From: the human T2T-CHM13v2.0 reference genome, Homo sapiens
Reading direction: 5' to 3' (one strand)
DNA length: 64,000 nucleotides
Assembly (NCBI RefSeq): GCF_009914755.1
Contig: NC_060929.1
Below the pieces are notes generated by a model that made no database searches, was not told the DNA's origin, and worked only from the letters and a program-made list of their open reading frames with translations. The translations under genes were made by a program, and so were the position numbers. Numbering within the stretch: the stretch's first letter is position 1; the number at the start of each line of letters is the position of its first letter. This document shows, piece after piece, positions 1-64,000 of the stretch.

Positions 1-176
1 AATGGAATCAGAGAACTTTTTAAGACCCAAACGTGACTCTTATTTTCTGCCTAATACCCTTTAATGGTGCCCCAGCTATCTATGCTGGCTGGCCCTCCTC
101 ACTTCTGTAGCTTTATCTTTCTTCATTTTTCATTCATTTGCTACACGAACCATACTGAAAGTTCACATGTAGTTGA

Positions 177-587
<411 letters not shown>

Positions 588-1064
588 TAACATCAAGTCT
601 GAGTTAGATGTGCCTGCTATGTTTCTCTTATGCTTCCCCTGTCATATGATGTGTCACACTTTTTGTGTGAACATCAATAATTTATTTTTTTGGCCTCTGA
701 CGCTGTGCTCTTCTTCTGAAGATAAAATCCATAAATACAGGCACTATGTCTTCTTCACTGTTAAATCCAGAAAGTTAGGAAATGACTATAGCATTACAGT
801 ATATTCATTCATTCCTCCAAAACATTGTAAACTGATGTAATGCTATTAAGGTTAACAGCATTTGATAAATGTATGAAATAGCAGTTTCCCTACCCCAACC
901 AACCTTCCATCTAAATGGGTAAATTCTTTTAAGATGAGAATTTCATTTACACCTTTCAAAATTATTACTAAAAATGTATTAGTATATGAAGGAAAAAAAT
1001 TAATCGTTTTACCTTTAATTTAACTTTGTTAGGAAGTAAAAATTACCCATAAAAGATAATTCTT

Positions 1065-1367
1065 GGCCAGGAATGGTGGCTTATCCCTGTAAAAACAGCA
1101 CTTTGCGGGGGCCCAAGCAGAAAGATCATTTGAGCCCAGGACCAAGACCTGCCTGGGCAACATAGCAAGACCTCATCTCTACAAAAAATTTAAGAAGCTA
1201 ACCAGGCATGGTGGTGTGCACATGTGGTCTCAGCCATGCTGGAAGCTGATGTGGTAGGATCTCTTGAGCCAACGAATTCAAGGTTGCAGTGAGCTATGAT
1301 CACACCACTGCACTTCAGCCTAGGTGACAGAGCAAGACCCTATTGCTAAACAAAAACAGGCAAAAAA
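1065..1367 (+). mobile_element. AluJ
   Basis: Diverged Alu dimer with A-rich tail. Confidence 0.88.
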
Positions 1368-1635
1368 GGATATTTCTTGATATACACTCAAAACACATAC
1401 ACTAATTTTCCATCCACTTTATTCAAAAAACTTATATTTTTTCTTTTCCAAGTTTACTTGTGTATTGATCAAAGTATATATATTCATTATAAAGTTTGAA
1501 AAAATAGAGAAACAAAATAAGTCATTCACTGTAGCTTTATACAGCTAACATTGTTACGAATTTTCTTTGAGTCTTACTAGTACATATTCTTAAGCAAAAC
1601 TAAAATGGTATGCATATATATGAATTTTGTGTCCC

Positions 1636-1766
1636 ATTTTTCAGATCCAACATGAAATAAAAGTATAATTTTACAAATCCATATATGAGCTAAATCATAA
1701 TTTTTCAGATCCAACATCATGAAATAAAAGTATGATTTTACAAATCCATATATCAGCTAAGTCATA
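1636..1766. repeat. Tandem duplication, 64- and 67-bp units
   Basis: ATTTTTCAGATCCAACAT(CAT)GAAATAAAAGTAT...TCATA twice, with a few substitutions. Confidence 0.92.
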
Positions 1767-2798
1767 ACTTTAAAAAATTCATATAAACAAATAGTACAAC
1801 AGACATGCCATTCCTTTGAAAACTGGAGAATAGGATATTAAGGTGATAGCATCCTAACTTGGTTGTTTATTTGGAATCTATCCAAGCAGATCAAGGAATG
1901 ACATTAGGCAAGATAGGGATGGAGGCACTAGCTTTACGTTCCCATAATTAAGTTACATCAGATAGAGGTTGCTTAGGAGAGAGCATTTCTACTTAAAGAA
2001 ACAGGCCTTGAGAAGTCCAGAGTTTTAACAACTGAAAGGTTTTTCTCAATTCTTCCTAGACCCCAAGGATCTGAGATTTCTACAACTTCACTGAAAATTT
2101 GCATTCTTTCTCCTATGCTTCAGGGTTTAGATTCTAGGTCAGTTGGGACTGTGAAAAAAAATTAAGGATCCATTTCAGATTCATTTTTGTGAATCCTTAT
2201 TCTACCTAGCATGGGGTCCTGCTCATAGTAGTAATAACAACTGTTAATATGTATATAGTACCCTCTATGTATTAGGCACTGTTCTCCAAGGACTTAATAT
2301 CTATTCGTTTAATCTTCACAACTACCTTCATTGCAAGGTATGTACTGTTATCATCATATATGAGTGAGGGAAGAGAAGAAATGAATTCACATCCCCAAAG
2401 TCGCAGAACTGGAATTCAAATCCAAACAATCTAAATAATGAACTGAGCAACAAACAGGTGGCATGTTAGGCCTTACTAGAAGGCATAAGTCGAGAGCTAC
2501 CACAAATGAAACAATTATTCTTGTTAAATGTTTGCCCAAGAAAATTTCTAACCAAAGAAATTAAATTCCATTTGAAATCAATGTGTTCAGTATGTTATGT
2601 GGATCCTTTTCATATTAGACAATGTAAAAATAATTTAATTGCCTGACACATCCTGTATGGGAAGTGATTCCTGAAATAAGGATTCTGATGTGAATTCTTA
2701 CATTTCTTAAGTACTTCATTAGAAATTCTATTGTTCATAAAATTTTTACCAGATGAAAACTTTAATTCGTTGACTCACTTTTTACTTTCCTCCTTGAG

Positions 2799-2980
2799 TT
2801 TACCAAACGAGAACCAGAAGATACGAAAAGTGCAGATTCTGATCGAGATGTTTTTAATGAGAAACCTTCTAAAGAAGAAGTCATGGCAGCTACTCAAGCT
2901 GAAGGACCTAAACGAGTTTCGGACAGTGCCATTATCCACACCAGCATGGGAGACATTCACACCAAACTTTTTCCTGTTGA
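2799..2980 (+). CDS. PPWD1: PPWD1 internal coding exon ([22 protein letters not shown]...TKLFPVE)
   Basis: Pyrimidine tract plus GAG acceptor (AG 2797-2798) and GTATGT donor at 2981. 182 nt, phase-compatible with the next exon; leads into the cyclophilin domain. Confidence 0.93.
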
Positions 2981-3428
2981 GTATGTATAACAACTGTTTT
3001 TATTGGCTTATGTAATTAAGAATGTAAATGTGTATATCTGAAGAAACCATGCAACTTAAAATTCCCGTTACTTTGACTTAAGGAATTTTGAAGAAACGTT
3101 TGATAAAAAACATCTATTCCTGAGCTTTCTGATAAGTGTTACGGTAGAAAATGGGAAATTTTTATGCATATATACTTTATAGGTTCATTACGAGGACAAA
3201 ATGTATTGGCTATGAAAGTGCTGAGTGTAAACTGTAAAGTGATACACAAATGTGTATCACTGTTACTGTTAACAGCACATCTGAACTCTAGGTTTTGTGG
3301 ATTGCTTTGCTTTCCTCTCAAAGCAAATCCTTAAGAGAAAGATAATTATGTTTCCTTACCAACAGTTGCTAGATACCTACTATCTCTTTATAGTTTCAGT
3401 AGCTCTGTGTTTTAAAAGTGAACTACAA

Positions 3429-3736
3429 GCTGGGTGCAGTGGCACGCACTTGTAATCCCAGCTATTCAGGAGGTTAAGACAGGAAGATCAGTGGAGGCCA
3501 GCAGTTTTGAGACTAGCCCGAGCAACACGGCAAGACCCTATCTCTTAAAAAAAATTTTTTTTTATTAGCTGGGCATGGTGGCACGCACCTGTATTCCTGG
3601 CTATGCTAGAGGCTGAGGTCAAAAGATGTCTTGAGCTCAGGAGTTTGAGGCTGCAGTTAGCTATGGTCAAACCACTGCACTCCAACCTGGGCAACAGAGT
3701 GAGACCCTGTTTCTACAAAAACAAATTACAACAAAA
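3429..3736 (+). mobile_element. AluJ
   Basis: Diverged Alu dimer. Confidence 0.88.
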
Positions 3737-4336
3737 CCGTAAGGGCTTCAATTGAAAAAAAGGTGAACAGTTTTCTGGACAGTTTAAAAGACTGTAAAAT
3801 TAACATACAATGTCAAATACAGTAGAGTATCTCTGGCCATTCTTGACCCAAAAAATGACATCTTTTACAACACTTTTACTTAAAAGTTCTTATTTATTAA
3901 CATTTTGAATATGAACGTTTTATACCATATCTTGGTACTCAACAAATAACTAGGCAGCTCTAGACTCTTGGACAGTCTCACTTTAAGTGCTCAAAACCCA
4001 TGTACTCTTCGGCCTTGTTTGCTGATGTACTTGGGTACAAGATTCTCTTGGTTCGTCCATTTCCAGCTCTTAGAAGTATTACATGGTAATGAACCGTATG
4101 AAATAATTGCATAATTTTCAGTTAATATTATTGAGAAAGCTTCGTACTCTGAGTGTGATTGTCATTTAAAGTTGAATAAATTTAGATGTCATTTCTATGA
4201 TTAAGGTTTTGGCCAAGAGTATGTCGCTGTAGCATAACAATGCTTTTGTAAGAAAATGACCTTTCTCAGGAACTTAACCTATACTACTACATGCAGACCT
4301 ATAATACTATATGGAGTAAACTAACTTAAGATATTG

Positions 4337-4464
4337 GGCCAGGTACAGTGGCTCAGGCCTGTAATCTCAGCACTTTAGGAGGCTGAGGCAGGAGGATGTC
4401 TTGAGTCCAGAAAGTCAAGATCAGCCTAGGCAATATAGTGAGACCTTGTCTCTTAAGAAAAAAA
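4337..4464 (+). mobile_element. FLAM / Alu monomer
   Basis: Left-arm-only Alu with A tail. Confidence 0.82.
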
Positions 4465-4776
4465 CATATTTTTAAGGTGCTATGGCTGTATTTTTTTTGA
4501 CTGCTAAATGACCTTGAAATTTTAATACTGTCAAACTCAAATATTAGTTAAGCAGTCATGTTCTAAAGATAACTAAGTTGAACAATAAGAATATACTACT
4601 TACATGACCCTCCGTGCTTGTCCTGAGATTAGAGATTATGAAAAAAAAAAAACAACTGTCCTTCTGAAACATTCAGAAGACATGGAAAGGAAACATCATT
4701 AGGAAGCAGAACTGCAAAGAAAACTGTTTTAAGATGCTCTGAATAGGTTTCATATTTGTAACATATGTCTTAATAG

Positions 4777-4858
4777 GTGCCCTAAGACAGTGGAAAACTT
4801 CTGTGTTCACAGCAGAAATGGTTATTATAATGGGCATACATTTCACCGTATAATTAAG
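4777..4858 (+). CDS. PPWD1: PPWD1 coding exon ([27 protein letters not shown])
   Basis: TAG acceptor, GTAAGT donor; cyclophilin PKTVENF and FHRII motifs. Confidence 0.97.
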
Positions 4859-5760
4859 GTAAGTTACATAAATTTCATGTCATATAAGAAATACTGTATT
4901 ATTACATAGCAAGAGATTTAAGCGCAAGGAATCTTCTTCTCTCACACTTAATCAGTTTAGTGGAAAGGAACAGGAAAAATACACTATGGAAGCCAAAGGA
5001 GGAGTGGATGGTCATAAATATCAACATCTAGAATCAACAGGAATAGTGGCATGATTAGAAACACTGAAGCAATATTTTGTCAGCAGCTAAAGTAAAGGGT
5101 AAGATAATGAATAAAGTGTCATGCTGAGATTACATCAGTAACCTAGGTAACCTCTTTGTCGTGGCTAGATAGGGTCTAGATCTAGAAGATATGATTTTTC
5201 AATCATAGAGGAGCCACAGTGCCATCTGATCTGTGAGAACCTGTAATATACCAGAGGAGGAGAGAGAACTCAGCCCCTGGATTTTGTTGAGCAGCTTTCC
5301 ATAAAGTGGATGGGGCACTGATACAGTGCTTGGTTTCTGGCAGGTCAGAAACGGCAGGATGAAAAGTCAGATCTCAGGGTCCTAAAGGAATTAGCGAAAA
5401 GGCTTTCCAGGAAATCCAGAGTATTTGGGGAAAGGGAGAGGGAGAAGAGGAGGGCAATTATATAAAACATAACATACAGATCCTAAAATTGATAGTATTA
5501 ACTGGCTTTATTTAGGTTATTGAGAAAGACAGAACATGTCTATAAATGAGAAGACGACCTTTGCATTTATGTTTCAATCAAGGTGGTGGTTGGGCAATGG
5601 AAATACATCATCCAAATTTAAGTGTAAGGGTTTAATCAAATCACTTTATAGTGACAGTTAATATTACACTGAATACAAAGCACTCTTGGCAGAAATAAAA
5701 CTTCAAAGCGTACATATATCGAAAAGGACAATGTAATGTTTTTGTGTACTTTCTGTTAAG

Positions 5761-5943
5761 GGCTTTATGATTCAGACTGGAGATCCAACAGGTACTGGTA
5801 TGGGAGGAGAAAGCATATGGGGAGGAGAATTTGAAGATGAATTTCATTCAACATTACGACATGACAGGCCGTACACACTCAGCATGGCTAACGCGGGATC
5901 AAATACTAATGGATCCCAGTTTTTCATAACGGTAGTACCAACG
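5761..5943 (+). CDS. PPWD1: PPWD1 coding exon ([22 protein letters not shown]...[12 protein letters not shown])
   Basis: AAG acceptor, GTAAGT donor, 183 nt; cyclophilin core motifs [22 protein letters not shown]. Confidence 0.98.
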
Positions 5944-7014
5944 GTAAGTACAGTATCATTGTTTATAAACTACAGATTGATAGGTTATGATGTAAGAGAG
6001 TGAACTCAGTAGAAGAGCTGCATTATTCTGTATTTTCTGCATTATTTATATCATCTAGCAGAATACAAATATGAAAATGATCAAGAATATAAAATTATGT
6101 GACTAATCAGTTTAGAATTGGTAAAACAATACTGCCACTGTAGTAAGAAATACAATGGACTACGATTCAAGATACTTGAGTTTCAATCTCAACTCTGCCT
6201 CTACTGATGATGTAACCTAAAATAAATTATTTCACTTCTGTGAGCCTATTTCCTTGTCTTTAGAATACAAAGATTAGAGTATATGAATTCACAATTTTGA
6301 GACAATTTCCCCCACATTTTAGTATCTCTGAAATCAGAATACATTAGATTTGATGAAATACAGTATAAGGTAACCTAGCTCTATTGCTATGCCATAACAC
6401 AAAATTATAAAAATTACCTAGTTTTTGTTTTGGAATTAAGCACTAAGTGATGAAGAAGGGAAAAATGTAACTACCATCTGCCAGGCACATAGTTTTATGT
6501 AGTATTCACAGTACTTCTACTATCAGTATCCCCAGTTTTCAATAATAGATGAAGAAACAGTGAGACATGATTAACTTGCCAAAAGGTCAAGTAGCCAAGC
6601 TAGCATTTGAACTCCCACCTGTCTAATGCCAAAGTATGTGCTGCATAAACTATTTCAAACTGCCTCTGAATAAACTGTTCAGGTAAGAGTCCTCCAGAGA
6701 CCTTTTAAAGCCTTAGCCACAATTCTGTAAGCCATGTGAAGTAACTTACCTTTAGGGAAGATCTTCCAGTTCCCTTTGGTCTGAAAGATGCAGATATTTA
6801 ATTAAACATTATACTATGCTTCTATTTTTTTTAACACACTGGAAATAACTTTTAAAAGCTGCTACATTTTTATTGCTGAGAAATTATTGTACTTCTTTTT
6901 AAATATATGCTAAAGGGGAGCGTAAACTTAAATTCTCTTTAATTTGCTCAACCAGAGGATATAATTTAAAGAAATTGGGGTTTACCAAGATTTTCCATTT
7001 GTCCTCCAACACAG

Positions 7015-7158
7015 CCTTGGCTTGATAATAAGCATACAGTATTTGGACGAGTGACTAAAGGAATGGAAGTTGTACAGAGGATCTCCAACGTCAAAGTCAA
7101 TCCCAAAACAGATAAGCCCTATGAGGATGTCAGCATCATAAATATTACTGTCAAGTAA
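7015..7158 (+). CDS. PPWD1: PPWD1 terminal coding exon ([13 protein letters not shown]...INITVK*)
   Basis: CAG acceptor; [10 protein letters not shown] cyclophilin motif; TAA at 7156-7158. Confidence 0.97.
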
Positions 7159-7185
7159 AATAAGATTTGTTTTAATGTACTTGCA

Positions 7186-7292
7186 AATAAAAATACAATA
7201 TTAAACAGATTATTTTACATTAGGAAGCTTAGGACTTGCTGAATATACAGATCATGTTTCAAAGATACAGTATTTTTGTATTTTTTATTAAA
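7186..7292 (+). terminator. PPWD1: PPWD1 candidate polyadenylation signals
   Basis: AATAAA 7186-7191, ATTAAA 7200-7205 and ATTAAA 7287-7292 just after the stop codon. Confidence 0.65.
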
Positions 7293-7436
7293 GGCTATTT
7301 TTTAAAAATTACCTTTGACTTTTCTCGCAATATTTCTAATCCTGGGAGGTGATAAATTGAAATGGACTAAACTCAGGCAAATAGCACTCATTATAGGTAA
7401 TTTCTAATCAGCCTCAAATTAAATATTAAATAATTA

Positions 7437-7750
7437 CAGTACTCTCCTCCACCCCCTTTCCCATGGTTTTCTTTCTACTGTCAACCATGATCCAAAAATA
7501 GGTGAGTACAATACAGTGAGATATTTTCAGACAGCAAGACCACATTCACTAACTTTTATTACAGTATACTGCTATAGTTGTTCTATTTTATTGTTGTTAA
7601 TCTCTTACTGTGCCTAATTTATAAATTAAACTTTATCATAGATAGATAGATAGATATGAAAACACAATATATATGGGGTTTAGTATCATCTGAAGTTTCA
7701 GGCATCCACTGGAGGTCTTAGAAGGTATCCCGTGCGATGACAACTCTATT
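7437..7750. mobile_element. Tigger3/MER7-like DNA transposon fossil
   Basis: Characteristic TCTCTTACTGTGCCTAATTTATAAATTAAACTTTATCATAG and TTTCAGGCATCCACTGG passages. Confidence 0.75.
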
Positions 7751-9158
7751 AAATAATGACAGTGGTACACAACTGTGCTTTAATTTTGAATACATGCCAG
7801 ATATTCCGCCCTTATGTTTAGAGGAGTGCAGATCCCTCCTATAAGAAAAAAATACTAGGATATGATATTATATGTCATTTCCTTTGTTTTACAAGGTTTC
7901 AATGCCAAATATTTTAGTCTTTTGATAACTGTTTAGTAAGTAGTGGTGAGTAAAGCCTCAATAAACAGGAAGTTACTTTGGTCAAAGTGTTATATTCCTT
8001 AATAATTATGAAATATTCTTTCAAATGAAAGATTCAGAATAAGTGAATACCTGAGTCCTTAGTTTATTATATGCAGGTTGATTTTCAGATTATTTTTCTA
8101 ACATAGGTAAACAATTTTTTCTGTCCTCAAGTTATAGTATATCTTTAGAAAATATACCATTAAGAAGTATACATAAAAATTTTGGTATCTAACAATGGAG
8201 AGATTAGTAGAAATTGGAGCAGTAAAACAATATGAGCACAAATTCTTATATTGATCTTCTTCACTTACACTTATAACTAACTTCATAACTATTAAGACTC
8301 ACTGCTTCGTTTCCAGAAAGAAAGACTCTTTCTTTCAGAAACTTACAGGAAGAACATTCTCAACAGACCTGTGTAGGGAATTTATATTCTTAAGTTTTAA
8401 ATCGGCTTAAACTTTTCCTTCTATTGATCAGCAGGATTCTTTATTTATTTCGTGCTACAAAGTTGTGAGATAGATAGGAGATTATGCCAGATTGTGCTCC
8501 TGTAATGTATGCTCCTTTTTAAAAGTAGAACTTAAAGTTAGACATGAAAATGACTTTTCAATGTGACATTTACTGTTTCTAATTTTAGTTGTTTAGTCTT
8601 ACCTACCTAGCTTTATTCATTCCTAAAAATTTAATCTAAATTTTTGGTAATATTGCCACCAAGTGATGATGATGCCTCATTCCCCAACAAATAACAATTA
8701 TTTTGCTTTGAGTGAAAACCATATTTGACTAATGAATTTTTCGATTAATATCAAAAACTTAATCGGCAGACCTAAAAACATACATTGCCCATGTCTTTTT
8801 AAAAGCATGTTTTAAGTTATCAGGATATAATTTCATCCTTATTCATTAGTCCTTTTCATCCTTTATTCTTTTAGGGAAGAATACAGCTGTCTTCTTCTTT
8901 GTTAGCACTTTGCCAATTGAGAAGTATCCCAGTGTTACATAAAAAGCCTTTCTCTTAGCAGTATTAGTTCATGAGCTACCACTAAGTTTTGCAAGCCATT
9001 TTCTAAAATGGTCATTTAAAATACTATGTTTTCTTATGAAACAAGTTTACATTTAAAATTTAAAAGGCAGTAACAAAGTTTCACTTCGTTCAATGTAAAA
9101 CTTTAGCTCCGCCTTCAAAACACTATGGTTATATTACTTATTTAAATGTGGCCTGCAC

Positions 9159-9226
9159 ATTACTTCTCGGCCTTTTGGCTAAGATCAGGTGTAGTTAAGA
9201 TCAAGTTTAGTATCTGTTCTCATCAG
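9159..9226 (+). pseudogene. 3'-truncated U2 snRNA retrocopy with internal 16-nt duplication
   Basis: ATTACTTCTCGGCCTTTTGGCTAAGATCAGGTGTAGT...TATCTGTTCTCATCAG matches the U2 5' end; TSD TAAATGTGGCCT at 9143-9154 and 9227-9238. Confidence 0.9.
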
Positions 9227-11208
9227 TAAATGTGGCCTATGTTGCAAATTCAAAACGTTATTTCTAAAATTTTGCTGTATCAAATAAACTACATCTCAAA
9301 TTTGACAGGCATGCCAACCCATACCCATTTTGTTTTATTTTCTCTCCTAACCACAGCACAAATAATGACTTCTTAAATTGGTTACAACTAGCAATAATAT
9401 TAGGTAGATGGTTCAAGAAAGAGACTTTCAAGAATAATGATGGGACTTCTTAAAAATGATCTTAACATTTTATTGCTGTCTATACTTATCATATATGTAG
9501 TGCAAATAATGGCTTCTGATGGTTATAAAGCATTCCTGAATTATAGACTACGGCTATACACTTGACATACCTGCTTTATATAACATACAGTAATATTTAG
9601 ACCTAATACAGAAATTCAGCTACTAGGAAAATTCTAATATACTGTATATAAAAAAGCTCTCTTCTTAGTTTCCCAGGGAAGACTAGCACAGTCTTAACTA
9701 ATGATTAGTGAAATAATACAACCACAAATAGTAATAGGAGCTTGAGAAAAATATTTCTTTAAAAATGAATCACACACAAACACCTACCATTATACATACA
9801 TTATAATCAGGCACAATTTTTCAATTGTGTTCAGTTATATGCTAAGAATGTGCATTACAAAGTTTAGCAAAATTAGTGAAAAGGGAAGCAAGTTCACCTT
9901 AGTGTTACACTTTTTCTTCAATTAACTAGTAAACAGTTCAAGTTCTCACAAGCAATACAACACCTTTTTTATTTTTCACAGTTATTGAAATCAGTCAAAT
10001 ATTAAATAATTTAATTCGGAAGTATTATTTATGCACACAAACTACACCTGTAACAGCATGACCTTTTACCTGAAAAATAAAGGATGAAATATTACATTTA
10101 TTTATTTACATATTGCCCATAATACTGATAGGCTTTTTTTTTAATGCTTTGTTTTCTAAAACTTGTATTGTTTTTAAACAAAAATAGATTTGAAAAGAAT
10201 GAACCACAACAGTGCTACCAAAAAGTCACATCTTGTTACCAGACATCACTGTCCTTACAACAATTCAACTAATAAGATTTAAGATTTAACTTCATCCTAA
10301 TGTATCAGAACATTAAAAAAAAAAAGTCTCAATGTACCTATTTAAATAAATCGTGCTTCCATAATAATATTCTTTAAAAATGAAAAACAGTAAAGAGCAC
10401 ACATTTTTATTTACTCACAACACTGAATAATTAATGTAAACTTTTTGAATTTTTTTTTCTTTAGACATTTTTCCTCTAGAGTAACTTTTCAAGGCCTTCT
10501 CATGAACAGCCTTAAGTTTTATTGTCAAAATAAATGCACTTATTTTGGGAAACAGTTTGAAGTAAGTAATAAGCATTTGCCACTGTACTTACAACTTCTC
10601 TTGAAGTTCGCTTTCTATTTAGGTCACTAGCTTTTAAATAAAGCCAACCCTGGTTCTGCGTTACTTACTACATTTTACCTATAGTCATTCCCACAAAGGA
10701 TGCAATATTATATTAGAAAGAAATATTACTTTAAATTTGTTGAAAAATAGAAGGACCAATTTAGAGCTCTGACCTAGGTTCAGTCCTGGAAATGGGTCTT
10801 TCATAAATTCAGATCCAATTACTTCCACAGTTTTATTACTGTTCAGTTTATTACTAACCTGACAAGCCTAATTGGGTAACATTTCACTCCCTCATTGTGT
10901 TTTATACAAAATGCTGTAGGAGAAAGTTAATAAAACACTATATAAAGTATTAATTTTCTGTACCTTATAGTTCTTAGCATTAAAGGTGTTCTGTTAACTC
11001 TGAACATAAACATAAAGTAATCCTATTATCCAAATATGTAGTTTGGATTCTATTTCATTAAGCAACTGTCATTTCTACTACTAAATGCTGCCAACATTCA
11101 GTGAAAAGGCAGGTTAAAAGAAGCAGCTATACTTCACTTGCTTCACACAGAGGTCTCATTAGGCACTCAATTGGCTATTCTTTTTTCACTGAAAGAATAA
11201 ACCTTCAC

Positions 11209-11267
11209 TTACCCTTTCTCTGTGACTACCTCTTTCCCAGTATATTGGTCACATATTATCTGAAAAA
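11209..11267 (-). CDS. TRIM23: TRIM23 alternative terminal coding segment (beta: VFQIICDQYTGKEVVTEKG*; gamma: CFSDNM*)
   Basis: AAG acceptor at 11268-11270. Internal donors in exon 11 (G|GTATGG at 11626/11625; TG|GTATAT at 11655/11654) read it in two frames, giving tails that match the ARD1 beta and gamma isoforms as I recall them. Confidence 0.85.
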
Positions 11268-11407
11268 CTTAAATAACAAATATACTTTTTAAAAGAATGT
11301 ATATTCAATAAGTTTCTATTTAATTCAATCTAATCTGCTCAATTAGAAATTTAATTCTGCCACAAAATTTTTTTAAAGCAAAGTACTGAATTCCCAATCC
11401 AAGATTC

Positions 11408-11410
<3 letters not shown>

Positions 11411-11448
<38 letters not shown>
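11411..11448. repeat. (TA)19 microsatellite in the TRIM23 3' UTR
   Basis: Perfect dinucleotide run. Confidence 0.97.
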
Positions 11449-11452
<4 letters not shown>

Positions 11453-11551
11453 TCCTAAATTACCATCTTTTGAGATGTATAATTTCTTAAAACATACTAT
11501 GTGCAAAGTTACTTTTAACCACAAAACTTCAAACAACTGCTGCCTTTAAAA

Positions 11552-11731
11552 TCAAGCAACATCCAATACTCCAGCAGCTACAAGTTGCCGTGAGAGCCAG
11601 TCCAACCCTTCATACAGTCCCATACCACTTCGAGCATCACAGCCCTGAATATACCAGCTACGGCCACAGCATAATTTATGGAGACTGAGTAGTTCAGTGA
11701 TTTCTTCTACTGACAGTGCTCCAGCAACATC
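11552..11731 (-). CDS. TRIM23: TRIM23 exon 11 coding part (alpha isoform C-terminus)
   Basis: [11 protein letters not shown]...[34 protein letters not shown]; the 11 exons sum to 1725 nt = 574 aa plus stop. Confidence 0.97.
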
Positions 11732-12012
11732 CTGAAAGATATATACACATATTTTTTATCAGTCCATCCAAATTATAATTTTTCTAATTATCACCATTTA
11801 TAGAGAAATTTGTTGACAGTGTTCTAACAGAAGCCTAAACAAAAAACCTAGATTCATCTTTCAGTAATTAGTCTGAGATTAATAAGAATAGAAAAAATTA
11901 GTTTGGTTTAACTAATTTATATGTGTGTGTATGTATATACTTTGTAAGGCTAGCTTAACAATGAAATCAATAAAGTCCTTGCAACCTAAAAGGAAACATA
12001 CTGCCTAAGTAA

Positions 12013-12313
<301 letters not shown>

Positions 12314-12911
12314 TAAGTGTAAGGCATCAACTTAAAAAAAAAAAATTAACACATAGAAACCTTAATAAATGGTTTATATATAGGGTTATATATTGAAGAG
12401 TTCACTACATTCCCACTCTGAACACCCATTGCCCCAACTTCCCAGGAGCAACCACCAGTTACAACATATTTTTCCAGAAAATTTCCATGCACACTCATGC
12501 AAAGAGACACAAACAGGAACATAGTTTAGACTTTCTATAACTTGCAGGGTTTTCTGTTTGTTTTTTACGTAAACATGTTGAAGATGAGTATCTTTCCATT
12601 ATCAGCACAGATGGTCTGCATTATTTTTAATATCAGAATTCCCTTCCATTGTGTGGCTGCAACATAATTTAACCAGTCCTATACTGAATGTTCAGATTGA
12701 AGTTTTATGCTTATGTGCTATTATAAATCCATATATATACACATACATACATAAACATACATACACAAAAGTTGACATACATTTATGTATATTTGCAAAA
12801 TTATCTGTAGGATAACCTTTGGATATCTGTCTACCAGATATATAAAGGTAGAATTGCAGGGTAAGGGACTTTGATGAGTATTGCCAAATTGTCCTCCAAG
12901 AAAATGTCTCA

Positions 12912-13267
<356 letters not shown>

Positions 13268-14303
13268 TCATCTTTAACTATCTGATGAGCAGAAAATGGT
13301 ATTTCACTGACTTATTTGCATGTCTTAAATATACCAGTTCTTAATAGTTTGCCTTTTTTATTAAGGGGAAAATTCTTTATTCTTCATCCTACTCTTCCCC
13401 TCCCATGACATCTCCTCTGCTCCACTTCTACTCTCCTTCTGCCTCTACTTAAAAGCATCTCATCCTCCTAGAAAGGCTCAAGGTCTAGGAATCTTCAGCT
13501 ACTCCCAGTCCTTCATCCTCCCCATTCAGTCACCAGTTCTGCCTCAAAGTCTTTTCCATCTGCCTCCGCCTTTCTATTCCTCTAATTCAGACTCTTGTTA
13601 ATGCTCACTTGAATTATTTAAGCAATTTACTGCATCTCCCTGTCTCCAGTCCTTTGCCCTGATTCATTCTACCCCTAGAATTATAGTATTGAAACACTGA
13701 TATGATCTTATTACCCACTAATCCAACATTTTGATGACTCCTCCTTGCTCATAGAATAAAACCTAAATTTCTCAGTCTAGCACTGTCAGACCTTTACAGC
13801 ATGGCCTTGTCTGTTATTCTAAATTCTCTTCATCCTCTACTGAGACCTGACATATAGATCTGCTTGATGTTCCCTAAACTAAAAACATTCATGCTATTAT
13901 CTTCTTTGTCTATAATGTTCTTCCTTTCACATACTGACTCAGCCTCATGCATAATTTCAACTCAAATTCTACCTTTTACAATCTTACAACATGCCACATT
14001 TAGAACTACTTTCCTAATTCCCGTAACACTGTGTTACTTAAGTTACTTATCAGTCTTCTTCGTATTCAGATCTCTTATGTGTTCATATGCATACACAGGA
14101 GTTTCTGGTGAGCATTAACTACCTTATTTCTATTTTGTATACTCCCAGGTACCCAGCACAGCATTTTCACATAGATTGTACTCAAAATACACAGAAGAAA
14201 CTATAAATATCTATTGAACTGATTGTCTTCTGAAATATTTCCAGTTGCCTTTTGACATGCACAAAACTACTAAAATAAATATTCCAATATAAAAATGCAT
14301 TAC

Positions 14304-14428
14304 CTGTTTGTTAGCAAAAATCAGGAGCAGAGCATCTCGGAGTTCTTTTTCCGTTAACAACTTTGCAAGTTCGCTGTGTGCTTCACTAATTCTGTCTCTA
14401 TGACTGCTATCTACAACAAACACAACAG
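14304..14428 (-). CDS. TRIM23: TRIM23 exon 10, ARF G4 motif (NKQ)
   Basis: [17 protein letters not shown]...LLIFANKQ; 125 nt; AG/GT. Confidence 0.97.
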
Positions 14429-14915
14429 CTACCCCAAAAAAAATAAAAAAAACAAAAATAGTCACTTGCTAAAGTTCAGTAAATGAACCAAATATTTAAT
14501 GATATCATTATTATGTTATGGTTAGAGTTTGTCTACCATCATTATTTTCACACAGAGGGTGCCTAGTATGGCAGGGGCACCTACAAATAATTAACAGTAT
14601 GATTTCAAGTAGTTTACATAACTTCTCAGGTTTAGTTTCCCCATCTAGGAAAGGATTTACAACACTTGCTCTATCAAATGCAAATTGGTCTGTATATCAA
14701 ATAACTTTTTACATAACGAATTTCAAAATATGCCTCATGATCCTCTACCTATGGATGCTACTTGTTCTTCGAATACTACTTTTCTAATATTTAGTCTTTG
14801 AATAAAAGACTAAAAGATAAAAACCATCACCATTTTTATTTCTCCAAAGTATTATGTCTAAGTTAACTATCTCCAGACTTTCAACCATTCCTCATATTCA
14901 AAATTTCATTTTTGT

Positions 14916-15520
<605 letters not shown>

Positions 15521-16195
15521 CATTTTTTCTATTAATTATGGCTCATAATAATATCAAAAATCCCAAAGTAAAAATAATTATTCAGTCTCTCATCTTGGTG
15601 GAAAGCAGAATAACATACAGAATAAGCGGCATGAGCGTAAGCATTATGTTGGGGTCTATGAGGCAGAAGTGTAGAGTAAGACCCAAATGTGACTAAAACC
15701 TATGTAGAGTATAGATATGATATAATACGGTTTGGTCAAAAGCAAGCTACTGTAAGTTCTTCTGCAGGTAATAACTATTTGTGAAAGAAATGTGGGAGTG
15801 GGGCTATAGTGAGATTATAATGGGATAAATGTTGAGTTTAACTGAATTCAGCAGAATCATACAACATAAATTCAACTCTATACCACTACGCTACCAGCAG
15901 TCACACCCATATAATACTGGTAATATACATTCTCTGTTAAGAGAAGCAAGAGTACTCTTAACTGACTACATATCTAAGCTACATATGGTTTTTATTCTGT
16001 AATAATGGTATATCAGGAATAAACTAAAAGTATATATCCTAATCTTTCTACTTTCATTTTTTACAAGTTAAGAAACTGGCCACAGGTACTTAAGTATACA
16101 GTCAACGACTTAATCATAAGTATCAGCTTTGCTAGTTAAATCAGTACACTGAAAACTGTCATCCTAAAAATGTGAAAAATTAAATGTCATTTTTA

Positions 16196-16342
<147 letters not shown>

Positions 16343-16833
16343 CTATATTTGTATTTACAATGAATGACATATCAAACACAGACAACCCCCAGTTTATAAC
16401 TGTGACTTATCAAATTATCTACATGCAGCAATATCTACTGAAGCCTAATCAACCCCATTCCTACTCCTACATGGTGAATGTATACCTGTAACAGCTCCTA
16501 GCCCTCTAAACCTCCACCAAGGTCCTTAGGACCTTGGGATCCATGTACCTTCCAGCTCTGTTCCACTACTACCCCCCACCCCACACCCTCAGCCAGGATC
16601 ACCAATCCTCTATTCCTTCCAACTGTCCCACCAATACTCTGTTTCTTCTTTTTATCCCCATCCACATTTCAATCCCATAGTCATACAATCTTGCATTTTT
16701 TCTCTGAGATGCTGATATCTTAGAGCCAGAAAAGAGCCCACCACCATGACAGATCAGTATCAAATAAGACCCCAAGAACTTGGCTGTAAGCTAGGGTTTG
16801 TCTATTAAGGTAAAAACCAATATTCATACTTAC

Positions 16834-16963
16834 CAATTGTTGGAATGGGCTGCATGAATTCATCCTGTTTTAACTTAAACAAGATAGTAGTTTTGCCAGC
16901 ACCATCCAATCCTAACGTAACGACCCGAATTTCCATTTTTGGTCCAATGTGAACTCGATTATC
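16834..16963 (-). CDS. TRIM23: TRIM23 exon 8, ARF domain P-loop
   Basis: [32 protein letters not shown]...PTIG; 130 nt; AG/GT. Confidence 0.98.
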
Positions 16964-18219
16964 CTACAATTTAAATATTTTTAAATATGTTTGACATGCA
17001 GTTAGAAAGTAATAGCATTTAGCACCTTTATTATTTCTACATCTCCTATTCATTCCTCAACCATTGCAATCTGAATTGTATTCCTCAAAATACTGAGTCT
17101 GATCTCAAGAAGATGAAATCCTTCCCCATGGCTAAATCTTGCCTTAGTAAAACTGACTTTGTCTTTGTATAACAGAATATACATACCCACTTAATTTTCT
17201 CAGATTTTCTAACTCAAATGAATCCTCTAAATCTTAAACATGTTTTTATGCTATACTAAAAAAATCACAATAAGGGTAAATCAATTAAAATGAAAAAGTG
17301 CTGCTCAATTCCCAGAAATTTCTACTATGAATCTGATGTATATCCCTCCAGACACTTTCCATGCACATACTGGCCAACATACACAAACAAAACAAATTTT
17401 TTTTTAAAAAAGTATTACCCACACATTGAAACTAATGTGTTTCACTCAACAGTATATTATGGAATCCTGTCAATACATATTGACCAACCTTTTTCTTTTA
17501 ATGGCTTCTTTACATTTCATAAACCACAATTTAACTAAACCCCCAACTGATAGATTTTAGGTAATTTCTGATTTTATGATATTACAAATAATGCTATAAT
17601 GAACATTTTTATATATTACTAGCTGCATGATTTCTCTGCTTCACTTCTTTCATCTCATAAAAGGAGGATTAAAATAGTACAAAATTTACATAGGATTCTT
17701 GAAAGGATTAATTTTTAAGAATACATATAAAAGTCCTTACAACAGTTCCCAAAATATATGTGTTATTTTTGCTTACTCCTTTGAGCACTCTTTGCTTGGA
17801 TTTTATGATACAAACTTTTCCTGGTTTGGTTTTATCCCATTTTTGGATGTTCCTTCTAATTTTTCTTTAATCCAGCTCTTAAATGTTGGTATTCTTGAGG
17901 GTCTATATGAGGCCTCCTTCTCATTCTACATATTTTCATTCTCTTCATGAGCTTTAATTACCATGTATATTATGGCTCCAAATCTATACTTAAGTCCAGT
18001 TATACACCTCAGAAATAAAACAATATATGGAACAGAACTACTTCTGTGAGAACTCTAGAGAACAGTTAAGAAACTACAGCACCCAGGCCATAAAACCAAG
18101 AAGGCATTCCAGTGAAAGGGGTAATAAAATTTGGGGCATTCTGTGCACTCATCCCTGCCCTTCCCCATATCCAACATAGTGAGGATGAGGTGCAACCAGG
18201 AGGAAACTACAAAATACTA

Positions 18220-18541
<322 letters not shown>

Positions 18542-19221
18542 CACATATTAAAGGGATTGTACGCCATGACCAAATGGGCTTTATAACTGGAAGGCAAGAA
18601 TTATTCATCATCAATCAGCATAATACACAGAATGAGAGAAAAAAAGCACGTAATCATCTCAATAGTTGCAGAAAAAGCATTTAACAAAATTCAATACCCT
18701 TTCATAATAAAAACATTCAACAAACTAGGAGTAGCAGGAAACTGCCTCAGTTAACATACACCATATAAGAAATGCCCACAGCTAACATCATACTCAAAAA
18801 ACTGAAAGCTTTTTCTCTAAGATAAAGAACAAGAAGATGCCCACAGAGCAATTAGGCAAGAAAAATAATAAAAGACATCCAAATTGTAAAGGAAGATGTA
18901 AAATTATATCTCTTCACAGATGACATGATCTTGTATGTAGAAAACCCTGAAGAGTCCACACAAAAAGACCTATTAGAATAAAGTCAACAAAGTTTCAGGA
19001 TATAAAATCAACATGAAAATCAGTTGCATTTCTATACATTAATGATAAAAATCCCAAAAGGAAATTAAGGAAACAATTCTACTTAAAATAGCATCAAAAT
19101 TATACTTTCAGGGATCATTTTTATAGTTTATGACTAAAGAAGTTTCTCTGAACATGTACAGAAAAAAAAGTTTAAGATACTTAGGAATAAACTCAACCAA
19201 GATGGTGAAAGACTTAAGATA

Positions 19222-19301
19222 CTATGTTGGTGCAAAAGCAACTGCGGCTTTTGCCAGTACTTTTAATGGCAAAAACCACTATTACTTTTGCACCAACCTA
19301 A
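19222..19301. mobile_element. MADE1 (Hsmar1-derived MITE)
   Basis: 80-bp near-palindrome ..GTTGGTGCAAAAG...CTTTTGCACCAACCTAA flanked by TA. Confidence 0.92.
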
Positions 19302-19630
19302 TATGTAGGCGTACACCTAACCAAGATGGTGAAAGACTTGTACACTAAAAACTACAAATATTGCTAAAATAAATTAAGACATAAATAGACATTCCATGTC
19401 CATGGATTGAAAGACATAAAATATTAAGATATGAATAACAGCCCAGGTAATTTATATAGATTCAATGCAATCCCTATCAAAATCCCAATCATGTTTTTTG
19501 TGGAGATAGAAAAAATTAAGCTAAAATTTATAAGGAAGCTCAAGTGACCCTGAATAGCCAAAACAATTTTGAAAAAGAAAAAAGTTGGAGGACTCACACT
19601 TCCTTACTTCAAAATATATTACAAAGCTAA

Positions 19631-20054
19631 TGTATTGTTCTGTTTTTGCACTGCTATAAAGAAATACCTGAGACTGGGTAATTTATAAAGAAAAGTTTAA
19701 TTGGCTCACAGTTCCACAGGCAGTACAGGAAGCATGATGCTGGCATCAGCTTGGCTTCAGGGAAAGCCTCAGGAAACTTACAATCATGGTGGAAAGCAAA
19801 GAGGGAGTGAGGCATTTCACATGGCAGGAGCAGGAGCAAGAGAGAGGGTGGGGGAGGTGCCACACACTTTTAAACGACCAGATCTCATGAGAACTCACCT
19901 ATTATGGCAAAGACAGTACCAAGGGGGATGATACTAAACCATTCATGAGAAACTGCCCCCATGATCCAGTCACCTCCAACCAGGCCCCATTTCAACATTG
20001 GGGATTACAACTGGAAATGAGATTTGGGCAGGAACATAGATCCAAGCCATATCA
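19631..20054 (-). mobile_element. MST-family (ERVL-MaLR) solo LTR
   Basis: TG...CA ends; GAAATACCTGAGACTGGGTAATTTATAAAG motif; 5-bp TSD GCTA(A/C). Confidence 0.85.
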
Positions 20055-21068
20055 GCTACAATAATGAAAACTATGTGGTACTGGCATAAAGATGAGACAT
20101 ACAAACCAACAGAACAGAAGAGAGAGCCCAGAAATAAACCCTCAGGAATAGGGTCACATGATCTTCAACAAGGGTGCAGGACCACTCAATGAAAAGACAG
20201 TCTCTTCAATAAATGATGCTGGGGAAACTGGATATCTACATGCAAAAGGATGTTATGTATCTTACACCACCTAAAAAAATTAACTCAAAATGGCCATAAA
20301 CTTAAGACCCCAAACCATAAAACTCCTAGAAGAAAAAACAGAGGAAAAGCCTCATGACATTGCATTTGAGAGTGACTTCAGGGATACACGAAAAGCACAG
20401 TAAAAAAAAAAAAAAAAAAGCAAAAATAGACTACATCAAATTTACAATTTTTGTGCATAAAATGACAAAATCAACAGAGTGAAAAATTGACCTATGAAAT
20501 GGGAGAAAATATTTGAAAGTCACAGATCTGATAGGGAATTAATATCCAGAATATACAAAGAACTCCTACAATTCAACAACAAAAATAGTCAACCCAATCA
20601 AAAAGTGAGCGAAGGACAGAAATAGACATATTCAAGGCAATATACAGATGGCCAACAATTATATGAAAAGATGGTTAATGGCACTAGTCATCAGAGATAT
20701 GGATATCAAAACAAATAAGGTATCATTTCAAACCAATCAGGATGGCTACTATCCAAAAACAGAAAATAACAAGTGTTGGTGAAAATGTGGAGAAACTGCA
20801 CCCTTGTGCACCACTGGTGGAACTGTAATATGGTGCAACCATTATGGAAAACAGTATGGGGATTCCTCAAAAAATTAAAAACAGAACTACTATATGATCT
20901 ACCAACTTCACTTCTGGGTATATATCCAAAAGACCATGAAAGCAGGGTCTTGAAGAGATATTTGTACACTCACGTACACAGCAGCACTATTCCCAGTAAA
21001 CCAAGAAGTGGAAGCTACCCAAGTTTCCATCAACAGATGAATGAACAAACAAAATGTGGTATACACAT

Positions 21069-22733
21069 TGTATTAGTCCATTTTCATGCTGCTGATAAAG
21101 ACATACCCAAGACTGGGAAGAAAAAGAGGTTTAATTAGACTTACAGTTCCACATGGCTGGGGAAGCCTCAGAATCATGACAGGAGGCAAAAAGCACTTCT
21201 TACATGGCAGCAGCAAGAGAAAAATGAGGAAGAAGCAAAAGCGGAAACCCCTGATAAACCCATCAGATCTCGTGAGACTTAATCACTATCACAAGAATAG
21301 CACAGGAAAGACCAGCTCCCATGATTCAATTACCTCACCCTGGGTCCCTCCCTAACACATGGGAATTCTGAGAGATACAATTCAAGTTGAGATTTGGGTG
21401 GGGGCACACCCAAAATCTCAAGCATATCATTCTGCCCCTCGCCCCTCCAAACCCTGCCCTTACAGCAAACTTCTGCCTAGGCTTCCAGGTGTTTCCATAC
21501 ATCTTCTGAAATCTAAGCAGAGGTTCCCAAACCTCTATTCTTGACTTCTGTGCACCCACAGGCTCAACACCACATGGAAGCTGCCAAGGCTTGGGGATTC
21601 CACCCTCTGAAGCCACAGCCCGAGCTCTACATTGGCCCCTTTCAGCCACAGCTGGAGCAGCTGGGACTCAGGGCATCAAGTCCCCAGGCTGCACACAGCA
21701 TGGGGACCCTGGGCCCAGCCCATGAAACCACTTTTTCCTCCTGGACCTCCAGGCCTGTGATGGGAGGGGCTGCCATGAAGGTCTCTGACATGGCCTAGAG
21801 ACATTTTCCCCTTGGTCTTAGGTATTAACATTAGGTTCCTTGCTACTTATGCAAATTTCTGCAGCCAGCTTGAATTTTTCCCCAGAAGATGGGTTTTTCT
21901 TCTCCATTGCACAATCAGGATGCAAATTTTTCAAACTTTTACGCTCTGCTTCCCTTATAAAACTGAAGGCCTTTAACAGAACCCAAGTCACCTCTTGAAT
22001 GCTTTGCTGCTTAGAAATTTCTTCCACCAGATACCCTAAATCACCTCTCTCAAGTTTGAAGTTCCACAAATGTCTAGGCAAATGCCACCAGTCTCTTTGC
22101 TAAAACAGTAACAAGAGTCACCTTCATTCCAGTTCCCAAAAAGTTCCTCGTCTCCCTCTGAGACCACCTCAGCCTGGATTTCGCCATCCATATCATTATC
22201 AGTATTTTTGTCAAAGTCATTCAACGAGTCTCTAGGAAGTTCCAAACTTTCTCACACTTTCCTGTCTTCTTCTTAGCCCTCCAAACTGTTCCACCCTCTA
22301 CCTGTTACCCAGTTCCAAAGTTGCCTGCACATTTTTGGGTATCCTTTCAGCATCGCCTCACTCTACTGGTACCAATTTACTGTATTAGTCCATTTTCACG
22401 CTGCTGATAAGGACATACCCGAAACTGGGAACAAAAAGAGGTTTAATTGGACTTACAGTTCCACATGGCTAGGGAGGCCTCAGAATCATGGCAGGGGGCA
22501 AAAGGTACTTCTTACATGGTGGTGGCAAGAGAAAAATGAGGAAGAAGCAAAAGCAGAAACCCCTAATAAGCCCATTAGCTCTCATGAGACTTATTCACTA
22601 TCACAAGAATAGCATGGGACAGACCGGCCCCCATTATTCAATTACCTCCCCCTGGGTCCCTCCCAAAACGTGGGAATTCTGGGAGATACAATTCAAATTG
22701 AGATTTGGGTGGGGACACAGCCAAACCATATCA
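21069..22733 (-). mobile_element. THE1 (C/D-like) MaLR with two LTRs (21069-21429, 22381-22733) and a shortened internal region
   Basis: Two similar TGTATTAGTCC...CATATCA LTRs; perfect 5-bp TSD CACAT at 21064-21068 and 22734-22738. Confidence 0.92.
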
Positions 22734-23737
22734 CACATGCAATGGAATATTATTCAGCTTTAAAATGGAAGAAAATCCTTTCACATGCTACAATATGGAT
22801 GAATTTTGATGACAGGCCAAGTGGAATAAGCCAGCCACAAAAAGGCAAATACTGTATGATTCCACTTATATGAGGTATCTAGTCAAATTCATAAGGGAAA
22901 AATACAATAGTGGTTACCAGGGACCGATGAGAGGGGGCAGAGGGGAACTGTTTAAAGGGTATAGAGTTTCAGTTCTACAAAATGAAAAATTTCTGGATAT
23001 CTAACAATGTGAATATACTTAACAGTACTGAATTGTACATTTTTAAATGGTTGAGATAGCAAATTTTTTATTATGTGTTTTTTACTACGATAAATAAATG
23101 TGGCATATCCTCACAATGAAGTACCTTGCAGCTGGAAAAAGGAACAAAAAATGTCACTTTCTACTGCTACAGAGTAATGTTTAGGATGTACAGCTAAGTA
23201 AAAAGAGCAGGAAAAAAAAAGTGTGTAAGGTATTCCACCTTTTAAATCCAAGTGGTGTGCATACAAATATATAAACATATGTCTCTATACTTTTTAAAAT
23301 GATGACTAAAACTAAGAAAAAATTCTAAATGATTTTCTATGGGGAATGAAGTAAAAAGGGTAGAAGGACCAGGCATAAAAGCTAGATTTCTCTGAATAAA
23401 CCTTGCTTTGAACATTTGACTCTGGATCACATAAACATTTCACATAATTGTGAAAACATAATTAAATTAAAAAAAAACCAGCCCCTAAAAATGGAAAGCA
23501 AAATGGTACACATGAACACTTTTTAATCAGGGAGAACCCACTTTAAAAGAGGTTTAAATATATCAACCAAATCCCAAGTATGAAACTTTGCTTGGATTGT
23601 ATCTAAAATAAAGCAACCATTAAAAAAATTGTTTTGAAAACAATCTGAGAAATTTGAATACTAACAAGTTGATAATATTAGTGAAAATATTAGAGATTCA
23701 TTATTAAACTTTTTTGGTGTAATAATGATATTTTGGC

Positions 23738-24170
<433 letters not shown>

Positions 24171-24436
24171 CCAATTATGTTTTTAAAAAGTGTCCTTATC
24201 TTTTGGAGATACACCCTAAAATATTTCATAGATGAAATAAGATATTGGGATGAAATAATATGATATTAGGATTTGCTTCAAAATACCCTGGGAGATTGCA
24301 GGTAGGAAAAGGAGTAGGTAAAAGGGGAGATGAAATAAGTTTATAATTGCTCAAGTGGGTGATGGATACAGGAAGATTCATTATATATACCATATATATA
24401 CCATTTATATTTTCTTATTTTTACTTTTTTAAATTT

Positions 24437-24537
24437 AAAAATATGGCACACTTCACAAATTTGTGTGTCATCCTTGCACAGGGGCCATGCTAATCTTCTT
24501 ATTCCAATTTTAGTATATGTGCTGCCGAAGTGAGCAC
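24437..24537 (-). pseudogene. Processed U6 snRNA pseudogene
   Basis: Reverse complement reads GTGCTCACTTCGGCAGCACATATACTAAAATTGGAA...CCATATTTTT; A-rich tail 24414-24436; TSD ACCATTT(A/C)TATTTT at 24400-24413 and 24538-24551. Confidence 0.95.
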
Positions 24538-24686
24538 ACCATTTCTATTTTCCACTGATAAAAGTTTTCTTAAAAAGCCCCTAATTCATGAATTTCATGG
24601 TTGTCTCTTTAAGGTGATTATCATGAAACGTAAATCAATTATGATTTGTCAGAAAAAATACCTAAAAATAAAGTACAGTACATTAC

Positions 24687-24821
24687 CTTTGTAAAAGTGA
24701 CAGGGATGCTGGCATCCAACTGAATGTGATCTGCAACTTCTGTAAACTGCTGCTGCTGTTTCTGCAATGTTTCCAGTAACCTTGTAATTTCCTGTTTTGC
24801 CAAGACAACTCTACAATCATC
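24687..24821 (-). CDS. TRIM23: TRIM23 exon 7 (coiled-coil end)
   Basis: DDCRVVLAKQEITRLLETLQKQQQQF...VTFTK; 135 nt; AG/GT. Confidence 0.96.
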
Positions 24822-25921
24822 CTATAAGAGGCAAAACAATATTTCTTATAAACTTTTTATAAGAAATAAGGAAAAGAGACTTATATTACCAACTCACAAT
24901 AAAAGCAGTTTTAACATTATAGTAGTCAAAGTTAAATGTAAATTTGACAAGAATAATAATTGAGCATTAATAAATAATTTAAGGACTTAGCAACGAAAGA
25001 ATGGATAAATTGTAGCATATAGATAAATGGAACACTACATCACAGTGAGAATAAACCATAGCTACACGTGATGATAGAAATTTCACAAACATAATGTGGA
25101 GTATAAGAAGACATGGCATGGAGAATTCATACTGTATGATTTCATTTAATTACCAAAACAACCAAAATTAAGATATACATTAGAAGTCAAGATAGTGGTT
25201 TATCATGGTGGGAAAGGCAGGTAGTGGCCAGAAGTGAGTATGAGGGAACTACTGGGGTACTGACAATGTTCTGGTACTTGATCTGAGTGCTAGTTACACA
25301 TTAATGATCAGTCTGAAAATTCAGCCAACTGAATACTTATGCATACATTTCTATATCTATGTTCTACGTCTATAAAAAGTTTAAAAATTAATTTCAGATA
25401 TACATGTATTCGTTAAAAAAAATAAAGAATACAGGTCCACTCCTCAAAGTCAAGAACTTTCCAGTTTCTTGAATATTATTCCAGACTATCTATACATATA
25501 CCAACATAGTCTTTATATGAAAGAGATCTCCCAATAATATGCAAGCTCCATGAGAACGGTAGTATTATCTGTTTTTGCTCACTGTTAGATACTCATGTTA
25601 GCTGACAGCAATTCCACTGTTTCAGTTGTTCAGGACAAACGCTGAAGTCATTATTGCTTTCTCTTTCCCGCATGCCCTACGTACAATCTGTTAACAAATC
25701 CTTTTGAACATCCAGAATCTGGGCACTTCTAATCCCCATTATCCAAGCCACTATTACCTCTCACCTGGAATTCTACAACTGCTGCTTAACTGTTAAATTC
25801 CTTCCTTCCATTTTTGCCTTCTTTCAATCTATTTTAGACACATAGGCCAGAAAAATCCTTTTAACATATAAGATTAAGTCACTCTTCTACTCAAAACTCT
25901 ACAATGGTCCTATCCCAATCA

Positions 25922-26262
<341 letters not shown>

Positions 26263-27076
26263 TTGAAGTCCTTATAATGCCTCACAGGGCCTTCCTTACA
26301 TATAATTCTCTATTAACCTCTGATTTCAGCTCCTATTACTCTGTCCTTCGCTTATTCTACTCCAGTCAAGAGGCCTATTTTCCTGTTCCTCAAACATACC
26401 AGGCATGCTGCCCTAGGGTTTTTGCTATAACATTTCCTCAACTACAATGTTCTTCTCCCAGTTACGGCCTGAACGAATTCCTTCAACTTTTTACTTGAAT
26501 CTTTGCTCAAATCTCACCTTCCCTCAATAATGCTTACCCTGACTACTCTACTTATTAATGCAATCTGCTGTACAAACATAAACATGTAGTTGCAGAATTC
26601 TTTTTTGATTAGCTCTCAGAACTTTCTAACATATAGTATAATTAACTTACTTAGATATGGTTATGGTTTATTGCCTGTCTTCTTGCTAGAATGCTAATTT
26701 CACAAGATTATGGCTTTTTGCTTATTGTGTTCACTGATATATTTTAAATACATGGCATATGTTAGCTACTCAATACATATTTGCTAAATGAATAAATATT
26801 CAGCATCCAGTATCATGCCAAGAACTTTAGATGATGCATAATTTGTTTAGAGTGGATGGATGATTAAATTATGTTCTCAGAAGTGAAGATCAATTTGTGA
26901 TGTTCCATCCATTCCTCTGTTCAATTTTCTCTGTAGTGGGAACTTTAAAGAACATTGGTTAGTATTCTGTAGTTATAAAATAGAACAAAACTAATAGGTC
27001 CATATGAAAAATGAATCCAAGACCTTGATTTTTTTGCATTAACATAGATAATACTGTATCATTAAAAATTACCAGT

Positions 27077-27429
27077 TGATATGGTTTGGCTCCGTGTCCT
27101 CACCCAAATCTCATCTCGAATTGTAATCCCCACATGTCAAGGGAGGGACATGATTGGATTATTGGGGCAGTTTCCCTCATGCTGTTCTCATGATAGTGAT
27201 TAATCATGACATCTGATGGTTTTAAAGTGTGGCACCTCTCCTTTGCTCTCTCTTTCTCTCCTGCCGTCCTGTAAACAAGGTGCTTGCTTCCCCTTCGCCT
27301 TCCCCCATGATTGTCTAACTTTCCTGAAGCCTCCCCAGCCATGCAAACCTGTAAATTAAGCCCCTTTCCTTTATAAATTACCCAGTCTCAGGTAGTATCT
27401 GTAAAGCAGTGTGAAAATGGACTAATATA
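27077..27429 (+). mobile_element. MSTA-like solo LTR
   Basis: TGATATGGTTTGG...GGACTAATATA; TSD CCAGT on both sides. Confidence 0.88.
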
Positions 27430-29017
27430 CCAGTCATTTTGGCACAACACTTCAGAAACTCTAAAATACTTAAATATTTCAGTAACTATGAACAAACTTT
27501 TTCATAAAATAAATATGAAAATACTTTTAAGTGATCAAGTAAATATGATTTAGGACATGACTCCACTCTGATTTTGCTATGTAGCTTCATTATCCGCCAT
27601 GAGTTAAACATGTATTTATTAAGCTCTTTCTATCTAGATGCAAAGAATTTAGTGACACAAAGATGAACAAGATGCATCAAAGATGAACAAGGTCAGCATC
27701 TAAAACACATAGGCATATTGTGTCATTCAAGGTCAAATCGGAAGACACAAATCACACCATTACTTGAATAGAAAGAACTTAAAATAAAAACTGTTAACTA
27801 GGTGTAGTTATTAACTAGGTAGCTAAAAGGTTAAAAGGAACTCTGAGGTATTAAGGAGGTAGCAATTGTATGAAATAACATAGCTACCACTTCCAGTGCT
27901 AAAGGAATAAAAGGAAGAAGTTAGAATTATTAAAACTTAGAAACTTGCAGGAGTGGCTCATGGAGCTGAAACTCAAACCTCCGAGAAGGGTGGTCTCCTC
28001 ACATGAGTAACTATGCCCCCTCTTGACAGTACCTAACATGGGCCCAGCTGGCAACACAATTATGAGGTCTGTAGAGTTCTAGCCCTAGTATCACAAAATA
28101 GAGGATAGAAGAGTAGGTTTGGAGCTGAAAATCAACTTAATAAATAGCATACATATCAACTGTTACAATTCAGTGTGGTAAGGACTAAATGATAACCCAA
28201 GACTGATGAGGCTATAGACTGGCCACTCTCATGTAAGTGTAATCACATATTTAAGAGAAAAAGCTCTACAATGGTAAAAGGCTTAGCCTACAATGATTTG
28301 AAATCAACACAATTATTAGCAATATATCAGTGAAGATAACACAGACTGCAGCTTTTCTGAAATTCCTAGGGCAATAGTTATTCTTATACCTCACACTTAT
28401 GAAAACAGATCCAAAACACAAATGGGTAAAGCTGACATTTGTGTTAGAATAACTGAATCTCATTTATTTAAAAAAGTAAGTCATCTGCAAACTGGGTAAC
28501 AAATTTCTTATGGTATCTCAACCATCACAAAACATACGTTTGCTCTAACAGTGAAGAACCACTGAATTATAGCAGAGGTAGGCAGTACATGGTAGAGAGG
28601 CACTCAAAAAAAGACCAACAAATAGAAAGCTTCAAAGAAAGGCAAATATTTAAGCTGGACCTTGAAGGAGAAGGAAGATTTCCACTATTAGAAAAGAGAG
28701 ATATATGCACTCCAAGCAGAAAAAAAAAAAAAACTACATATATGCTTGGCAAAGAAGAGTAAAAGGATTTGGCATAACTGAAGAATGGCAAGAAGTTAGA
28801 AGGCCTCAAGAACCCATGGCTTATGGTGGGAAAGGCACGTGAACGACACTGATAATTCCATACTAGTGAAATAATTCAAGGTTGCAGACCATTTCCTAAG
28901 CACAAAGTTACTGCATACAGCAGACACAAAATATTAATAAAACACACTAATGTATACCTCTGGTAATTATCTACTTAAACTTACAACTAAGTCCCTAACC
29001 ACATTTAAACTACCTAC

Positions 29018-29233
29018 CTGCTGCAAAGTCTTTTCACAGTGGAGGCAGGCTGCAGAAACCTCTGACAACAAAATAGTCATATCTTCTTGTTGCTGCCTGA
29101 GCCAAATCAATTTTTCACGAACATGAGCATCAACAACACTTAGAGCCATTTCTTCTTGACGACACAGAGTTTCATGTAGATCATAAAAATAAGCTCGAAT
29201 ACATGACCGGGCATTCTCTGCAGTCCCTGGTAC
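29018..29233 (-). CDS. TRIM23: TRIM23 exon 6
   Basis: VPGTAENARSCIRAYF...EKTLQQ; 216 nt; AG/GT. Confidence 0.96.
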
Positions 29234-29304
29234 CTAAGAAAATGAAAATAAATTTTAAGCAACTGTAATGTTAATAAAGATTTTACCTGTGAAATATTTA
29301 AAAT

Positions 29305-29500
29305 TTCAGCCTAGGCAACATGGCAAAACTCTGTCTCTACAAAAAATGGAAAAAATTAGCCAGCCGTGGTGGCATGTGCCTGTAGTCCCAGCTACTCAGG
29401 AGGCTGAGGCGGGAGGATTGATTGAGCCCCAGAAGTCAAGGCTGCAGTGAGTGGTGATCACAACACTGCATGCCAGCCTGGGTGACCAAGCGAGACATTG
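29305..29500 (+). mobile_element. 5'-truncated AluJ
   Basis: End of left arm plus right arm. Confidence 0.8.
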
Positions 29501-30635
29501 TTTAAATACCATCTATATTAAATTCCAAAATATAAATCTCCATGCTAGATCTTTCCCCTAATGCACAGACATTGGAAATTCAACTGTTTATAAATGACAT
29601 CTCAAGCAAAATGGAATGCCTAATCTCCAGTCTCCCCTATTCCCAAACCTAATTGCCTCTGTCTTGGTAAATGGCAACTCCATCCTTCAGGATGTTGAAG
29701 CAAAAACAACCGGAGTCATCATTATCACCTCTCTTTCATAGCCCACTAGTCCCTCAGCAAATTCTGCTGACTTCAAAATACACCCAAAATCTGATCATGC
29801 CTCATCACCTCTAAGTTACCTATCCAATCAATATTAACAATTAATCACTAAGACCTATCTATTCTACTTATTTAAAATCTCAAATCCATTGACTTGTGTC
29901 CACTCTCACTACCCTAGTGTATTATAGGCCATAAACATCTCTAGTATTTTAACTAGAAAACTTTAACAACATCCTAATAGGTCTGCCTGCTTCCAATTTT
30001 GTTGCTCCTCCAATTCATTTTCTACATTTAAAACAACCTTTCTTGAGGAAAATCTGATTATATCATTCCTAAGTCAATTCTTCAATGGCTCATCACTGTC
30101 CTTAAACTAAGTTCTGAACTCTTTAACATGGCTGACAAGATCCTGCATGATTTGGCTTTGAACTCTCCATATCCTCTTTTCTTGTCATGTCCCATTCAAT
30201 ACTTAAAGCTCTAACTACAGTGAGCTTCTTTAAGTCTCTACAATATGTACAATCCTCACTTACAAACATTTTAACATATTGTTCCCTTCTTGGGACAACT
30301 CATTCCCCGTTCTGCTCTTTTCCCTGACTGAAATTCTTCAAATCTCAGTTTAAACACCATTTCTTCTATAAGGACTTCTCTGACCTCCATAAATCATTGT
30401 CCCTGTTTTGTGATGCCAAAGCACCCTGTACTTCTCCTCCATAAAATAGTTACCATATTTCAAACTCTCTCTTTTCCATGATGAATGAGTTCCTGAAAGA
30501 CAGGGACTTTTAAAAAACTTTCTAATGATTGGTGCAATACTGGCAAATTGTAATTGCCCATTAAATACTTAGTAGAAGGTGAAAATATGAAAAATAAAAA
30601 AGAATGAGAAAGTGAAGAAGAAAAAAAATCCATAC

Positions 30636-30818
30636 ATGTTCTGTGTGAGCCATTCCAATTCCATCTTCCACGATTTGTTCTCCTCCTTCAATGTGCTGCA
30701 CAATTCCAACTAATTTTCTGGAATAATCTGAGATTTCCTCTGTGAAGGTCCGTATGCAGTGAGCCATATCTAAAATTGATGCTCGGATCTGATTAGCTTC
30801 TGGTTCCAATACTGAATG
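30636..30818 (-). CDS. TRIM23: TRIM23 exon 5
   Basis: HSVLEPEANQIRAS...AHTEH; 183 nt; AG/GT. Confidence 0.96.
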
Positions 30819-31377
30819 CTATAAAATGTACCATAATTAGAGAAAAGAACTCATAGTATTGACTAATAATATAAAAAACTATTTAAATCCCTATTAATAC
30901 AAAAAAGCATCAGCCACAAGTGACTTTTATGACACAGAAAAATACTAATTTACTTTCACTCCTTTATAAGAAAACTGTACTGCAAAGAAGTAATTTAAAA
31001 TTTGGAAGTCCATTTATTGCTAAACAAAAAACCAAGAGACTATCTCTAAAATCATATCCTAAGTAAGAGCTAACAGACATAAATATTGTCAAAACAATCT
31101 GGTGCATTATGAAAACATGCAAGCAAACAGAATGTTTGTTTCCTGCTCGAAAGCTATTTTTTTGTGAAGAATCATGATGCCTCTTTGAAGTTTTTTTTTT
31201 TTTATAACATTCAGAAATTAAATCTCTCATTTATTTTCATGCTACCAAACCCAATCACTCATCACTTAACTCTTCTTCAATCCCTACTTTCAGAATAAAG
31301 AACCAGGTCAGTGAAAACGAATACTGAGCTGGTAAAGTAGCTACAGTGATCCAACTGATTAATAATTAAATTCATAC

Positions 31378-31656
31378 CTTGTGACCCTGGTGTTTTCCAT
31401 ATTCTTTGCAGACACAGCACATGAGTGGGCTAGTTTGACAACCTTCTTCCAAGCAAACAAACTCAATGGCATGCACCTGGTGCTGAGAGCACATAGTTTT
31501 CTCATGAGGTTTATCAGCTAGAGGAACTCGCCTGTGCTTTGCTAATGTCTTTGTAGAATGAGTAACTTGAGAACACTCAGAGCACAAATGAGTTGCACAC
31601 ACAGTGCAATATACAGAGGCAAGGTGAGCTTCATCTTCATCACAACGAATGATGCT
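31378..31656 (-). CDS. TRIM23: TRIM23 exon 4, B-boxes
   Basis: CDEDEAH...CTVCATHLCSEC...CSQHQVH...CCVCKEYGKHQGHK; 279 nt; AG/GT. Confidence 0.97.
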
Positions 31657-32312
31657 CTGATAAACAAAAAATTAATGCCTTAAAATTGAACCCAATCAGT
31701 ATAACATGACGAATTTTTAAATATAGAATCCATAATCCTTTTTGCTTAACTGAACAATATTTACATATGAAAATATATTGGTCATTAAGAACAAAGGTCA
31801 TTCAATACTCATCTGAGAAGCATTCATTTCTACGGGTAAGAAGCTATTTCCAAGATTAACTGGCCAATATATGTTATGAATTTGAAGCCAAAAATAGAAC
31901 TATTCTCATAGATTCATATTCGGTGCAAAGATCTCTTCCACCAAATCCCCTCACTTTACACAAAAGAAACTAAACCATAGAGAAGTCAAAAGTCTTTCTG
32001 TAAAACTACAAAAATCTGATATTAAATACATCCCCATAGCTTTAAATATTAGTTGTCATGATGATGTATAGGAAGGACAGAAGCACAAATGCTATTTAGA
32101 AAATGTAGGAGTATGCATCAGAATTAGCTGTAAGCTTTTAAAAACATAGCTGTCTGGAAGAGAAATTCTTATTTCAACAGGTTGTGGATGAACCCTAGAC
32201 TTGTATATATTTTTCTAATTATACGCCATGTTATTTTAATAGCTCCACAGGTGAGTCTATTGCACAATCACGGCAGAAAACCACTGATTTAAGCAAATAA
32301 AAAAAAAAAATA

Positions 32313-32620
32313 GGCCAGGCTCAGTGGCTAACATCTGTAATCCCAGCACTTTAAGAAGGCTGAGGCAGGTGATCACTTGAGGCCAGGAGTAAGAGACCAG
32401 CCTGGCCAACATGGGGAAAGTCCATCTCTACTAAACATCCAAAAATTAGTCAGGTGTGGTGGTACATGCCTCTAATACCAGCTACTCAGGTAGCTGAGGC
32501 ACGAGAATCACTTGAAGCCAGGAAGTGGAGGCTGCAGGGAACTGAGATCACGCCACTGCACTCCAGCAAGGGTGACAGAGTGAGACTCTGTCTTAAAAAA
32601 TAACAATAAACAAATAAATA
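32313..32620 (+). mobile_element. AluS
   Basis: Alu dimer. Confidence 0.88.
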
Positions 32621-33873
32621 AAACCTATATGTAAGCATGTAAATATTATTTCTAGTTTTCAGGAATTACAAAAAATAACTAATTATGAAATAATTACTTT
32701 TATTTCAAGTAGATAAAAAATTACATGTCAGATAATCAAGAATGTTTTGAACACTTTTACTCAATATTAAAAGGCCATAATTGGAAGGGGAGAAATTTAG
32801 TATAAATTTTTTCAAAAATAAAAATGTTTAAATACATCAATGGTGTCATTCTTTATCACATTAAATAAAAAATGAATCCAAAGTGGAAGAGTTTTGTTTG
32901 CAATTATGAGAAATAAACACATGTACCATAAAAATTCAGGTCTTCTGTTTCCCAGACCTGACAAATAAATAAATTATAAACTATAATGTCAACATTAGCT
33001 AACAGTAATGTCTTTTGAAATAAAGATTAAAGATTTAGCACAGAAAGAACTGCATAACTTTTAGAAAACAGAGTGTTGCAGTTGGAAATTCATTTCACTG
33101 ATTCACTTTAGTATAAAGAAATCATCATCTAATGAAAGAGAAGTGAAAGCAATCCGACATTTTTTTTCCTTCATACAAAATATGTGGTTTGCAAGTTGAT
33201 CACCAAAATCATTAACTGATATTTACTCCAAATATATTTTTACCCATAACAGCCTACGAAAGCCATGTCCTATAGTACATATGTGCAGCTATGCAAACAC
33301 ATAAGTGCTAAAAATATACTTTTACATTATTAAAATCCAGTGTTCATGGATTCTGATATTTACTAGACATCTACCTGTATGGATAAAGACAGTACATCTA
33401 TACAAAGTTTAACCTTTTCTTGAAGCTATAACAGTAACAATTCCCTCAGAAGTTACTGCTATCTTTAAGGCATTTTCCCCTCTGTATTAAATGGCCTCTT
33501 ACATCGAGTTTTTCTTTCTCTCATTGAGTTTTACTGTTGACTACTTTTGCATCCTCTTCTCTACTGTTGCTTACATATCTTTCTTACTATTCCATAATCT
33601 TCTTCCTCTTTTCACTTTATTCTTGGTAGAACTGAATTATGATAAGGAAAAAAAAGTTCACACATAAAGCATAGTTTAGGCATAGGATTTTCAAATAATT
33701 CTAGTTTTTTCTCTTGGGAATAGTGTTGGCCTTCAGAACTGTAATGTAATGAAAAGTTGTGTTTCTAGAAATTTACCTGCTGAAATAAATGAAGTAATAT
33801 TGTGCTAATAATGGCATCTATTAAAAGAAAAATTCATGCTCGTAACAAATATTTCACCAAGTATGATCAATAC

Positions 33874-33995
33874 CTCTCCAGATATCCCAATGGATTCTTC
33901 TGCAGCTCCATACTGACCAATAGGCCCATTCTGCAGTCGTTCCAAAAGCTCCAATAAAGCAAAATTTTTTTTCAATCCCCAGACACCTGAATCAC
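33874..33995 (-). CDS. TRIM23: TRIM23 exon 3
   Basis: GDSGVWGLKKNFALLELLERLQ...SGE; AG/GT; 122 nt, phase-compatible. Confidence 0.96.
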
Positions 33996-34228
33996 CTAGA
34001 ATAAATATAAAAACAAAAACTAAATCTAACAAAATGGACTATTAATCATTTTACCCATACCTCAAAAGTAATTTCTAATATAGTTCAGTAGTTAATGTCT
34101 AAATTTTTAAAATTCAAATTTTCCCCATTTTTAATACCAAAATAATTGCTTTGTTAATGCTCTCTTAAAAAACAGAAGAATCCTTCAGCCTTCCAAGTAG
34201 AAACACACTTTAAAATTTATTATTTTTT

Positions 34229-34978
<750 letters not shown>

Positions 34979-36140
34979 ATTTCTCTATCATTTAATTTTA
35001 CAAGTCCTATTTTGTCATTGACTTTTACTATACATGCTAAAACAAGCATTTTCAAATACTTTTTGCAGCAACCTACCTTAAGAAATACATATAACATTGT
35101 AACCCAGGACAACATACACACTCTTCCTGAACCTATGAATAAAAGTCAGATCCTTTAGCAGAAGGAATATTTGTTATGGTAAACTCCTATGCAACAAATA
35201 ACATCTGATATAGCTGCCACCTAATACATATTCATTAAATGAATAAATATATAAAAGGTTGATGGAGTCATTGCCTGCAGGGCCCCCCTTCCTCCTGGCT
35301 CTTAAAAAAAAAAAAAGCCATTCTGTGTTGTGGTTCTCCCAAAAAAACTGGACTGAACATATCTATCCTCAGCCTTGCCCCTAGAAGGCTTTCTCCTTAA
35401 TTTTTAACACATATTCTACAACAAGCTGAGTTCTATCTATTTACATAAAGGTTAAGAAGTACACTAAGTGATCATTTAAAAATATAGTCTTGACAATTTT
35501 CTAAATATCCAGTCACTATATAATGAATATATACAAATAAACCTCTAGCATTATTACTAGGTAGTGCCTAATATTTATATCACTTAATTCTGTGTCAAAA
35601 CAACTCTATAATCTCAATGGCTTAACACAACAAAGATTTATTTTTTGCATCATGCAACATCTCAGGGATTAGGGAAGACAAGAGAGACTCTGTTCCCCAC
35701 TGACCACAAACAGGGACACAGCCTACCGAGCCTCCAACCATCTGGACCACCTCACTGCAGCAAGGAGAAGAATTTACTTTGAAAATCATAAACCTTCTCT
35801 TATTAACTTCTACCTGGATGCTAACACTTCACTTCTGCTTACATTTCACTGATCAATGAACATCACACAGTGATGCGTAAGAGGGCAAGGAAGTGTAATT
35901 TCACCATATGAGCAGAAGAAAATCAGGAATATTGCTGAATGGTATTAATAACTACTCATATTCTTCTTGGACTAGAGAGAAATTCTGATTCAGGATTCAG
36001 AGAAGTCAGAGAGGAGGATGGATGTATTCAGTCTAGTTCCCTGTCATAAATTTCTAGTTTTGTTAAACATTGAGGATAGTAACTCTTCACATTGTGGTAT
36101 TAATGTAGAGAAGGTAAAGTGCTCTTCAAAAAGGTAGAAG

Positions 36141-36796
<656 letters not shown>

Positions 36797-37868
36797 TAAG
36801 TATAGTTTTATATAAAGAAATAGTACGATATATGCATATTTCACATAATAAAAGACCAAATAAAAGTACAGAGACTTTCCCAATCCCTATTATTTCTTGG
36901 CTACTGGTAAGTTAATGCTATCTATAATGTTATTACTGTCTATTAGTTGTCAGGCAAATAGACTATTTATATACATCAAAGATCACCAAAACCTTAAAAA
37001 TCCTTTTCTTTCTCCAGAAAATATTTTAAAACCATGTTTCTTAGCATTTCAAAGTCTTCCAGCCTAAAATTATAGGTACTCTTGCTTCCTTTTTTGGTGG
37101 ATAAATTATTTTGAATGTGTTCCACTTGAAAAATAGTATGAATATATTAAAACTGTCTTAGATAGTGCAACTGACCTGGAAAAAAAATGGCAACCTTAAA
37201 CTCTTTTGGAGAAAACTCCCTTATCAAAAAGAGTAAACTTACAGAACTTACGTTTGTAAAATAACTGTTCAAATGTTAGTAAATGCTATTATTTCCAAAT
37301 CTGGTATCTGAAAATAACTTAGTTTGAAATACGTAAAGAAAAGTTTTAAAAGTATACAGAAAACTGCAAAAAAAAGCCACAAACCCTTCAAACTCATTTT
37401 AACAGAAAATAAAGAGTAATTATCACAAGCTACAAACCCTTCTGTCCTTGATATTAGTAAATAAAAACATGGTGAGACTCAAATGACTTATCTGTATTTT
37501 CATTATTGGCTTATTTATTTGTAAAGAAAACATTGTTCTATTGGGTTTATGGCTTCAGGCAAATGATTCACTCTGTGATACACATTCTTATTTATTTGAA
37601 TCAGGGTAGCACGTTTTTCTCAGGTGTCTTAAAGCTCTTTACAGATAAGTATTGAATATAAACATCTCAGAAGATAAAATAAAATTAGTAACTAAGAGTG
37701 AGATAGTTTATAGCTTGAAGATTATTGACCTTAATAGAAACTTAGGCTTTCTGAAACTTTCTGGGAATTTTATCATTCTAAAAATCAAGCGGAAGGACAT
37801 TGTTTCCTATGACATTTGCATTACATGAACAATTTTCAATCTTAAATCCATACAAATACTTTTCCTAC

Positions 37869-38031
37869 CTAGGTCTGTTACTTGTCGATCAAATGGGCAA
37901 CGGATTGCTCTTCCATGAAGAGGTAGGCGAGTGAGACAGTCATGACAGACGGTATGGCCACAAAGCAAAAGACGGGGAACTTTGTCTCCTTGCAAAGAAA
38001 AGACATCTTCACAAACTCCACACTCTAGCAC
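37869..38031 (-). CDS. TRIM23: TRIM23 exon 2, RING finger
   Basis: VLECGVCEDVF...CGHTVCHDC...CPFDR; AG/GT boundaries; 163 nt. Confidence 0.98.
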
Positions 38032-39576
38032 CTAATATTTGAAAAGGAAGGATGTGCTCTTTAAACAATTTTAAAAGCATACATATTTTAGGTATATAAG
38101 AAAATTCACCTAATATATTGAATCAACATTGTTACTTTATTCCTCTATGAAAAAAAAACTATGTAGGTTGTAAAATCTTGAATCACTTTTAAGTCATTCC
38201 ATTTGACCGACCCTGTCAAAATTATATCATAATGAAATATCTTTGAAATACTAAGTGTTGGGGCAAAGATGCTGTAAATTAACATCTTTGTTATCTTTTG
38301 AAAATTATGATTTCAGTCATTACATCTGAATCTGTACAAACAATATGTAATTCTACTGAAGGTGGGTTCTTAAGCAATTTCTCTGCAACTACCTAACCCA
38401 TCATTAATTTCAACACAAATAAACTATCATTAATTTCAACAAAAATAATCTAAAATATGTACTGAGATAACAATTACCCCTGCAAATGATAAAGAACTTG
38501 TTAAGAAAAGACTGCAAGTAACTTTCAAGTATCTTCTACTATCTAATGTACATTAAATAATACAAAGGCAAAAAAAGCAATCATCTTAAATTTCAATTCC
38601 TGTTCTCTATCAATAAATATAGCTCTGAATTAGAAACTAGTTTGTCTTTCTAGCTCTAGTTACAGACACATGACTTGCACAAGGCTACACAGTCAGTCAA
38701 AAGAAAGGCCATTTATCAGCATATTCTGATTCTCAAGTCCATAAGTTTATGTTTTACAAATAGTCAACAAATTGTATTTATAGCAATAAAGCATTTTCAG
38801 CACTTATTTCTAAGTATATTTGTAGTGTTTCATACCTTGCATTAATTTTTTAAAAATACCCACACTGTACTATTCAATCATACCTCAAACTCCTGTCATT
38901 CAAGACCTGCTACAATCTGGTCCCTGTCCTATTGCTTCACTGCCATACTCTTCTGACCCTATGCTCCAACTATATCCAACAGCTTATAGTTCTCAGAACA
39001 TGAGAAACTGTTTCATGTCTCTTCATGCTAACACTGAGGAAAGGACTATACTTGTCCTTTGGGCCCCGATGTACTCTGTATAAGCGTCTACCGTAACACC
39101 CAAAACACTTTAATACCTTGGTCTTTTAGCCCGTCTTTCCCTGTTGGACCAAAGAACCCTCAGGAACTGGGTATTTTAAATACCAAGTACCTACTGCTTA
39201 CATAAAGTCCAGTAAAATAATTTAAAAACAATTAAGCTCACCATCATCAAACACACAACACGAGGTAAAAAACAGAAAACCCAAGGCAGAAATCAGACTA
39301 AATCTACTATGATTTTAAACCTAACTCTACAATTAACTTGGACTTAGTGCTTGAGATGCAAATATCTTTCACCATACAGTGATAATTCATAATTGCTTTG
39401 CATCTTATCATGGTTCAAAAGAAATTTAAATTTAGTCCTTCAATGTAAATAAGGGTTTGGGAAGATAAAAATGAATAAAAATAAGAAACATAACATTGTT
39501 CAGAGAAAAGAAGATGAAAATTCTTTACGTGAAAAGATGTTCAATCTAACTCATAATAAGAAAAATGCAAATTAAA

Positions 39577-39898
<322 letters not shown>

Positions 39899-40571
39899 TC
39901 AAAATACTTTTTTCAGATTAGATCAAAAATGTTGGTAACATTTTGTTAGTGAAGGTGTGGGAAAGCAGACACTCTCATACATTACTAATTGCTATGAAAT
40001 GTTTATTGAGCAATACAGCTTCTATGGAGGGCAACTTGTCAATACTTACCAAATTTAAATAACTCAGTAATTCTAGTTGCAGGAATTTATCCTACAAGCA
40101 TACTAGACACGTGTGACAAAATCTGTATGTTACTCCTTAAAGCATCATTTGCATTAGCAAAAAATTGGAAAGAAAGTAAATATACATCAATATCAGCTTG
40201 GAAAATAAATTGTGGCACATTCATAATACTATAAAACTATATAGGATAGTGAGAAAGATGAAGTTTTTCATATATACACAGAATGATTTCATATGATTAA
40301 AACAAAAAGAAAAATAATAGAATATATTCATTTTTGCATAAAGGTGGGGAAAGAGCAAATTTTTTTTTGTATTGTTGTATAAGCGTATTGTCTTCCTGGA
40401 AGGATACATAGGACACCAGTAACATTGGAACACTGGTTCCCCATGAAAAAGGCAAACAACTGGGGAACAGCTATCCACGTATAATTCTGTCTATTATTCA
40501 TATATACACATACTTCAATTTATCCTACATTTTTTAAAAAGGGGAAAGTTTCACGTTATCAAATTCATTTA

Positions 40572-41186
<615 letters not shown>

Positions 41187-41612
41187 TTATGATACTCTAA
41201 TAAATTAAATTTATGACAATAAACTCCAAAGAACCATATTAAAATTGTTTAGTTCATTTCAATCCTGTATCTCTGATCCCATCACTATACAAAGATTTAA
41301 AAGAACTTCCTTATGCTGTTAATGTATTTTTCAAAAAGCACTAATAAAATTCCATTGATTAGCAAACCAAACACAGGTCCAAAAATAAAGTTACTAGACT
41401 ATTTTGCATCAACTCGGTAAATAATACAGCAAGAAAATATTTCCTCAGTATCTATAAATAGGAATTGTGGTTAACAGCAAAAAACCCTAGATAGGAAAAA
41501 GCTCTTAATTTTACACTTCAAAAAATGCCAAAAAAGCTTCAAACTTATTACTTGTAAATCAAACTGTAATCAATCAGATTATATTTTATTTTATATTGTT
41601 ATTTATTATTAT

Positions 41613-42263
41613 TATTTTTTTTTTTTTGAGAAAGGGTCTCACTCTGTCAGCCAGGCTGGAGAGTAGTGGCCTGAGCATGGTTCACTGCAGCCTTGACCTC
41701 CCAAGCTCAGACAATCCTCCTGCCTCAGACTCCCAAGTAGCTGGTACCACAGGCATGTGCCACTACGCCTGGCTAATTTTTTTTTATTATTATTTGTAGA
41801 GATAGGATCTCACCATGTTGCCCAGGCTGGTCTCAAACTCTGGGGCTCAAGCAATCCTCCCACCTCAGCCTCCCAAAGTGCTGAGATTAAAGGTGTGAAA
41901 CTTTCTGTGATACATTTTTAAATGTCAGTTATTTCACAATATCAGATTTTTTATCTTTTATTTTTCAGATGGAGTCTCACTCTGTCACCCAGGCTGGAAT
42001 GCAGTGGCACAAACTCAGCTCACTGCAACCTCCGCCTCCTGGGTTCAAGTGATTCTCCTACCTCAGCCTCCTGAGTAACTGGGATTAACAGGCCCACACC
42101 ACAATGCCTGGCTACGTTTTGTATTATTAGTAGAGACGGGGTTTCGCCATGTTGGCCAGGCTAGTCTCAAACTCCTGACCTCAAGTGATCCGCCCACTTT
42201 GGCCTCCCAAAGTGCTTCCCAGGCACTTTGTGCTTTACAGGCGTGTGCCACCGCGCCTAGCCA
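41613..42263 (-). mobile_element. AluJ (41613-41898) plus AluS (41947-42263)
   Basis: Antisense Alus; second has TSD ACAATATCAGATTTTT. Confidence 0.88.
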
Positions 42264-43973
42264 CAATATCAGATTTTTATGTTACTGTTTTCTCTAATGA
42301 TAAAAGCCATGTCATTATCAACTTGTTCACAAGCAAAAGGCCATTTTACACAGTATTAGCATTATATACTTCAACTTTTACCTTCCAATAAATACTTCTT
42401 GCTTTCATCTATAGAAATGACAGTGAGATTTTTTTAGTTTATGCTACTATACCTACTACAAATTATGGCATGAAGATTTTGTCAGAAAGGACTATTTCAT
42501 TGCACAGTTCAGGAATATTTTACATGTTAAGATGAAAATGAACAAGGTGAGCCTCCAATGTATCAAATTCTGTGCTGTAAGAAACTGGAGTTACATCAGG
42601 CTTTGGTACACTTTTGAGACTGTAAGGCAAACAGGGTAACAAAAAAATAGATACTGCAATGATACCCATTCCAATTATGAAATAAAACTTAAACTTCAAG
42701 TTAATTCACAAACTGCTCTTCAAGTATTCTCTACTTAGCAAAAGCACAATTCAATAAATAAAATCTCAGTCACACAACATGCCTAATAATGAGGGCTCCT
42801 TTGCATATCAGATATGCCGTGTACCTGTAGAATAACTTCATTAGTACCTAAAGGTCATCTGAATCAACAACCACCAATATTCACTGATACTAAATTGTGG
42901 GAAGAAATGTCTCATTTGCTGTCATATAAAACCAACATTACCTGAATAATCATAGGTGTCTACTTTTCAAGATGTGAAAAAAACTTCATATATTACCTTG
43001 ATCAGTAATTCATAACCCTGGTTGCACATTAAAATAACTTCTGGTAATTCCTAAAATATACTGATGTCAACCTCATCAGAACTGGAGGAGGAGTGCATCA
43101 GTAGTGTACTAAAACTCCTCAGTGATCCTAATATGTAGCCAGGAATGAGAATTATCAATCTCTTAGATTAGAGATGCTCCTGAAGGTTACTCTATAAACC
43201 AATGGGATCAGTTCTCCCCTCCATATCTTTCCGTGCACAACAGTGGAAGGGAAAAATGAGTGCCACATATTTCAAATGATTTTTTAGCAAATTGATTCTG
43301 GAGCATGTATACATGGTAGAATCTCAAACTTCAAGCATAAGAAAATTCATAAACTCTATCGTTAATGCCCAGCTATGACGATGCTGCAGACTTGTGCAAA
43401 GAGTCAATAGACTGTACTACTAACAGGGGAGGGGGCAGCTCACCCAATAACAGATGTCTGATTACAGACGCAGTACAAGAGCGAAAAGTAGACTTTAAAG
43501 CCGGTCAACCCGGGGCTCTGCCACACACTGTTTACCTAAACCTGGGTTTCCTCCCTGTAAAATGGGAATTAACATCTACTTCATAAGTAGATATTAACGA
43601 GCTAAAACACCTAACTTAGTACGTAGTTACGATGATGATGACTCAATTTATAATACTAAGCTAATTAATGTCTGTTGAGTTTAACTAAAAGCAGAGGACC
43701 TGGAGAAAAGACCGGTCTAGGTCACTGCCACTGGCCCGCAAGCTCCTTTTCACAAATGTCCCGATGATGACATGTCATGAGCAGAAGACCAGGCAATTTC
43801 AGGCCATAGGAGAGAAAGGATGCAGAGGAGAGGACGAGACTTGTAATGCCAAAAGGGGCCCAGAGGCCGCGCATCCCACCTATCGAAGCCTGGGCCGCGG
43901 CGATGCCGCCAGGTCTCCAGGATGAACCGAAGGGAGGCCGATGATGGAGAATAGAGCACGCAAGGTCCCTCAC

Positions 43974-44054
43974 CTTCACTACAGCTGTCCCCCGGCTGCC
44001 CTGCCGGCCACTGTCTACTCCCGCTCCGAGCTTGTTTACAACCAGGGTAGCCAT
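43974..44054 (-). CDS. TRIM23: TRIM23 exon 1 coding part (MATLVVNKLGAGVDSGRQGSRGTAVVK)
   Basis: ATG at 44054 in good context (AGGATGG), GTGAG donor, within the CpG island; 81 nt. Confidence 0.97.
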
Positions 44055-44454
44055 CCTCGCAGGGGAAGCGCCACAGAAACAGCCTTCAGAGTCCTCAACT
44101 GAGAGGCGGGGTTGAGCCACCTACCCAGAGGCCTCTGCGCACGCCACCGGCGCACAGGCGCAGTAGGACACTGGGCGCCGCTCAGCCGACTCTTACTCCT
44201 CCTCCCCGCAATCGTCGGGTGGTTAGTTGCACAGCCTCGCGCATGGGCACTTTTGTTATTTTTCATTATGTAGTCTGCAGCTGCTGGAGGAAAGACAAGA
44301 AAAAAAAAGAAGGGACAAAACGATTAAAGTTTTGGGGTGAAACTCCAGATCCTTTAATGATTTTTCCTCTCGAATCGCAAACCAGCCAGGGCGTGAACTG
44401 AGGGCGGTGAGGGGGTACGGGCATCTCCCTGCATGCAACGCGGCTTTTGTATAA

Positions 44455-44474
44455 ACTACAAATCCCAGCATGCC
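44455..44474 (+). promoter_or_regulatory. ZNF143/THAP11 (SBS, ACTACA-type) motif
   Basis: ACTACAAATCCCAGCATGCC closely matches the ACTACAnnTCCCAnnATGC consensus typical of bidirectional promoters. Confidence 0.8.
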
Positions 44475-44475
44475 A

Positions 44476-44485
44476 CTCTCTCTCT

Positions 44486-44525
<40 letters not shown>

Positions 44526-44528
44526 AAA
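44476..44528. repeat. (CT)7-T30-A10 tract in the promoter centre
   Basis: T run 44489-44518 directly followed by A run 44519-44528. Confidence 0.95.
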
Positions 44529-44844
44529 CTCCGGCAACGTTGGCCTTTGGGAGGCCGCGTATTGTTACCTAGGGGTGGTTTCTTTTCCTGCAGTCGCGAT
44601 GTGTGATTGCAGATGGAAAACAAAGTATTTTATGCCTACGTTTCTAAGATAGAAGAAATGGACTTGTTGAAAAGAAGCCAGTTTGTAAAGGACACAGTAG
44701 GAGAATTTAAGGTACCACCACCAGAGAGAGGTTGAGAGTGCGTTTGACTTTTGGTTTTGTCAAACGCGAGGTTTTCCGTTTCCTTCCGGGGCAAGTTGAA
44801 CCTGTCCAGCCCCCGTAGGCTGTGGGTCAAAAGTGCCGGTCAAA

Positions 44845-44890
44845 ATGGAAGTGAATCCCCCTAAACAGGAGCACCTGCTGGCGCTAAAAG
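44845..44890 (+). CDS. TRAPPC13: TRAPPC13 exon 1 coding part (MEVNPPKQEHLLALK+G)
   Basis: Strong Kozak AAAATGG; donor AAG|GTAAAC at 44891; 46 nt. Confidence 0.95.
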
Positions 44891-46240
44891 GTAAACTTTT
44901 GCGAACCTGATTCCCCCTTTTCTGTTTCCTTGCATTCCCTACTTATCGAAGCCTTTGCCATGTAGGCCTCATCCTTCTTAAACACTCAGTGCTCGCCCTC
45001 CTGCTCTGTCCTTTGCCGCCAAGCGGGAGGAAGCGATTTCTCCTGGATGCTTTTTAGGTTTATGGGCCCCTTTCTAGAACGAAATAGATACCTGGTAAAT
45101 CGTTCTTTCTGATCTGTGCTGCTTCAGTCACGAGATTTTAGCCGCAGAAGCTGACGTCCCGCTCCTACCGTGGAGATCTCTGTGAATTACAGCGGGCATC
45201 CAAAGTGCTTTTTCCTTCTGTCTCTTGTTTCTTCCTGTGGCACTGACGAAGTTAATCAGGCTTCAGCTTCCCCTGTAAAATTAGTATTGCATGACAGTAG
45301 TGCAGAGAATTTAGCAATACATAGTAATACAACATATAACTTAGATTTATTCAAAACAAACTGCAGTTTACTTCAAATCACTGTGTATGTGGGAAATATG
45401 TCCGAGATCTAATGTCAACTCTCATTTTTTGTACACAGCCATTTTGAGTAAGTTTGGTGATTTAATTAGATCATTATTTAGGAAAAAACAGCAGCACTTT
45501 TTTTTTTAGGACAATTTTTTTAATGCCTATTTTCTGGAAACCTTTTATTTGAAATCTTTTCAGCTTTATTTTATTTGTTTTTTACTACAACAAATGCGCT
45601 TTTTGTTTCTTGGATGCCTTAATATATGGTTAACAATGACTTCTTGAATGAGCTGAGGAAATGCTCAATAAACATTCGGGTTCAATTGAATTGCGCTTAC
45701 TTTACTTACGGCATCCATTTTGAGGAACGCCTTATCCTTCCCATTATGATGTAGTCATCAGACTTTCTAGAAGCTCATCAGTCTCATATAATGATGCCTG
45801 TGTTAGCGAGATTGTCTCTTACTGTGGAACTTTGTAATGTTTAGTGATACAGTGATGGGACCTGTAAGCTTAACCTGAGAAATGATCTAGACTAAAATGG
45901 AGATTAAAATGGATTGTTACTCGTGGAGAAGAGGGAAAAGAAGAAAAGCAACTAATTGTCGTGTTCTTTATCTCACAATCTCACTTCAAGTATGTGGAGT
46001 AAATATTAATTCTCAGAGTTTAAGTAACTTTTCCAAGATCACATAGCTAGTGATTGAGGCAGTGTTTCAACGCAAGGCCTGCCTCTCTTTCCAAGAGTCC
46101 GTGTTGCCTCCTAAAGAATGAAGCAGCATTCTCAGAGATAATTCCTCTACCAGCTACTCCGATGGGAATTTGGAACAGTTCTATTAACTGCTACGTGTGA
46201 TTTATACAAATTAGAAGCTATTAAAAACAGTTAAATTGCA

Positions 46241-47408
<1,168 letters not shown>

Positions 47409-48176
47409 GTCATCCCTTGAGTATAACACTGATTGACTTTAGACAACAAGAGAATTTCTCAGTGCCATATTTTACAATGTGAAAGTATAAGGAACAGGGA
47501 AGAAAAACATTAGTGCATCATTAGTTCTTGAAAGTATATATGATAACATTTAGATCCATATTTAAAATATGGATGTTAAAGATCACAATTATTTATGAAT
47601 TTGAGAGTTGTCAGATCTGTTAGTGGGCAGTATCAGTAGGTAAAAATAATGAAATTATTTCTTCTAACTCTTCAGAATCAGACAGTGATTCTATTGTGAA
47701 ATGATGACAAGAATCCATACTCATGGTTATCCTAGCAGTGGGAGAACCCTCATCAAGTAATTCTCTAATGATTTTTGGGGAGAAGGGATTCAACTTATTT
47801 TTTTCTGCTGTTGTTAGGATGTGAAAAAGTCTGTTTTATGGCTCTTACAGCTTTGGGCCTGATTAGCAAGCCTAACTTGCAGATATTGGAAGGCTCCATT
47901 CTTGAGCCTATGCACCATATGCTGGAATTTATTATCAGTGACTTAATTTGGGGCAACTTGAGGACTTCTGTGCTCTAAGAGAAAAAAATAGGAGTCTAGA
48001 CTTCTTGTTCTCTTCCAAACTGGAATTCAAAAGCCATGGTATTGGGGTCTCCATACTGTTTAATTGCCTGGATTATGAGGAGAAGACAGTGTCACAAAAC
48101 TGGTTCTTAGCCTGGTTAAACCATATTAGCAAAGTTAAACCATATTAATGGTTTTAGTTTTTACTACAGAGAATGA

Positions 48177-48796
<620 letters not shown>

Positions 48797-49355
48797 ATTA
48801 GAATTTACAGTGATTTCATTGTCCTCAATTTAGTTGCCTCAAATTTTTAAATATTACATTTTTTGTTAATTCATATGAAAACAATATTTTAAGAATCATT
48901 CATTTACTCTTTGTTTCTGCTAAAGTTTTAAGACTATTATTACTTAATATATTAATATCGATACTTCCAAGTCCTTTATATCTATTGAGTTAAACATGTT
49001 GACTACTAGCATTTTTAGGCAGGAAGTGATTTTATAGGGCATCTAGTTCAGATCCCTTATTTTGGTAAGAGAAAGAATTTTCAGGTTTGTAGATTACATT
49101 CACATTTACCAATAGCACTTTGGTAAAATACCACATTGGGATTGGTTTTTGGTTTTTGTTTTTCCTTTTCTCCCTGCCTGTTGGTAGGCAGGGTATCCCT
49201 ACCATATCTTATTCTTTGCAATACTTCTACTTTAGGTCCTGTTTCCCTCTGATTTGGCAAGAGAGACAATCTTGCAATAATAAATTAACATTCTAGCTCT
49301 GAGGAGTTCAACTAAGAAATTTTCTCATCACTAAGAGTAACTGGATTACTGCAGA

Positions 49356-50108
49356 ATGACTACAGAAGTAATATTACATTATCGACCATGTGAGAGTGAT
49401 CCCACACAACTGCCAAAAATTGCAGAAAAAGCAATTCAAGACTTTCCTACTCGTCCGCTATCAAGATTTATACCTTGGTTTCCATATGATGGGTCCAAGC
49501 TTCCACTCAGACCTAAAAGATCACCACCTGTGATTTCTGAAGAGGCAGCTGAAGATGTGAAACAGTACTTAACCATTTCAGAACATGATGCTAAGTCACA
49601 CAGTTATGATTGCACAGTAGATCTATTGGAGTTTCAACCTAGCTTGAAAAAGCAGCATTTAACCTGGTCACACACACTGAAGGAACAGACTAATTCTGGA
49701 AATCTGGGTAAACAATCAGAAAAGGGAAAACAGCACAAGAGGAGATCTTGGAGTATTTCCCTTCCCAGCAATAATTGTACTAAAAACGTTTCTCCTTTGT
49801 CTAAAAAATTGCAAGATAGTTTAAAGGCACTAAATTTACACTCACTTTATAGAGCAAGATGGACAATAGAACACACTATTTGTAACAGCCAAACTCTGGA
49901 AGACATTTGGACAAAACTCAATCAAATTATTAGGCACAATGAACTTCCATCTTGTAATGCTACAATTCAGAGGCATTTAGGCCAAATATGGGTGTTCTGT
50001 GATATTATGTATTGTGAATATGTGGGAAGTCTTCTTAAAGGAAGGTTAGCTCTTACTGGAAAAATTAATTTATTTGTGCATAAATATGGTGTTATTTTTA
50101 GTATGTAA
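49356..50108 (+). CDS. SHLD3: Shieldin complex subunit 3 (RINN1), intronless 250-aa CDS nested in TRAPPC13 intron 1
   Basis: Longest ORF in the window, not repeat-derived. N-terminus MTTEVILHYRP...FIPWFP...LPLRPKRSPP (REV7-binding region) recognised. Acceptor at 49235/49236 and downstream AATAAA 50452-50457. Confidence 0.96.
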   Translation: MTTEVILHYRPCESDPTQLPKIAEKAIQDFPTRPLSRFIPWFPYDGSKLPLRPKRSPPVISEEAAEDVKQYLTISEHDAKSHSYDCTVDLLEFQPSLKKQHLTWSHTLKEQTNSGNLGKQSEKGKQHKRRSWSISLPSNNCTKNVSPLSKKLQDSLKALNLHSLYRARWTIEHTICNSQTLEDIWTKLNQIIRHNELPSCNATIQRHLGQIWVFCDIMYCEYVGSLLKGRLALTGKINLFVHKYGVIFSM

Positions 50109-50451
50109 TGAATTTCACTGATTGTCAAAAAGAATATTCTGAATGAAATGAATATGGATTGAAATAGATAAAATAATTTTTACAGGTTTTAAAATTTTTA
50201 ATGACTTTTTAGAATTCCTAGGCTTGTCAATTAAGTCAAGAAATTGCTGAGTTCTACTTATTGGCAGCCTTCTTTTAAATGTGATAAATTATTGTTTACA
50301 CTGAATTTGAAGGTAAAAATGTTCTGTTCCTTTTGTTACAAACTGTGATTGAATTAGTCATGAATTAAGTTGTATAGTTTGGATTTTGGTTAATCTCTAA
50401 AATCTAATTTTACTGTATTTTTTTCCTTACCTCAAGTGTAATTTTTTAAAA

Positions 50452-50457
50452 AATAAA
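50452..50457 (+). terminator. SHLD3: Candidate intronic polyA signal for SHLD3
   Basis: AATAAA ~340 nt after the stop; variants AATACA (~50675) and ATTAAA (50809-50814) lie further downstream. Confidence 0.55.
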
Positions 50458-51130
50458 ACTCGAAACAATTCTCTTTGGAGTGCTATTTATGTGGCATGAA
50501 TGTAGTTCAAAGTGGGAGACTAGTCTAGATTTATAATGATGTTTCCAAAGATATGTAATAACAATTGATAGGCTGTTTTCAAACAACGATACAAAATGTA
50601 TACTTTGCCTAAAACGATAATGTATCCTGTTTTGAAGGAAAGTATCAAATGTTGAATGATTGTTTATTTCTTCTAATACAGATAATTCAGTATTAATGAT
50701 AGTTAGTGCTAATTATTACTTGGCTGATGATTGGAGTCATTGTAGGTTCCCCATAAGCATAATCTTGTAATTGGTTTTACACATCACCTCATAAAAATGC
50801 TCAAAGGGATTAAAACAGTAAAAGTTTTGTAGAAGCATGTATGTTTGTTTAACATATTTAAATGCCTACTTTGCACTAGGTGCTAGGATATACTAGGGAA
50901 GGAGACAGACATGGACCTTGCCCTCACACAGCTTACATGTCATTACTACTATTAAACACACCAGCTCCCTAAGAAAAATAAGACTGCACTTAACTAGGAA
51001 TATAGACATGTTTACCTTGAAGCTCAGTGCCTGTCATGGTAGGAGCTTGATAATGCATGGTAAACATTCCCTTCAGAGGGATTCTTCATAGCCTGAGATG
51101 GCTGAGGTTGCTTAAAATGGAAGCCCACTA

Positions 51131-51470
51131 ATTTTTTTTTCTTTCTAACTTTTATTTTAGGTTCAAGGGGTACATGTGCAGATTTGTGATATGGGTAAAT
51201 TGTGTGCCACAGGGGTTTGGTGTACAAATAGTTTTGTCACCCATGTAATCAGGATAATACCCAATAGGTAGTTTTTTAGTCCTCACCCCCTGCCACCTTC
51301 TACCCTCAAATAGGCCTCAGTGTCTATTGTTCTGTTTTTTGTGTCCATGTATACTCATTGTTTATCTCTCACTTATGAGAATATGTGGTATTTGATTTTC
51401 TGTTCCTGCATAAATTGGCTTAGGATAATGGCCTCCAGTTGCATCTACGTTGCTGCAAAGGCCATAATCT
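51131..51470 (-). mobile_element. 5'-truncated L1PA (older primate) 3' end
   Basis: T-tail then TTTTATTTTAGGTTCAAGGGGTACATGTGCAG...GATAATGGCCTCCAG. Confidence 0.85.
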
Positions 51471-51816
51471 GAAAATATGAAGAAAAAAGTTGCTTTTAAT
51501 ACCAAGTTGGGATCACTTTATTTTTAATGGAGGATCATTTTTTACCCACCATCTCATCCCCTGCTAAACCACAGGAATCATGAAAAACTAAGCTTTATAG
51601 GACTTTTCTTTATAATAGAAATTGGAACCTATAATAAGCAAATATGTTAGCTACATGTTTGGGTGAACTCCAGGACACTAAGAAAAAAAAAAAAAGGAAT
51701 GTTTCAGGATTCCCTTGAGACTGTATTTTCTCTTTATTCAGATTTGTTTTCTAATGAAATGAAAAAAATAATAGGGAAGAAATAGAAAACACCAACTGGT
51801 ACTAAAAGTGAACTTA

Positions 51817-52031
51817 CCAGCCTGGGCAACATGGTGAAACTCCGTCTCTACAAAAACTACAAAAATTAACCGGGCATGGTGGCATGCGACAGTAGTCGCA
51901 GCCTCTTGGTGGGCGGGGGTAGGGGGTGGGTCTGAGGCAGGAGGTTCACTTGAGCTCAGGAGGTCAAGGCTGCAGTCAGCCATGATCGTGCCACTGTAGT
52001 CCAACCTGGGTAACAAAATGAGACCCTGTCT
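51817..52031 (+). mobile_element. Truncated AluJ with G-rich insert
   Basis: Partial dimer interrupted by GGGCGGGGGTAGGGGGTGGG. Confidence 0.82.
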
Positions 52032-52079
52032 AGTGATTTTAGCTGTTTAAATTGGGAGAAACTGCCTCCTGTGTATCAC

Positions 52080-52125
52080 TTTCAGGGCACCTTTTTATCT
52101 GTTTTCAGGGCACCTTTTTCTCTGT
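52080..52125. repeat. 23-bp tandem duplication
   Basis: TTTCAGGGCACCTTTTT(A/C)TCTGT x2. Confidence 0.9.
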
Positions 52126-53054
52126 TTTCGTAGTTAAAAATAAGAGTGAAGGTTGGAAACGCCTCCCCATATTCATCTGTAGCTGATTAATACTCTTTGG
52201 AATACATTCCTACTTTGAATTCCCATGGGGTATTTCTGGTAAGGCATGACATTCCAGGTTTATGGCTCCAGGCTTATAATTAATAATTATTATAGAGAAT
52301 TATTTTTGAACAGAGTGAAATCACCAGGGTTCAAATCTAGATTCTACCACTTATCTACTAATATAATCCTTTGTATGCAAATTACCCTCTGCAGGCATTG
52401 TCAATGCCCTATCTGTATATTGGGGTTAATGTAATACCAACTTAGAGAGTACTCATGAGAATTAAATGTGTTCAGCTTGTAAAATATTTAGCATAATGCC
52501 TGGCGCTAGTAAATGCTCAGTAAATGCTAGCTATACAGAGTAACTTCAGAAATTTTAAGGGTAGCATTTGTTGACTATTTCAAAAGCCAGCTGCTTAATA
52601 TAGCAGGTTTTTAATTGCCTTCAGTTTCTGAAACTTACACTTTCAAAATAATGTCAGTTATTTAGGGACTTTCATGAAGTGCTAATTATTTTATTCAGGG
52701 AAGATCTGAATAGCAGAACCTACACCAAATATGGATGCTACAAAACTGAACGTAGTACATAAGAGCCTAGACCTCATGGAGTTTGGAAAGGAGTGCTATA
52801 AACAAATAAATATACTGCATGATAAATACAAGGTACCATGAGTGAAACAGAATGACCTGTTACTTTTTTTCTGAAAAAGATGACATTTAAGCTGAAACCA
52901 GAATGAGAAAGCCACTAAATTTGATATGAATGCCATAGTTGGTTAATTAGTAGTTGGGTGGTACATTTTTACATATGCTAGAACATTACTTATATTCTGA
53001 ATTGACCATGTAGGTCTATAGTCTTTATAGTATTTTGGCTTTGATTTGAAGGAA

Positions 53055-54696
<1,642 letters not shown>

Positions 54697-55063
54697 TTAA
54701 TATTTTGTTGATATTGTTTATGGTGAAATCACTTAGAATTTTGTTAAAGCCTTATGCTCCTAATACTCTTTAAGCTTTAAAAATTATATTTTCCAGTTTT
54801 TCTATAATGAATGTATATTGTATTTACATTTAATTTTTATAATTCATAGGTTGTAAATAAATGGTGCTTATTTTGTAACATTACAATTCTTAATAAATCA
54901 CTGATGTGTGATAACCTTAGGAAGTATGTAGTATTATATTTAGGAAGTATTTAGGTTATATTTTATGTTAGTATAAAATGGATGAATGTCATACACTAGA
55001 CTTGAGAATATTAACCCTAAGCAGTATTAATGTTTTGTTTTCTTTTACTTTTTTACTTCACAG

Positions 55064-55132
55064 TGATGCGGCTGACTAAGCCTACTTTATTCACCAATAT
55101 CCCAGTAACATGTGAAGAGAAAGACTTACCTG
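55064..55132 (+). CDS. TRAPPC13: TRAPPC13 exon 2 ([23 protein letters not shown])
   Basis: Long pyrimidine tract plus CAG; GTATGG donor; 69 nt; restores the LALKVMRL motif. Confidence 0.95.
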
Positions 55133-55706
55133 GTATGGCACATGCTTTCCTCTATTTGCACCTAGGGAAAGGTTGAAACCTGAATTGCCTGCATTACCTT
55201 GGACTAAGCCTAGCCCTGTAAATTTTATGCTAACCATTTGCTGGATTCTTTGTTGCCTATTTTTGTATCATGTGAAAGGTGGCCATCTGAGTAACAGGCC
55301 TTACTTATACTCTACAAGTCCAAATTATGTTGATATCCTATGGCAGTATGAGACAGTTTAAGATACATTCATATTCATAATACTATTAAAATTGCCTTTA
55401 TCCTCAAATGTTGCATCAATGTATGTATTAGCATTCCCTTTTTTTTTTTAGAATTATTGGGGCTTTCTCTAGTATATTTTCTATCTCATGACGTACATTT
55501 TTCTTTGTTTCTAAAGTTTCCATTCCCTGTGAGATCAGAATTTTTTTGACATGCTTTGTTGTATTAAAATCTAGAAGTTAGACTTTTTAAATATCATCTT
55601 TGTCAAGAGGTTGTTTTTTAAAATATCTCTCCCAGCTATTTCTTTATATAAGTAAAAGTTATTTAAAGGGTAGATGTTAGAATTTTATGTTTTTCTCTTC
55701 ATTCAG

Positions 55707-55806
55707 GAGATCTCTTTAACCAGCTGATGAGAGATGATCCTTCAACCGTTAATGGTGCAGAAGTTTTAATGTTGGGAGAAATGCTGACTTTACCACAGAA
55801 TTTTGG
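55707..55806 (+). CDS. TRAPPC13: TRAPPC13 exon 3 ([14 protein letters not shown]...LTLPQNFG)
   Basis: CAG acceptor, GTAAG donor; 100 nt, in phase. Confidence 0.95.
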
Positions 55807-55841
55807 GTAAGAATGACATATTCACATAAGAAACCTTGTAA

Positions 55842-56204
<363 letters not shown>

Positions 56205-57116
56205 ACATGATACATTTGAGGGGCAAAAATATTATTAAAAAATCATACTATGTGATTATGGCTTTCTGTTATTAAAAAAAAAAGATATATACCAAAATAA
56301 AATGTTAATAGTGGTTCCTAGCATAATAGAATTTTAACTTTCTTCTTTAGATCTTACTATATTTTGTAATGGCCACATAGTCTTTTAACTACTAATGTAA
56401 ACATCTTTTTCAGAAGCCAGTCTTTGTTTTTTTGCATCATAGTCCTCTCCCAAAATGAGTTATCAGACTTGTCAGCTAATTAGGAACTCTAAATTTATTT
56501 CTTCTGTTATCCTTAGCTGTATTATTATTCTAGATTAATAATAAGGTAGAAGCCCCTGGTTCCACTCTGTTTGCAACAGACAGAATTTGAGACAAAAAGA
56601 AATTTTACAGATTGTTTTTATAGTTTTACAGAATGTGGTCATTGACTAGTGTCTTGAAAAACTGGGAAATATATTCATGTAAAAAGTATAAAACTAAAAT
56701 AAAACCACTGGTGATTTTTATTCAAGTAACCTAGGAAATAAAATAAATTGGTAAAAATACCCCAATATCAGTAACTTAGATCTCTTCTAGATTCAGGGAA
56801 TAAGTTATTTCAAGAATGGAAACTTGGCTCTCTCTAACCTATTCAGATACAAATCCTAAGACTTTAGCATAGGTCTAATTTCAATGAGTCTTATCTCTAG
56901 TGAGGTTGGCATTTTGTACAGTAGTCAAAGGCCAAGATATATCATGTTTTATAGATTACGTCTGTATTTTGAATTGCACTAGGTAATGAATGAGTGGCCT
57001 AGTGTGAACAAAGGAATGTTGAAGCAGTATTTCACCAGATTTCTATCCTTCAGTAAATGTTTCTCCATTTGAAGTTCTTAGTGATTCTCAAACAGATTAT
57101 TTAATGTAAAACCTGA

Positions 57117-57910
57117 TGGGCATGGTGGCTCACGCCTGTAATCCCAGCACTTTGAGAGACTGAGGCGGGCGGATCATGAGATCAGGAGATCGAGACCATC
57201 ATGGCTAACATGGTGAAACCCCGTCTCTACTAAAAATACAAAAAATTAGCTAGGCGTGGTGGTGGGTGCCTGTAGTCTCAGCTACTCGGGAGGCTGAGGC
57301 AGGAGAATGGGGTGAACATGGGAGGCGGAGTTTGCAGTGAGCCTAGATCGTGCCACTGCACTCCAGCCTGGGTGACAGAGGGAGACTCTGTCTCAAAAAA
57401 AAAAAAAAAGAAAAAAAACCTGAATGGATTTCTGCCTAAATACTTATTTTATTTTACAGGAATATATTTTTGGGAGAGACCTTTTCCAGTTATATCAGCG
57501 TTCATAATGATAGCAATCAAGTTGTAAAAGACATATTAGTAAAAGTAAGTAACATTCTTACTTGGGATGTATTTTAGTCTTTAACAAAGGTTTTTTTTTT
57601 AGGCCGGGCATGGTGGCTCATGCCTGTAATCCTAGCACTTTAGGAGGCTGAAGCAGGTGGATCACCTGAGGTCAGGAGTTCAAGACCAGCCTGGCCAACA
57701 TGGTGAAACCCCATCTCTACTAAAAATACAAAAATTAGCCAGGTGTGGTGGTGCACACCTGTAGTCCCAGCTACTCGGGAGGCTAAGGCAGGAGAGGCTA
57801 AGGCTTGAACCCGGGAGGTGAAGGTTGCAGTGAGCCAAGATCACGCCACTGCACTCCAGCCTGGGTGACAGAGTTAGACTCCATCTCAAAAAAAAAAAAA
57901 AAGAAAAAAA
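57117..57910 (+). mobile_element. AluY (57117-57418) and AluS (57602-57910) flanking TRAPPC13 exon 4
   Basis: Two sense dimers. Confidence 0.9.
57460..57544 (+). CDS. TRAPPC13: TRAPPC13 exon 4 ([28 protein letters not shown]); gene continues beyond the window
   Basis: CAG acceptor, GTAAGT donor; exons 1-4 total 300 nt; [15 protein letters not shown] motif spans the junction. Confidence 0.95.
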
Positions 57911-58355
57911 GGTTTTTTTATATCTATTATGTTTTTGGCACTTCATTAAATGCACGTTTGATACAATAATTTTTAATTGTCATTAACAAGCACTAATGAA
58001 TGCCTACAGTTATAAAGTATTATGTTAGGCATGAAAACATTTTTCCTATTCCACAAGATTTGTGATTGCTTGGGTGAGAAAATGTACTAGTCAAAGCTAA
58101 ATAGCAGTTTAGTATTTGTTAATGTATGTCATTAACATGGAAGATGAAAGATCACTGGAGATTATGTCAATCAGGAAGGTTTCTTGGGGGAGAGGGAATG
58201 CGAAGAGGATCTTGAAAGAATGGGAGGATACAGATAACAAGGCAAGGGAGACATGGTAATCAGAGGCAGAGACATAGTGGTACACATGTGTTCTTTTAAC
58301 AGTGAACAAATTTCACTTGGTAAGAGTCCATAAGGTGGTACAGAGGAATAGTAGC

Positions 58356-59033
<678 letters not shown>

Positions 59034-59124
59034 GTAGCCATACAATAGAGCATCTTGAAAGCCAGGCTAAGGTTTTATTTAACCTTTTTTGAAAAATTAT
59101 TTTTTAAAATGGACAAAAAAATTA

Positions 59125-64000
<4,876 letters not shown>

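What the first reader, a model, noticed from the sequence alone, without database searches (positions are those of the whole stretch)
49188..49358. The TRAPPC13 start codon becomes a 20-aa uORF that would gate SHLD3 translation
Seen: joining exon 1 (strong Kozak AAAATGG, 46 coding nt) to 49236 gives MEVNPPKQEHLLALKGPVSL*, with TGA at 49250-49252. A 103-nt ATG-free spacer follows, then the SHLD3 ATG in a weaker context (AGAATGA) and a different frame. The other acceptors I checked also terminate: 49188 gives the same frame plus 16 aa, 49192 hits TAG, and 49355 gives GAA TGA. None yields a fusion protein. Inference: SHLD3 must be made by reinitiation or leaky scanning, which would keep it scarce and could make it sensitive to eIF2-alpha phosphorylation or DENR/MCTS1.
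Basis: partly seen in the sequence, partly recalled or inferred. Interest (0 to 1): 0.75.

Follow-up and report, generated by a model that had tools for sequence, protein, structure and literature searches.

The report
TRAPPC13 start codon heads SHLD3 uORF
The only curated human SHLD3 messenger RNA begins with the first exon of its host gene TRAPPC13, so that gene's start codon opens a short decoy reading frame ahead of SHLD3, which probably dampens rather than gates production of this DNA-repair protein.

Summary
The arithmetic is exact. Exon 1 (44811-44890, ATG 44845) joined to 49236 gives a 20-codon uORF ending at TGA 49250-52. A 103-nt ATG-free spacer follows, then the SHLD3 ATG at 49356 in another frame. 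All 311 AG acceptors upstream of that ATG were tested and none gives a fusion.

Neither the early stop nor the spacer exceeds chance. A stop falls within 5 codons at 27% of entry points, and 16-20% of local 103-nt windows lack ATG.

In the Noderer 2014 table the uAUG scores 77 and the SHLD3 AUG 104. The paper's leaky-scanning formula, as I inferred it, puts about 34% of scanning ribosomes past the uAUG.

The uORF stop lies downstream of the only exon junction, so it should not trigger EJC-dependent NMD. The leader holds one AUG uORF, not the ATF4-type pair. The penultimate codon CTC is not among the DENR-dependent codons named by Bohlen 2020.

Predicted tenrec and hummingbird isoforms fuse TRAPPC13 exon 1 in frame to SHLD3, so exon sharing looks old.

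Most likely this is a constitutive 2-3-fold damper and a by-product of a nested gene. I found nothing in print. It is a new member of a known kind.

The parts
44811..44890 (+). First exon shared by TRAPPC13 and SHLD3. It has a 34-nt leader followed by 46 nt that code for TRAPPC13.
   Evidence: Hub annotation for the exon bounds. Sequence and donor AAG|GTAAAC were read.
44845..44847 (+). TRAPPC13 start codon, which is the uAUG of the SHLD3 mRNA. It is the only ATG in exon 1.
   Evidence: The context GUCAAAAUGGA scores 77 (CI 71-83) in Noderer 2014 Table S2.
49236..49252 (+). The part of the uORF specific to exon 2: the last two bases of the junction codon, four codons, and the TGA at 49250-49252.
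49253..49355 (+). ATG-free spacer of 103 nt, 34% G+C, between the uORF stop and the SHLD3 AUG.
49338..49340 (+). TAA in the SHLD3 frame, six codons upstream of the ATG. It closes the frame that is open in the tenrec and hummingbird fusion models, which have Tyr at this position.
49356..50108 (+). SHLD3 coding sequence of 250 codons plus stop, all within one exon.
   Evidence: There are 161 orthologue clusters at E<=1e-3. The AUG context UGCAGAAUGAC scores 104 (CI 97-112).
49236..50696 (+). Terminal exon of SHLD3, lying inside TRAPPC13 intron 1. AATAAA is at 50452, and only a variant AATACA (50675-50680) lies before the annotated end.
   Evidence: Hub annotation.
48999..49355 (+). Genomic ATG-free run of 357 nt ending at the SHLD3 ATG. 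Of it, 237 nt lie upstream of the 49236 acceptor.
   Evidence: It is the second longest of the gaps between the 1,198 ATGs in the window. About 4.2 ATGs are expected, and 29 of 5,000 dinucleotide shuffles have none.
49188..49235 (+). Possible 5' extensions of exon 2 through the tandem acceptors at 49188 and 49192, both behind good pyrimidine tracts. Both still give closed uORFs of 36 and 29 aa.
49334..49337 (+). Candidate acceptor TAAG|AG, with the exon starting at 49336. I infer it matches the junction used in the tenrec and hummingbird fusion models. In human it gives a 16-codon uORF stopped by TAA 49338, 15 nt before the AUG.
   Evidence: The homology is inferred from the protein N-termini.

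Best explanation
SHLD3 is a nested gene with a single coding exon. It is expressed from the TRAPPC13 promoter and first exon as an alternative terminal exon inside TRAPPC13 intron 1.

A side effect is that the TRAPPC13 AUG opens a 20-codon uORF on the SHLD3 mRNA. This uORF runs across the only splice junction and stops 17 nt into the terminal exon. I read it as a constitutive, moderate damper of SHLD3 synthesis, about 2-3-fold, and not as a switch.

The main route to the SHLD3 AUG is leaky scanning. The uAUG has a mid-range context and sits only 34 nt from the annotated cap site, while the SHLD3 AUG has a better context. Reinitiation after the short uORF across the 103-nt spacer adds a minor share.

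The uORF stop lies downstream of the only junction, so it should not cause EJC-dependent NMD.

Shown: the anatomy and the context scores. Inferred: that the uORF is translated (the same leader and AUG make TRAPPC13), the size of the effect, and the split between the two routes.
For: Anatomy
- The anatomy and the single upstream AUG are exact.
- None of 311 possible acceptors gives a fusion.

Start-codon contexts
- The uAUG scores 77 (CI 71-83) and the SHLD3 AUG 104 (CI 97-112) in Noderer 2014 Table S2.
- In the sorted table of 141 parts, the uAUG lies near part 79 and the SHLD3 AUG near part 17.
- The paper's equation is not held as text. The form X=(1-0.86*E1/100)*E2/E1 gives 0.53 and 0.12 for the two mouse Hagh rows, against the printed 0.52 and 0.12.
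- Applied here, that form gives initiation at the uAUG of 0.66, leak of 0.34 (0.29-0.39 over the CI), and X of 0.46. This is my calculation.

Reinitiation and NMD (Russell 2023, passages)
- AUGs within roughly the first 50 nt are poorly recognised (the eIF4F 'blind spot').
- A 9-codon uORF that captures nearly all ribosomes represses 5-10-fold in HeLa, and a 24-codon uORF represses more.
- NMD needs termination at least 50 nt upstream of an EJC.

Other sequence checks
- The leader has no unusual structure: -44.2 kcal/mol against -47.1 +/- 4.2 for shuffles, z = +0.69.
- There is no Rfam match in 44000-51000.

Other species
- Mouse Shld3 exon 2 is 'the sole coding exon' (King 2024, passages).
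- Predicted tenrec and hummingbird isoforms begin with the TRAPPC13 exon-1 peptide.
- A pig SHLD3 orthologue is named TRAPPC13 in UniRef.
Against: - No ribosome-profiling, CAGE or reporter data for this leader could be seen.
- The context scores come from a reporter system with a different leader.
- The constant 0.86 and the form of the equation are inferred from two rows.
- An older Ensembl TRAPPC13 model starts near 44500. That would add four more upstream ATGs (44599, 44613, 44632, 44658), and on such mRNAs repression would be stronger.
- The 357-nt ATG-free run reaches into the intron. This hints at 5' ends or exon forms that the annotated model does not explain.
- A long stretch downstream of the uORF stop could still trigger EJC-independent decay.
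Confidence: 0.58

Rival explanations
1. The uORF is a regulatory gate. Nearly all ribosomes start at the uAUG, SHLD3 depends on reinitiation, and its output therefore responds to eIF2-alpha phosphorylation or to DENR/MCTS1.
For: - The uORF is short (20 codons) and the spacer is 103 nt. [quoted passage not shown]
- Castelo-Szekely 2019 found that AUG uORFs and longer uORF-CDS distances predict DENR dependence (passages).
- Bohlen 2020 reports penultimate Leu-CTT enriched among stop codons that accumulate 40S subunits without DENR. CTC is read by the same inosine-bearing tRNA-Leu; that point is recalled, not tested.
Against: - The uAUG context scores only 77 and lies 34 nt from the cap, so much leakage is expected.
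- There is one uORF only, with no second inhibitory uORF as in ATF4.
- CTC is not among the codons Bohlen 2020 names (ATG, GCG, CTG).
- The regression in Castelo-Szekely 2019 explains little (adjusted R2 0.057).
- SHLD3 appears in none of the 3 Bohlen supplementary files.
- A simple reinitiation-dependent ORF would fall, not rise, under eIF2-alpha phosphorylation (inference).
Confidence: 0.12
2. The uORF is largely bypassed at the RNA level. Most SHLD3 protein comes from RNAs with other 5' ends, starting either downstream of 44847 or from an unannotated start inside the intron just upstream of exon 2. Such RNAs carry no uAUG.
For: - The ATG-free run before the SHLD3 ATG is 357 nt and extends 237 nt upstream of the acceptor. 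It is the second longest run in the window, and 29 of 5,000 shuffles match it. The annotated mRNA cannot account for that.
- The longest ATG-free run on the minus strand (44472-44932) covers alternative TRIM23 5' exons, so such runs do mark leaders in this window.
- TSS placement at this promoter differs between annotations, 44811 against about 44500.
Against: - RefSeq lists a single SHLD3 transcript with the shared exon (hub annotation).
- The stretch 48999-49235 is AT-rich with no CpG-containing trinucleotide and shows no promoter-like composition.
- Eight runs of 305 nt or more occur in 64 kb, so the run is notable but not extreme.
- Fusion models in two other species use the shared exon.
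Confidence: 0.15
3. The uORF matters mainly through something other than ribosome capture. Either termination far from the poly(A) tail destabilises the SHLD3 mRNA (EJC-independent decay), or the 20-residue peptide has an activity of its own.
For: [quoted passage not shown]
- About 1.4 kb lies between the uORF stop and the annotated 3' end (and hub annotation).
Against: - No exon junction lies downstream of the uORF stop, and Russell 2023 stresses termination upstream of an EJC as the main trigger.
- Only the last 5 residues of the peptide are not TRAPPC13 sequence.
- Neither SHLD3 nor TRAPPC13 appears in the 5 supplementary files of Sandmann 2023 on Ribo-seq ORFs. An ORF that shares its start with an annotated CDS may have been excluded there by design.
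Confidence: 0.05

Closest known systems
ATF4 / GCN4-type uORF control (delayed reinitiation)
   Same: Both have a short AUG uORF upstream of the main ORF with room to reacquire initiation factors. Here that is 20 codons and a 103-nt spacer.
   Different: ATF4 needs at least two uORFs, the distal one overlapping the CDS (as described). The SHLD3 leader has one AUG uORF and it does not overlap. No stress induction is predicted.
DENR-MCTS1-dependent uORFs (Bohlen 2020; Castelo-Szekely 2019)
   Same: The uORF starts with AUG and lies comparatively far from the CDS. Both features predict DENR dependence.
   Different: It is not a 1-2 codon uORF. Its penultimate codon is CTC, not ATG, GCG or CTG. 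SHLD3 is not in the published tables.
Human bicistronic or host-nested genes such as PIGY/PYURF, SNURF-SNRPN and MIEF1 with its uORF microprotein
   Same: One mRNA carries an upstream ORF that is translated ahead of a downstream ORF encoding a known protein.
   Different: Here the upstream ORF is not a separate gene product. It is the first 15 codons of another gene's CDS, cut short by alternative splicing, and the two full proteins come from mutually exclusive isoforms of one promoter.
Predicted TRAPPC13 exon 1-SHLD3 fusion isoforms in tenrec (P0084) and a hummingbird (P0104)
   Same: Both use the same first-exon peptide and the same SHLD3 exon, and the residues just before the SHLD3 Met are alike (D-Y-C in mammals, D-S-Y-C in the bird).
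   Different: In those models the frame is open and the TRAPPC13 AUG would start an SHLD3 that is 23 residues longer. In human a TAA (49338-40) sits at the Tyr position, and every acceptor gives a closed uORF. The two models are computer predictions, 2 of the 120 clusters listed.

Membership tests
AUG-initiated, non-overlapping upstream ORF | An AUG upstream of the main AUG in the mature mRNA | tested here: met
   There is one ATG (44845) in the 200-nt spliced leader. The exon structure is taken from the hub annotation.
AUG-initiated, non-overlapping upstream ORF | An in-frame stop before the main AUG, in a different frame from or closed off from the main ORF | tested here: met
   TGA at 49250-52 lies 103 nt upstream of the main AUG. 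The frame offset is 1.
AUG-initiated, non-overlapping upstream ORF | The uORF is translated (footprints or initiation peaks) | not testable with these tools
   Translation is inferred only, because the same leader and AUG start TRAPPC13. Footprints at the uAUG cannot be assigned to either isoform. Only 49236-49252 and junction reads are specific to SHLD3.
AUG-initiated, non-overlapping upstream ORF | The uORF lowers main-ORF output | not tested
   I estimate a 2-3-fold effect from context scores and published reporter behaviour. No measurement exists on this leader.
Reinitiation-permissive short uORF | A short uORF with an adequate intercistronic distance | tested here: met
   The uORF has 20 codons and the spacer is 103 nt. 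An optimum of about 78 bases is stated in the abstract of PMC6614817. Russell 2023 found a 24-codon uORF already more repressive than a 9-codon one, and found a 115-nt spacer of little help for small uORFs in HeLa.
ATF4/GCN4-type stress switch | Two or more uORFs, the last one inhibitory or overlapping the CDS | tested here: not met
   The annotated leader has a single AUG uORF. Extra upstream ATGs exist only if transcription starts near 44500.
DENR-MCTS1-dependent uORF | A start-stop or 1-2 codon uORF, or a penultimate codon of ATG, GCG or CTG | tested here: not met
   The uORF has 20 codons and its penultimate codon is CTC. The codon list comes from Bohlen 2020 passages.
DENR-MCTS1-dependent uORF | Main-ORF translation efficiency falls on DENR loss | tested here: inconclusive
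   SHLD3, FLJ26957 and CTC-534A2.2 are absent from all 3 supplementary files of Bohlen 2020. TRAPPC13 is present.
uORF-triggered EJC-dependent NMD target | The uORF stop lies at least 50 nt upstream of an exon junction | tested here: not met
   The only junction (44890|49236) is 14 nt upstream of the TGA (and hub annotation). The rule is as quoted.
Nested gene expressed as an alternative terminal exon of its host | It shares the host's promoter and first exon, and has its own acceptor and poly(A) site inside a host intron | tested here: met
   - Hub annotation shows the shared exon.
- Acceptor 49236 has 15 of 20 pyrimidines, against 17 of 20 for TRAPPC13 exon 2 at 55064.
- AATAAA is at 50452 and AATACA at 50675.
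- Which isoform dominates was not measured.

The most novel reading that the evidence does not exclude
The TRAPPC13 AUG may be an evolutionary toggle for SHLD3. In some amniotes it would be SHLD3's own start codon, giving an in-frame fusion that is 23 residues longer, as in the tenrec and hummingbird models. In human a single stop (TAA 49338-40) and the 49236 acceptor turn it into a uORF. Shieldin dosage would then be tied to one promoter and one AUG shared with a membrane-traffic gene. Its setting by leaky scanning or reinitiation would be open to change with translation state or with 5'-exon variants, and that could affect end-joining versus recombination and PARP-inhibitor response.
Probability: 0.12. 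Interest if true: 0.6.

Novelty: new member of a known kind. Interest (0 to 1): 0.33.

Why it matters
SHLD3 is a subunit of shieldin. Shieldin counteracts DNA end resection and acts pathologically in BRCA1-mutated cancers by blocking homologous recombination (abstracts of PMC8440562 and PMC11753365, listings).

If the shared exon and uORF set SHLD3 dosage, three practical consequences follow (inference):

1. Promoter or CRISPRi perturbations aimed at TRAPPC13 also hit SHLD3, and the reverse.
2. A start-loss or context variant at 44845 would remove TRAPPC13 and at the same time de-repress SHLD3.
3. Non-coding hotspots assigned to the 'SHLD3 promoter' (2026 preprint, passages, which never mentions TRAPPC13) lie in a promoter that serves both genes.

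The mechanism class is well known. Russell 2023 cites Calvo 2009 for uORFs in nearly 50% of mammalian 5' UTRs. The value here is in annotation and in experiment design for one medically relevant gene, not in a new principle.

Tried and rejected
- **Papers not held.** Mudge 2022, Noordermeer 2018, Gupta 2018 and a guessed id for Kozak 2001. Whether the shieldin discovery papers remark on the TRAPPC13 exon therefore could not be checked.
- **Literature searches.**
  - SHLD3 + uORF: 0 papers.
  - SHLD3 + 'upstream open reading frame': 0 papers.
  - SHLD3 + TRAPPC13: 3 papers. One was opened and lists the two genes separately. The other two were seen only as listings.
  - CTC-534A2.2 or TRAPPC13: none of the 20 papers listed, of 118 found, holds CTC-534A2.2.
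  - A six-term search was too broad to help.
- **Sandmann 2023 supplements.** No SHLD3 or TRAPPC13 entry in the 5 files. This is weak evidence, because an ORF sharing its start with a CDS may be filtered out.
- **The intronic-polyadenylation paper (PMC12548281).** It has TRAPPC13 rows, but the site printed lies about 35 kb into the gene and is not the SHLD3 exon. That file was cut when stored.
- **Counting CTC-penultimate rows in Bohlen's tables.** Phrase search found nothing, apparently because tabs are not matched.
- **Processed pseudogene.** I looked for one that would preserve the exon 1-exon 2 junction. SHLD3 exon 2 has one match in the genome, itself.
- **Structured RNA in the leader.** No Rfam hit, and the fold is no more stable than shuffles.
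- **Conservation.** Cross-species conservation of the stop and the spacer could not be tested, because no vertebrate genome DNA is reachable with these tools.
- **Closed supplements.** bioRxiv supplements are closed, so the position of the SHLD3 promoter hotspot is unknown.

Full report

- Exon 1 (44811-44890) has a single ATG at 44845, followed by 46 coding bases and the donor AAG|GTAAAC.
- Joined to the acceptor at 49236, it gives a 20-codon ORF that ends at TGA 49250-49252.
- 103 bases without ATG follow.
- The SHLD3 ATG is at 49356, one base out of frame with the upstream ATG, and opens a 250-codon ORF ending at 50108.
- I extended the test to every AG between 44950 and 49356. None of the 311 gives a read-through into SHLD3.
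- A TAA at 49338-40 closes the SHLD3 frame six codons before its ATG.

**Chance.** The individual features are ordinary for this AT-rich DNA.

- A stop within five codons of entry occurs at 2,756 of 10,156 positions of intron 1.
- 103-nt windows without ATG make up 10,274 of 63,898 in the window and 2,006 of 10,071 in intron 1.
- 963 of 5,000 dinucleotide shuffles of the spacer also lack ATG.
- The leader is not unusually structured: -44.2 kcal/mol against -47.1 +/- 4.2 for shuffles.
- The region 44000-51000 holds no Rfam family.

So the finding follows from the annotated exon structure. It is not a statistical signal in the sequence.

**What it is.** By the hub's annotation, SHLD3 and TRAPPC13 share the promoter and exon 1. 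The whole SHLD3 CDS sits in one terminal exon inside TRAPPC13 intron 1.

- The two mRNAs are therefore mutually exclusive outputs of one transcription unit. Exon 1 is spliced either to 49236 (15 of 20 pyrimidines before the acceptor), followed by polyadenylation, or to 55064 (17 of 20).
- The annotated 3' end at 50696 has no AATAAA or ATTAAA nearby, only AATACA at 50675. An AATAAA lies at 50452.
- Because the leader and the AUG are the same as in the TRAPPC13 mRNA, ribosomes should start there on the SHLD3 mRNA as often as on the TRAPPC13 mRNA. This is inference. Footprints at the AUG could not tell the two isoforms apart.

**How strongly it should act.** Measured data say the opposite.

- In the Noderer 2014 reference table of all 65,536 contexts (GCCACCAUGGG = 100, top value 150), the upstream context scores 77 (CI 71-83) and the SHLD3 context 104 (CI 97-112).
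- The paper's leaky-scanning equation is not held as text. The form X=(1-0.86*E1/100)*E2/E1 gives 0.53 and 0.12 for the two mouse Hagh rows, against the printed 0.52 and 0.12.
- Applied here, that form gives about 66% initiation at the upstream AUG and about 34% leakage (29-39% over the CI).
- SHLD3 initiation by leaky scanning alone then comes to about 0.46 of that at the upstream AUG. This is my calculation.
- The upstream AUG lies only 34 nt from the annotated cap site. Russell 2023 cites an eIF4F 'blind spot' of about 50 nt in which AUGs are poorly recognised (passages). That would add to leakage.

Reinitiation is possible, since the uORF has 20 codons and the spacer is 103 nt. The abstract of PMC6614817 puts the optimum around 78 bases. 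It is probably the minor route, for three reasons drawn:

- In HeLa a 9-codon uORF that captures nearly all ribosomes still represses 5-10-fold.
- A 24-codon uORF represses more.
- A 115-nt spacer helped little for small uORFs.

Together this points to a 2-3-fold damper, not a gate.

**Decay and stress.** The uORF stop is 14 nt downstream of the only exon junction. The usual rule for EJC-dependent NMD is termination at least 50 nt upstream of a junction, and that rule is not met.

- The leader has one AUG uORF, not the ATF4-type pair.
- The penultimate codon is CTC. Bohlen 2020 names ATG, GCG and CTG as DENR-dependent. It also reports Leu-CTT enriched at main-ORF stops that accumulate 40S subunits without DENR.
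- That CTC shares its tRNA with CTT is recalled, not tested.
- Castelo-Szekely 2019 found that AUG uORFs and long uORF-CDS distances predict DENR dependence, but with adjusted R2 of 0.057.
- SHLD3 is absent from Bohlen's three supplementary files.

The stress and DENR ideas therefore remain speculation.

**Other species.** A search with the SHLD3 protein gave 161 clusters at E<=1e-3 among 431 candidates, from mammals to birds and reptiles. 120 were listed.

- Two of the 120 are 273 residues long and begin with the TRAPPC13 exon-1 peptide joined in frame to SHLD3. They are a tenrec 'isoform X5' (P0084) and a hummingbird 'isoform X5' (P0104).
- A search with residues 1-40 of the tenrec model found only these two and one rodent cluster, 3 of 53 candidates.
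- The human frame reads E-stop-L-D-Y-C-R-M where the tenrec model reads E-Y-P-D-Y-C-R-M.
- The matching human acceptor (exon start 49336) would give a 16-codon uORF stopped by that TAA.
- Thirteen rodent clusters start at an in-frame Met five codons upstream, at the position of the human CTG at 49341.
- In mouse, Shld3 exon 2 is 'the sole coding exon' (King 2024, passages).
- A pig orthologue carries the UniRef name of TRAPPC13.

The shared exon thus looks old, although the fusion models are computer predictions. Conservation of the upstream AUG says nothing about uORF function, because TRAPPC13 needs that AUG.

**Open points.**

- The ATG-free run before the SHLD3 ATG is 357 nt (48999-49355) and reaches 237 nt into the intron. 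It is the second longest of the gaps between the 1,198 ATGs in the window. About 4.2 ATGs are expected, and 29 of 5,000 shuffles have none. The annotated mRNA does not explain the intronic part. Longer exon forms or an internal start are possible, and so is chance, since eight runs of 305 nt or more occur in the window.
- Bohlen's table lists two uORFs for an older TRAPPC13 model at transcript positions 100 and 133, ending in codons found at 44644-52. That places its 5' end near 44500, with four more ATGs upstream.

**Novelty.** No paper in the searchable library links SHLD3 to a uORF or discusses SHLD3 together with TRAPPC13. The shieldin discovery papers and the GENCODE Ribo-seq ORF paper were not held.

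The mechanism class is common. Russell 2023 cites Calvo 2009 for uORFs in nearly 50% of mammalian 5' UTRs. This is a new, unremarked member of a known kind. Its practical relevance is for perturbation experiments and variant interpretation at a locus that encodes a shieldin subunit.

Noticed in passing
window 48999-49355: The ATG-free run before the SHLD3 start is 357 nt, not 103. It extends 237 nt into the intron upstream of the acceptor. It is the second longest run on the + strand, and 29 of 5,000 shuffles match it. The annotated mRNA does not explain the intronic part.
   Followed up: partly
window 44472-44932 (minus strand): The longest ATG-free run on the minus strand (461 nt) covers the alternative TRIM23 5' exon 44569-44799 and the antisense of the shared TRAPPC13/SHLD3 exon 1.
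   Followed up: no
window 44500-44660: Bohlen 2020's table lists two uORFs for an older TRAPPC13 model, at transcript positions 100 and 133. These map to ATGs at 44599 and 44632 with TAG at 44650-52, which implies a 5' end near 44500. Four ATGs (44599, 44613, 44632, 44658) would precede the TRAPPC13 AUG on such RNAs.
   Followed up: partly
window 49279-49284; 50452-50457; 50675-50680: A canonical AATAAA lies inside the SHLD3 5' leader, 44 nt after the acceptor. The annotated 3' end (50696) has only AATACA upstream of it, and a canonical AATAAA lies at 50452.
   Followed up: no
P0084 (tenrec) and P0104 (hummingbird), residues 1-24; window 49335-49358: Predicted isoforms fuse the TRAPPC13 exon-1 peptide in frame to SHLD3. 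Human has a TAA where both models have Tyr.
   Followed up: partly
P0009 (pig): A 251-residue protein, 86% identical to human SHLD3, is named 'Trafficking protein particle complex subunit 13' in UniRef. This suggests that pig gene models place SHLD3 inside the TRAPPC13 gene.
   Followed up: no
window 49341-49343; rodent clusters such as P0049 and P0080: Thirteen rodent SHLD3 clusters start five codons earlier at an in-frame Met, for example M-D-Y-C-R-M. Human has CTG at that position.
   Followed up: no
SHLD3/TRAPPC13 promoter (position not given): A 2026 preprint lists a recurrent cancer hotspot in the 'SHLD3 promoter' (FDR<25%) and never mentions TRAPPC13 (passages). Its supplements are closed, so its place relative to exon 1 is unknown.
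   Followed up: no
window 44481-44529: A long T run followed by an A run lies about 300 nt upstream of the annotated start site, between the TRIM23 and TRAPPC13 promoters.
   Followed up: no
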